Source: Lingula anatina
Lineage: Eukaryota; Animalia; Brachiopoda
Length of the DNA: 64,000 nt
Reading direction: 5' to 3'
Assembly: GCA_051362555.1 (NCBI GenBank)
Contig: CM120640.1
Coordinates: 25,034,225-25,098,224 of the forward strand
The position numbers and the translations under genes are program-made. Each line of letters begins with the position of its first letter. Within the stretch, counting starts at the first letter, position 1. This document shows positions 1-64,000 of the stretch, one piece after another. A model generated the notes under the pieces. That model was not told the DNA's origin. It ran no database searches and saw only the letters and a program-made list of their open reading frames with translations.

Positions 1-847
1 TATGCAGGAAACAAGGAGCCTGCTTAATGAACCTATTCAACATTCAGCACATGAATATGGTGAAAAAAGGAGTAACTGATCTCCATAACAGAAAAAAATC
101 CTCAAATGTCCACCTTAAAAATCAGAGATAAAGACAGACAACTGCGCCAAGGTGCCAGTTTCCGCGATGATTCTTATAGCCTCCTGGTGGTTTGCAAATA
201 TATATAAAAGTTTCAATAACCATGTCTTCCTAATATCTGGTGTGACATCTCAGCTGTGACCTCTACAGACCTTTATCTCCCCAAACACCCAATTCCTAAA
301 GCCAAATCACTAGAAATAACTGATGGGGATCGTCTCCACACTGGGGTCACTGTGACTGATAACTGTATGGCATGTTCACTTCCCACTCGGTGCACATACA
401 AAATTCATAATCTCTCCATCATGCCAGTCCTGGATTACAAAGTTGATAAGTAACTACTTTTATTTCACCCAACACCCTCAAACTCTTCATTCACTTCACT
501 TTTCTCCATCTATAAACACAATGGCTACTTCTTTCCCTTTCTGAGGAATATTTTTAGCCTTGTTTTTTCAATCACACTTACGCGTGCTAAACAAAATTGT
601 TTAGTATCTATATATAGTAGTCACCTTATACAAGAACATTCTTATATCTCCCTCATCTGTTACTTAACCTACAGCTCTCCTCATCTTAGTAACTAAGTAG
701 CAGAACTATTTATGAGTGGAGGAAAATGTCATCCAGAGAGTGATCAGAGACATCATCTAATCTCCTATCACATTGTCATTAAACATGAAACACTGCGAGA
801 TTTATTAATAAAATTTTCTAAACAGAAAAATCTCTTTGAACACCCAC

Positions 848-1052
848 CTCACTCAGGTGGGCACAGACTTGTTCGAATGCTCGGATCCACCTCATCTTGG
901 CTGGATTGGGCATCTGGGGGTTGGTCTCTATATCAAACTGCCCGTGGTAACTTGGGAGTTGGTGATGTGAGCTCGGCTCTCCCATGCTGTCGCTGTATTC
1001 CTGTGTGCTCTGCCTGCTCACGTAAGCTGGGGACATCCTACTCCCAGGGGGA
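848..1052 (-). CDS. UNC13: UNC13 exon 10 (205 nt) including calmodulin-binding motif [18 protein letters not shown]
   Basis: W-x3-F-x2-V (1-5-8) spacing as in the Munc13-1 CaM site (WLRAFNKV); ttcAG acceptor, GAG|GTGGGT donor. Confidence 0.9.
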
Positions 1053-4000
1053 CTGAAAATAATACAGAAAAAAAACATCACATGATTGATACGATCGCAA
1101 CAAAGAGCATGTGCTGACAATAATGATATTTTACTCCATAGGCTTGTTACATTACATTTCGATCATAAAGGCAAACTTTCAGGGGAAAAAATCACCATGG
1201 AACTTCCACACAACATCACAAATCAAACAGGGAATAGTCATTTCCAATGCTTCCTTTTTGTTAGTTCAGTGCTGGGAACAGAGGCAAACTATTGAACAAT
1301 TGAGACATTAACATTTCATAACAAATTGGTATTTATGTAATGCTCTCAGTATAATTAAACATGGGGGACTGAATACATGGTACAATGAAGTCCAAGGCTT
1401 GCCACTGTTACGTGTTATCTTCCATCACACAACGCAACGAGTATTGATCTATCAATCAAGGAAATTACAAGCATTTTTCTTAGTAAAACTCAATCATAAT
1501 GAAAAGAAGTTTGGAAACATTTCTTGGCATTTTTTCATAATGAATCTTTGCATTAGACGTCATGTTGATCCCAAGAGACAGAATGTCACCTCAAAATAAT
1601 ATTACATTGATTAATTCATTTGCAAATATATCACCATCAACAGTAAGGATGTCCAAATTAAATCTTCCCCTGGCTAGCACAAGTAGCAGATCCATTTTAT
1701 TAGAGTCCATTGACAGCAGTCAAATTTCTCCAAGTTTTGTGGGATGTTTACTCATAGGTACACAGAAGTTCAGCTAACTATATATCATTACATTATCACA
1801 ATGGATTTAGAAAAAAAGTGAAAAATGTAATCTCATTTATAGAAGTTTGCTTAAATTTTACTACATTAAAATACAGTAGGTAAAATGAGCTTTTTTTTTT
1901 CAAAATTTCAAACAAGTAATGATAGTGGTTTTATCACCAAGTGTTGTCATCATTTCCTAAATATGGAGCTAACGAAAACATCCTTTTGCTTTAGTCACTT
2001 GTTAATTGCCAGAGCAAAATTACATCCTCTAGTTTGTCCAAGTTGTTTTTGTCACCAAATTACTACACATACACGTTTATCTGCATACCTTATTAGTACC
2101 TTATGAGTCTATAATTATCAAACATGGCACCTCAGACTTAACATGCCAGATAAGGAGGAAATTGTCTAGCTCACTAAACCCTTTCCATGGCCACAATTAA
2201 GAACAAGTGGTGGATAATTTACCTAATGTAACAAGTGCTTTGTTGAGGTATATCACTCTCTAATGAAAATGCCTGTCTAGCTTAGTCATTTACTCAAAAG
2301 CCGTGTTTCCAGTCTGGCTGGGTTGACATATGTATGTGTGACCTTTCTCAATGTTCCAAAAGGTCTCACTACAGACAGTTAGCTGTGGGTTATTACGGCC
2401 CCATTCCCATACACTGGTCTACATGGATCAATCCATGAAAAACTCCTAGTAATCAGACTGCATGCTAAAACTGTATTGAGTTATGACACCTTATCTTGTA
2501 TGGAAACATTGATTAACTTGGGTGCCAATAAAATTGCGCAGTACAGGTGGCTAACTCAAAAACGAAGGGGATCTGCACTTATTGCATTTGATCTTATATA
2601 ACAACTTCACAAGCCAATTTTGTAATGTTTTTGTGATGTATCTTTAATTTGAATTTGCACCTAAACATGGCCTTTATTTTACCTACTGCTCTTCATTGTC
2701 AGTGTTTCTGTCTGAAAAAATTGTTTGCAATTAAACCATTCTTTGCATATTTCAAAAGTTACATAGATATTCCTTTCGCTTAACTTTTCTGCATTTCGGT
2801 TATCATAATAAAGAGTCATTTTAAAGATTTTTTTTGTAAAGAATCTGTGTCTCCAAAGACATAATTTTGTGCCATGGGATATGATCTGAGACCAATTAGT
2901 CCACAGGGAAATCTAGTGAGTGTCCTGGGACCACTTGGATATTCTGTACACCAGTCTACCTCTGGGACCAGTAGCCAACATTCACACATTAACACAGCAA
3001 CATTATTTTGAAACCCAGTCAACTAAATGAGGTTCTATTTATATTTAACAAATACAAATGCAAAGTTAGGGAAGTATTTTGCTGTTCACAGAAAATTCCA
3101 CAGAAATGTCAAAGATTACCCTTTTGAACAAACTATTGCACATACTGTTGCACATATGTACGTAGTATGTAATATAAATGAAAAAGGAGAAATAGTAACA
3201 ATGCCACTGACTAGACAAAACAATTTCAGTATCAAACCTGTTATCAGCAAAACTATCTCCTCTTTCCAAGTATTCTTCTTCATCATAATATCTGCCCTCA
3301 TACCTGCAAGAGAAAATATGAGGCACATTCAGATAATTTCCTGCCAATACTTATGTATAAATAAGCAATCCATACATTCTTTATCTAAACTGAAATATTT
3401 TTATGATCAAAATACTTACATTGTGTGTATCACTCACACCTGAGGTTCACAATATCGCTTGCAGTTTTAAAACGTGTACCATGAAATTATGGCTGAATAT
3501 GTTTTCTTGATTTCAATTTGGCAAAATGCCAAGTTCCATCATGTTTTAGCCTTCAACAACCCATAAGTTCTTAGGGCTTCTTATTAAATCATCAGCAAAT
3601 TTGACTTGTTGATAGTTTTCAGGAGATGTCAGATGTGCTGCCCACCAAGTTGTATTGTGCAGTCATCAAAAGAGAACCTGCCAGTTTTAATGTCTGTCCA
3701 AGGACTCATTAATGTTAATTTCATTATCAGATATCATTAGTTCCATTTATTTTGGAAGCAATCAAAAGCATGAATAACCATAATTAATAAGTTTTCAGAA
3801 AAGCAGCATTCTGGGAAGGTCTTTAAGTGGAGGCGGAGGAGGGTGGGGATTATTTCTTGACCAGTAGCACACAACATTTAACTCATACTGATGAAAATAT
3901 TCGATTAACATTTCAATCATTCACATAATAGACAAAACTGTACATGTTTTCATCTTAATCTCTACTACAGGCTTTCTCTAACCCCTTTATACATGCATAT

Positions 4001-7000
4001 TGACCACTTCAACCTATGCCCAAAATGCTGCCAGAGTCCCTCTTTTTAAACCTTTTGAAAATATTATTCAGTAAAATTTTTCAATTTTCCACATATCAAA
4101 TGACACTGAAATATCGAAATTGAGATAATGAACATTTAATTTCCTTTCCACTTCGTTCAAGTCCACAGAACTCTCCAGACTCTCAATAATATTACTGTAT
4201 CACAGACACACTAAGTAATAGATGGTCTAGACAGGTATACTTTTAGCAGATCCATACATTCAACTGTACCAACTGACACTTTGTGAAACCCCAGGTGTAT
4301 ACTAGCATTCTCATTCATTACCAGAGTCATTATCCCAAAATTTGTAACAAAAGGGAGCTATTACGTATACATATAACAAATTGTAAGTCAGTGCCAAAGC
4401 ACCTTTTTAGAGCAAAAGCATGATCATTTTTTCCCACCATTTTGTTCACATCCATGTACATACATCCATACAAACCTCACTGTATAATACCAATTGACAA
4501 CACAACAGCACAGGATGCACACCATTTGTTATCTATCATGTAAAAAAAGTTATTGAAAAAAAAATACAATACTCATCCTTGAAAGCCTGCATTAACAAAA
4601 CTTTATTCAACATTTTGCATTTTTGTGTCCATTTGTTATCTATCATGTAAAAAAAAGTCACTGAAAAAAAAATACAATACTCATCCCTGTAAGCCTGCAT
4701 AGCTCAACTTTATTCAACATTTTGCATTTTTGTGTCCTTACTGTACAAAGTGTTCTCTGCACTTACCCATCATAAGCATCATACATAGGCTCCCTATCGT
4801 AGGGATCTGGGTACACGTTATGAGGTGGTCGGCTGTTGTAGTACAGAGGTTCTGACTCCGTATCACTGCGAGGCTGATGGTACGGACTATCCTGGTAATA
4901 ATCAGCTTCGCGATCATACCCGTTGCAGCCATTGTCGAAGGAGTCGTACCTTCCATTGTATTCCTGGCTATCGTCTCGCTGGAAGGAGTCGTAGCGGTAC
5001 GGGTACTCGCTCCGAAACTGGTGCGCGGAGGTATTGTGCTGATGCTGCATTGGATAGCTGATGTCACTGGTATAATCGCTGTCTTCAGACATCCCAGCTG
5101 GAAAAAGCAAATCATATATGAGAACGAGCTCAGAATATGTACGTATCACTTGATTCACTGCTATCCTAGCCGATTACCACAAGCCTGCAGTGAATCATTC
5201 CAGACTTTCTTGGGAATAGTGAGAAGAAAGAATGACCTATAATGTCGAAGAAATCAAAGACTGCAGTCTTACACTAACACAATGTTTGTCATGATAAATT
5301 ATTCACATCAACAAAGCAACAATAATTTGGTACAAGTAGCAGGCTGTACCTATGAATGTGAATATGATCAATTTTCAAATAATTGTATTGCGGGGGTTGT
5401 CTGCATCTTCTCTAACTCATCTTCTTGCCTTTCAATTTCTTTCAGGGAGTATTTTATGCAGCAAAATTGCCATCATGGGGCAAAATGCATCATACAGATA
5501 CAGCAATCACTTCATTACTTTAAAAATAGTAGGCAACAGTTATCATCTCCACCGAAGGTATTTATATTTTTTTATCTTTCAGAAATGCATCTTACTGACA
5601 GCACTTTGAAAAGCCTACAGCTAGATATAGAAAAGGTTTGTAAAGCACTGTTAAGCTAACTTGGATCCATAAATAACATTCTGTATTACAAAACAAATGT
5701 GTCTACATGGTTAATGTTATACTGTAATCGATAGTAAATGTCTAAAGCCAAAGTCCTACCTTATGGCCAATTTAGTCAGAGAAATAATTGACCATCATTA
5801 TGTGGGCTCAACATCCAAGTAATCTGATGCACTTAACATAAAGCACTAAAATACAAGTCCAGAGGCTATAATGTGGTAATTAATCACACCGTATTAAATG
5901 GTCAATTGGTGACCCATGCAGATGAGATATCATTCATTGATATGCCAGAATGGATCGGATAACAGGAAATTACTCTCTGCTACACTAAGGTAACACCTTT
6001 TTTTTCACATATTACAAAGTCATCATGTCTGTACATAGAGAACTAGTTACAGAGAGTAGTCCAAGAGCATGGACCTCTGCCGAGGCCAAATGTGAATAAC
6101 AACAAAATAAAATTTTTAATAATTCGTTAAGAAGTATCTGGAGACTAAAATTCAGCTGAAATTGCAGTCACTTCTTTCCGTCCTATCAAATTTGTTAACC
6201 TAAAAAAATTGCCAAACTTGTGTAAAACTTGGTCATATCCTGTCCACATAAACAAACCAATGCACTGCTTATTAACTATTGAATCTTAAAGGGTAACCAC
6301 TGAAATTTCACCTATGATAATGTTAAAACTCACCAGATCTTCTGAAATCTTTTGCCCAGCTAATATTTCAATGGTACAAAATGCAAATTAAAGTAGAAAG
6401 ATCTGTCAAAAACATTGGTCTCAAAATTCTGCTGTTTGTCCCTAACACATTTCCCTAAATATGCCGTCTTTCACAGAGCCTGTGAATTAAGACTTATCAC
6501 CTGCTCTCAATTTCCTCTAACATTAAATCTGAGAATTTCTAACTGTTAAATGGCAGAAGGTTTAACAAGCCATTTACGTCATATATGCTGCAACTTGCAA
6601 ATGATGTCATTTGTTAACGGTTTTTCCAGGAAAAAGATGCTTGTCAAAAATTGACAAAGCTGTACATATTAAATGTGAAAAAGTAGTATTGTAAAAACAC
6701 TGCTGAAGATTCTTTGAAGACATGTACTGAGCATTTGGGTCCAAATACATGTGACAAAATCCACAAAAGATAAGATGTTTTTCCTATACAAAATGTAGGT
6801 GCTGATTCTGAAATATGATGGCATACTTAATGTGTACCTGCCTTAATAATAAATATATCAAAACATTTATATTATCTGACTTCAATCCCTCCAGTTTGCT
6901 AAAATACAACTATTTTAAATTTGTTTCTTTGGCATCCAATGTCATGATCATATTCAACTTGTCTGACCTACCAAGAGCTAACTACATGTAATCAAAATGG

Positions 7001-10000
7001 CCATCAAAAATCCAGGCAGCCATCATGGCATAAGTCTTGTTATAGATTAACATGATGATTGTACCATGTGACTACTGCTGGTAAATTTACACATTTTCAT
7101 AGAGTTCCACTAGATAATTATTGTAAAAACTAAATTGAAAATGAAAATCCAGTAAAAATTGTTTCTTACGCTGTGAAACAAAGATAATGAAAAACACAAG
7201 CAAACAACTTTGTAATAAGACCTTCAAATTAAACACATTAAATGCATAGTAAATTATTATTGAATATTACTTATTGGGATTCATTTGTAATTAGAATAAA
7301 GAATCAAGTGGCATTCATTTGTATGACTCCTTAATAAGTGAAGAGATCCCTTTTTTCAAAGCTGCAGATTCAAAGCAAGAACAGCAACAGATGAAAACAA
7401 AATTAAGAATAATCCATTATAGCTGAAAATTAAGAAAGCACCTCATCAGTGCTGATCAAATCAAAGTTAATTGGAATCCATGTAACAGAGACTCTAAGAG
7501 AGTGTGATGCACTGAGCTATAGGACAGACATGAGTGGCCGAGAAATATGATACTGGAGCTATAAAGCAGAATACAAGGAGGCACTGGGACAGCAACAATC
7601 ATGATTACTACATCATTTTATTTGATGGATGTTGAGAAAATCCCAATTGGCTAATGTGATTAGTAACCAAGCCCAGTGAATGTGAAGATATATGGCAGAG
7701 AGGATGTTTTCCCCGTTAACAGGATATAGAGTGGGTTCCTTATTAAGACAAGATGTCACAGGAGACCCTCTATCCTCTACAGAAAAATTAGCAAAAACTT
7801 GATAAACATTTGCTCTCCAAGGAAGCCATGTGCTGGAAAGAAATTAACATAATAAGAAATGAAGGCAATGGGATTTTGAAAATTTTTGATCAAAAGATTG
7901 GAATGGAAGGTAATTTTGTCAAACATCAAAGATGCAAGTGGAAGAAAAGGCTTTTGTCATCGAGCATTAAGTTTGCTCCCATTTTATGAAGTGATTTCTC
8001 TTCTTTAGAATATTTTGCTTTGCAAAAAGAGAATTAATAAAGCTTACATGAAAAGTAAACTTTGATCTCAGACTTAAAGCATCCAGTTTAGGTTTGGATG
8101 GGAAAAACATTCAAAATGCTAGGATTGATTTTTCCCAAAGAAATTAATTAGTTTTGTAACATGTTAGTCGAGCATGGGACAAAAATGTTCAGTAACTCGT
8201 ATGTATAGCCCTTTGAGGTTACACAATTTCAATTTGGGCTAAAATACATAATTGAATTCTGTGGAAAGAAATAATTAATGTTTCAATTTGTCTAAAAATT
8301 GAATACACTGACATTTCAACAAGCACATTCAGATAAATGTGCTTGTAGCTTCACTAGTAATATCTCCTCTTTCAAAAATTTTACATAATGGCTGTCTCTT
8401 TATCTTGTATATTGTTCTCAGTGAAAGTAAAAGTTGGGTAAAACCTTATTACATTATATGAACTATAAACCATGTGAATTTAGATCACATACTTGACTTG
8501 GTAGGTAAATGAAGAATAAAATGTTGATCTTCTTTGGTGTCACTTGAAAATTTCAAAAATTGTCAAAGGTCATCACAATGGCATAATCAACTAAATCAAT
8601 GTCATATTTGAGTCACTGCTGTTATGCAATAATTTTCATGGATATGATAACAATTGCTTCTATGGTAAATGTCTGAGATATATGTCACTGCTAGTGTTAT
8701 ATTTATAAACTTTAGCAATGCAGGTTACAATAATGCAGGTGGCATTTGACTTCATAGTATTAACATCCACTACATTTATGGGGATGAAAATGCTGTAGAA
8801 TGAATATACGTATATTTATATTCATAAGCCGAAGAACACTTTCAACAACAATCGTATTAAGCTTTTTTCTTAGATTTGCTACATATAAATAATAAAAAAT
8901 AAAGTTTTCTAATATAAGTAGCCAACATTTACTACACTTGATTAAGCAGGGCAAAACCTTGCAGTAGGACTGATCATAAAAGAAAAATTAAAGTAAACCA
9001 TGCACAAAAGTTGATAAATGTTCATTGTACATGTATCTCACAATGGACCACAACATCAATATGACTAATATTCATTCACTACAAGGAATGAGAACTGTTA
9101 AAGGGATAATTTCTAATGAACAAACTGTAATTTTCAATATACAATTTTATAATCAACTGCAATTTCCACTCTGCAATTTAACAATAAAAGTGTTCCAAGC
9201 TACAGTATGCAATTGCAAGATACATTTTTTTTTTTTTTTTTTTTTTTTTTTGGTGCAAATCCCAAAGACAAAAACTCAAAGTTTGTAAAACCTGTCAACT
9301 ATCAATTAATTTTACTCTACTTTTCGGCAATGCCCCCAAAAGTTAATTTCATAGATATCAGTAAAAAGTTATCATTAAACAGGAGAAACGGGTTCTGTCA
9401 AAACGGGTTCATTACTGATGAAGTACAAGGTTGCTAATTAACATGCGTAATAAAAGATATGAAAATAACGTAAGAGGCAAAAGGAAATTCACTTAACTTT
9501 TTAGATTGCATGGTCCATTGTGAAGACCTACAATTTTAAGATATAAAAGTAAACAGTTGCAAAGCTGAACACCATGCTGTTAAATTTCTACATTTATATA
9601 CTATGTTACAATGTGTTTGTGTTAAATGTCTAATCTATTAAAAAATGGAACATTAAAAAGTTCAGATGTAAGTATAAAACTTACAGCAACAAAAGATATT
9701 GGAGTAGTTTTATTATGCCTCACTTTGCTGATAAAATCTGAATCAAATGAAAAGATCTTCAGATTTTGTCTACGATACAACTGATGTGCTAAAACTGTAC
9801 GGTGGTTATCAAACCCACCCCCATTGGTCTAAAAATTCTTGATCACCTTGTTATACCCATACTTCATGTTGATTTTTACCATTATGTTTCATATATTTAT
9901 TTCTTGCAACTTCTTTTTATGCAGTGTGACAAGGACTTCATCATCAAAACGCTCGTGTGGACCATTTCGTTTGTGGAGGGTGTGTATGAGAGGAGTGTGG

Positions 10001-12132
10001 AGAGAGAGAGGGAGAGAGAGAGAATAACTGAGTCTTTTTAGATTGTTTTTTTAGCTTTTTTTTTTTTTTTTTTTGAAATCTCCAATAATCTCATTTTGTC
10101 ACCATTTAAAAATTTCACATAGAATATCTTAGGCAAATACTCCAAAGCAAAGAAGGGGATTAAAAAACATTAGCAAGCCAAGCAGAATTAAATCATATCA
10201 AAACCTTTTGCAGATAGTCAATATTTGTTATGATTATGATTATTTTGATTAGTTTGTACCTAAACAGACATAATATTAAGAACTGTGTACAAAGCTTGCC
10301 TGTCAGGGGAAAGGGAAATTTCCTACATGAAGAAAAAACTCACAGCAAAACTAGTGCTAATCAATACATGTAACATGACATTTCAAATCATAAAAATGAA
10401 ACAAATAAACATATTCACCAAATCTCACTAGATTCCTCAAGTTTAAAAAAAAGCCAATAGGTCTAAAATAGCCCATAATTCTGAAGGTACTTACAAACTG
10501 ATCTTGATCCTGGTCCTCTTCTGTGGTGCTGCTCCTTGAGGGTCATCATCTGAAACAAGGAATATGGAAGTGACAGGCTGCTATCTACTCAATGTAGATG
10601 TCTTTACAATGCAAAAATCAATCCTAATGTTGTGTGCGAAAAATGCATCATAGTAATAACACCATATACTTATGGATAATTACATAGTATTACCCAATGC
10701 AATACGTGCATCAAGACCCGGGTTAGATACCACATTTTCTCTAGTCTAGACTTTGTTTAAAGAAACTGAAAATTACTTTCATCAATTTTTCATTAACTAC
10801 AAAAGTAATTTGACTGCAGCAAAGAACATGCTAGCATGGATCTAAGATCTGGACTTTCTAAATCAGGCTGGCAACACACAGACTAGATAACAATTCATCT
10901 AGAAGCAGATATTAAAGAATCTGTCTGACCACCATGTATACACTTCTGTTAACACTACATGTATCACAGAGATACAAATGGACTTAAAACTGATGTGCCA
11001 TAATCTGAACTTTCAATATACACTTCACTTCAGGTATTGTTTTGTGATCACCAAGTTGCATGACGTGCATACATATTTTTGCTTATTAGCTGCCATGTTT
11101 TTATCAATCACAGGGATGTCAATCGTTGTATTGTGATATGGATTCATCTGATGCTACGGAATACGACACCACTACAGCATTTGGGCTTTGCTATTAGCAG
11201 AACTGTATGCAGTGATAACATGAGTTGGTCTATAACATTGTACAGTATTGAGCAATACAGCATTATCCTAAAGTATCAGCTAATGCATAAAAAACTATAC
11301 TTTATACAATATCTGGTAGTAATCTTAGTACTGATTGTTACTTTCCTCTACCATATCTATATACACTTGTAATTATAACATGTTTGCTCTCCATTTCAAG
11401 GTGTGTGTGTGTGTGGGGGGGGGGGGGGGTACGCATCTTGAGTGTGAGATTTTTTAAGCATAAATACAGCAGCATTAAGATTATTTTTAGGTCAGTCATT
11501 CAACTGTTAAATTTTCCTACTTATTGTGAAAAACTAATGCCCTTTGGATTTTTCTATTTGTAAAAAAAATTATAATACCAAACGCAAAAAAATGAAATTC
11601 TGATTCCTCACAATAAAAACCAATTGCATTAGCTAAGAAACAAATGATAAACTTTGCCTTGCCTCATAGTTTTTTCTTGAAGATTCAGAAACTCAGAATG
11701 GTAGAATACGATTTCTTAGAATACTCTCCCTCTCTCAAATCTTTTTCAAAGGTTTAATTTGGTGAAGAAGTAGGGGTAAACTGACTATCTGAGTTTAGAT
11801 TATGACCGATTCTTATTACTGAGAATGACAGTCAATTGTCACATTTTCTAGCTTTACTGCAAACAGCAAATCCATTCTGAAGACAACAGCAAAAAAAGTG
11901 AGAGAACACAAGTTGAAGGCATGAGTCATTTTTGGAGGGCTATCCTTTTGAATTTCAACATCAAAGGAGCTGCAAAGGTATAATTGGATGGAGAGCCATC
12001 AAATCATATCACTATTTTCTTTCTACTTAAAGACTGTGAAGTCTCAGAGACCCATTATTTACCTTCTACAACATGTTATTGTAGCTGAAGTCTAGCTGGG
12101 CTGCTTCTACAGGAATCAGATACTGTAAGCTC

Positions 12133-12180
<48 letters not shown>

Positions 12181-12803
12181 GTGTGTGTGTGTGCGTGTGT
12201 GCATTGATCACAAAAACTTAAGCATGGGCACCATAATCAGATTCATCAATAATTGCATATTTGCATACCCCGCTGGCATCAAACGCATTTGTTTATTGCA
12301 ATATTACTCAAGGTCTACTAGCCTATCTTCAACCAAACTGAGTAGCCATGGAAGTAACCTGTTCATGAAAAATTCACATCAGGTCTTGTAGTCCATTACA
12401 ACTAAATTCAGTGTGGGAAATGCCCTGCATATATACTAGTATGGAAAACTCATTTTCTATTTTTCAGTTGACATCTATGATGATAAACATGCCTTGTCAT
12501 TGAATGTGTATGAAGCACTTCATAGTTAAAATATTCCAAACTAACTTCTTTCCAGTCATGAAACTGACAATATTTTCAATGTTTTATTAGTCTGCAATAC
12601 CATATGTGCACTTATAAAATTCAAAACAAATATCTGTCCTACTTTTAGCCTCAAATTCGAATTCCCTACTATGTCAAGCCTTACTTTACTCAATGTAAAA
12701 TGACAGGAATACAATTTGTCAACATGGCATCCACAAAACTTGACAGGAAAATGTAAATCCAACAAACATGCACAAGGCACAAGGATTTCTGAGTGGGTGT
12801 TTT

Positions 12804-12880
<77 letters not shown>

Positions 12881-13563
12881 TTGCTACTAAAATGCTGTAG
12901 CAAGTTGGTTTTACTTAGCACATTTCTTCTGGACTCATCCTCCATCTCACCTAACACATTCAGCTCCATTGACTCTACACTATCGTAAGAGAAGGTTTGC
13001 TATTAGCATCAATAAAGGGGGGGGGGGGTTGAATGAACTGCCCCTTTGGCTGAGAAAAGGTTCACTCTGATTCAAATTCTGGTCTGGTTTCTATGCCATC
13101 ATGGTAAAAAGATCCATTTTCAAGGATGAGATCCCGCCTTTGAAATTGCTGGCTTAGATGAGCTTTAATTTCTATACACTTCAGAAATCACACCACACTT
13201 GGAAGCAAGGAATTATCACCTGTAGAGTTGCTTATCTTTATAATGCAGAAATGGCACTAAAATTGTCCATATTATTCGCAATGGCAGTCCAGCAAATATA
13301 ACATGATTAGTTTGTTTGTGAGACAGAGCTAGTCATTCAATCAATTCAATTATTTTCTTTATATTTAGTACTACTATAATTAGTGCTTAATTCTAGTAAG
13401 TCATGCAACCCAATGCTAAAGGCAAACAAGTACTAGTAGCATTCCATTTGTTCCATTTATTTAGAATTGTGTATTTATCACATAGTACAAAGAAAATTAA
13501 CCTAACCACAGACTCTGCCCACCCAGTGACATCACCTGGTTCTGGACAAGCTATGACAAAAAA

Positions 13564-13602
<39 letters not shown>

Positions 13603-13652
13603 AAAATAAAAATAAAAAACTGATGGAATACATAGCCTTACATTGTTATCGT

Positions 13653-13688
<36 letters not shown>

Positions 13689-16600
13689 AAGAGCATATCT
13701 AAATAATTAATCCTCATTACAAAAACAAAACAGGCGACAGTGTTCAGTAAGGGTCTAGTGTGAGCACAGCTTAATTACGTACTTTTACCTCTGGAGCTGT
13801 CACAGTCGATTTAGCCAAACAAGTCTTTATCACACCTGTCTTGCAATATCTTCAAATCTAAACAACTGGGGAAGTTGAGAAAATAACGTTAAGTGGGCTA
13901 GATCATGATAAGGTACAATGAAGCTTGTAAACTGCATGATGTACCTGGATGCATGAAACAAGCTGTATCACTGATAGATGAATTAGAAAAAAGATTTTTT
14001 TTTAAATTTCAAATACTACCAAATATATTTCATATTGGCCTGTCAGTAAGATAATTTGATAAGGCCTTACCCTATTTCTTTTCTTTTTTCGTAGTAAGAT
14101 ATATATATCCAGTCATTGCAGCCTATTTAAAATGAGTGTAAAAAATACTGTGCTGATTGGCTGAGAGTTGCCGATGACTGACAGCCAGCAATTGGCCAAT
14201 TACTGGCAGGTGACAGTTCGTTCCAGTTTCAGGCGTTTATTGTGGTTAAATACATTTGATATTGTATTTCCTTAAACAGTGAGGATAGATAATATTAACA
14301 ATTAATTTGTCTTTATCATAAAGAGGAAATTTTGCCTTACTCCTGAGTAATGTTATCACAAAGAAATTAGTCTCCAGTTCTATTAAGTCAATGGACCTCG
14401 TCTCATTAGATTGCATTCCAATATCCTAGGATCTCTTTCCACCTACGCCAGTAATATACGAGTGGGAAGACTCGCTCTTGTAATTTCACTTTGAACAACT
14501 TAGTCAATACCCTTCCCACACAAAAAAGATATGATACACTACACCTGATGAAATCCAGGGAAAAGGAGAAAGGAAAGGGTGGTCAACCTTTTCATTTACC
14601 ATGTGATCAGATACAGATACACGTACCTCATTCCTCCTCTTTTGTTTCCAGGGGTGCTTATCGCATTATATTATCTCAACCTGGATGTTCATTTGACACT
14701 TTTACAGTATTATCTACGACTAAAATCAATAGATTTGAAAGGCAAAGTGTGAACATTTACATACCATGCTAGTGGTTGGCGTTTTCATTTCAAAATGGCA
14801 GGGTGCTGTATCAAGACAGATCTACAGGTGACAGCTTCATCTAGGTTTTCGTCTTCTGAATTGTTTTTACTTATTTAATGATCATTAGTATTATTATTAT
14901 TATGCTTTGGTTCCTTGGTTGGTTAAAATTATTTAAGAATGGGATTTCATTTCATAGACCAAATTTGAACTTCATGTAATTGCAATCTTGAGGCACATTA
15001 ATACAAGTATTGGACCCAACTGGGGACAGCAGACTTGACTGTAACCCCCTGACTTTGCAATTATTTATAATTATCAAATGTAATAATTATCTACCCTTTT
15101 ATATGGAGTAATTGCAATCATTTTGTACCTTAGCAGACATACTGATCCTCTCTTAAAAAGACATAAAATGTTTAGTATATACTGCATTCATTACTGATGA
15201 AAAGCAAAGACACTTTATATCACAAGAAGTTGAGGTTATTCAAAGTTATAAACTCAAACAGAATAACGAAAAGTCAGTATCTATTATTCCAAAGTAATTT
15301 CTTGTTTTTTTTTACATTTCCCACAATACATCTCATTCAATGATTTAAGCAACTCTTAATAAAATGAAAACTGAAGCAAAATAACAGCCGATAAGCGAGA
15401 TAACACAGATAAGTGGAACAAATTTGTTTTGTGACAATCAAATAACTTTCAAAAAACTGAAAGTTCAAGGCTATTCACATTGCATAACAAAAACAAAATG
15501 TCCTTGAACCAGCAAAGATGTCACCCCTAAGTTCTTGTGGAAGTCTAATTGACATAACCAGACCCTGGCATGAACTTAATATGCTATGAGATTAAATTAA
15601 AGACTTGTTTGTGCTATGGATTAAGACACGACAAAAAATTTAATCAATGTGTTTTCTACCATCTGATTCATGATCATCCTCTTAAGCTGTACATGAAATA
15701 CCGCAGCAAATTAAACAACCAATCTGTAATATTTAGAAGGCTCTTCAAGTCTCCAAGGCAAAATTGTTTCATTCAAGTATGGACAAAAAGGGAGTTCTTC
15801 ATTCCTTTAGGTATTGCCACCACACATATGGCATGTTATGATATGTGTGCCATATTCCCTTGGGATATAAAACATTTTACTTAAACAGAAACCATTACAG
15901 TCCCAGCGTTTTCAGATATCTTGTTTTGTTTCAACCATCTAAGACTGCATTCTCACAGATTTTAGATCTATTTATCCCCGTGGGAGTCTCACTAGATTAC
16001 TGTCAGCTTACACCCCATTTCCATAGATTAGATCGACCTACTTTAGATCGACGTAACTCTCTGGGGGTTCACGCTTAATAGCTGTCAGCCGGGCGGACAC
16101 GAAAGTTAATTACCCCCTTACAGCTTGTAGTAGGCGGGACGGGCATTTAAGTCGGATTATCTGAAAGTAATCTAGTGAGACTCCTCGCGGAGATAGATCG
16201 ATCTAAAATCTATGGGAATAGAGCCTTAGCCTGCTTATATGCCTGTCCCGCCTACTAAAAGCTGTAAGGGGTAATTAACATCGGTGCATGTTCGGCTGAC
16301 AGCAATTTAGCGTGAACCCCCAGGGAGTTAGGTTGATCCAGATGGATCGATCTAAATCTGTGGAAATGCAGTCTAAGTAATATTCAGAAAAGAAATATGT
16401 CCACTTACCTCTTGGTCCATTATGTTGTTCAAAACCTCTAATTTGTTTTGCAGTTCAAGGGCCTCTCCTTCTGGAAGATCTGTAGAAAGTCAAGTTTGGT
16501 AAATTTATGTGATATACATTGACAGAATTGGATGATTTGTACAAAAACACAATGACAAAAGAGAATAGTAACACATTGAACATTTCCAAGCAAGATCCAT

Positions 16601-18396
16601 TTACTTTTGTGAGGACATTTCACCTACTAAATGACAATACTTTTTATGAGACACAACATTGAAACAAAACATATCTAATTCTAATTTTACATTTTTATTT
16701 TGACAACTTCCCTTTTTACTTTTTAAATCTAAATCATGCCGTTTTTTCCAACTGAATAAAATCTTATATTAACCACCACTTATGTTTTTCATTTTGTTAT
16801 AAAACATAAACATTTCCCAAAACAAAACACACCGAGGAATAACTCAGTTGTACTGAGCTTTATAACTGACATGGATGTAAGCACTAACAATTACAATAAC
16901 TTTAATTTTCTTTCTTTTTTAAATTCTAATAAAAATTATTTTATTTGCCATGATATTTATTAACACAAACACTTACATGTAATAGGAAATACATATGACA
17001 AAAAATTTAAACTAATTATATGATTAAATGATAATATAATAACATACAGTAAAATGAGTAGAACACATAAAACTGAATTTCATTTTTCAACATATTGCTG
17101 TGTTGAGGAAGTGAGTAAAATAAATTTTTAAAAAATTGATAAAATAATCACAACAAGCCTTTTTTTTCAACTTGATCAATGTTTAATCCCTAGTGAGGAC
17201 TTAAGCAAGTTTAAAGCAAAATGATGACTCTAATTATAAATTGAAGAAAGTTCAAGATACTGCACAGACAGGCAAAGATGATGACTTAAAGTAAAAACAC
17301 AAAAATGACTATATATAAAGATGAAATTAAAATAAATCACAGAAATTATTGACTGGGGTTATAAAACTGTTATGAAATACAACATACTAAAATTCAATTA
17401 AGGTTTATAACCATAAGAGAATTAGTGAGAAAAGTGCAATGTTTTATTCCACTAGGAAAGTGAAAGCCTAGGCTTTCCGAAACCGTAAGTACTTGGTGAA
17501 CTTATGTTTCTCCGTAGTGCACTAATTAATCCTCAATATATACTGGTGAATACACATGCAAAATTAGACTTATAGATCTAGTTTTATGGATTATAAGTAT
17601 ACAAATACACACAGAGAAAGGCAGTGCTCTTCTTGTTCAATTTTATCTTAAGGCAAAACTAGACAGTAAGTAACCTTGCAGAGCCACAACAATGAATTGC
17701 AAACCTTCAGTGAAGGCATCAAGTAATGTAGAAAGCAGAATATCAGTTAGTAAAAATCATGGAGTACTTACCGCCTAGTATGTGCAATAAAAAACAAAGT
17801 GAGCCGTAAAAAATATGGTAACTACTTACTGTTAGCCATCACCATTAAATGACTAACGTCATTCATTAAGTAACTGTGACATATACAACTGTGGCAATAT
17901 ATATATTTAAAGGCAATCATTAAATCCTCTTGTATTACATAGGCGAGGAATAACTTTCATGAACAGATTTTAATCTCATAATTGAAATTTCTATAGGAAC
18001 ATGTAAAGTATCCATCAAAGCAAAAAACAACTTGTGACAAAACACTTCCAAGTGAAAAACATAATTTTGCAAAACATTTTTCCACCTAACAGATGCTACT
18101 GTAATATACAGGTTAAGACAGAAGAGTAACTAAATTTTGAATATTATTGTGAAAAATAAATAAATAAATAAATTTTTAAAAAATTAGGCTATTCATATCT
18201 TATTTGCAAGTACAAACTAACAGGTTATTTATATAATTACTCATTATCCAGATACCCTCTGATTCTATTAGAATATTAGACTCTCCCAATATTAACTCAT
18301 GCAACCATGATTTTTCATGCAGCAGAATGCTATGGTATAATACATATGCCCATTATATGCTACCCTATATTTGAAAGATAAGATATAGCCACATGC

Positions 18397-18437
<41 letters not shown>

Positions 18438-21400
18438 CAAAAGAGAGCAACATACCACAGGGTAGTTCAAATCTTGCATCTATGAGCACACTATTTTCTG
18501 TTGGACCTCTGGTTCCACAAATCTCTCCATTTCTGATCACCACCTCACTGAACAGCTGAAGCCACTTGCCATCAGTCTCCTGGAAAGAATTTGTTTCAGT
18601 CAGATAGTGATACAACAAAATACAACAAATTTAACTACATAACATATGATAAAATGTCTAAACACCATGCTCAAAGGTTTCCTTGAACTTTATTTTAAAC
18701 CAAGTATAATTTTTACATTTCATAATTCTGCAAAAAAGAGAATAAGGCTGCAACATAGAAATGTAGGGTCTGAATATCTTCATTTGGACTAAGTGCTTCT
18801 CATTCCTACAAGAAGTTTGATGGAAAATGGATTTTCTGTTTTCCAGTCATAACAGTAAAATGTTGTAACATAGCAAAATAACTGGTAAATTCTCTTATCT
18901 CTTGTTAACCAAAGTAGTTTTAAAGAAAAATTTTCTATACAGTAATATAAATGGGAAAAAACAAAAAATCAGTTTCTTATTATAGGTTTGCATGTCATTT
19001 TTTTAACTACTTAAAACAGTGTGCATTCAGGGAGTTAAAAAGCACACACGCACACGCACACACACACACACACACACACATCAGTTAGTCATTTAACAAA
19101 CATGTACTATCTCCACAAAACATGCTGATCAGTGAGAAAATGGGGGGGGGGGGGGGGGCTGATAGAGCTTTAACAAAATCACAATCACAGTTTGGTGGTT
19201 GTTGGTCCTGGGTCTACATGTAGTTAAAATCTATGGTTTTCCAACAGGGGTGATGGCTGTTTATATTACCATACCGTGTTAGAATGTGGGATCTTCATCA
19301 GTGGCAGCCAGTGTGTCCCCATTAGTTTGTCCCACAGCATGCCTTTGTTCCACAGCTCTATGATCAGACCAGAGTCCATTCTATTGGTCTCACTGAAAAA
19401 CAAATCAATCAATAGTGTAAGAATAGTGAAATGAGCACAGAGAGAGTAAAAAGAGTCGTGCAACCATGCATTGGTCAGGAGACATCCTGGAACTGAACTA
19501 AGTAAATTCAATCATTCCTTGGAGAATTGTAAGAGGATAATATGTCCCCTCCATTATTTAGAACACTTTTATCAACAACTTTTGCCTTCTTGTAATACTG
19601 AGCCATGGCATTGGTTGAGTGAAAGTCAATAGGGAGATGATTTAAACCTCATTCCACCTCCATTCAGACAATAAACTACAAGTATTTAAGGTGCAACACC
19701 TGAAACACCAATTTGGCATCCAAAATAGAAAATCACTAACTTTATGAGTACATTTTGACATGTTAATTGTTGTTATTATATGTAACGTGATTGAGTGGCA
19801 AATTTAGATATTTCTTGATATCAATTTTAACTTGAAAAAAAAAAACACAGATATCTGATTTCATTTTTTAATTTTTTTTATTATGAATTTTTTAACAACA
19901 AAAGACCTTGCCCCTACTTTGGTTGGGCAATTTTGCAGACTTCTGTATTAAGTAGATAAACACCAATCTCACTACTGCTAAAATTCACCAACAGAGTATG
20001 ATCACCTACAACATCATTTCAGTAACTGAGCAAAAAAAAAAATTTTCTTCTAATCATGCTAGTATTCCTATAACACATGCTGCCCAAATGGCAATATTCC
20101 AGTGTTATCTTTCCCCTTCAAGATGACAAAAGAAAACAATGTAGTTCAATTGTTACCAGACAAAGGCATCAAATTTTGAAAAAAAAATGACATTTAAATT
20201 ATGGAAAAGATTCATTTGTGAGTGAAAATGTCGTCTTCTACATTTGTAATAACACTGTTGGGCACTGTTCAGAAACTTGGTTTGGCTGGCAATCATTATC
20301 AAATAACATTCCAGATCCCAAACAAAAGAGACAAAGTTCAGACATACTATGGCAAAACTGATTCAAAATATCAGGGTGTTATCAGACAAATATTCAACAC
20401 ATACATATACAAAAGATCCAATGAAGTCATTTGGACATTTGTGTTCTCGTAGTCTTGACCAACTCTTTGGCGTGCATCTACTGCAGGGTGCACTGTTGTC
20501 ATTAATGCAAGTATTTCCAAAGGACAAGGCAGCAAAGCTGTCAAATGTACAGACAAAAAGCAGACAATAACAAGGCACAAAACAGGCTACTGTCAATTCT
20601 GATGCAAAAGTACATTATGCTTAACTGCAAATTCAACATCAAATTTTAATTATGCTCAACAGGTAATACCAATGTAAGTGAAATGTGAAACAAGCGTAAG
20701 GCTTCGAGCCCATGGGAGTTTAAGTTCACACTTTGAATATGCCAGAATGAGAAAAATGAAAATTTCACATAAAACTGCTTAAATTCAATAATAAATGATA
20801 ACCCATTTGAGCTGGCTTTCTTATTTGAACTGCATGCCAATCCTACCAATCATACTTGTAAGTTGAAATTACTAATAAGTAACAGTTTTCTTTTCATAAT
20901 GTTTGTAGTAGCAGTGCAAAAAGATTTTTGTCAATTTTGATGTAACATTACATAATAAATTACAGAATAATTATCACCAATTTTTGATTATTGACTATAA
21001 ATAGCATGGACAAGTAGAAAATTTGATTACCATTTGGCTTCATGTCCATGGGAGCTTCGAGTCCCACAATGAATATGCCAACATGATAAAAATGAATATT
21101 TCACTAAAATGTATATCTTCCAGAAAAAGAAGCCAATTAGACTGCTTTTCCAGCTCAGGCTGCATTTTAGTCCTTTGTTTCTTTTTTGAAAGTTTGACAA
21201 TCATAAGTAACATGGTTTTCCCACAATGGTCATCATGGCAGCAGCTCCCAAAATTGTGTTTTCTTCTATTTTAATGCAATATTACATAATGCTTAACAGC
21301 ATAATGACCATCAGTTTTTAATAATAAAAGATCCGTATCATGGATTTTCAGAAAATGTGATTAGCATGGGTCTTCAAGCTCATGGAGGTTCTTAAGTCAC

Positions 21401-24400
21401 ACCTTGAAAATGCCAATATGTGAAAAATTAAATTTTCACAAAAAAAAAAAAAAAAACAGTTTAACTGCCAGAAAAATTTACCAAACAAACTGCATTGCCC
21501 ACTGAAGCTTTATTTAAGTCCCATGTTTCTTTCCTGTAAGTTTGAGAACAGTAAGTGACATGGTTTTGCATAAATGGTCATCATGGGAGCAGTGTCCAAA
21601 ATAGGTGTGTCTTCAAATTTTGATGCAATATTACATAATGTTTAACAGGATAATTACCATCAAATTTTAATAATAAAATATTAGTATCATGGATATTCAG
21701 AAAATGTTCCTAGCAAAGGTCTTCAGGACCAAGGAACTTCAAAGTCACACCTTGAAAATGCCAAAATGTAGACAAGGCAGCACTGTCCTGAAATGTGTTT
21801 TTTTCCATTTTTAACAATTTTTTAACATATAACAAAATTAACAATTTACTGCCATTTTTATATGATCAACTAAGAAAATTGATGAGATAGGAAAAATATC
21901 AATAGAACAGTGTTAAATGTCCAATTTCCTCCATTCTGAGATTCTGAACATAGTGAATGAATGAATCTGACAAACTGCTATGATATGAGTTTATTTCCAT
22001 TTTTGAAACTCTATTATACAATACATGATAACAAGTTTACCATCATTTTTACATAATCAACTAACAATGTTGTAAAGATGCAGGAAATGTCAAACAAACA
22101 CTTTTACAAATCTTATTAGTTAAATAATGAGACTGTTAACATGCCTAAGAATTGAATCTGAGGAAATGTGAAAAAACAGCATAACTTATAAAATAATGGT
22201 CCGATTATGCTGATTTTCGAACTTGACCTGCGTTTTAGTAAGATTAATTACTCCTGTGAGTTTCATGACAACAGGTTTATCGGTTTTCCTTGAAATGTGT
22301 TAACAGTGTTGCACATATGCTCAAAAGTGAAAAAAACAGCATAACTACTAAAATAGTGGCCCGATCATGCTGATTTTCGAACTTGATCTGCGTTTTAGTA
22401 AGATTGATTACTCCTGTGAGTTTCATGACAACAGGCCTATCTGTTTTCCTTGAAATGTGTTAACAGTGTTGTATATATGCTAAAAAGTGAAAAAACAGCA
22501 TAAATTCTACAATAATGGCCCGATCATGCTGATTTTCGAACTTGACCTGTGTTTTATGAATATTAGTCAGCTCTGTAAATGTTAGGCCAAAAAGTAAAAC
22601 CGTCTTCCACTTATGGTGTTAACGCTGAAAGTGCACGGCGACGGCGACATGATCGGCGACGGCGACGGCGACGACAGACGCAGGTGATGGCAATATGTAC
22701 AGACACATCTGTGTCTGTACATAAAAAAGGACAAATATTACTACGCTTTGTTTAACTTGATCTGCTGTGGTGGATAATAAGATGAGGAACCAGTTGATAC
22801 GATCGCCTTGGGAAGGTTGTCACAATACACTAGATAGAGGTTTTAACAGAATTGCTCAATTACAGAATTCCAGGAAATAATACAATACCCAATTTTTCTT
22901 GATTGCCATTTTTCACGTACACCAATCACACTGTCAAAATGAGTTTATAATGGTGATTTTGGTTATCATGACATTAGTATTCCAATTATATTCCCAACTA
23001 TTGTCACAAGCATCTCTGTGTCATTTACGTGTCCCAAAAATCCAACTCATACACTTTGCCATGTAACAAATAAACTACTTCAACTGACAACATGACTTGT
23101 TTTCATATCGCATAAAGAAAACCTTATCTCTTGAAATAACAAAGGATCTCCCAGGTTTTTCTATCCCTATATCAACTTAATAACTGACTGACTGACACAC
23201 TGACTGATTAATTAACTAAATAAATACAGGCTGCTAACATTCTTTTGTCTTCCCAATCAGGTCAAAAGAACACAGGGGAAAAACCTTCATTCCCCGCTTA
23301 CCACCAGTGGGTGAAATCAAAAACCATCCACTAATAAATCTTTTGTATTTTAATTGACAAAAAAACCCGATCCCGACAGGTGAAATTTTGTGATAAATGA
23401 CATCAAACAGCAATTTAATCATTTCCTTTCTGCACTGCCTATCGGTTGCTGTGTGATTTTAGCCAGGGCTAACAAAGCTGTTTCCCAGAACAGGTATACA
23501 CTTTCCCAGGAATCAGATAAGGCCTACTTGACACCTTTATGATTTCTAAATGGGATTTACGCTGCATTGTGTCAGGACGCACACAAAAAATCCCAATGAT
23601 TTTTAACATTAACCACCTGCATTATTACGATAGAAAACTATACTCATAAAATGCTGCCAGTTTTGTTGCAAACAATGCACTGCCTACCTATAGGGTATTT
23701 ATCTTTTATCAATTTTGTATGATGTTTTTATAGGATGGGCTGGCACACAAATAGATACAAACTCCCCTTGAGGAATGGACTGAGGCACGTTTAGAGACTT
23801 ATTGATCAGTCTAATCAGAGCAAAGGCACCAGTTGGTCTTCTTTAAACAAATGCCTTGTCCAGTAAGAAGCCATATTGTACTCTTAATCTAGACAACATC
23901 AAAGCTACAAAAATTGATATACAACCACTCAGGCTATAAAGGTCAACAATTCTGGTACCCACACTTCTCATGAAATACAGCCATTTTCTCATCGTAGCTG
24001 CATTTTACGACATTGTTTGGGCTTCTTCCCTCATCATGGAAATTGTCAAGAAGCTCAAAAAATTTCTTGTCAGGCTTCTTCCATGTGATGTAGGTTGTGG
24101 TTGTGTGTCGTGGGGTTATTTGACACTTCTTGTGAGATTAGCATAGTCGGCAGTAAATAGTTCTGTTATCTGCTCTGCCATGACACGATGACAGGGAATT
24201 TATCAACATCAACATCCTAGGTCCCTAGTTAACCTTCTAACCTTGAGTTTTTTTTTTATCCCTAATCATAGGTTACTTAACACTCCTAAGCTTATTTATG
24301 CATTTAGGAAAAATACAATAATATACAAACATAGCTACTTCACACTTCTAAGCTTTTTTTTTTTTTTTTTTTTTTTTTTGTTAAGGGCCAAATAAATTGC

Positions 24401-26801
24401 ACATTATGCAATCGGTCTCATTCCAAGTACTTTTTTCCTGAAAAACAAGACTTCACCTCAAAAACACTTTTTTTCGTAATAATGCAAACCAACTATTCCT
24501 GTGCTTCACTTAATTAATTCTAGCATTTTATGCACATGAAGCTGCCAGATTTTATTTCACCAATATCGGGTCTCCTGTTTTCCATGGTATAATATGTTGC
24601 TTCCTAATGCTCTTGAGATTAAGTTGCCTGAAAATGGGCATACATGGTGTCTGCAAATGTCACGTCAAGAAAACTTCCACTTGACGGCAATCATTATCAC
24701 TTCGACCATCATTTTTTCAAAATTTTTCGACAAAAAGTGTGCCTTAGGACTTGTGTGTTGATTTACATGAGGCACAATCTAGCCCGTGTCTGGACTGGTC
24801 TTTAAGTTTATCTACATTGCTTACATGGATGAGTATTGAACTCCATGAATTTATACATAGCACAATTTTAGATATGTTTTTATTTCATTGACTGAAGTTA
24901 AACGATCTTTCTTACATATTTTTTTTACTATTGATTCCTAAATATTTTCTGATAACTTTATTCAATTATTATCAATAGAAGCCCTGCTCCAAGAGCTATA
25001 ATGTTATCAGGTGATGATGATTACTGTACATAGCACTCGCTCAAGCTTGGTTCACAACGAGGTTCAGCAACCAACTCTGACTGATTGCAATCAATATTTG
25101 TAAACTTCTGCTGAATCCATATTGAATCACAACCAAATTATGGCTAGATGTAGGTGGAGAGGCTCTACATGACAGAGTGCAAGTGAATATTGCCACTTGG
25201 TTAGAGCTTAAGCTAGCTTCCACTAGCTCTCTCACTAGTCTCACTACCACATACAGTGTTCTCCTGCTGCATGGACGGCAGATCTGTATCTGGCTGCTAT
25301 TGATTTCCTGACATTACCCAGAAATGAAATTACAAGTAATGGCCTCTCATCTAGAGGTCTCATTCGCCTAAATAACTAAATGCCATTTTTATTTATGGTT
25401 CAGGATGTCATGTAAAGAGGTTGGTACAACTCCACCAGGTACCCTCTCAACAGGTTGATTATGAAGCTTCTTTTTCTTTGAGATATTTCCATCAGTGACA
25501 TCATAATTCTTAAACTGAAAAGCACTGATGTCCTACCAGACAAGTTTTTTTTTTTTACTGTCACTACAAATTAATTGGAATGCTTAACCCAAAAAGAAGG
25601 CCTATTTAAACAAATGAGTATGTGTAAGGAATTTCAAGCGACTTTACTGCTTGAACTGTCTTTAATTTTCTCTTCTGCTTGAAAATACTAGACAAATTAA
25701 CAAAAGATTGTACATAGCTTTTTTTTCTTTTGAAGATTACTTACTTAAAATATAGTAAAATTTACAGGTTTTTAGTAACCAGTTCTAGATGGGGAAATTA
25801 AATTTTACCATCTAAATAGTTTAATAGTTTAATTTGCTTTCAATGCTTGTCATCTTTCGGATATCTATAGAGGAATACAAGTTGGTAGTTTTTCTTATCA
25901 AATTTGAAGGTAAACTGAGAGGTTTTACAGACTCATTATCCAGGTAAACTATATCATTTCTTAACCCCATGCTGCTGTTGAGTAATTATGATATTCAAAA
26001 AAATTCATCAAAACCAAGTCAATTCAATAATTTTTAACGTCCATATAAAACAACTGTTAAGTTGATCAGATTTATCAAAAGTTTTATTAAAACCAAAAGA
26101 TATATAATTCTATAACAGCTGTTTAAAAGAATTCATATCCAACATCTGAGTCATTTTGTATCATTGGTATCCAAATGGCCATGGGAGAGTTTGTAACAGA
26201 ATAGAATAGGATATCTGTTACAATACATGTGTCATGTAAACTGTCTCTCATGACAGGTAAATAACAGTTGATGTAGCTGTTTGAGACTCATCTGATCCTG
26301 TGTCAGCACACACCTAGTATTCTTTTTCTTCTTCCTTTTTTTACATAATAAAAAGATCAGTACAGTGTTGTTCTGTTGTTAAACTATGTTCACACATGTA
26401 TTATTCCAACTGAATTAGAAGAAAAAACCTTTACATCTTTAACACATTTGCCTTGAATAATTACTTGAATCAATAACGGTTATTTATGGAAAAATTACGT
26501 CTAGTCACTGCAAAACACCAGAATCATTGACAAATGTTGCAATGGGTCACTGGTCTTAAGAGGATCATCAAAAATTATCGATTGATTAATCATAGCACAG
26601 AATTGATGTAGTAGAGTAATTCAGACCTTGATAGGAACATATTTTCTGCTATAGGATGATACTGTTGCTCTAATATTCTTGTCTTGTTATGTCTATAGGG
26701 CTTTATGGCTGAAATATAAAGATTTCCTCAGTGACAAAGTGTCACAATGATTCCTAATGCCAGTGTTTGCCTAAAAACTTTTGCTCATCACTGCAAGTTT
26801 T

Positions 26802-26844
<43 letters not shown>

Positions 26845-29800
26845 TTTTTGACTAGTCCCCTTGTTTCTAACAATATCATGTCCACTGGTTATAACAACTT
26901 CACCAAAGGAACAAGTAGACTTTATAAATTACCTATTAAAAATACCAGGATGTGGATGCAGATTTTGACTTTTTGACACAAAAAGAAATGGCAGACATAA
27001 TTACAATCAAATTGGATTCAACTTTTCAAAGCATAATAGCTCTGCCAACTGAAAAATAACTTGTTTAAGGTTAAGGTTTTTTTAAAATAAAGCTCATGAT
27101 CAGTAGGATTTTGAATTAAAAATATGACTCTGTCAATAAGCAGTCTTTGAGTTTATCAGACATGGTGCAATCCCATGAGTGGCTGGCATCTATTCACTTG
27201 GATAACATCTTCCCAATCCATAGACATGTTTACACAGTAGCAACTACTGTTAGCATACATTGAACAATGAAGCATTTTGCTAATGCAATCAATTTGACTC
27301 AATTTGTTGGCTGCTGAATCTCACGCAACAGCATTTAAAAAAGTAGAATGCATTGACTGTACTAGTGAACAAGATCAACCTGTTTCAGTTTATATACATT
27401 TAAACCACGGTTTTCAAGCAGAAAATAACAGGATGTGTCATGCTCTATCCCTAGTAAGAGTCACGAAATGCAGAAATGCACGGATGCACTTATACATCAG
27501 GCCCGTGGCCAGGGGGGGTTCGGGGGGTTCGAAAGAACTGCCCCTTTTGTCAGGAAAAGGTCCATTTTGGGTAAAATTTTATGTAGGTACACATAAGTTT
27601 CATTGTAAAAGGTCCACTTATTCAGAAAAAGAACCCCCCTTTTGAATTTGCTGGCTACGGGCCTGTACATGCAATAGAGCATGCCAAGGCCTTCCCTTCA
27701 CTGATTATCTGAAGGTGACAGTCAGTCATCCACCAACATTTGGAAATAACATTTCTTATGGTCTCAGGCTCTACATAAACATATACCCACATACAACACC
27801 ACTCAGTCAGTCATACATATGTGGCAGGAATATTGTTTATTCTAAAGAACCACCCAAATCAAGCTGGTAGAATATTTTTCTTTTATTTGTTAATGCCTAC
27901 ATGTAGTTTTTCTCATTAGAGTAAAACACTTCATCCCATAGTTTATGTTATTACTTCACTAGTCTGAAGTGGATTACATCATTTCTTCCAGATAGCACAG
28001 TTTTGAAGAAATCCAAATAAGCATTCCCCAGCTGTCTTTTCAGGGACACTTTGCCTGAATCGTGGCAAAGTGTGTAGGTGTCGCACACATGCATTCATTG
28101 CTTTCATAGCTTTTGCATATTATGGTATATTAAGGAACTGGTGGGTGGTATGGTAATATCATACCATGCAGTCCACATATCAACCTCTGTCACCTGCTTT
28201 CATCACATCACTGCACAGAAATACAAGAACCACTCCACACTTTTCTCCATCTTTTTGCCCATAAAATGAATTACAGAGAGCCACTCTCCATTATCTATTC
28301 ATCTCTAACCTAGTTAGGTTGGAATTTCCACAAATTATTGATCAGCATAGTTAATTTAAATTTCAAAGCAATCTCTCTGTCTTCTGGGGAATTCAATTTT
28401 CACTGGATCATTTTTTTATTTTTTTATTTTTTTGATGGCCACAAGATGACCATGAGGCAGTGGGTTGTGTTAACTTTGTGTTGGAAATTCCCTGCACTCT
28501 GCAGCTGCTGCTGATCTGGCACCCCTGCCCAACTCCGAGAATCAATGATCTGGTGTGTTTGCTGCACAAAGGCTGAGAGCTATGTATGACTGAATCAACA
28601 GTACACAATACAGGCCACTGTTCATTACTCCCAATTCCCAATAGTAGGACAGGTTTGTGAGGCAGTGCGAGATTAATGTCATCACCTCGTTCTTCCCTTT
28701 CTACTGCCATATAACCATGGAGTGTGTGGCCTATTTCACCATGGTTATTACTAATCACACTGCCTATAACACATGATTCACGACAGAAAATCATTATCGA
28801 AGGTTACCATCAATGGGGAAAGTGACACCAGAGCATGTCATAAATAATGCATTATTCCAAAGATTAGACAACAATAACTATATTGCAATCATGATCATAT
28901 TGGCGAGGGGCATATTTGTTGTGCACACAAAATTGTGGTTTATAAAGGAAAGAAAAAAAAATCTACTTAATACCACAAAGGCATCTTCATTATCCACTGA
29001 TCATTTGACAACTGGATGTAATATTTTGACAAATAGACTCTATATTGTTTATTTCTCAAAAACCAAATGTTTTTGTTTCATCCTTTTTAAAATGCATTCA
29101 TGACCTCCATGTCCTTAGAACAGATTCAGTCTCCTGCTGGTTCAACAGACTTTTTTTGCCACTTATTGAAAGCAGAGGGATGCATTGATAAATATATTAA
29201 TAATGAATAACAAAGCACTTAAAAGATTATCTGTGTTCCAATTACTCTTTTCAGTCAAAAAGGAAAAAAAACATCATGTCTAAACCCAGATTTTTTTATT
29301 ATTTCTATTATTTACCTATTCTTAACTTTTTTATGTATTCACTTTTAAAAATATTTGGAATCATTAAGAGCTATTGTAACAATACTTTATTTTTCTTCAA
29401 AACCTTCATATTAAAGGTCATACAAAAATAACTTGCCTTTACAAAAGATGTGTTAAAAACTACTTTATGGTGATAATCCATTTTTGTATGAGTAAAGAAT
29501 GTACTGTATCAGTAAATCTAATCTTCAATACTGAAAAAATTGGACTGTCACCAATATTCATTCTGAAATTTTGCAGATGAGTCCAATTTCACTCCAGAAA
29601 TATACTTTCTTTAACCTAAATTACATAAATCTGCAAGATAATAATACCTCTTTCAAATATTCCTCTTCATAAATTGCAAGATAATCAACCAAATAAATCA
29701 TGGAACATTTGCTCAATACAGCAAAAGATAAGTCATATCAATGTTGGTGAGCAGTGGCAATAGAAAAAGTAAGTAAAGAGGCTCACACAAGAGGTGGTTT

Positions 29801-32537
29801 TCTGTGTGCAACCTGTTGAACACTTACAACATAAAGTCTTGCTCCCAGCTTGGCTGTCTGCCCTTTACCGCGATAGTAGTAGATTTCACATTTTGGAGTT
29901 TGAGTGTGACATAGCTATGGAATTTTTCTGGAAAAAAGAAAAAAAATCATTATTGCAATTGCTTTTTAATACAAATATAAAGAAAGAATGGGAATCATGT
30001 GTTATATCAGATTAATGCAATTCAATTTTCAATCATCAGCTTAATGATGATTTATTATTTCCTCTGTTTTATAAAGTCAAATATCAGTAGTCTTGAATAA
30101 AATCCATCTATATACAGTGTACATATCTATAGATCAAAATCTATCAATCAAACAACAAAAAGTCATATTCAACAGAAATAAAATTTACAACATGGAAAAC
30201 CATTTATTTTACTTATGATCCTTAAAAATATAAACGAGACAGCAAAGCTGACAAATATACAGACACAATACAGGAAACAAGGCAGCAAAGCTGACAAATG
30301 TTCAGAGGAATGTTTTGGCCAATTTTGATGCACTATTACTAACACTATGCTCTAAAACAGCATAATCGCCCTTACCCTCTTACATTATGTACTACAGGCA
30401 ACATGGATATTAATAAACTAGCAAGTAATTCAGTTTCATGGGTTAAAAAAGCCACTGAAAATGCTCATGTGTGAAAAATAAAATATATAAAAAAAACGGA
30501 ATAATTACCGTAAATGTAAAGCAATCATGCTGATTTTCGAAAGGAACCTGCCACTTTACCAAACAAAGCCACTCAGTAAATTTAATGTAAAACAAAAATA
30601 TGGTTTGGCAGTTCTGGGGTGAACATCACCAAAATTGTACAAAAAAAAAACAAAATAAGTACAGTAAATGTAAACCATTCATACAGATTTTCAAAAGCAA
30701 CCTGCTTCTTTACCAAACAAAGCTACTCAGTAAATCTAATGTAAAGCAAAAATATAGTTTGGCAGTTATGGGGCCAATGTCACCAAAATTGTGCAAAAAA
30801 ACAGAATAATTACTGTAAATGTGAATGGATGCTGACTTTTTGAAAGCAACCTGCTTCTTTACCAAACAAAGCAAGTCAGTTAATTTAAAGTAAAACAAAA
30901 ATACAGTTTGGCAGATATGGGATGAATGTCATGTCATATGTCATACCAAACAAAGCAAGTCAGTTAATTTAAAGTAAAACAAAAATACAGTTTGGCAGAT
31001 ATGGGATGAATGTGTCGGACACCAAGGCGACTGTGACGACACTGACAGACAGACAAACCAGAATATATACAGACACTGTAAGTGTCTGTATATAAAAAAC
31101 TGTTAGATTATTTATATTGGCAATAGGCAGTCAACCAAAAGACATGAAGTGGTTGGTGATTTTGAGCTGTATTTTGAAATATATTTGAAGAATTGACATA
31201 AGAATTTGCAAATATTGGTCCTCTCTTGTAGGAACCCATTGATACATCAATATCAGTGTTAATTACTGGGAAATTAGAAAAGAAAAAACTTTGCCAGGCA
31301 TGGACGAGAATAAACAAGCATGGATACGGAATAGAGAAAAGTGATTCCTATTAAGGATAAAATACTGCAACTGAGCACTGTCCTGAACACATCAATTCAC
31401 GTTTGTGTCTGAGGTTAGATATCCCCAATGATAATTGTCTGCTATTACAAAGAATTATCTTGAACTCTGTCTGATTCCAGGGAATGTAAAGAAAACCCAG
31501 GGGGAAATCAATGGCATTATTCTCTGGCTTGCTGCTATTGTTAGTCCATCTTTATTGACTTCATACATCTACAACATGGTGTTCACCCATGTACAATGGC
31601 AGTATACTGACTCCTTATATCTTAGCCAGGCCCATTTTCCTCCCCAAGTCAATCAAATTTATAATTGGAAACCTGAGCCTTATGCTTTGCCTTACCTTAT
31701 TTACCCTGGCTGTTGATCAAACTTATTAATTGGATATTACTGCATCTAACTGTATCTCATATTTATTTCTGTAAAGTTTATTAACTTATGTCTATATGTC
31801 CAGTTTTGCAGGTAAAGCAACGAGACAAGGAAAGACAGTAAACCATCACAGAGACAGATGCACAAGGATGAAAGAACAGACTGCCACGGATTGTGAAGAC
31901 AGGAAAAAAAAGAGGAAGAATTTTGACTAAATAATCTGGCACACCTCTTATTTCTTCATTTTTGCCATTTATATCTCATAATAATGGTATTTGCATCTAA
32001 TTAAAATTGAAGGTTTACCTGGGAAAAATCCTCACTTTCACACTGAACACTTAATCATAAGAAGCTGCAATTACTTCGCATCACACACTATTATTGCACA
32101 TTATGCCTTGAGCAGCCCCTGTGATTAATCCATGCAATGGTTAAACTTACAAAACAGTATAATCTAGCCAAATTACATCACGGAACAGAGCAGATTGAGA
32201 TGGCTAGGCCAGGGAATGAGCTTTAACCAATTAATTAAGCTTCTGAGCACATCAAGTTTTAGTCCGCAGCTAGACAACTGAGACTAGAGATAGTTCATTA
32301 AATACCACATTCAGACTACAATGCGAAAAAATTCAAATTTTTGAATATGAATTTCAGATGAAAAATTTGATTCACTTTCCTGTTTACACACAGCAAAATG
32401 AAGCAGAATTGCAAAGCTGAAAATGCCAGTGCGACTTCCTGCAGTTTGAACAATCTTGCATGTGCCACACAGGAAAACTTGAGCATACAAAAAGATGGGT
32501 GTCATTTATTTCTTTATGGTATACATACTGTTTTTTT

Positions 32538-32577
<40 letters not shown>

Positions 32578-35500
32578 ATTTGGAAAACCATTTCTCTGGT
32601 TTGTTAAGGATTTTTGATGTATCTCCTTCCCCTACACGTGACTTCTAACAAGCTTTAAACTTCTTTTCCTGTCCACTGTCCCATAGTTTGATGTTGTCTT
32701 ATTTCCCACATTTTTGTTGGCACATGCGCAACATGCAGTGATATCTTCACCTGTTGCCAGTTCCAATGAGTTATTCCAATTGCTGTCAAAAATGCAGCTA
32801 GCTAGCAGGATTTTGAGAAACTGGTTAACAGACATCCTCATCCATTCACACTACTACAATGCTTCGAATTGTAATCAAATTCGCTACTGGTGTGAAATGG
32901 ATATAAATGACCTCATGAAATAATTGTAGTTAAGAATTTTAGTTTTCACATGCAGTAAGCGATATCTTGTCTGGTGCTAAGTTATGTTGTGTTTACCGCA
33001 ATCATTGTATATATATCTGTAATTAGTCATCTTTCTGGGTTGTTTAGCAATGTGACAAGGATTGGGATTGTTTGTTTTTATTGTTAATAAAAGTTTCAAC
33101 ATGTTTAAAAACTAAAAATTTATTAACATAGATTTGTTAAATCCAGAAACATAACACCTGAAGCTCTCTTGTGTTAGCTAATATGGGTCCCTGGTGATGT
33201 CAATAAACTTTATTATGGGTTTGATCAGTTAAACAGCCAATGAACTCCACGTACTCATATTTTTTCCAACAGGATAACTCTTCACAGTTTTTTTATACCT
33301 TTTTTCATGATATCACAACATTTATCTAACTCTGTTTGGGCTGGAAATCATATTTGTGTGAAAAAATGTGCCCTACATAAAAATCTGTTGAATCCTTAAG
33401 CCTATACTGACATTTCATAATTCCTGTAAAATTTTAATGTAGCATTTAACTTTTTTAAAATTCTGCGACACATCCTTAGATTGCTTTCCTTTACTAAGAG
33501 ATACACCTTTTGGACTGCAATTACCAGAAATATCAACCGTGTCTTATAAAATGTGAGCCCCATTGAATTTCTTACATAACCAATTAAATTCCCAATGATT
33601 GAGCCTCTCGGTTATCAATATCAGCATAGTAACCTTCTGTTTTCCTGGGAGTCTATCCTCTCTATTTACCAGATTAACCCACTCAGAAGCATATCAAAAT
33701 AAATAATGCCTTCCTAGAGCAAAAAATATTCTAAAAAATGCAAAAGAAACAGCATATATGAGAAAATACCAAAGGCATGATTCTAATCAAGTTTGCGCCT
33801 ATTTTGTTGAAAGATAATAGGTTTTTCTTGTTGCAATCTCCAGTGGGCCTTCTTCCCAATCCTACCAGCTGGCAGATCAATGAAAGCCAGAGATGCTACT
33901 TCTCCAATCAAATCTACATATAATTATTCATCTTAACAGACAGATGCATGCTGGCATATTGGTATGATCAAACATGATTTAGATGGAATATGCACATGAT
34001 AAAGTAAGGCAGCAAGGCGTGCAAAGGGTGGGGTCAAGTGGGGAAGCAGGAAGGGAAGGATGTCAGACGAACGAGGATAACCACAAAAAGCAGAAAACTC
34101 ATATAAATAGAATGTAACTTATTTTGCTATATCTCACAAACCACAATGTCTGATTGAGGGTTGATGCTTGTATATGCAATCACAATAATATTACATATAC
34201 AGTCTGGCACTGACGATAATCTGGCACATCTTCCATTTATCAAATGAAAGCATTGTTCCACATCAGTACAGAGAGTCCATATAGGAAATTTAAATCATAC
34301 TGGCACATTTCAGAATACACTGTACATCAGTTAATGCAAACATTATAGCTAATCCAAAGGAAATGACAGTTAAGCATTATCTGTTTATAAAAGAAAAAAA
34401 ATGATTTTTCCAAACAAGTTCCGGGAGATCATTGTAACCTGTTTGAGTTGCACAGTGACTTTTTCCTTGAGAGTGAATTTGCATGGACTCTGTACTTTTC
34501 TCTACCTACTCAACCCAAGTAATTCTAACTTATTCCACATAGCCTAGCAACTACAGTAATCCTTCAAACCACTACATGTCAATACAAGAAATAATATTGA
34601 GATGTATTTGGAAATTAGGAGTGTGAATATATTTCTGGAACCAATTTGATGATAATTTTTCAAATGAAATATACTAATTAGCCACAATATGTGATGAAAA
34701 TTTTGACACTACCTTTCACACTTACAAAATATTCAATCAGTAGCTATCTTTTTCAAATTTGGTCATATTGTTTTTTTGTTTGTTTTGTTGTTGTTCTTTT
34801 TTAATTTTTTTTTTTAGGCAGAGAGTAACACTCAAAACTATCAATTAGAAGAGGCTCCTTTTGCAAACCACAAACAAAAGAGATATGGAACCATTCCACC
34901 AGCTTTCACTCTTTCCCTCTCACCAACTGACCCCTGCCCTTTCAATAAAGTTCATATCACACTCTTCTTATTTATCGGCTCACTCCATGACTGATGTTCA
35001 TGGACCCGGCGCATACCGCTTGAACAAGTCCACAACAAAGCAGGGAGCAGGCACAGGTTTTGTATTGATCTTTCATGTTCTAAATTGGAAAGAACTCATG
35101 GACTGTGTTGCAAGGAGATTAGGAGTAGTCTGGACAAGGATTAGGAAGCTTGTATTTCATTCACTTTTTCAAATATGGTGTTTACAATAGCAAACCCATT
35201 TAAACCCCATGTTTGGTCTGCTTGTGTTTTTATGTAAAGCAACACGTGGACTCCCTTGCCAGTTGTTTGACGAAACTGAAGAAACTGCCTTACTGCCTAG
35301 GATCTAAAATGAAACTTGGCTTGTTAACTGCTAAATCTAAACAGACTGGCATTAACGAACTGAAACAAACCAAGAAAATGACAGGATACTTTAAACTATG
35401 AAGATTTTTTTTTTTCAATGCAGTCTGGTTACCACTACCCTCTTTTTAAAGAAATATCATGCATTTGTTTTTTTCTCTTGCATGAATGCCAATAATTGGT

Positions 35501-38172
35501 ATTTAAGCCATAAAGCTATACTAAATAACACAAACTTTCTATAAAAATCCCATTCAATTGTGTTAAGATTTTGTAAAAATCCAAATGAATGTCCATTTTC
35601 TTCATGCTATGTCATTTTCCCTTTTCAGACTTATTCCTTGGTGGCCAGGAAAAGAAATCCTTCTCAGGTCACTTCAGAGGATACCAACCTACTGGATCAA
35701 GCAGACAATAAAATCAATAAAATTCAATTTTTTATAACACCCCGTTGCCCTTTAAGAAACCTGCAGAGAAAAACTTAAAGGTTGTTTCGTTATTTATATC
35801 TGTCAGTAATACACTGGAGGATCTAATTCTATGCTTTTATGAGTATTCTCTGGTCAAAAATGCATATACATGTTTCAAACGAGTAGCACCCAACAGATTT
35901 ATATGTTGCCTGGGATTTATCTATTATCAATCTGGAGTACAAAACCCAATGGTCTCTACACAACTTGATCCTTGAATATTATAGCACTGATTACGAAGTA
36001 CACAGCAGGGCAAAAAATGCTGAAATTGCACCACCCAGACAACTGACACTCGAATATCTACATGGATTGAATTCTTTTACTCAAAAACCTGAGAAAAAGA
36101 TTCTTCTGTAATGTTCTCTTAGGATAGGTTTAGCATTTTGTTTTAGAGAAGTTATGATTAAGCAGCTGTGGATGATGCCATTTGCCCTTTTACCGGACAA
36201 TACAAGGAGAATCTATGCAGTTGCTAGCAAACTCTTTATTTTCAGATATGGTTACATAATCATATTATACCTGCACACGTTTGTGTGCATACCAGTGTTA
36301 TGTATCAAATGTATGACGTGCAGAATGCATTGTTCCCTCTGAATGATTCACACAGAATTATTACAAACGTACTATCACGCTGTTCTTTATGTAGGATAAC
36401 ATTTCCCTCTATGCTTGCAACTTACACCCTGCATTCACAATAAAACCCAACTAACATACGTTGAATAACAGATTTCATCATATTATGTATTATGTGCTGC
36501 TTTTAATTGCTTCTCTGCAGTAAAATGTCAAGTGATAGTTTGATCAATAGATCTCTTTGCAATGAATCTGAATGCATTAAGTAATTACATGGAAACTTGA
36601 ACTGGACTGGAACCCTGTTCAAACTTTAATATCATATTCATAGGCAAGGATAGTGGGATCTCACCAGATTTTTTTCCAATGCAATACCATTTGTTAGGGT
36701 GAAATGAGTATAGACATAGTACATCATAACAACTGAACTTTCACTGAACAGACACCATCTAGTTTTTCTAAAATGTGCCATGCTTACAACTAAAATTATT
36801 TTATAACATTTTAATTCTTTTAAGAATTATAAAAGTTTAATGTCTGTCAATTATTGTGTATTTTTTTCTCGTAACCCTAAAGGGGCCCGTACACGGTGAG
36901 CATTTGGCGCGCGCCACTTGCGCTGCGCCGTTTTCTCATCGTGTGCGGGGCTATTTTGGTGAGATTTTTGCCTCTCGCGCGGCTGAGCAAAATATCTCAC
37001 ATGTTTGATATTTTTGGTCTCTTGAGGCAAATGTCTCAGCGTGTGCGGGGTGCAAGCACCGATTGCTCACGCCATGCCAACAATGCGCACATGCCAGTAG
37101 CCGGAAACAAAGAAAAATGGCAGCCTCCAGCGAAGTAAACAAAAATGTACACAGTTATAGTTAGTCTGATTGATTAACGTGGTCACCGTTTGCCATTACT
37201 TTCAGAAAAAAAATAAATATGTAATGTTTCCTTAATCACATGATCCCACAGTTCGCGGTGCGTCCGATAGGGGCAGGCCAGGAGGCATCTCTGCTGAGCA
37301 AAGAGCGCATCGTTTGCGGGGAGCTGAGGAGCGCGAGCATCTGGCGCAGCGCAAGTGGCGCACGCCGAATGCTCACTGTGTGCTGGGCCCTTAAAGTAGC
37401 TAAAATCACATTCAAGTTTTAAACATTTTCACAGAATTTTTTCCTCTATAAAATCTCTCTTCTCCCCCTTACACGTTTGACACTTTTTTCCAACAACTTA
37501 CTAGTAATTTAAAAGAATGAGTGGAATAATAACTCGACTCCTAGTTATAACTCGACTCCTCTTCCTTATTCAAGGGAAATAAGATAATTTTTTTATAAAT
37601 GGATGGAGATGTTAAAGATGGAACAGATGTCGTGGAAAGGATATACACAAGATAAGAGGGACAGAAGAACATACCTTCACTGCCAACCAGTCTTGCTTTC
37701 TTTACTGAAAAGAAAAAAATACCATTTCAAAATTACTGGTACCAGTATATTTATCTACAGCAATGAACACTGGACTTAAAATTGTTTGAGACAAAATATT
37801 ACATATTTATTAAAAAAAAAAAAAAACCACAGTGACAAGCTATTACATAAATTCATATTAATGCACAGTGCTTGCTAGCCTGAATGATGAAATTGAATTT
37901 TTTTTTTTAACAGATAATACATCATTTTTGTCATAAAGACAACTTGCCATTTTTTCATTCAGGTTGCCTCTACTAGTATTCATGTCAGGACTCAAATTAC
38001 AAATCAATTTGGCCCCAAGGGACATCACTGTGACAGTTGTCCTTAATGAAAATTTCCAAACATTTTACCTGTCTTTCAAACACTGTCAGGATGAGCAACG
38101 TTGCAGAAAACACCTACTAGTAATCTATATAATGTTATTTTCTATCACAACCAAAGACTAAACTCGAACTGA

Positions 38173-38258
<86 letters not shown>

Positions 38259-39705
38259 TCATTCTTGCATAAAACAAAATAGCAGAAAATGAGAAAAAAT
38301 TCTTAACTGCTGTTTTTACTTATCGTTAAAAAGGGCAACCACAAGGTGTCACTTGGGAAAGACATATCTTATAGGTATGTCAAGCTCTGCAATTATCTCT
38401 TTTGTCTTTATAAACCAATAAATGATTAATATAGCAATATGGCATCATTTCTTGGTACAGTTTTCATTTAAACTCCAATACCCTAGAGAATTACCAAATT
38501 CTATTAAGTTGGCAATTTATAATGCACTACACATGTCCAATTACATGGTCTATGATAATGGACCAAGTTCTACAATGACAGTGAAAATGACCACAATAAA
38601 ATACAAAAAGAGATTAAATTAGATCTTCAGTTAATGCATGGGGTACCGACCATTTCTGATATTGCTTATGGCTTTGCACTATTATTAATCTGCACTCCAA
38701 TATAATGTTGGGGCCCATTAACATTGTGCATTTTATTATTATTTTTTTAAACTTTTTTTTATGGAAGAGTATATTAAGCAGAGGCATAATATTAGACATA
38801 ATAGCTTTGGTAGTTTTGCAAAATACCGAGGGTTTGTCTTTGTTATGAGATCTTATAAAACCTAGGTACTTCAAAAATGGGAACCAATACCCTACAATAG
38901 TCCCTTTGGGTTGTTAAGCAACCAAGCAGGGATGAGACTGCCATTCAGAGGCTCCCAAAAAGTTGGAAATCTGGCAGTAGTCAGGAAAATGTCATCCCTG
39001 ATCAAGGTATAGTTTTTTCCCAAAATGTTGCAAATATAAAATACAATCTGCATGAGATAGGGCTACACTTTTACCGTATATAACGACTTTGGATATGACA
39101 AGTCATGTTTTAAAAATTCATAGGGATTTATGAATAACTTTCAATACAGTGCAAAGAATTGTACATTGAAAAATCTGTGGCTTTTTATATGAGTCACTTT
39201 GCTAAAATGTAAGGATAAATACGAAAACACTTATTGTCCCCAAAAGTTGCCCTTATTGAAATTCTCATCCAGTAAGTGTCCAAATGGTTTACATATTGAC
39301 TTAATAAATAGAAACTGCAATAGTCTGTAATATTGAACCCTGGGTCACAGTAGATGCCAATGTTGGTTTTATATACAAACTAAGCCGACGTATTGCACCG
39401 ACCCATGTTATTTGGCCAGTATACCAGTACTCTACTACCAGTAACGTTACTCAGATGGGTCCCACTCCTTTAGACCATTGATGTAAGAGGTTATTTAGAT
39501 CGTGAAGTTTTCTGTGCCAGATAGGCAGTAACGGTGAATAAAGGTAACGTCAGGTTGTCGAACGTAATATAAGGCGCTGAGGCTCTGCCACTCCATCTGA
39601 CAGCCGACTCTCCATTCATGTTGACTTGCCAATGTCAAGTAGTCGCCGAATATTTTTTTTACCCAAGTTCGCAAGCTACTTACCACACACACAGAGTAGA
39701 GACAT
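848..39705 (-). CDS. UNC13: UNC13/Munc13 synaptic vesicle priming protein, long C2A-containing isoform; 5' portion (10 coding exons), continues beyond window start
   Basis: Spliced translation [82 protein letters not shown]...[20 protein letters not shown] matches the Munc13 N-terminal C2A domain. All introns are GT-AG and all phases are compatible. Confidence 0.96.
3238..3303 (-). CDS. UNC13: UNC13 probable exon 9 (66 nt, [21 protein letters not shown])
   Basis: tgcAG acceptor, AG|GTTTGA donor; phase 2-2; Tyr/acidic composition continues that of exon 8. Confidence 0.65.
4522..4737. repeat. About 107-bp tandem duplication in a UNC13 intron
   Basis: CCATTTGTTATCTATCATGTAAAAAAA...TTTTGTGTCC present twice. 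Confidence 0.85.
4767..5097 (-). CDS. UNC13: UNC13 exon 8 (331 nt, [28 protein letters not shown]...DAYDG)
   Basis: EDSDYxS motif of long UNC13 isoforms; ttccAG acceptor, GTAAGT donor; higher GC than flanks. Confidence 0.92.
10495..10549 (-). CDS. UNC13: UNC13 exon 7 (55 nt, [18 protein letters not shown])
   Basis: ttcAG acceptor, GTAAGT donor; phase 0-1 links exon 6 to exon 8 in frame. Confidence 0.8.
12134..12201. repeat. (TG)n microsatellite
   Basis: Direct inspection. Confidence 0.95.
12808..12876. repeat. (TA)n microsatellite
   Basis: Direct inspection. Confidence 0.95.
15943..16373. mobile_element. PIF/Harbinger-type MITE containing a nested inverted copy of the same family (16011-16225)
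   Basis: Outer TIR GACTGCATT..CACAGATTT / AAATCTGTGGAAATGCAGTC with TAA TSD; inner copy flanked by TTA on both sides; both units are about 214 bp and mutually reverse-complementary. Confidence 0.8.
16409..16479 (-). CDS. UNC13: UNC13 exon 6 (71 nt, [24 protein letters not shown])
   Basis: Similar to the Munc13 DIPEEEA...KLEQLN helix; acAG acceptor, GTAAGT donor; phase 1-0. Confidence 0.92.
18456..18579 (-). CDS. UNC13: UNC13 exon 5 (124 nt, [41 protein letters not shown])
   Basis: EICGT..PT...RFELP motif; ccAG acceptor and GTATGT donor. Confidence 0.96.
19275..19392 (-). CDS. UNC13: UNC13 exon 4 (118 nt, [39 protein letters not shown])
   Basis: WNKGxxWD C2A motif; ttcAG acceptor and GTATGG donor. 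Confidence 0.96.
20525..22728 (+). mobile_element. Helentron/DINE-1(pearl)-like non-autonomous element with internal tandem repeats
   Basis: 5' ACAAGGCAGCAAAGCTGTCAAATGTACAGACA; about 160-bp tandem array at 22165-22560; (GACGGC)n microsatellite; 3' hairpin ATGTACAGACAC-ATCT-GTGTCTGTACAT followed by an A-run. The 5' boundary is approximate. Confidence 0.6.
27498..27665. mobile_element. Short MITE (168 bp); a decayed relative lies near 13010-13155
   Basis: TIR CAGGCCCGTGGCCAG / CTGGCTACGGGCCTG; TACAT directly flanks both ends. Confidence 0.75.
29828..29927 (-). CDS. UNC13: UNC13 exon 3 (100 nt, [34 protein letters not shown])
   Basis: C2A core signature [16 protein letters not shown]; ccAG acceptor and GTAAGT donor. 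Confidence 0.96.
30232..31099 (+). mobile_element. Second, shorter member of the same Helentron/DINE-1-like family
   Basis: 5' AAACGAGACAGCAAAGCTGACAAATATACAGACAC; about 150-bp tandem units at 30530-31010; (GACA)n; 3' hairpin TATATACAGACAC-TGTAA-GTGTCTGTATATA followed by an A-run. Confidence 0.65.
36881..37391. mobile_element. PIF/Harbinger-type MITE (511 bp)
   Basis: About 50-bp TIRs AGGGGCCCGTACACGGTGAGCATTTGGCGCGCGCCACTTGCGCTGCGCC / GGCGCAGCGCAAGTGGCGCACGCCGAATGCTCACTGTGTGCTGGGCCCT; TAA on both flanks. Confidence 0.85.
37675..37704 (-). CDS. UNC13: UNC13 exon 2 (30 nt, [10 protein letters not shown])
   Basis: tttcAG|TAAAGAAAGCAAGACTGGTTGGCAGTGAAG|GTATG; phase 1-1; VKKA motif. Confidence 0.92.
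38177..38256. repeat. (TA)n microsatellite
   Basis: Direct inspection. Confidence 0.95.
39684..39705 (-). CDS. UNC13: UNC13 coding exon 1 (22 nt, MSLLCVC)
   Basis: ATGTCTCTACTCTGTGTGTGTG|GTAAGT; matches the conserved MSLLCV start of Munc13. Confidence 0.93.
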
Positions 39706-39823
39706 AGTTCAATGAAACTGGTATTCTTCACGTAAATCTGCCATCTTCTGCAGTTTCTAATCACCTGCGATGTTAGCATAGATACCAGTCATTGTGGAGA
39801 CACTGAACCTGACTAACCCATGT

Positions 39824-39883
39824 CCGCCATCTTGAAAAAGTCAATTATGTGACGTCATCAGAACATCGATACAACACGGAAGT
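39824..39883 (-). promoter_or_regulatory. UNC13 proximal promoter: YY1 site, CRE palindrome and ETS site
   Basis: CAAGATGGCGG on minus strand (39824-39834), TGACGTCA (39850-39857) and CGGAAGT (39877-39883), clustered 120-180 bp upstream of the ATG. Confidence 0.65.
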
Positions 39884-42800
39884 ATAACTTTGAAATCTCA
39901 CGTTGGCTCACTTTGACCCAAACCAGTGTGCCTTTGCTCCATTTATCTATGCAAAATGCTTCATTTATAATTTTCCTTAAATTTTCTGTGCACATATTTT
40001 TTCAGACACAACAAGATCAATATGTAGCGGCATTTTGTTCTTCAGGCATTAGCCGATATTTTGTGTAGACACTGTAGACTACACTCCACATTCAAAATCT
40101 CTAATAGGGCCTACAAGTGTAGAATATAGATAATGAATGACACGTGTAATTTGTTTCTTACATATGGATCAATGTTAGAGAGTGTTTTTATCTTTTCTTT
40201 TGAGTCTTATTATACACTAGGCCTGTATGCTAGCGTGATTAAAAATTCAGAAAATTGCCTAGCATCGATGATTTTCACCTTTTAACCTTCATTTTTGTAG
40301 TGAAAGTAACAAAGATACTGTATATTCTGTATAGTCTTTCTCTAGCGTCACCCCTCATATACTTTATTTATCCCGGTCTTACACATCTCAGGCGGTGGCA
40401 TTCAATAAAAGATGTTTTCATGAGTTTTTTTTCCTGATTTTTATCTCCTAGATCTAATTTTTTCCTGTTTTAATTTCTTTCTCAAATAAACTATCCATGT
40501 TAATAAATTGCATCTATACGCGAATTGCACACTGCAAAGTACTAATGTGACGGTTAACTTGGTTTTTTTTCCCAAGATATATATTCGCTTTAAAATCGTA
40601 CAAACAGGTGTATCTTGGTTATTTTTTTTAAATTTGTACTCAAAAAATTTATTTAAGATCAGTCGGTCTATAAGCAAGAGTGTTGTCTATGAAGACAGGA
40701 AAAGTCAGTTTTTCTCTCCAAAATCCAATGGACAGTAGGGTTTATGATTGTTGATATATAAACAGTTCGGGGACAGCAAAATAGCATTAGGACAGCGGAC
40801 TGTATTACATTAACAACAAAATTACTTCCGAATCTAGGAGAAAAGTCTCCGCAAAAAAAGAAATATGAAAATGGTTCTGAGGAGAAGGGGGGGGGGGGGG
40901 GGGGGGTAAGAGACACACCCACATCCCTCCGTGTCTCATTCATTTTTTTTTTTATTATTATTTTATTTATTTTATTTTTTTTTTTTTGGGGGGGGGGGGG
41001 GTAGAGGTTACACAGGTAAATAAACAAATTTTTCTAGTTTTATGTATGTCTGAGTATAACATACCGAGCACACTTAACGACGTAAGTTACGCTGGCTAAG
41101 TAAATAAGAGAATAAGAAATTCAATGAGATTGATTTTCTGCCGAGGTTTGCTGTATGTTGCGGCAAGCCCTTGGTTGCAATCCATACTGGACACTAGCAC
41201 AAAATGCCATCTCGTGTTGAGATTTTTGGATCAATAATGGTAAAAAAAGTCCTGCTGATCTAAATAGGCTACCGGCACACATATTTTTGTGTATTTCATT
41301 GATCAATATCTCTTCCAGGAGCTTTTTACAGGCGCTAATAATAGAGAGGATGCGTACTAGAGTCTAAACAGAAGCTATTACACAAAGAATTCATTGCACT
41401 TTTGAAAGCTAGGTTAAATGCTCTCCTGCTTACGGCAGCTTGTGCAGCGAGTACCTGTAGCCTACAATTTAGCTTGACTACGGTCTTATTTAGATAACTT
41501 TTAAAATAATATATATAAGAACGGGTTAATGTAATTCACGGTATCATCTACTTAAGTGTTTTAATTTCTGTTTTACAGAAAGTGAAATATAAGCTTCCAC
41601 ACAAAGAGCAACGGCGGTTGGTATAAGACTTACAGAGAAGCACAAACCTCTTTGATAAACACAATCATGGTTGAGAAGAGAACAACCAAACGCAATAAGA
41701 CTGATTTCTCTGGGGAAAGTGAAAGGTAGCCGATTATGACTAGGAAAAATACAGAAAGTAATTAAGTGAATTGCTTTGTGTAGTCCAAATGATTAAAAGT
41801 TTAGCAGTTAATAAGCGAGGGGGGTCTAAACAGTCCGATAGAGGTCTCACTTATGATAAGTATAACGGCTTGACTAAAATACGCCGATGTAAACACAAGA
41901 AAGTCAAGTTTTTAACTGATTTGGCGGCTCAACAGCAGCGACAGCACCAATAACCTTAATATACATGTAAAACCATTTTATTCAATTACGTACCTCTAAT
42001 AAAGACTGCGTACGGCATACTGAGTCCTCCTGTATAGCTTTAACTATGTAAATGATTCCCCCAATCTCATTAATGTATCTTACTTCAGAGAGTTCTTAGA
42101 AACGCACGAAGAATTGAATTAAACTCCAAGAATTAGAAAGCCAACTGAGGCGTATAGCTTATCAATATGGCTCCGTTAGGTCCATGCGCCTTTCGAAGTA
42201 CTGCTTGCCGTCTACAGGTGCATGCATCACATTTAACGCAGCTTGTTTGGCGCTTTCTGGATTCAGCCGAACAAAAGATGTAAAAATAAGCAGGTCTTGT
42301 AAACTGTATGTTGCATTCTAGTCTCGCAATGTAGCCCTCTGTATTAAGTTGGATTGAAAATTCAATTATTGCGGCAATGTGGAATGTACATCTCTTTAAT
42401 TTCCAAACACCAGGCCCTCACGTCTTTTGAGAATTGAACAGTCGATTTGTCATTATTAGATATGCCATTCTCGGGACCCTTACCCGCAAGGTGACAGCAC
42501 TACAAGCTGTGCCCCTATCAGCAATGTTCCAAACCTTCAAATCGAAACCGACAGGTGGATATGTTGTTTTCTACATTGTCATACACGATGAATGTTAATT
42601 GCAATTATAAACGGATTCAATAAAGCTAAAATATTAATTATGTGTTCCTGGTTACTAGGAGCCTTCTGTTGTGCAGCAGAATCCAAGCAGGCGGAGGAAT
42701 TTTTCACAAGTGCAGCCACTCAATTGGATACAAATGATGCATGATTAATGTAAGTATAAAGCAGCTAAATGTTACAAGACCAAAAGATGCACCCAGCAAA

Positions 42801-45730
42801 CCCTCGAGAATAATAAATGTCTCACGAGAATCAGAAAGAGGGACGATAACGAGCACGTTCCATGGTATTGGAATACGGCTTGCTGATAAGTTTTATGAAT
42901 TATAGCAGAGTTATTGATCATCTATGTAAACAAGTGTCTTCACGTGTTATCTTGCCGGAGCTATCGTCTGCAACCTCAAGCACTTCAGGTGAAATTAATG
43001 AAGCAAAGAGTTCTTACATGAGGAAGTAACTGTTTAAGAAAAATATAGCGATATTCTCAAGCGCATTTTTAAATTGATTTCGCGTGAAATTGTGTCCTCT
43101 TTATGTTTTATCCACAAGGAGGTCAAAATATCAGAAAATTGTGCCCTTAAATATGTATATTTTGGCTTTTCGCCTTCTATATCGTGTCTTACTTTAGAAA
43201 AATGCAAATTTGAAGAATAACTGATGACAGGGGTTTCATTGAAAGCAAGAACAACGGTTACAAGGCTCCTGTGCCTACTGGAATCGAGTGAAGAATGCGT
43301 TTGTTGTTCCCAAAATAAAATGCTTTGCGCTGTACAGTCTAAAATCTGAGCCTATAAAGACTTAGCTGGCTAAGTTGCACTTCACAGTTGTAAGAATCTT
43401 ACAGATAGCCTAGGCCAGAAATAACTGATAAGTTGCAATGACTCACTGTAAAAAAGGTTGGTAGATTGCATGAATCTATTTGTGGTCTAAATTTTGTCTT
43501 TTATGCATATGTTTAATGAGAATAGCATCCAAAGGTTAAGGTTGGGCTTTCACTACACCAATCCCCTATTCCCTTTTTTTCACTTACAAAATGGCAAAAA
43601 TAAAAATAGGTGCAAGAAAAGTTCTGATTTAATCAAAACTAGAGTATTGTTCGCTCATCAACCAAGTTATCAATTTTGCCTCATTTTTTCCAGTCTTTTT
43701 ACTTTCTTTTCACTTTCCTTTGATTTACATTTTGATTGTCTTGGCAAGTCTTTTACTTGCAGTGGTGTCAGTAGCCCATTTATGTATATTCTACTCATCA
43801 ACTGTGGACCAATCATTCTTTAAAAATTGTAGTTGTAAGACAATATCGCAAAGTTGACTTTGTATAGTTGGCTATCCAGATTTAGCAGTCTAAGCTTAAT
43901 TTTTTTGTGAAACGGTTCCCTTTTTTCAATGAGCCAGTATACAGTACCTAATCAGTATTGAATTTACATATTTTATCTTTATCAGCACAATAAGAATCTT
44001 GCCATCTACTTTGAATTTTCATTGTTATTAACATTTTAGAATTGTTATGGAATTAAGCTAATTATGTTATCAGTAAGAACAAGATGTTATTATAATGATA
44101 CATTTATGTACTGTGTAGATGCCAGTGCACAACTAAATTATGAGGAGAAATTTTTAATACTTTTTGGGATGGAGGAAAAACAATTAATGAGGTTTTGGGG
44201 ATTATCTTAATTTTGTGCAAAATTGGGCAACAGACAATGGTTATTTATGTACTGAAAATATATCAATAAAGCAAAAAAGAATGATAGTGCTTAAGCTTTG
44301 TGGTGGAACCAAAATTTTAAGAAACAGATTTTGTGGGGTTGCAAAATATCGTGTGTATCACGTCTAGAGACCTAGCAGTATAAAAAGCCTTATAATTCTT
44401 GCAAGTGGTTTCTTCTTAGTAATTTGGACATTTAAGGTAAATTGAGGACAACACCGCTTCACTAAGAAATGACGTAAAGTCACAAACTACAACGAAGATG
44501 GACTGTGAATTATACAAAAGTAATGTCTGATCGGAGAGTGGGGGTGCATTCGAAACACATGACCTTTTGTCACTCTTACGTAGTTTTTTTTTTTTAATTA
44601 CACATACACCATAATAATAACTTTAGTTAGAAGACACATTTTGTACGCCTAGTTCTAAGGACATAAGCCTACGGATGTATCCAATATATATTAGATGGGG
44701 TTGGGTTTTTTTACCCCTCCTAAAATAAATTTTAAAACTCGGTCAGAACTTATAATTTGATATTAAATAACTTAATTATAAATTTATAATTGTATATATA
44801 TGCATTTAAAAAAGTCATCAAATCACGTTCCAAGACCTAAATATTTTCGTAATGTACGCCTTATGACACTTGATAACGTTCACGTGATTCAGATGAAGAC
44901 AAAATGTGTCAAAAATATCTTAAATCGATATTGGGAAAGGGTTTAAGGGAATGATGTAAGGCACATGAGTAAACTGTGGTCACATAAAGAGATAATTCTA
45001 GTTTTTTATGTAATTATGCAAACATTTTCCGACTCATGCATGCCTCAAAGTATGGGAAGTTTAAATATTTTAAATATCGAAGGCTTTAAAAATATCCTAT
45101 GTGGATAATATTTACACGTTTTTAATACCAACAAAAATTAGACTGCTTTAAATAGGTATTACGACATGCACGTTTATTTTTGACACATTTTGTCTTCAAC
45201 TTCGGTTGAATTTTTCACAGTGCCTGGTAATGAATGTTTGCTAATTGCTTTCTAAGAGAATGCAGTTTTTGCCGTTTAAAAAATTTGACTTTTCCCTGTC
45301 ACCATTTCGTCTAGTTAATCGTGGATGTAACTGAATTAAAGATTCTATCAATGGCTAAAATATTACAAAAAAAAACATCAAACAACTGAAAATAATGACC
45401 CGCGACAAAAGACGCCCCGAAAAGTTTCTTTTTTCAATTTTTAAAAACTGGGCGACACCTCGAAGGTGGCCGCATTATTGCGTTATTCAAAAAATTCTAG
45501 TTATTTTCGAAGACGTTAAAACGTCAGATTTAGTTGCTAGGCTGATGTAAGTAAAGTTTCACTTGGACAAACAATTCTTACGATTAGTAATATAAAAAAA
45601 GATAAATGGGCCTACACATATACTTGCATTATCTTTATAAAAATCTTTTTCTGTTTCTGCTCAACTCATAACTCATGTTACTGGTGTGGGAGTACTGATA
45701 ACCCGACGCCATGAAGGGAGACGTCAGTTG

Positions 45731-46050
45731 TTAATTATTACCTAAATCAGTAGACGTTTTGAATATAGACATATACTTTCCTTCGTTTCTTCTGCCTTGC
45801 ATTAGTAATATGATCCACTGCTGCTATCTTCCAGGCTATTAATTATTACCTAAATCAGTAGACGTTTTGAATATCAAAATATACATTCACTCGTTTCTTC
45901 TGCCTTGCATTAGTAATATGATCCACTGCTGCTATCTTCCAGGCTATTAATTATTACCTAAATCAGTAGACGTTTTGAATATAAAAATATACATTCAGTC
46001 GTTTCTTCTGCCTGGCATAAGTAATATGATCCACTGCTTCAATCTTCCAG
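45731..46050. repeat. 108-bp tandem repeat, about 3 copies
   Basis: TTAATTATTACCTAAATCAGTAGACGTTTTGAATAT at 45731, 45839 and 45947. Confidence 0.9.
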
Positions 46051-46563
46051 TTTTGTAAATCAATATAATTTGTTTTTTTCATTTTTCAGAATAACAAGTC
46101 AGCTGATTACAAAATGTGTTTCAGAGTACTTGGGTGACTGAACATGCTAAGTCCAGTGTACTTCCAATTGTCTCTCTACAATTCATTACAATCAGAACAA
46201 CCATACTCCCTCAGGCTGCCTCAAAAATGCAGCCACCCTACGCCAAATTACATTATCCACATTTTGGATCAGTGTTCAAATACACGCACACTAAAGTAGC
46301 CTGCGAGAAGTTCACAGCTACCAGCTTAACGGACATCGTACCTATAAAAATTTTAGGGAGAAGGTATGTTGCTCAGAAATTTTCATCAAATTTGCCTGCA
46401 CATTTCACAGACATTGCTTAGAACTTATTACTCTTATTATAAACAAAATGACAGGCAGAATAATCAAAATATAAAATATAAAAGAAAATGTATATGTTGA
46501 TAAGATGTTATTACCAACTTTGCGCATCACTATCAAAGGCCATCCCCTTTGAACAAGTTGACC

Positions 46564-46645
46564 ATTGGTGACAACAAGAACGCCATCATGTGACTATACG
46601 TCAACAAAGGTATAAAAGCGCAAAATTTTAAAAGTGCGTTCACTC
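46564..46645 (+). promoter_or_regulatory. Putative Pol II core promoter (inverted CCAAT, TATA, Inr)
   Basis: ATTGG 46564-46568, TATAAAAG 46611-46618 and TCACTC with A at 46642, placing TATA at -31. Confidence 0.5.
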
Positions 46646-46813
46646 AACAGCGGACAGATCTAGAGCAACAGGAAGGATGCCATGTGCTGCGCCCTGTATC
46701 AAGCACAAAGGACACGGGAGTCGACTCCCATTTCTCCGAATCTTCTACTCATCCTACGTCAACGCATCGCTCTTCGACATGTAGCGATTTGGGGTGAGTG
46801 CAGAAAAATCACC

Positions 46814-46886
46814 AGCCAGGCCAGGAATCGAACCCGGGACCCCTCGCTTACAGGGCGAGTGCTCTTACCTACTGAGCTACCCGACC
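46814..46886 (-). tRNA. tRNA-derived cloverleaf (Thr-TGT-like, non-canonical C33) inside an LTR; probably a Pol III module rather than a translating tRNA
   Basis: GGTCGGG TA GCTC AGTAGGTAA GAGC A CTCGC CCTGTAA GCGAG GGGTC CCGGG TTCGATT CCTGG CCTGGCT; A box and B box intact. Confidence 0.55.
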
Positions 46887-47004
46887 GGTTCTACCTGCCC
46901 CTGGCACTACACTCCTCCCCCCCAAATGCCGAAAGACGCGAGCCCTTTCTCGCAACACCGCTGCCACCATTGTAGCGATTTGGGGTGAGTGCAGAAAAAT
47001 CACC

Positions 47005-47077
47005 AGCCAGGCCAGGAATCGAACCCGGGACCCCTCGCTTACAGGGCGAGTGCTCTTACCTACTGAGCTACCCGGCC
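47005..47077 (-). tRNA. tRNA-derived cloverleaf, copy in middle LTR
   Basis: As the first copy, with one substitution (GGCCGGG) turning a U-G pair into a C-G acceptor-stem pair. Confidence 0.55.
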
Positions 47078-47195
47078 GGTTCTACCTGCCCCTGGCACTA
47101 CACTCCTCCCCCCCAAATGCCGAAAGACGCGAGCCCTATCTCGCAACACCGCTGCCACCATTGTAGCGATTTGGGGTGAGTGCAGAAAAATCACC

Positions 47196-47268
47196 AGCCA
47201 GGCCAGGAATCGAACCCGGGACCCCTCGCTTACAGGGCGAGTGCTCTTACCTACTGAGCTACCCGACC
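47196..47268 (-). tRNA. tRNA-derived cloverleaf, copy in 5' LTR
   Basis: Identical to the 46814-46886 copy by eye. Confidence 0.55.
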
Positions 47269-47519
47269 GGTTCTACCTGCCCCTGGCACTACAGACATAT
47301 TGTTCCCTGCACATGCAGACGTCTAGACGGTGGATTCGGCGTTTCTCTTAGCTGGCCAGCTAAAATCTTCGCTTCTCCCCACGAGGAATCGTCGCTCGGT
47401 CATCTTCGCAGGATACTTCACCTTTTTGCTGTCGTGGGCTGGAGTCGTAGTGTCATTGCATATTCCCATGCTTTCCAGGTTTCTTTTTATTACAGGTCCA
47501 GGAAGCAGACTGCAAACTG

Positions 47520-48430
47520 GTGGGCGCCACCTGTGGGACTTCGACTACACTCCTTAAGGTATGTAATCTTTTTTTCTTTTTGGAAGGGGGGTTTGAGAAA
47601 TGAAAGAAATCTAATCTCGTTTTTATTTCTGTTTACAGGACATGGAAGATGATGGGCGCCACCTGTGGGACTTCGACTACACTCCTTAAGGTATGTAATC
47701 TTTTTTTCTTTTTGGAAGGGGAGTTTGAGAAATGAAAGAAATCTAATCTCGTTTTTATTTCTGTTTACAGGACATAGAAGATGATGGGCGCCACCTGTGG
47801 GACTTCGACTACACTCCTTAAGGTATGTAATCTTTTTTTCTTTTTGGAAGGGGGGTTTGAGAAATGAAAGAAATCTAATCTCGTTTTTATTTCTGTTTAC
47901 AGGACATGGAAGATGATGGGCGCCACCTGTGGGACTTCGACTACACTCCTTAAGGTATGTAATCTTTTTTTCTTTTTGGAAGGGGAGTTTGAGAAATGAA
48001 AGAAATCTAATCTCGTTTTTATTTCTGTTTACAGGACAAAGAAGATGATGGGCGCCACCTGTGGGACTTCGACTACACTCCTTAAGGTATGTAATCTTTT
48101 TTTCTTTTTGGAAGGGGAGTTTGAGAAATGAAAGAAATCTAATCTCGTTTTTATTTATGTTTACAGGACAAAGAAGATGATGGGCGCCACCTGTGGGACT
48201 TCGACTACACTCCTTAAGGTATGTAATCTTTTTTTCTTTTTGGAAGGGGAGTTTGAGAAATGAAAGAAATCTAATCTCGTTTTTATTTGTGTTTACAGGA
48301 CATAGAAGATGATGGGCGCCACCTGTGGGACTTCGTCTACACTCCTTAAGGTATGTAATCTTTTTTTCTTGTTGGAAGGGGGGTTTGAGAAATGAAAGAA
48401 ATCTAATCTCGTTTTTATTTCTGTTTACAG
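47520..48430 (+). repeat. 132-bp tandem repeat, about 7 copies; each unit is a 52-nt exon-like block plus an 80-nt GT-AG intron
   Basis: AAG|GTATGT ... TCTAAT ... TTTCTGTTTACAG|G recurs every 132 bp with few substitutions. Confidence 0.95.
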
Positions 48431-48491
48431 GACACAACTGCAAGGAGACACCCCACATCTACACTTAAGCTACTTCGACCTTCCCTTGGAG

Positions 48492-49400
48492 CCAGCGAGT
48501 CCTGCCATGGTCTGTCTACGAGGTGGCGGCACAGGGGAAGCCTCCAGCGAGTCCTGCCATGGTCTGTCTACGAGGTGGCTGCACCGGGGAAGCGTCCAGC
48601 GAGTCCTGCCATGGTCTGTCTACGAGGTGGCTGCATTGGGGAAGCGTCCAGCGAGTCCTGTCATGGTCTGTCTACGGGGTGGCTGCACTGGGGAAGCGTC
48701 CAGCGAGTCCTGTCATGGTCTGGCTACGAGGTGGCTGCACTGGGGAAGCGTCCAGCGAGTCCTGCCATGGTCTGTCTACGAGGTGGCTGCACTGGGGAAG
48801 CGTCCAGCGAGTCTTGTCATATGGTGTTTCAATGAGATGGAAACCACTTAAAGGTAAGCCTGACTGCAGAGTGCTGACATAGTATGAAAAGTCATTAATT
48901 CATTTTTCTTTCTGTTGACAGAACACAACTGCAAGGAGACGTCCCACATCTACGCTTAAGCTACTTTGACCATTCCTTGGTGCCAGCGAGTCCTGCCATG
49001 GTCTGTCTCTTTGATGTGGCTGCACTGGGGAAGCGTCCAGCGAGTCCTGTCATGGCCTGTCTACGTGGTGGCTGCATTAAGGAAGCGTCCGGCGAGTCGT
49101 GCCATGGTCTATCTGCGAGGTGGCTGCACTTGGGAAGCGTCCAGCGAGTCCTGTCATGGTCCGTCTACGAGGTGGCTGCACTGGGGAAGCGTCCAGCGAG
49201 TCCTGCCATGGTCCGTCTACGAGGTAGCTGCACTGGGGAAGCGTCCAGCGAGTCCTGCCATGGTCTGTCTACGAAGTGGCTGCACTAGGAAGCGTCCAGC
49301 GAGTCCTGCCATGGTCCGTCTACGAGGTAGCTGCACTGGGGAAGCGTCCAGCGAGTCCTGCCATGGTCTGTTGAGGAGGCTGCATTGGAGAAGCGTCTGA
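48492..49400 (+). repeat. 52-bp minisatellite in two duplicated blocks (about 6.5 and 8 copies); a diverged single copy near 49935
   Basis: Unit CCAGCGAGTCCTGCCATGGTCTGTCTACGAGGTGGCTGCACTGGGGAAGCGT. Confidence 0.95.
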
Positions 49401-50728
49401 AGCATATGGTGTTTCACTGAGGCGGAAAAACCTGCAAGGTAACCCGTGTTACTGGCGAGAACAATACACTAAAATTAATTTTTCAGCAGCAGTCTGTGCC
49501 ATAAACTTTTCACCCTACTGGCCATTCAGTCCACCTTCTTTCCTAAAAACTAGATATAAATGTCTGAATCTTGATTCACTGGTTCGAATACAAAGTTCAA
49601 TAGGACTAGACTGGATTGCATTAATATTTGTATTAACAAGACCTTGACATTTTTCTCGAATCATGATGTAACAGTTACATTTAAAATAAATCAAAAGCTC
49701 TTTTTCATACTTATAGAAAAAATCTAACAGCCATGTCACCAAATTGACACATTCTGGAAATCTACCGATTCCAACAATTTTTCTGGCTGCAGACTGCTTT
49801 TGAGATACAATTTTTGAAAACTAATCAAAATTTCCTTTCTATTTACAGAACTCATTTAGGGCAATTCCTGATAAAGTCCCGCTTTTTTGAAAGAGGTGCA
49901 AGAAGAGGGTCGCATTCAATCCTTGGTGCATGGTTGAGTCCTGCCATGGTCTGTATGTTAGGGGGCTGCATGGGGGAGCATCGGAAGCATATGGCGTTTC
50001 ACAGAGATGGAAACCCTTAAAAGGTACATATCACTCATGTTTTTTGGGGAAAACAAAACACTTAAGTGATTTTTCATACCTTGAAAAACTAAAAACCGTT
50101 AGCCACATTAATTTGACAGCTCAAATTCAGAAGGCACTGTCTTTTACCCATGACCCACTCCTAGGATTAAGATATTTATGGTTAGTAGATTGGATTTGGG
50201 TGGGAGAAGTAAGGAGGGAAACTTTTGACTTATAATTTTTTTATTTTGTAGTTGAGGCAGATAGCATTGGCGAGCGCCTGTCCTGATGACGGTCCATTTT
50301 AACAAGGTTAACAAGGCTAAAATGGAGAAAGTCATGTCAGCTATATCATATAGTGTTTCAAGAGCCCTTCAATAGTTGTGATCAGAGAGCATTCAAGGTA
50401 AGTTATGGGACAGGATAAGGGTAAATGAACTAGATTGTCATTCATTGTATAGATAATACAAATCTTTTATCAGTGCAACTCCAACAAACTGAGCATTTTG
50501 TGCAAGGTCTTAGACAATTGTTTTAAGAATGTTTGGGACCTGTCACTCGGTGCAGGCATTTGTTTTCCATTTACAATTTACTCTAGCAAATTCAGTGCTC
50601 ATTTTTCACAGGTAAAAAGCTCTTTTAATTTGTCACAGATGTGGAAAAACCTTATCATTCATACAAAATATTTTGACATGCCATTCGTCAACTTTCAGAT
50701 CCTCAACAGTCTCAATATTCTGCAGGAC

Positions 50729-51195
50729 GTTGTCAATGGTCCAGATTACTTGGAGCTACCGCCCCCACCACCCACCACCACCAATGTGACTCCGGGGCGT
50801 GGTCACTGGTCCAGATTACTTGGAGCTACCGCTCCCACCACCCACCACCACCAATGTGACTCCGAGGCGTGGTCACTGGTCCAGATTACTTGGAGCTACC
50901 GCCCCCACCACCCACCACCAACAATGTGACTCCGAGGCGTGGTCAGTGGTCCAGATTACTTGGAGCTACCGCCCCCACCACCCACCACCAACAATGTGAC
51001 TCCGAGGCGTGGTCAGTGGTCCAGATTACTTGGAGCTACCGCCCCCACCACCCACCACCACCAGTGTGACTCCAGGGCGTGGTTACTGGTCCAGATTACA
51101 TGGAGCTACCGCCCCCAACACCCACCACCAATGTGACTCCGGGACGTTGTCGCTGGTCCAGAAATTGTATACTAGCAGCTACCACCCCCACCTCC
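50729..51195 (+). repeat. 70-bp minisatellite, about 6.5 copies, C-rich on the plus strand
   Basis: Unit TGGTCCAGATTACTTGGAGCTACCGCCCCCACCACCCACCACCACCAATGTGACTCCGRGGCGTGGTCAC. Confidence 0.95.
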
Positions 51196-53879
51196 AGTGC
51201 TGTGGTTGTGGTAATAAAAGGCCACCGTAGAAGTGAGTATTTCCATCTCTCTATATTGTTCAGATTGTTAGGCATTTTCCTGGTTTATATGCCTCCCTTT
51301 ACGCCTCTTGTTCTCCAGTCACTTTCTTTTTGTAGAATCTTGGCACTCCCAATCAATGTTTTTTTTGTGATGGTTCGTTGTAGCAGAAGGCTACCTTGGG
51401 CTGTAGTGTATTTTTCCCTCTTCAGGTACCCTTTCTTATTCCTTCCCGTGTTCTTTAACTCTAACGTTCAACTTTCTCTTTGTCTCTCCCATATAAATCC
51501 TTCACAAATTAAACACCTGATGGAATACTAGTGCACTCCTCCCGCTGGATCTAGACTGTTCAGGCTTTACTTAAACTTGTCTTTGAGTAGAGTCGTTTGA
51601 ATGCTGTTAGTGTTCCTTTTCCTTCGTTAAAACTAATTTGTGCAATAACCCATTGTGACATTAAGTCTGAAGGTCGCCAGTGGCATGTCAAAATATTTCG
51701 CTTGAATGTTTTTTCCAAGTTTGTGACAAAAGTGCTTTTGATATTTATTTCCCATCAAACTGCTGAAACTTTAAAAACACATTTCATATACAAATGGTTG
51801 ACTTTTATTACATTTTGAAGTAATAATTTAAATTTGCAGGCTACCAAAAGTGGTGGATTCTAAAAATGAAGATTGCAATACCAAACCTCCAGATGAAACA
51901 CTTCTTCAGGATTGAGGGATCTTTATACAGATAACTTTGTAAGTTATTGGGGATCAACAACTTAAGAAAAGTGGTTCTGAATTTTTTAAGTATTATAATT
52001 GGTGTATTATGGCATTTCTTATTATTGACAGTGATCAAAAACTATATCCTATGTAAACAAACAGTAGAATTAGAAGTAGCACAGACAGTCAACAATTTAA
52101 CATGTAGGCTAACATTACAATATTCAATATAGCAACATCTTTTCTTACTTTTTTTGTCAAATGTTTGAAATAATTTATTTTTTGAAGACTGCTGTCTACT
52201 TACTCTAAAAAGTTAATATATATATTTCAATAAAGGAAGCATATTTCACTGTACATTTGGAAATAACGCTCTGATCATTTTAAGAACCAAGCTTTTCATT
52301 AATGTTAACGGTGTGTAAATACCAGTGATATACTTTCTTTGTTGCAGTTACTGCAAGCTTTCGATATAGCTTTTCATACTTTTGAGTAAAAGTTGGATTT
52401 CATTTGTAGGCTACGAATTGGCAGTTTTCCAATAATTACGCCTGCATGATGTCGGATAACGTCGACCTAAGACCAAATGTCCAAGATGTTAAACACTGTA
52501 CAGCGTTAGCAAGGAGCCCTGTGGACACTTTCATCGATGCTCGGATATCCCACGAGTTTTGGTGTTGAAGGACACGGCTTGTTCTGCAAACAAATATAGA
52601 GAATGTGGAATGGTAATGAAGGCAATATACAGTACTGAATGTAGTGGGAATACAGTCTAATAATGTATCAGTCTTTTGGATGCTGAGAATATTTGGGGTT
52701 CATGGGTCACAAACATGTCAAGGTGAAATTGCATCAAATTTCATTTGTATTTTATGCCTTATGCAGTGAACCATTTTATTTCAATAACAGAAGAGAAAAC
52801 TGAGGTTCAAGATAATTCTTCATTCCATACAAGATCAATTGAATAAGATGTGTGCTTCTGTAGGAAAAGTCTACCTCTACAGTTGCTATAATTATTATAT
52901 TAATAAATTTGAATATAGAGTTGCTTTATCCACATTCTGAATGCAGATAGTTTTTTGCTCACAAAAACATTCCCACCACTTGTGGTCGTCTGTGTTTTGT
53001 TTCAATCTGAGATGGTCATTTTTCAAATTTGTGCTTTTGATGATGTGGAGTTGTTTGTCAGTATGGCATTTGAAAAGGTCTTAACCTGCACACTAACCTT
53101 ACTAACAAACCCTCACATCTTTGTAAAATCTGACTTCATGTAAACGCTTTTACATGAAGAGATTTCACATTGATAGATTGTGCAAAATCTGTAATGAAAT
53201 ATTTTACGTGTGAGAAAATATTTCATTATATATTTTGTACAGTCTGCTCTTCTTGAGAGATGCTGTCATCTCTCAAGATAGAGATCACATTACTAATATT
53301 CAGATTTTCTCAAGTGTTATAGTTGACAAATACATCCACTTCATCACATATGAACCTTTTCTCCGGATCAAAAAAATTCAGATTGAAATTTACATGGGCG
53401 GTCATACAGTGTAATGTGAGATCCGAAATATTTGAAGCAAGCTTGCTTTATTCTGTACTTGTATCATGCAGGTAGTTGCGATTTCAGTGCAAAGTTACAT
53501 TTAAGAAACCTGGTATTTTAAGTCGAATTATATATCAAAGTTTAGTTGAAATCATTGATATTCCCGAGTTATAATCATATTACTTGAATCTGTTTGCATT
53601 TCATCATAAAGAGAACTATAATCAAGTTTTGAAAGATGCTTGCAGTTGTAAAATGATTAACTTTATTTATGGTTTTAATTCTCCAAGATAAAGTCAAAAT
53701 TATTCTGTTTAGTTGTTATCTCTTGTTAGTTTTTTTATTGGCTTCATTGCCTTTTTCTGTAAGAATTACTTTAATAAGTTTTTATGCTTCACCTCGTGTA
53801 TAGTATATATAGAGAATAGTTAGTCAAGACAAAGGTTATTCCGTCACACAATGCTGTCTAAAACGGGACGATTCTTGAA

Positions 53880-54030
53880 CTGTACGCAGCGCCGTGCCAA
53901 TAGAAACCGATTTCGTCATGTTATAAGGACCGAATTATCCGGGCGTGGGCACTTTCCCGGCATTCCCCACGAAGGGTTTAGACGGGTTTTTCCCCACGGC
54001 CCGAGAGCATCTGGTACCAGTTTCCGACCA
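53880..54030. promoter_or_regulatory. GC-rich island with clustered kB-like, Sp/KLF, CCAAT and IRF-like motifs
   Basis: CCAAT 53897, GAAACCGA 53903, GGGCGTGG 53941, GGGCACTTTCCC 53947, GGCATTCCCC 53959, GGGTTTTTCCCC 53984. Confidence 0.4.
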
Positions 54031-54859
54031 CAAGACCTGCATTATCGGACTGTGTGCGTTCCGACGCTAGATGAAGACGATGGAAAATCTTAGAACTTTT
54101 GATAATACTGCTATGTATTAATTCATTGCGTTTACGTAGTTCGTTACTGATTATTAGTCCTTTTTAAATCAACTGTAAAATTGTACATAATTCAAAATTG
54201 TACATAATAGTTGAATAAAAAATATTCTATAATTTTCTTTCTTTATTTTTTATTTATTTATTTATTTATTTTTTTTTTTTTTGTAAAAAAAAAAGTGGTC
54301 GTGTACAGATCGCTAAAAAAAAGCGAGACTTGCAAATAAATTTAAATGGACTCGCATGTATGCTCGTTTAATCATTAGTAGAAATTATCCTCTTTCGCCT
54401 CTTACTTAAACTTTTACAATCTCGTCATTATTTCTGTCACTCCAATTTCTTCCATAAAACTAGCCGATGTCCAGGTAATGAGTTGAATTTTGGTTTTTGG
54501 ATACAAAGCTGTGGTGCTGCGTTACTTTGCTCTCCCGGGCCCTGTAACTCGAAAGCAGCGCGCATTGCGACCGAGCGCAAGCGTCTCGATTCCATTACTT
54601 GCCCATGCTCGCCCCATGTAATACACTGTAGCCTCTATATGATATCGCCGTTCGCAATACGCGATGCTTTTAAGTTACGGAGCCCCAGGAATAACTCGAG
54701 CCGTTACCTAGACTTTCCTGAGTCAAATTAGAGAAGTAACTATCTTACTTAAATAAATCCCACTGTAGATTTAAGAACCCAACACCTCTTAATGTTAACG
54801 AAGGGGTACATTGTGTATAAATGTATATGTTCTTGACTATAACACAAGTAAAACGAGAA

Positions 54860-54912
54860 AAAAACTAGTTTTTTCCCATTCCTGTGCCATTGTAATCCTT
54901 ATCTACTGGCAC

Positions 54913-54950
<38 letters not shown>

Positions 54951-55485
54951 GGGAATTGAGGCCCCATTTTTTTATATAAATGCATATAGCAAGCAAAACT
55001 AGACAAAACCAAGATTTTTTCCATCCTTGTGCCATTATTGTCCTTATCTACTGGCACTATTTTATATTTGCTGAGGGAATTAAGGCCCAATTTTTTTATT
55101 CTTAAGAACTCTTCACTCCCATCCCTGTAGCATAATACTTGCCGATTGCATTTATTTTGAGAATCAGATTTTATATAAATGTATAATGCAAGCAAAAATA
55201 GACAGAACCAAGAATTTTCCCATTTCTGTGCCATCACCGGTGACATGTACCAGAAAGTCCCCCATGACAGAGAGTCCGCTTCCCATTCATTTGTACAAGT
55301 GAGCCTCGCCCTAGATTTTGACCTACTTAGGTCAAACTAACCCTAACTATATGGAGGACGGACTTTCAGTCACACGGACCCTCAGTTTCATGGCACCGGC
55401 CTTATCTACTGGTACTCCTTCATATTTGCTGTGGGAATTGCGGCCCAAAATTTTTATTTTTAAGACCCCCCCTCCATTCCCGTAG
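54860..55485. repeat. Degenerate local triplication
   Basis: CCTTATCTACTGG...TTGCTGTGGGAATTGAGGCCC-like unit recurs near 54897, 55042 and 55399. Confidence 0.7.
55237..55399. mobile_element. Small MITE-like insertion interrupting the third copy of a local repeat
   Basis: CCGGTGACATG ... CATGGCACCGG termini; the flanks TGTGCCAT and CCTTATCTACTGG are nearly contiguous in the two neighbouring copies. Confidence 0.55.
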
Positions 55486-56345
55486 CAAATGACAAAATTT
55501 AGTTTTTACAAATATGCATACATTTATCATAAATATGTGTGGTAATATTTTAATAATGTTAAGCGAAGATTAGAGGCAAATGACGAATATTAAATATGTT
55601 ACAAATATACTAATAATTATTACTGATTTGTGCTAGTGAAATTGTGATGCTGCAAAATAAAATTTGCGGCTTTGCTGAGCAGGTGCAACACTTGATAATA
55701 CTTCCTTTCCGTTTAAGATTTAAGCAAGCCTGTATTTAATATGTATCGTGGTTTTGGAACACTGCCATTATATTATAACTGAAGATGTTCTCAGGAGTTG
55801 CCATACCATTAACACAATTCAATTCTCTTATAGATTGTGTCATGGTTGACTTAAATGTTTTAAGGTTGAAAGTAATAATTAATACAGATTCGGTAAATGG
55901 TGATTGTAATATTGTTTGTGAGTTCCTGTTTTCATAGTTACTAGTAATTCACACTTAAATTGTAGAAGGAAGATTGCCACGGGACCCATATCTTAGTCTG
56001 GTGTTTTTTTATCATCTTCTTTTAACTTTTGTTAAAATAATAACAACTTGTATAACATCACAATAACACACTGGCATCTTTGAAAATATGCATTGGGTGT
56101 ATATCTAAGGATTATTCATGACTTAAACTATTTATATTTTACGAGAATTAATTGATGATTTAAACACTTATCATAAGCAGCTGAGATAAAATAGATGGAA
56201 AATGCAAAAGCTGATGAATGATAAGTATTAAAATGAAAAAATATTTTTTGGATCCCTTTTCACTGATTTAAACTTATTCAACCATTTTGAAGACTTGCAG
56301 TTCCTACGTGTGTTAATAAAGGGAATCGGAGAAGACTGATTGTGC

Positions 56346-56458
56346 CCGGAAGTGACGTGTAGTGGTGTTAGAAGCGAAGCTGAGTGGTCATTTTACCTGG
56401 AGGTGAACGGGAGAGAAGACGTGTAGTCGGAGCAAAAAGAAGTTTTCTAAACAACCTG
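56346..56458 (+). promoter_or_regulatory. Putative housekeeping-type promoter (ETS-CRE composite) with short non-coding first exon
   Basis: CCGGAAGTGACGT at 56346-56358, followed by a CpG-containing segment ending in the donor CTG|GTAAGA (GT at 56459). Confidence 0.5.
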
Positions 56459-56516
56459 GTAAGATAACTCTCTTTTTTTACGCATTTTGGGCAGAGAATA
56501 CTTGTAAAAATAAAAG

Positions 56517-58243
56517 GTGCATGATATGAAAACGTGACACGGAACTTGAAGGTGCAAAATCGTGCTTAATTTGCGGTCAACTTGTTTTGAAATAAATGCT
56601 GCTTTGGCCGCCAGCGCGACAAAGAGCGTTAAGGGAAAATAATTCCCGGTAGTCTATAAATCTTTGTCATGTGGAAATTTGGCATTAATATAATCTGATA
56701 TGTCCATATCTAAGTATTTTGGGGTGTTTTATGGTATGGGCTGCAATTATAACGATGTTATAGAGGTTTTGAAGGACCTTATGAAAACCAGGAAGTAGTT
56801 CGTAACTAACAACTGAATCGTACCGATCTCCGACTGCTGTGCAAAGCTGTATCTTTTTTCAATATTTTGACGAATTTTTAGATCTTTATATGTCCATCTG
56901 ACATGAAATTCCACACATATGATCACACTAATACACCTTTTACACTGGGGGAGGAGCTAATAAGACAAATGCCAAGACAAAGGTGACATTTTGACAGCCT
57001 CTTATCTGAGTTTAAAATCACTGACAAAAGAGACTGGCAATCAATTTCCTCAGGCTGGCAATCATTAGCCTATAGAAATTGGTCACGTTATATCTTATCT
57101 ACCTGTGAGAATCGTTTTACCAAATGGTGCTTTATAATACTTCCTATGTGAATGCATTTATGTAACTAAAAACCTTCTTTTAAGGATACATAAGAAAATT
57201 TGATTGGAATATAAAATCCGAATAACTTAACTCTAATTATGACAGTGTTTAAACAATTTCATCATTTTATTTACACAAAAATATGTAGTAATTGTTTAAT
57301 ATAAATATACCATTTACTATATATTAAATCAACAATAATCAAAACCCATGTAACTTATGAGAGCAAAACCATTACAGATGACAGAATATCTTTTTTCCTG
57401 TCACTAAGTATAGCCCCTCGCCACCACCACCCTGAAAAATATATACCTGAAATGACTTCCCTACATCACGCTTGATGTTCACTATCCACTGCTTTTTCAG
57501 TTTTTCATCTACTGGAAATGTATGGTAGGACAGCTATGTTCCATCTTAAGAAAGTGGGCCTACACTGGGGCAAAGAGGCACACAACATTTCCTGAGACTC
57601 AGTAAAATTAAAAGTAGCAAAATTAATACTGAACAATTAATAACAAATGAGCTACTGCACAGCAATCAATGTGCAAGTCAAGACCATTTTGACAGGTAAT
57701 AAGCTGTAAGATGCCATTAAATGCCAGTCGCGTACTTGTGATTTTTAGCTCAGATAAGAGGCTGTCAGAATGTCACCTTTGTCTTGGCATTTGTCACTGA
57801 TTTGTGCCTACCCCAGTGTAAAAGGTGTATTAGTGTGCTCATATGTGTGGCATTTCATGTCAGATGGACATGTAAAGATATAAAAATTCGTTAAAATATT
57901 GAAAAAAAGATACAGCTTTGCACAGCAGTCAGAGATCGGTACGGTTCAGTTGTTAGTTACGAACTACTTCCTGGTTTTTACAAGGTCCTTCAAGACCTCT
58001 ATAACATCGTTATAATTGCAGCCCATACCATAAAACAGCCCAAAATACTTAGATATGGACATATCAGATTATATCAATGCCAACGTTGCATGACAACGAT
58101 TTATAAACTCCCGGGAATTATTTTCCCTTAACGCTCTTTGTCGCGCTGGCGGTCGATGCAGCATTTATTTCAAAACAAGTTGACCGCAAATTAAGCACGA
58201 TTTTGCACCTTCAAGTTCCGTGTCACGTTTTCATATCATGCAC
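56517..58243. mobile_element. Fold-back non-autonomous DNA element with about 500-bp terminal inverted repeats
   Basis: 56517 to about 57020 is the reverse complement of about 57738-58243 (GTGCATGATATGAAAACGTGACACGGAACTTGAAGG...) with scattered mismatches; no internal ORF; no clear TSD. Confidence 0.85.
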
Positions 58244-58776
58244 AATTCTGACCAATGCTGATCTTCTCCGGCACCCTTTATTGTGTCTTCTAAACCAGCA
58301 ACAGACCGTCTGGCATACATATACATGGACTGCAAAAAGTAGAGTAAGAATTTTCGACGGAATTAGAAAGGAGGAGTGCATGCAATCACTTGCAAAGTGG
58401 CCAAAAATGTATATTCAGGCATTATTTTGTAAGTTTGGAAGTTGCTAATAGTTGATAAGCACTAGTCGATGACACAAAGAAATTTCCTATTTTTGCACAA
58501 AAAAGCCCTCAGCAGTCTTCTTGATTTACATTATTTTGTAATGACCAAAATAATTCCAAAGAATTGCAAATATAATGTTTATTATTGATGGGTGTTAATT
58601 ATCGATTGAATAATAGAATGGAATGGAAAGAAAACTTAACATAAAATAAATGGAAAGAAAGATGACGTTTGAATCATAATGCAGGTGTAGAGAGATAAGA
58701 CAGTGTACCGTGCAAGGGGATTGATAGAAATATTTTTATAATAAGCAAACGTAAAACATCAGCATGTTGTAAAGCC

Positions 58777-58778
<2 letters not shown>

Positions 58779-58818
<40 letters not shown>
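58779..58818. repeat. (GA)n microsatellite
   Basis: Direct inspection; similar tract at 18401-18430. Confidence 0.95.
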
Positions 58819-58822
<4 letters not shown>

Positions 58823-59171
58823 ACAACAGCAACGATGCCATAACGGTTGTAAGATAAGCCAATTTGTATATATAGAATGCCGAAGAAAAAATGCTTTTGT
58901 GGTTTATTTCGCGCAAAAAACAAAGATGAAAATCATAAGTCATCTTCATACATATCATAATTGTCGATAGTAAACAGCACATATTTTAACTGTTTATTAC
59001 TTTTATTTTTAAAAACAAAGTCACTTAGTGGTATTTTTGATGACATTTTTTTTTTTCAAATGACCAAACAAATTTTGTTTCAACTATTTCTTAAATAATT
59101 AAAAAAATTAAGAAATGATTAAGCTTTTTATAATCAAACATAGATTCGATTTATCTTTATTTGAAAACATT

Positions 59172-62100
59172 TTAATTTGATTTTCTTTTACGTTTTACCA
59201 TATGCGCAACTATATGATAAGTCAGTAATGATAACAAAAACAATATGGTAAGAAACAAGTTTAAATTTATACCCGACACTTCCGTGACTTTCTTGAAAAT
59301 TGGTGGTTTTTTCTCTTCAAAAGATGTGATGATAAAAGCATCTATATCTTCATTATTTGCGCTAAGGCTTGTGAACTTAAGGTCCTTGAGTGCAAAATTC
59401 CAAACAGCCCCTTGGCCCACTCCAAAGAACTCATCCGAATTATTTGGGAATAGTGCCCAGTGGCCTAGTGGCCCGTAAAACATGCGAAGAAACGGTTCAG
59501 TGGCATTATGAACAACGGTGACGCTGCCGAAAAGCGGGTGATGATATCGTCCCACATAGCTGCTGAGAGCCCGTGCCGCAGTGCCGCGAGTTCGGTTTGC
59601 ACCGGATTTGGGAATATATTGCCAGTCAGCAAACGGAGCTGGGAACGTGCAAATAGTTGAACTGTTCAGCCATGGAGTCTCCTCCAAAAGGATGTCCAAC
59701 AAGTATGCCATTATCACGCGTCTTCTAAAGTGAGATCTGTCAAACGTATTGAAATTCAGGTAGGCGCCGATGTTCATTGAAGGAATGAATGTTAGGATGG
59801 AAGAAAACCCGAGGGTCGATCCAGAATGCGTAACTAGTGGGTAGCCTGCAATGAATACACATAAAAGTTGTATATAAATACCACGCAATGGCGAAATAAG
59901 ATAAAATTTTAGAAAAATCATCACTTTTTCTTACATGACTCTCTATGAAATTGTAACTCAAAAATTTGCGTGAATTTTCTTTTAGATGGGGATTTTTACT
60001 TTATGGATTATGATAACCCTCGTTTTGAAATGGAGTACTAACTAACGCCGCATCACATTTTGGAGGCAACCAAGGATCCAGAGCTACAATTCCCAGATAA
60101 CTGAAGCTGAATAATAAGTATTTAACAACACAGATAACGATACTTATACATGTTGCACTTTCTCTCAGGTTGGTGCAATTGCATCTAGTTGAATTTCAAA
60201 AATATAAGACAGTGATACAAATATTTATACTTGCACTACAGTATAACACAATCAGACAGTCATAATATAATATAATATAATATAATATAATATAATATAA
60301 TACCTCGGTAATATCCCACTTTCCACGCACAGCCATATTCCTCGAATATAAAGGTGACGGGAGTTATTGGGCGAGCTGTAAACTTGTTGCGGGGATGAGG
60401 TACAGGAATAACAGGCCTGTATGTTTCTGCAAGAACTTCCTGTGGGATAACTTGAGTGTCGTCCTCTGCTCGGCCTTCGTTTAGGTGAAACAGTATCCAT
60501 TTCCCCATGTCTACTGAGTCAGAAACGATCGCCATTGAGGGGGCATTCATGGACCACAGCCTGTTAGAATGCATTATTTTGTTGTAGTATGCGTAGGTAA
60601 AAAATTGACTTGATATCCACCAAGCGTCTTATCTGATCAATTGCTTAAATGTGTAACACAGATAACATACGGTTAGTTAATATGACATATATTTTTAACG
60701 TAAAAATGGTATTTGTGAGATACATATTATTCTAGATGCATATTGGAAAATGTGTTACTATCAGTAGCACTAAGTGATATAGAATTCTTATTTGGCTTAC
60801 GGCAAATAGGCAGCTCATTAGGAAATTAGCGTATATAGAATTTATGCAATGATAGAATAACGTATAAAATGGAATTTGTGAGATACATATTGTTCTAGAA
60901 GTATATTTGAAATTGCTTTACTATGGATAACACCCAGTGATAAAGGGTTTTTTTTATGGCTAGGGGCAAATAGGCAGCTCACTAGGACAGCGAATATAGA
61001 ATTTATGCAATTATAGAACAGGCATCGGGTGCATATAGATAATGTCCCTTACGTCATTTTTACATAGTGCTCATTATACGGCAGAGAAATTAAGTTACTT
61101 CATGGTATAACCTCTGACTCTACAGTTTCATAGTATTAGTACTATGGTATTCAGTACACATAACAGAACCCAAAAATGCAATGCCAATATAGTCGTCTAA
61201 GGAAGGCTAATCTTCTTCTCAACCATGGCATTGTCTAAAGATTATTTCTCCAAAAGAATGTAGCTTATCGACTATGCCTACAGTCAGGGACTACACGTGC
61301 AATGAACACGTTTTGTCCGCATTAAAAATGACTAGCCTCTACAATCACAGATACTTGGTCAAATTTGTCCTTGCCAAGACCGATTATGATAATCGCAGGT
61401 TATTTTGCTCTATTGAAGATTAAATTTTCGAGTTGGGGACATTATATTATTCACCTGATACAACCCGATTGCCTGCAATTGTCACAAATTAGGCCTACTT
61501 ATTCTATCATGTCTGCTGAATTTTTTTTATGTTGCAAAGGAGTACGCATAATTTGTTATGATTGCACAGGACTGACAATAAATAGAGCTTACTTTAAAAT
61601 TTTAGGAGAAATTTCTCTTGTTGCGTTGAAGTTCCTTTTAGTAAAATCATAGGGTGTTGGTAACTGGAACTGCTCGTAATTTGACGTATTTAGGATGGCG
61701 GTGTGGCGCATGCCTATTGGTTTTAACAGCTCGTCCTGCATGGCATCTGACCATGGCTTCCTCGTCAGACGCTGTGTCACGTGACCAACTAACCCGTACA
61801 TAAGGTTGTTATACATTAATTTGCTTCTGAGTGGAAACGCTGTTTGGAGTAGCGGCAGTACCCTGAAATGAAATCATACTAACAACTCTAGTATCTTGGA
61901 AGATTTGGTCTCTCAAATGAAGATGACATAATAATGTTTTCAGTTTTGTTTTGTGACTGTATGTAATTTTTTATTATAAAGCTTTGATAAGTTCCCTGAA
62001 AGAAGTTTAGTATTATTCTTATAATATGTAAAGGCTTAAACAATTGTATCCAGTTTATAACTACACGAAAGGATACAGCTTACTGAGCAATGTTATCTAA

Positions 62101-62729
62101 CGTTATCTGTCCTCCCAGTCTGGCTTTGTCGTAGCTGGGAATACCGGTCCGGTGACTGAAGAGGTCTCGGGCTGTGACATGTGCCGTTAATTCTTCAGTA
62201 GAAAATCGCAAATCATTCAACTCTCTAATTGTTGTCAATGGAGTCTCTAGATCGTGCCTGCATCAACATATATACAGAAATTTACTTTCGTGATCAGTTT
62301 TTCTGTACATTTATAAAAATTAAAATCTCATCCAAAAATGTGTTTCTATCGACGTATAAACATAACTCATAACTTATCGATTTATATATTTCGATAAAAT
62401 AAGGAGTTATTTTCATAGGTAAAAATAGCAATATGTTGCTATAGCTCTTCACAATTACGGTTAAATGACATAAAAAGTCACTTTCCGGAAAAAAGGTCAT
62501 TAAATGCTTTCATGGCATACGCAGCCGAACATAAGGTCTATAAAAAATGGCAAGTAATTTAGAAAGGGAATAAAGGTGGTCATTAACAATTCACCTCGTA
62601 GCTGAACTTCCGTTTAAATGCAAACAAAGATGAATACGAGTTTAGATGTCGATTGATCACGGTTAATCGCAAATAACAGAATTACTCATGTATTTTTTAC
62701 AGTATAGTTTTTTCACATCTTACAACATT

Positions 62730-62766
<37 letters not shown>

Positions 62767-63780
62767 TCAATTTTCCACGATTTTTTTTTAAATTTTGAAT
62801 ATGAGAAATTGGAAAAAATTCTATACATGTAAATGTGATTGAAAATAAAGGTGTATCATAAAACGTGTCCATATATCGTTCCTTTCACCCTTTAACATTT
62901 AACCATGAGACCTGCTTACGTTAAAGCGTATGGTATTCGTTTTGTAATTGAAGACTATCGAGACGTACAAGGACACGGCAGTATAAAGTGTTTTAAATAT
63001 AAGTTTGAACTAAAACACGATGACAAGCTAGAAACTGAGTACCCTTACCCCTTTTCATACAATATTTTGGAGAGCAAAGTAGCTGAAAATGCTTTCGTCA
63101 ACGATCCGATGCTAAACAATGTGGAGCTTGTAACGGGTTCCTGGCCGTTCTTGTCCTTTGTTCCATACCCTTTTGCCAAAATAATACGTCCATTTTTCAC
63201 CAGAGTTACTGACAACCCTGGGATTCTGAGGCAAGATAGAACTTCAGACATGACGGCATCAATGGTGCTCTCTTCACTAGTGGCGCTGGAACCACTTACC
63301 AATATCCATGAAACTAAAATAACGATAAAAATACTGCATCCAGTTAAAGTCTGATCAAATAATGGATAACTGTAAAACTGTGTATAAATGCATAGCGATG
63401 CTTATATGCGTGGGAACGTCGTAGAATAAATAAATTTTATTTTGTGCTGGTACCATAAAGACGCAGGAACAGTAATTTCGATCCAAAAGTAGTATACAGA
63501 ACACTAAAATCAGCTCTAAAATCCCTCTTTTCATCTTTTATCATTAGTAATATTCATGATGGGACCTTCTTCATGTTTAAAGACTTCATTTTCTCGTATT
63601 TTGCAGAATTTAATGAAAACCAATAAAATACACCTTGTTTTTCAGTCATTATGTTTGTATTGCAAACTCATTATATTGTGATGGGCTGTCAGCCTATATG
63701 TAACACACATTGACAAATGTCAATACAAATAACTTACCAGCTGTTGTTACAAGAAATAGATTCAACTGCATCATGCCCAT
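59172..63780 (-). CDS. Serine beta-lactamase/PBP-fold hydrolase with signal peptide and C-terminal TM, 560 aa; exons 63780-63738, 63313-63049, 62257-62084, 61862-61593, 60560-60304, 59845-59172
   Basis: Exons sum to 1683 nt in one frame with GT-AG introns. Motifs: IPGLSVTLVKNG, FSIGSLTKAF (SxxK), DLFSHRTGIP, YNN (YxN), HSGS (KTG-equivalent), YVGRYHHPLFG. N-terminus MGMMQLNLFLVTTAVSWILVSGSSA; C-terminal hydrophobic stretch followed by KRKRKSN. Confidence 0.92.
60711..61020. repeat. About 163-bp diverged tandem duplication in a hydrolase intron
   Basis: ATTTGTGAGATACATATT..TCTAGA and GGCAAATAGGCAGCTCA each recur once. Confidence 0.75.
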
Positions 63781-64000
63781 CAGTTTGTCTCTTCAGTCGC
63801 TCATTCGTCCTCTTAGGCTCGTTTGCGTTCATCCAACTACGATTATTTCAGCTAAGCTCTATTAAAATGGACCTTACGGAAACCCCAACCGTCATTTGGA
63901 CGTCATTCCAGTCTACGTGCAGCATGCATTTATAGTGCGGACTTTCAAATGATTCTGTTATTCATAATATGGTTAACATAGAACAAGAACTTGAGATGTC

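Follow-up and report, generated by a model that had tools for sequence, protein, structure and literature searches.

Layout of the insertion and its surroundings

The window analyzed here was a 64,000-nt stretch of Lingula anatina contig CM120640.1, with all positions below counted from its first letter. At 46776 to 47297, it contained three 132-nt LTRs with TGTAG...CTACA ends, which alternated with two 59-nt internal parts and were bounded by one GACA on each side. The corresponding monomer amounted to 323 bp, and the complete insertion amounted to 514 bp as read from the sequence. The minus-strand order was LTR, single A, 14-nt PBS, short noncoding middle, 12-nt purine run (PPT), and next LTR. 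Both internal parts started on the minus strand with one A followed by TGGTGGCAGCGGTG, and each was closed by the purine run touching the next LTR. The features were as follows (the published family Helenus-1_LAn is introduced below):

46776 to 46779, no strand: TSD GACA, left copy (from the sequence and the single GACA in the empty site)
46780 to 46911, minus strand: 3′ LTR, 132 nt (from the sequence)
46813 to 46886, minus strand: tRNA-like unit of the 3′ LTR (ARAGORN and Rfam, 58.8 bits)
46912 to 46970, minus strand: second internal part, 59 nt, differing from the first at window position 46947
46971 to 47102, minus strand: middle (shared) LTR, 132 nt, 129/132 identical by eye to Helenus-1_LAn-LTR
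47004 to 47077, minus strand: tRNA-like unit of the middle LTR (ARAGORN and Rfam, 61.9 bits; MFE fold a full cloverleaf)
47103 to 47161, minus strand: first internal part, 59 nt, noncoding, 59/59 identical by eye to Helenus-1_LAn-I
47103 to 47114, minus strand: PPT, 12 nt, adjoining the next LTR (from the sequence; second copy at 46912 to 46923)
47147 to 47160, minus strand: PBS, 14 nt, 1 nt past the LTR, able to pair with the CCA end of tRNA-Leu(AAG) (repeated at 46956 to 46969)
47162 to 47293, minus strand: 5′ LTR, 132 nt, identical to the 3′ LTR and 128/132 identical by eye to Helenus-1_LAn-LTR
47195 to 47268, minus strand: tRNA-like unit of the 5′ LTR (ARAGORN and Rfam), with anticodon TGT and C at loop position 33
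47250 to 47261 and 47206 to 47216, minus strand: box A and box B, respectively, of the tRNA-like unit of the 5′ LTR
47186 to 47190, 46995 to 46999, and 46804 to 46808, minus strand: T5 runs, likely Pol III terminators judging from their place 5 nt past the tRNA-like unit
47294 to 47297, no strand: TSD GACA, right copy (from the sequence and the joint 46775 to 47294)

Tandem Repeats Finder reported the element with a period of 191, 2.7 copies, 99% matches, and a score of 1014. The two outer LTRs were identical to each other, the middle LTR was 1 base off both, and the two internal parts were 1 base apart. An earlier sequence-only reading of this DNA had described three 132-bp repeats, two 59-bp spacers, and a GACA pair, with each spacer starting 1 nt past an LTR and ending against the next; the repeats, spacers, and GACA pair were confirmed to exact coordinates, and the PBS and purine run lay at these spacer ends. 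Its class assignment (a nonautonomous LTR element with PBS, PPT, short TSD, and a shared-LTR tandem) was supported by the same anatomy. No further copy of the element was found elsewhere in the 64-kb window, and the sole open reading frame of at least 120 aa overlapping the element had no Pfam match.

The element lay inside a multicopy host repeat (about 46300 to 50000, plus strand), the empty form of which was present in poly(A) RNA; in sequencing run X13, the first mates over the flanks were nearly all of the minus strand, and the host-repeat RNA was thus likely of the plus strand. This repeat contained a 132-bp tandem at 47521 to 48434 (6.9 copies), in which 52-nt exons between GT...AG introns could be discerned by eye, followed by a 52-bp tandem at 48492 to 49397. 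Since 52 is not a multiple of three, the host repeat may be a spliced noncoding repeat or the inside of a large nonautonomous transposon.

Several other structures were seen in the window: (i) a 1.7-kb foldback element at 56517 to 58243, with inverted arms of about 500 nt each (91 to 96%), likely a nonautonomous DNA transposon; (ii) a MITE-like structure at 50656 to 51708, with 39-nt inverted arms (79%) around a 70-bp tandem array (50728 to 51162, 6.3 copies); (iii) tandem arrays at 22164 to 22556 (160 bp) and 30489 to 30926 (154 bp), the units of which shared a stretch by eye, so that both arrays likely belong to one dispersed minisatellite-bearing repeat family; and (iv) a 252-aa open frame at 59172 to 59930 (minus strand), probably the final exon of a host gene, whose product had a hydrophobic stretch at the C terminus and matched DUF3471 weakly, below the cutoff. 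Pfam searches of 5 of the 21 long open reading frames of the window gave nothing transposon-like, and one weak DUF3471 match under the cutoff was obtained.

Target site, dispersed copies, and family identity

Eight of 22 sequencing runs (X1, X4, X8, X9, X11, X13, X16, and X19) were compared with the window. Both reads and contigs displayed a joint from 46775 directly to 47294, which skipped exactly 518 bases, i.e., the 514-bp element plus 4 bases (one GACA). Among the matches listed, this joint was found in X1 (one contig), X11 (two contigs), X8 (one contig), X13 (nine reads with eight different starts), and X19 (two reads), and the single-GACA target that the sequence-only reading had proposed to look for was in this way present in at least five of the eight runs; X4 and X9 had loose ends reading the empty site, and X16 (six reads) had none. 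A GACA duplication alone would be met by chance at about 1 in 256. The empty target carried a single GACA, and therefore the duplication was made on insertion: the locus was confirmed to hold a real insertion with a 4-bp target duplication.

The flanks themselves belonged to a multicopy repeat; among its copies in the reads and contigs, many had diverged and some were identical. In X4, coverage of the right flank exceeded that of the left roughly 18-fold (1021 versus 57), and thus identical paralogues of the flank exist. The flanks being multicopy, the empty site may be a paralogue rather than an allele of the same locus.

Loose ends at the LTR edges ran into several unlike flanks in at least four of the eight runs (X1, X4, X8, and X13), representing further insertion sites and matching the expectation of the sequence-only reading that dispersed copies would be found; in X1, at least three contigs left the LTR edge at 47102, with an agreement of 0.56.

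A second joint, from 46780 to 47308 with two other letters in between, was present in X9, X8, and X13 (10 reads) among the matches listed; it corresponded to a host-repeat variant with a short deletion beside the target site.

Two classes of TRIMs came into question for the family assignment: Helenus, composed of TRIMs with a tRNA-derived sequence in the LTR, and Ajax, composed of TRIMs with a 5S rRNA fragment (Kojima, 2024; PMC10886601). The literature search, in which the other hits were judged from their listings alone, returned this article as the only primary description of Helenus. Three Helenus families were reported there from the brachiopod Lingula anatina, and Helenus-1_LAn had an LTR of 132, an internal part of 59, a full length of 323, and a TSD of 4 (Table S1 of PMC10886601).

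Compared by eye with the published Helenus-1_LAn, the internal parts of the window element matched at 59/59 and 58/59 positions, and its LTRs matched at 129/132 (middle) and 128/132 (outer). The LTR differences from the published consensus, likewise located by eye, fell at positions 92, 97, and 98 of all three LTRs and, in the two outer LTRs alone, at position 28, while position 28 of the middle LTR (window 47075) had the published consensus base. The published letters at LTR positions 92, 97, and 98 (window 46820, 46815, and 46814 and their equivalents) occurred in reads and contigs of other samples, which provided an independent check of the by-eye comparison. The window element was noncoding, shorter than 1000 bp, and dispersed, and it displayed an LTR tRNA with boxes A and B, a PBS and a PPT, and a 4-bp TSD, as elements of Helenus (TRIMp3) do. 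The 5S rRNA-derived LTR sequence of Ajax and Cassandra was not found, since the Rfam matches listed for 46500 to 47600 were tRNA only, with no other Rfam family among them.

By its almost letter-for-letter likeness, the window element is a three-LTR copy of the published Helenus-1_LAn, and both class and family were already known in 2024. The family match by itself makes L. anatina, or a species very close to it, the likely source of the window. The comparison with Ajax, Helenus, and Cassandra that the sequence-only reading had called for was settled in favor of Helenus-1_LAn, by eye against the supplement of PMC10886601. The class name that it had given, Ajax, was wrong, because the tRNA-bearing class is Helenus and Ajax carries 5S rRNA (PMC10886601), and its idea that the family might be undescribed did not hold, the family having been published with matching lengths and sequence. 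As a discovery, the element is of small weight, with class and family in print since 2024. The identity of the outer LTRs, together with 97 to 100% identity to the consensus, indicated that the insertion is likely recent.

Origin of the three-LTR form

The three-LTR form rested on the window assembly, and none of the contigs or reads listed spanned internal part, LTR, and internal part. At position 28, T stood in both outer LTRs and the consensus C in the middle one. Contigs covering position 28 piled up on the middle LTR (in X8, a depth of 9434 at 47074 to 47097 versus 259 and 0 at the matching outer bins), and therefore T28 is a rare form. At position 92, all three LTRs shared C, which was rare in the family: 11/11 X8 contigs at 46820 carried the other base, and 2543 of the 2890 X9 depth at 47202 (the position 92 equivalent) was for the other base. 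Since this rare C92 was common to all three LTRs, the parents of the window copy would be near-identical sister copies.

Flanking TSDs and matching outer LTRs mark a dimer from one round of reverse transcription (Sabot and Schulman; PMC1950507). In the window copy, the identical outer LTRs shared a rare base missing from the middle LTR, which favors formation before integration: the element is likely a three-LTR dimer formed before it was integrated, an argument that stands on one base. Such a form would arise when a strand jumped between two copackaged RNAs or when an older tandem was read through twice to give a 465-nt RNA, and it would then have been integrated as one piece. The window copy would accordingly be one more likely case of a dimer made during reverse transcription, as known from cereals; in PMC10886601, tandem arrays were noted only for zebrafish LTR-11_DR.

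Two alternatives were weighed against dimer formation before integration. Firstly, an integrated monomer might have become a tandem when its two LTRs underwent unequal exchange across sister chromatids or homologues. Such an exchange would likewise leave one TSD pair, the rare base shared at position 92 by all three LTRs points to a single source lineage, and unequal exchange was discussed for the arrays of Cassandra (PMC7215508), the long ones of which are attributed to recombination or template switching. But all three LTRs, and likewise both internal parts, should then be identical; two later changes would be needed, one of them restoring the consensus in the middle LTR, and this origin is considered unlikely. 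Secondly, the tandem might be an assembly artifact of a two-LTR monomer, as could be suspected from the lack, among the contigs and reads listed, of any crossing from one internal part through an LTR to the other. Such repeats are collapsed in short-read contigs, though, and the distinct bases in the middle LTR and in the two internal parts are not expected of a simple duplication error; moreover, three LTRs plus two internal parts were the commonest form among maize TRIM tandems (63/93; PMC4717578). An artifact is thus highly improbable.

Proposed transcription and mobilization, and relation to known elements

ARAGORN predicted tRNA-Thr(TGT) on the minus strand of all three LTRs, and Rfam model RF00005 matched the three LTRs over 74 nt with 58.8 to 61.9 bits against a gathering score of 29. 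The tRNA-like unit occupied LTR positions 26 to 99 (74 nt), and its boxes A and B were intact, in line with the earlier claim of a complete tRNA cloverleaf with A and B boxes in each LTR. The predicted MFE fold was a cloverleaf for the middle copy and not for the outer variant, and the first acceptor pair of the window copy was G-U. At loop position 33, C was found instead of the U of the Rfam consensus; U33 is near-invariant in tRNAs. Of the traits of a functional tRNA-Thr(UGU), the complete cloverleaf was thus found, while the canonical anticodon loop (U33) was not. According to PMC10886601, only some bivalve and fungal families passed tRNAscan-SE without isotype disagreement, and the LAn families were outside those listed there as able to encode tRNA (Results 3.5; Fig. 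S1). The tRNA-like part likely serves as a promoter and not as a working tRNA, a promoter role being the simpler of the two.

Each LTR carried one T5 run after the tRNA-like unit, and neither strand of the element had any other stretch of at least four T. In animals, T4 to T5 may stop Pol III more readily than in the yeast assays mentioned below, and therefore the leak past T5 may be small. A run of at least four T downstream of box B was also counted by eye in 22 of the 24 named LTRs, from related and hence nonindependent families, that are fully printed in one portion of the supplement of PMC10886601. In yeast assays, five T were a minimal, weak terminator and six T an efficient one, and nearby RNA structure strengthened weak ones (PMC9278858). 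The main text of PMC10886601 used the word stem "terminat" only for Cassandra; there, the portion conserved between the LTRs of different Helenus families was boxes A and B, and Pol III transcription of Helenus was expected and not validated for any family.

The following course is proposed. TFIIIC would bind boxes A and B, and Pol III would start at or near the tRNA 5′ end (LTR position 26). Most transcripts would end at the T5 of the LTR in which they began and measure about 83 nt. Some would continue past it as far as the T5 of the following LTR, and the resulting 274-nt RNA would be bounded on either side by the entire tRNA-like unit, which would act as the R region. Because the T5 terminator precedes the PBS, the template for reverse transcription would have to be the read-through product. 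Pol III transcription from the tRNA-like promoter of the LTR is likely. From the anatomy of the window copy, RNAs of about 83, 274, and 465 nt with precisely defined ends are expected, which makes the Pol III question testable for Helenus.

The RNA reads that matched numbered 6 in X16, 70 in X13, and 9 in X19 (with 6, 6, and 25 in 100 of the respective run read); over the element, they covered both strands without a pileup of starts or ends, and two of the three libraries were of poly(A)/oligo-dT type, which would miss short nonpolyadenylated RNA. These reads fit passive inclusion in host transcripts.

An alternative to Pol III transcription is that the mobilized RNA is supplied by Pol II read-through from surrounding genes or repeats, in which case the tRNA-like part would be a relic or act chiefly as a folded R region. 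A few RNA reads on both strands left the LTR edges into unrelated flanks (in X13, four reads at 46780 and three at 47102), the host repeat was present in poly(A) RNA, and the T5 of the first LTR would halt many Pol III transcripts before the PBS. Those RNA libraries were mostly poly(A) selected, though, and the conservation of boxes A and B across Helenus families (PMC10886601), as well as the T run after the tRNA in 22/24 LTRs, is what Pol III units should have; a Pol II source is considered quite improbable.

A bolder version of Pol III transcription assumes a two-product unit, in which (i) stopping at the first T5 would release an RNA of tRNA shape, which would undergo processing and perhaps charging as tRNA-Thr(UGU), and (ii) read-through would yield the 274-nt retro-RNA, its R region being the whole tRNA. 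If true, the element would seed the genome with tRNA genes, either working ones or decoys. All four differences from the consensus lay in the 14-nt acceptor stem, where each exchanged C and T opposite a G and kept the pairing, as if the cloverleaf itself were selected, beyond the promoter boxes; this pattern was spotted post hoc, and C/T changes opposite G preserve pairing by nature. The two-product unit is held to be very unlikely.

That the three units are simply clustered tRNA-Thr(UGU) genes of the host, although compatible with three complete tRNAs called by ARAGORN and Rfam and with the cloverleaf fold of the middle copy, has a negligible probability, given that the entire 514-bp unit was missing from the empty target, that LTR ends, PBS, PPT, and TSD were all present, that loop position 33 was C and not the U of the Rfam consensus, and that the LAn families were not among the tRNA-encoding candidates listed in PMC10886601. 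ARAGORN and Rfam nonetheless report copies of the Helenus-1_LAn type as tRNA-Thr genes, and tRNA counts will be inflated accordingly.

A stem was predicted at 47094 to 47190 (minus strand), joining U5 to the PPT and the first bases of the following LTR, and an equivalent stem seemed possible by eye in the published Helenus-2_LAn and Helenus-3_LAn. The 97-nt piece had z scores of -2.0 and -1.7 (5 and 12 of 200 shuffles were as good), and the 274-nt RNA had a z score of -0.1; the duplex was matched by 21 to 74 of 2000 shuffles, or by 426/2000 when the internal end alone was used, all for a region picked after the fold had been seen. The stem was weak against shuffles and chosen post hoc, and it is not claimed as a real feature.

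Against the tRNA-Leu-AAG ends of honeybee (Fig. S2) and human (Fig. S3) shown in PMC10886601, the PBS formed 14 contiguous pairs by eye, starting from the CCA end; the tRNA-Leu PBS named by the sequence-only reading agreed with this result. Host tRNA-Leu is the predicted primer, an assignment that for Helenus-1_LAn comes from the sequence-only reading and the present comparison and not from PMC10886601. The internal parts of Gypsy-57_CaAu and Gypsy-130_CGi start with the same PBS (Fig. S2 of PMC10886601). In that article, the PBSs of animal Helenus were found only in Gypsy elements, the animal families had 4-bp TSDs, and Gypsy helpers were inferred for animal Helenus from these two traits. By analogy, and as the sequence-only reading had likewise proposed, the window element was likely mobilized in trans by an autonomous Gypsy partner: the Gypsy helper would package the RNA, tRNA-Leu(AAG) would prime at the PBS, and the PPT would prime the second strand. 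Among the articles listed for Gypsy and LTR retrotransposons of Lingula anatina, no title or abstract beginning named a helper. A metagenome scan with the LTR-PBS junction gave 21 loci, all (21/21) unrelated; the monomer matched over only 18 to 27 bases around the pattern, none of the 21 loci repeated the upstream 20 bases, and the matches were taken as chance.

Self-priming by the LTR's own tRNA-like end (plus CCA) was considered and rejected: it would form 7 contiguous pairs with the PBS, 3 nt in, versus 14 for tRNA-Leu(AAG), it leaned on base 98, at which the published consensus has another letter, and no such complementarity was found in PMC10886601 either.

Taken as a whole, the locus very probably represents a three-LTR insertion of Helenus-1_LAn, likely transcribed by Pol III and likely mobilized by Gypsy, with tRNA-Leu as the predicted primer.

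The window element and Helenus-1_LAn shared an LTR of 132, an internal part of 59, a monomer of 323, a TSD of 4, and the same ends, PBS, PPT, and tRNA-like unit, with LTRs 97 to 98% identical by eye and internal parts identical or 1 base off, but the window copy was a three-LTR dimer with three to four changes per LTR relative to the consensus. The LAn families were absent from the PBS figure, the copy-number table, and the figure of possibly functional tRNAs in PMC10886601. Helenus-2_LAn and Helenus-3_LAn, from the same host, had the same PBS start, PPT, and LTR ends and similar lengths, while their LTRs and internal parts were clearly further diverged by eye than those of Helenus-1_LAn. Ajax, also a TRIM of invertebrates, resembled the window element in having an LTR promoter derived from a small RNA and in the assignment of its PBS to tRNA-Leu, but it carried a 5S rRNA fragment, had a 5-bp TSD, and was restricted to nemerteans (PMC10886601), and the window element is not an Ajax. 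Cassandra and the other tandem TRIMs of plants (PMC7215508 and PMC4717578) differed by their hosts, their 5S rRNA promoter, and their length of 565 to 860 bp; in Cassandra, transcription reportedly ends such that a repeat of only 18 nt results, whereas the predicted repeat of the window element would be the whole tRNA-like unit.
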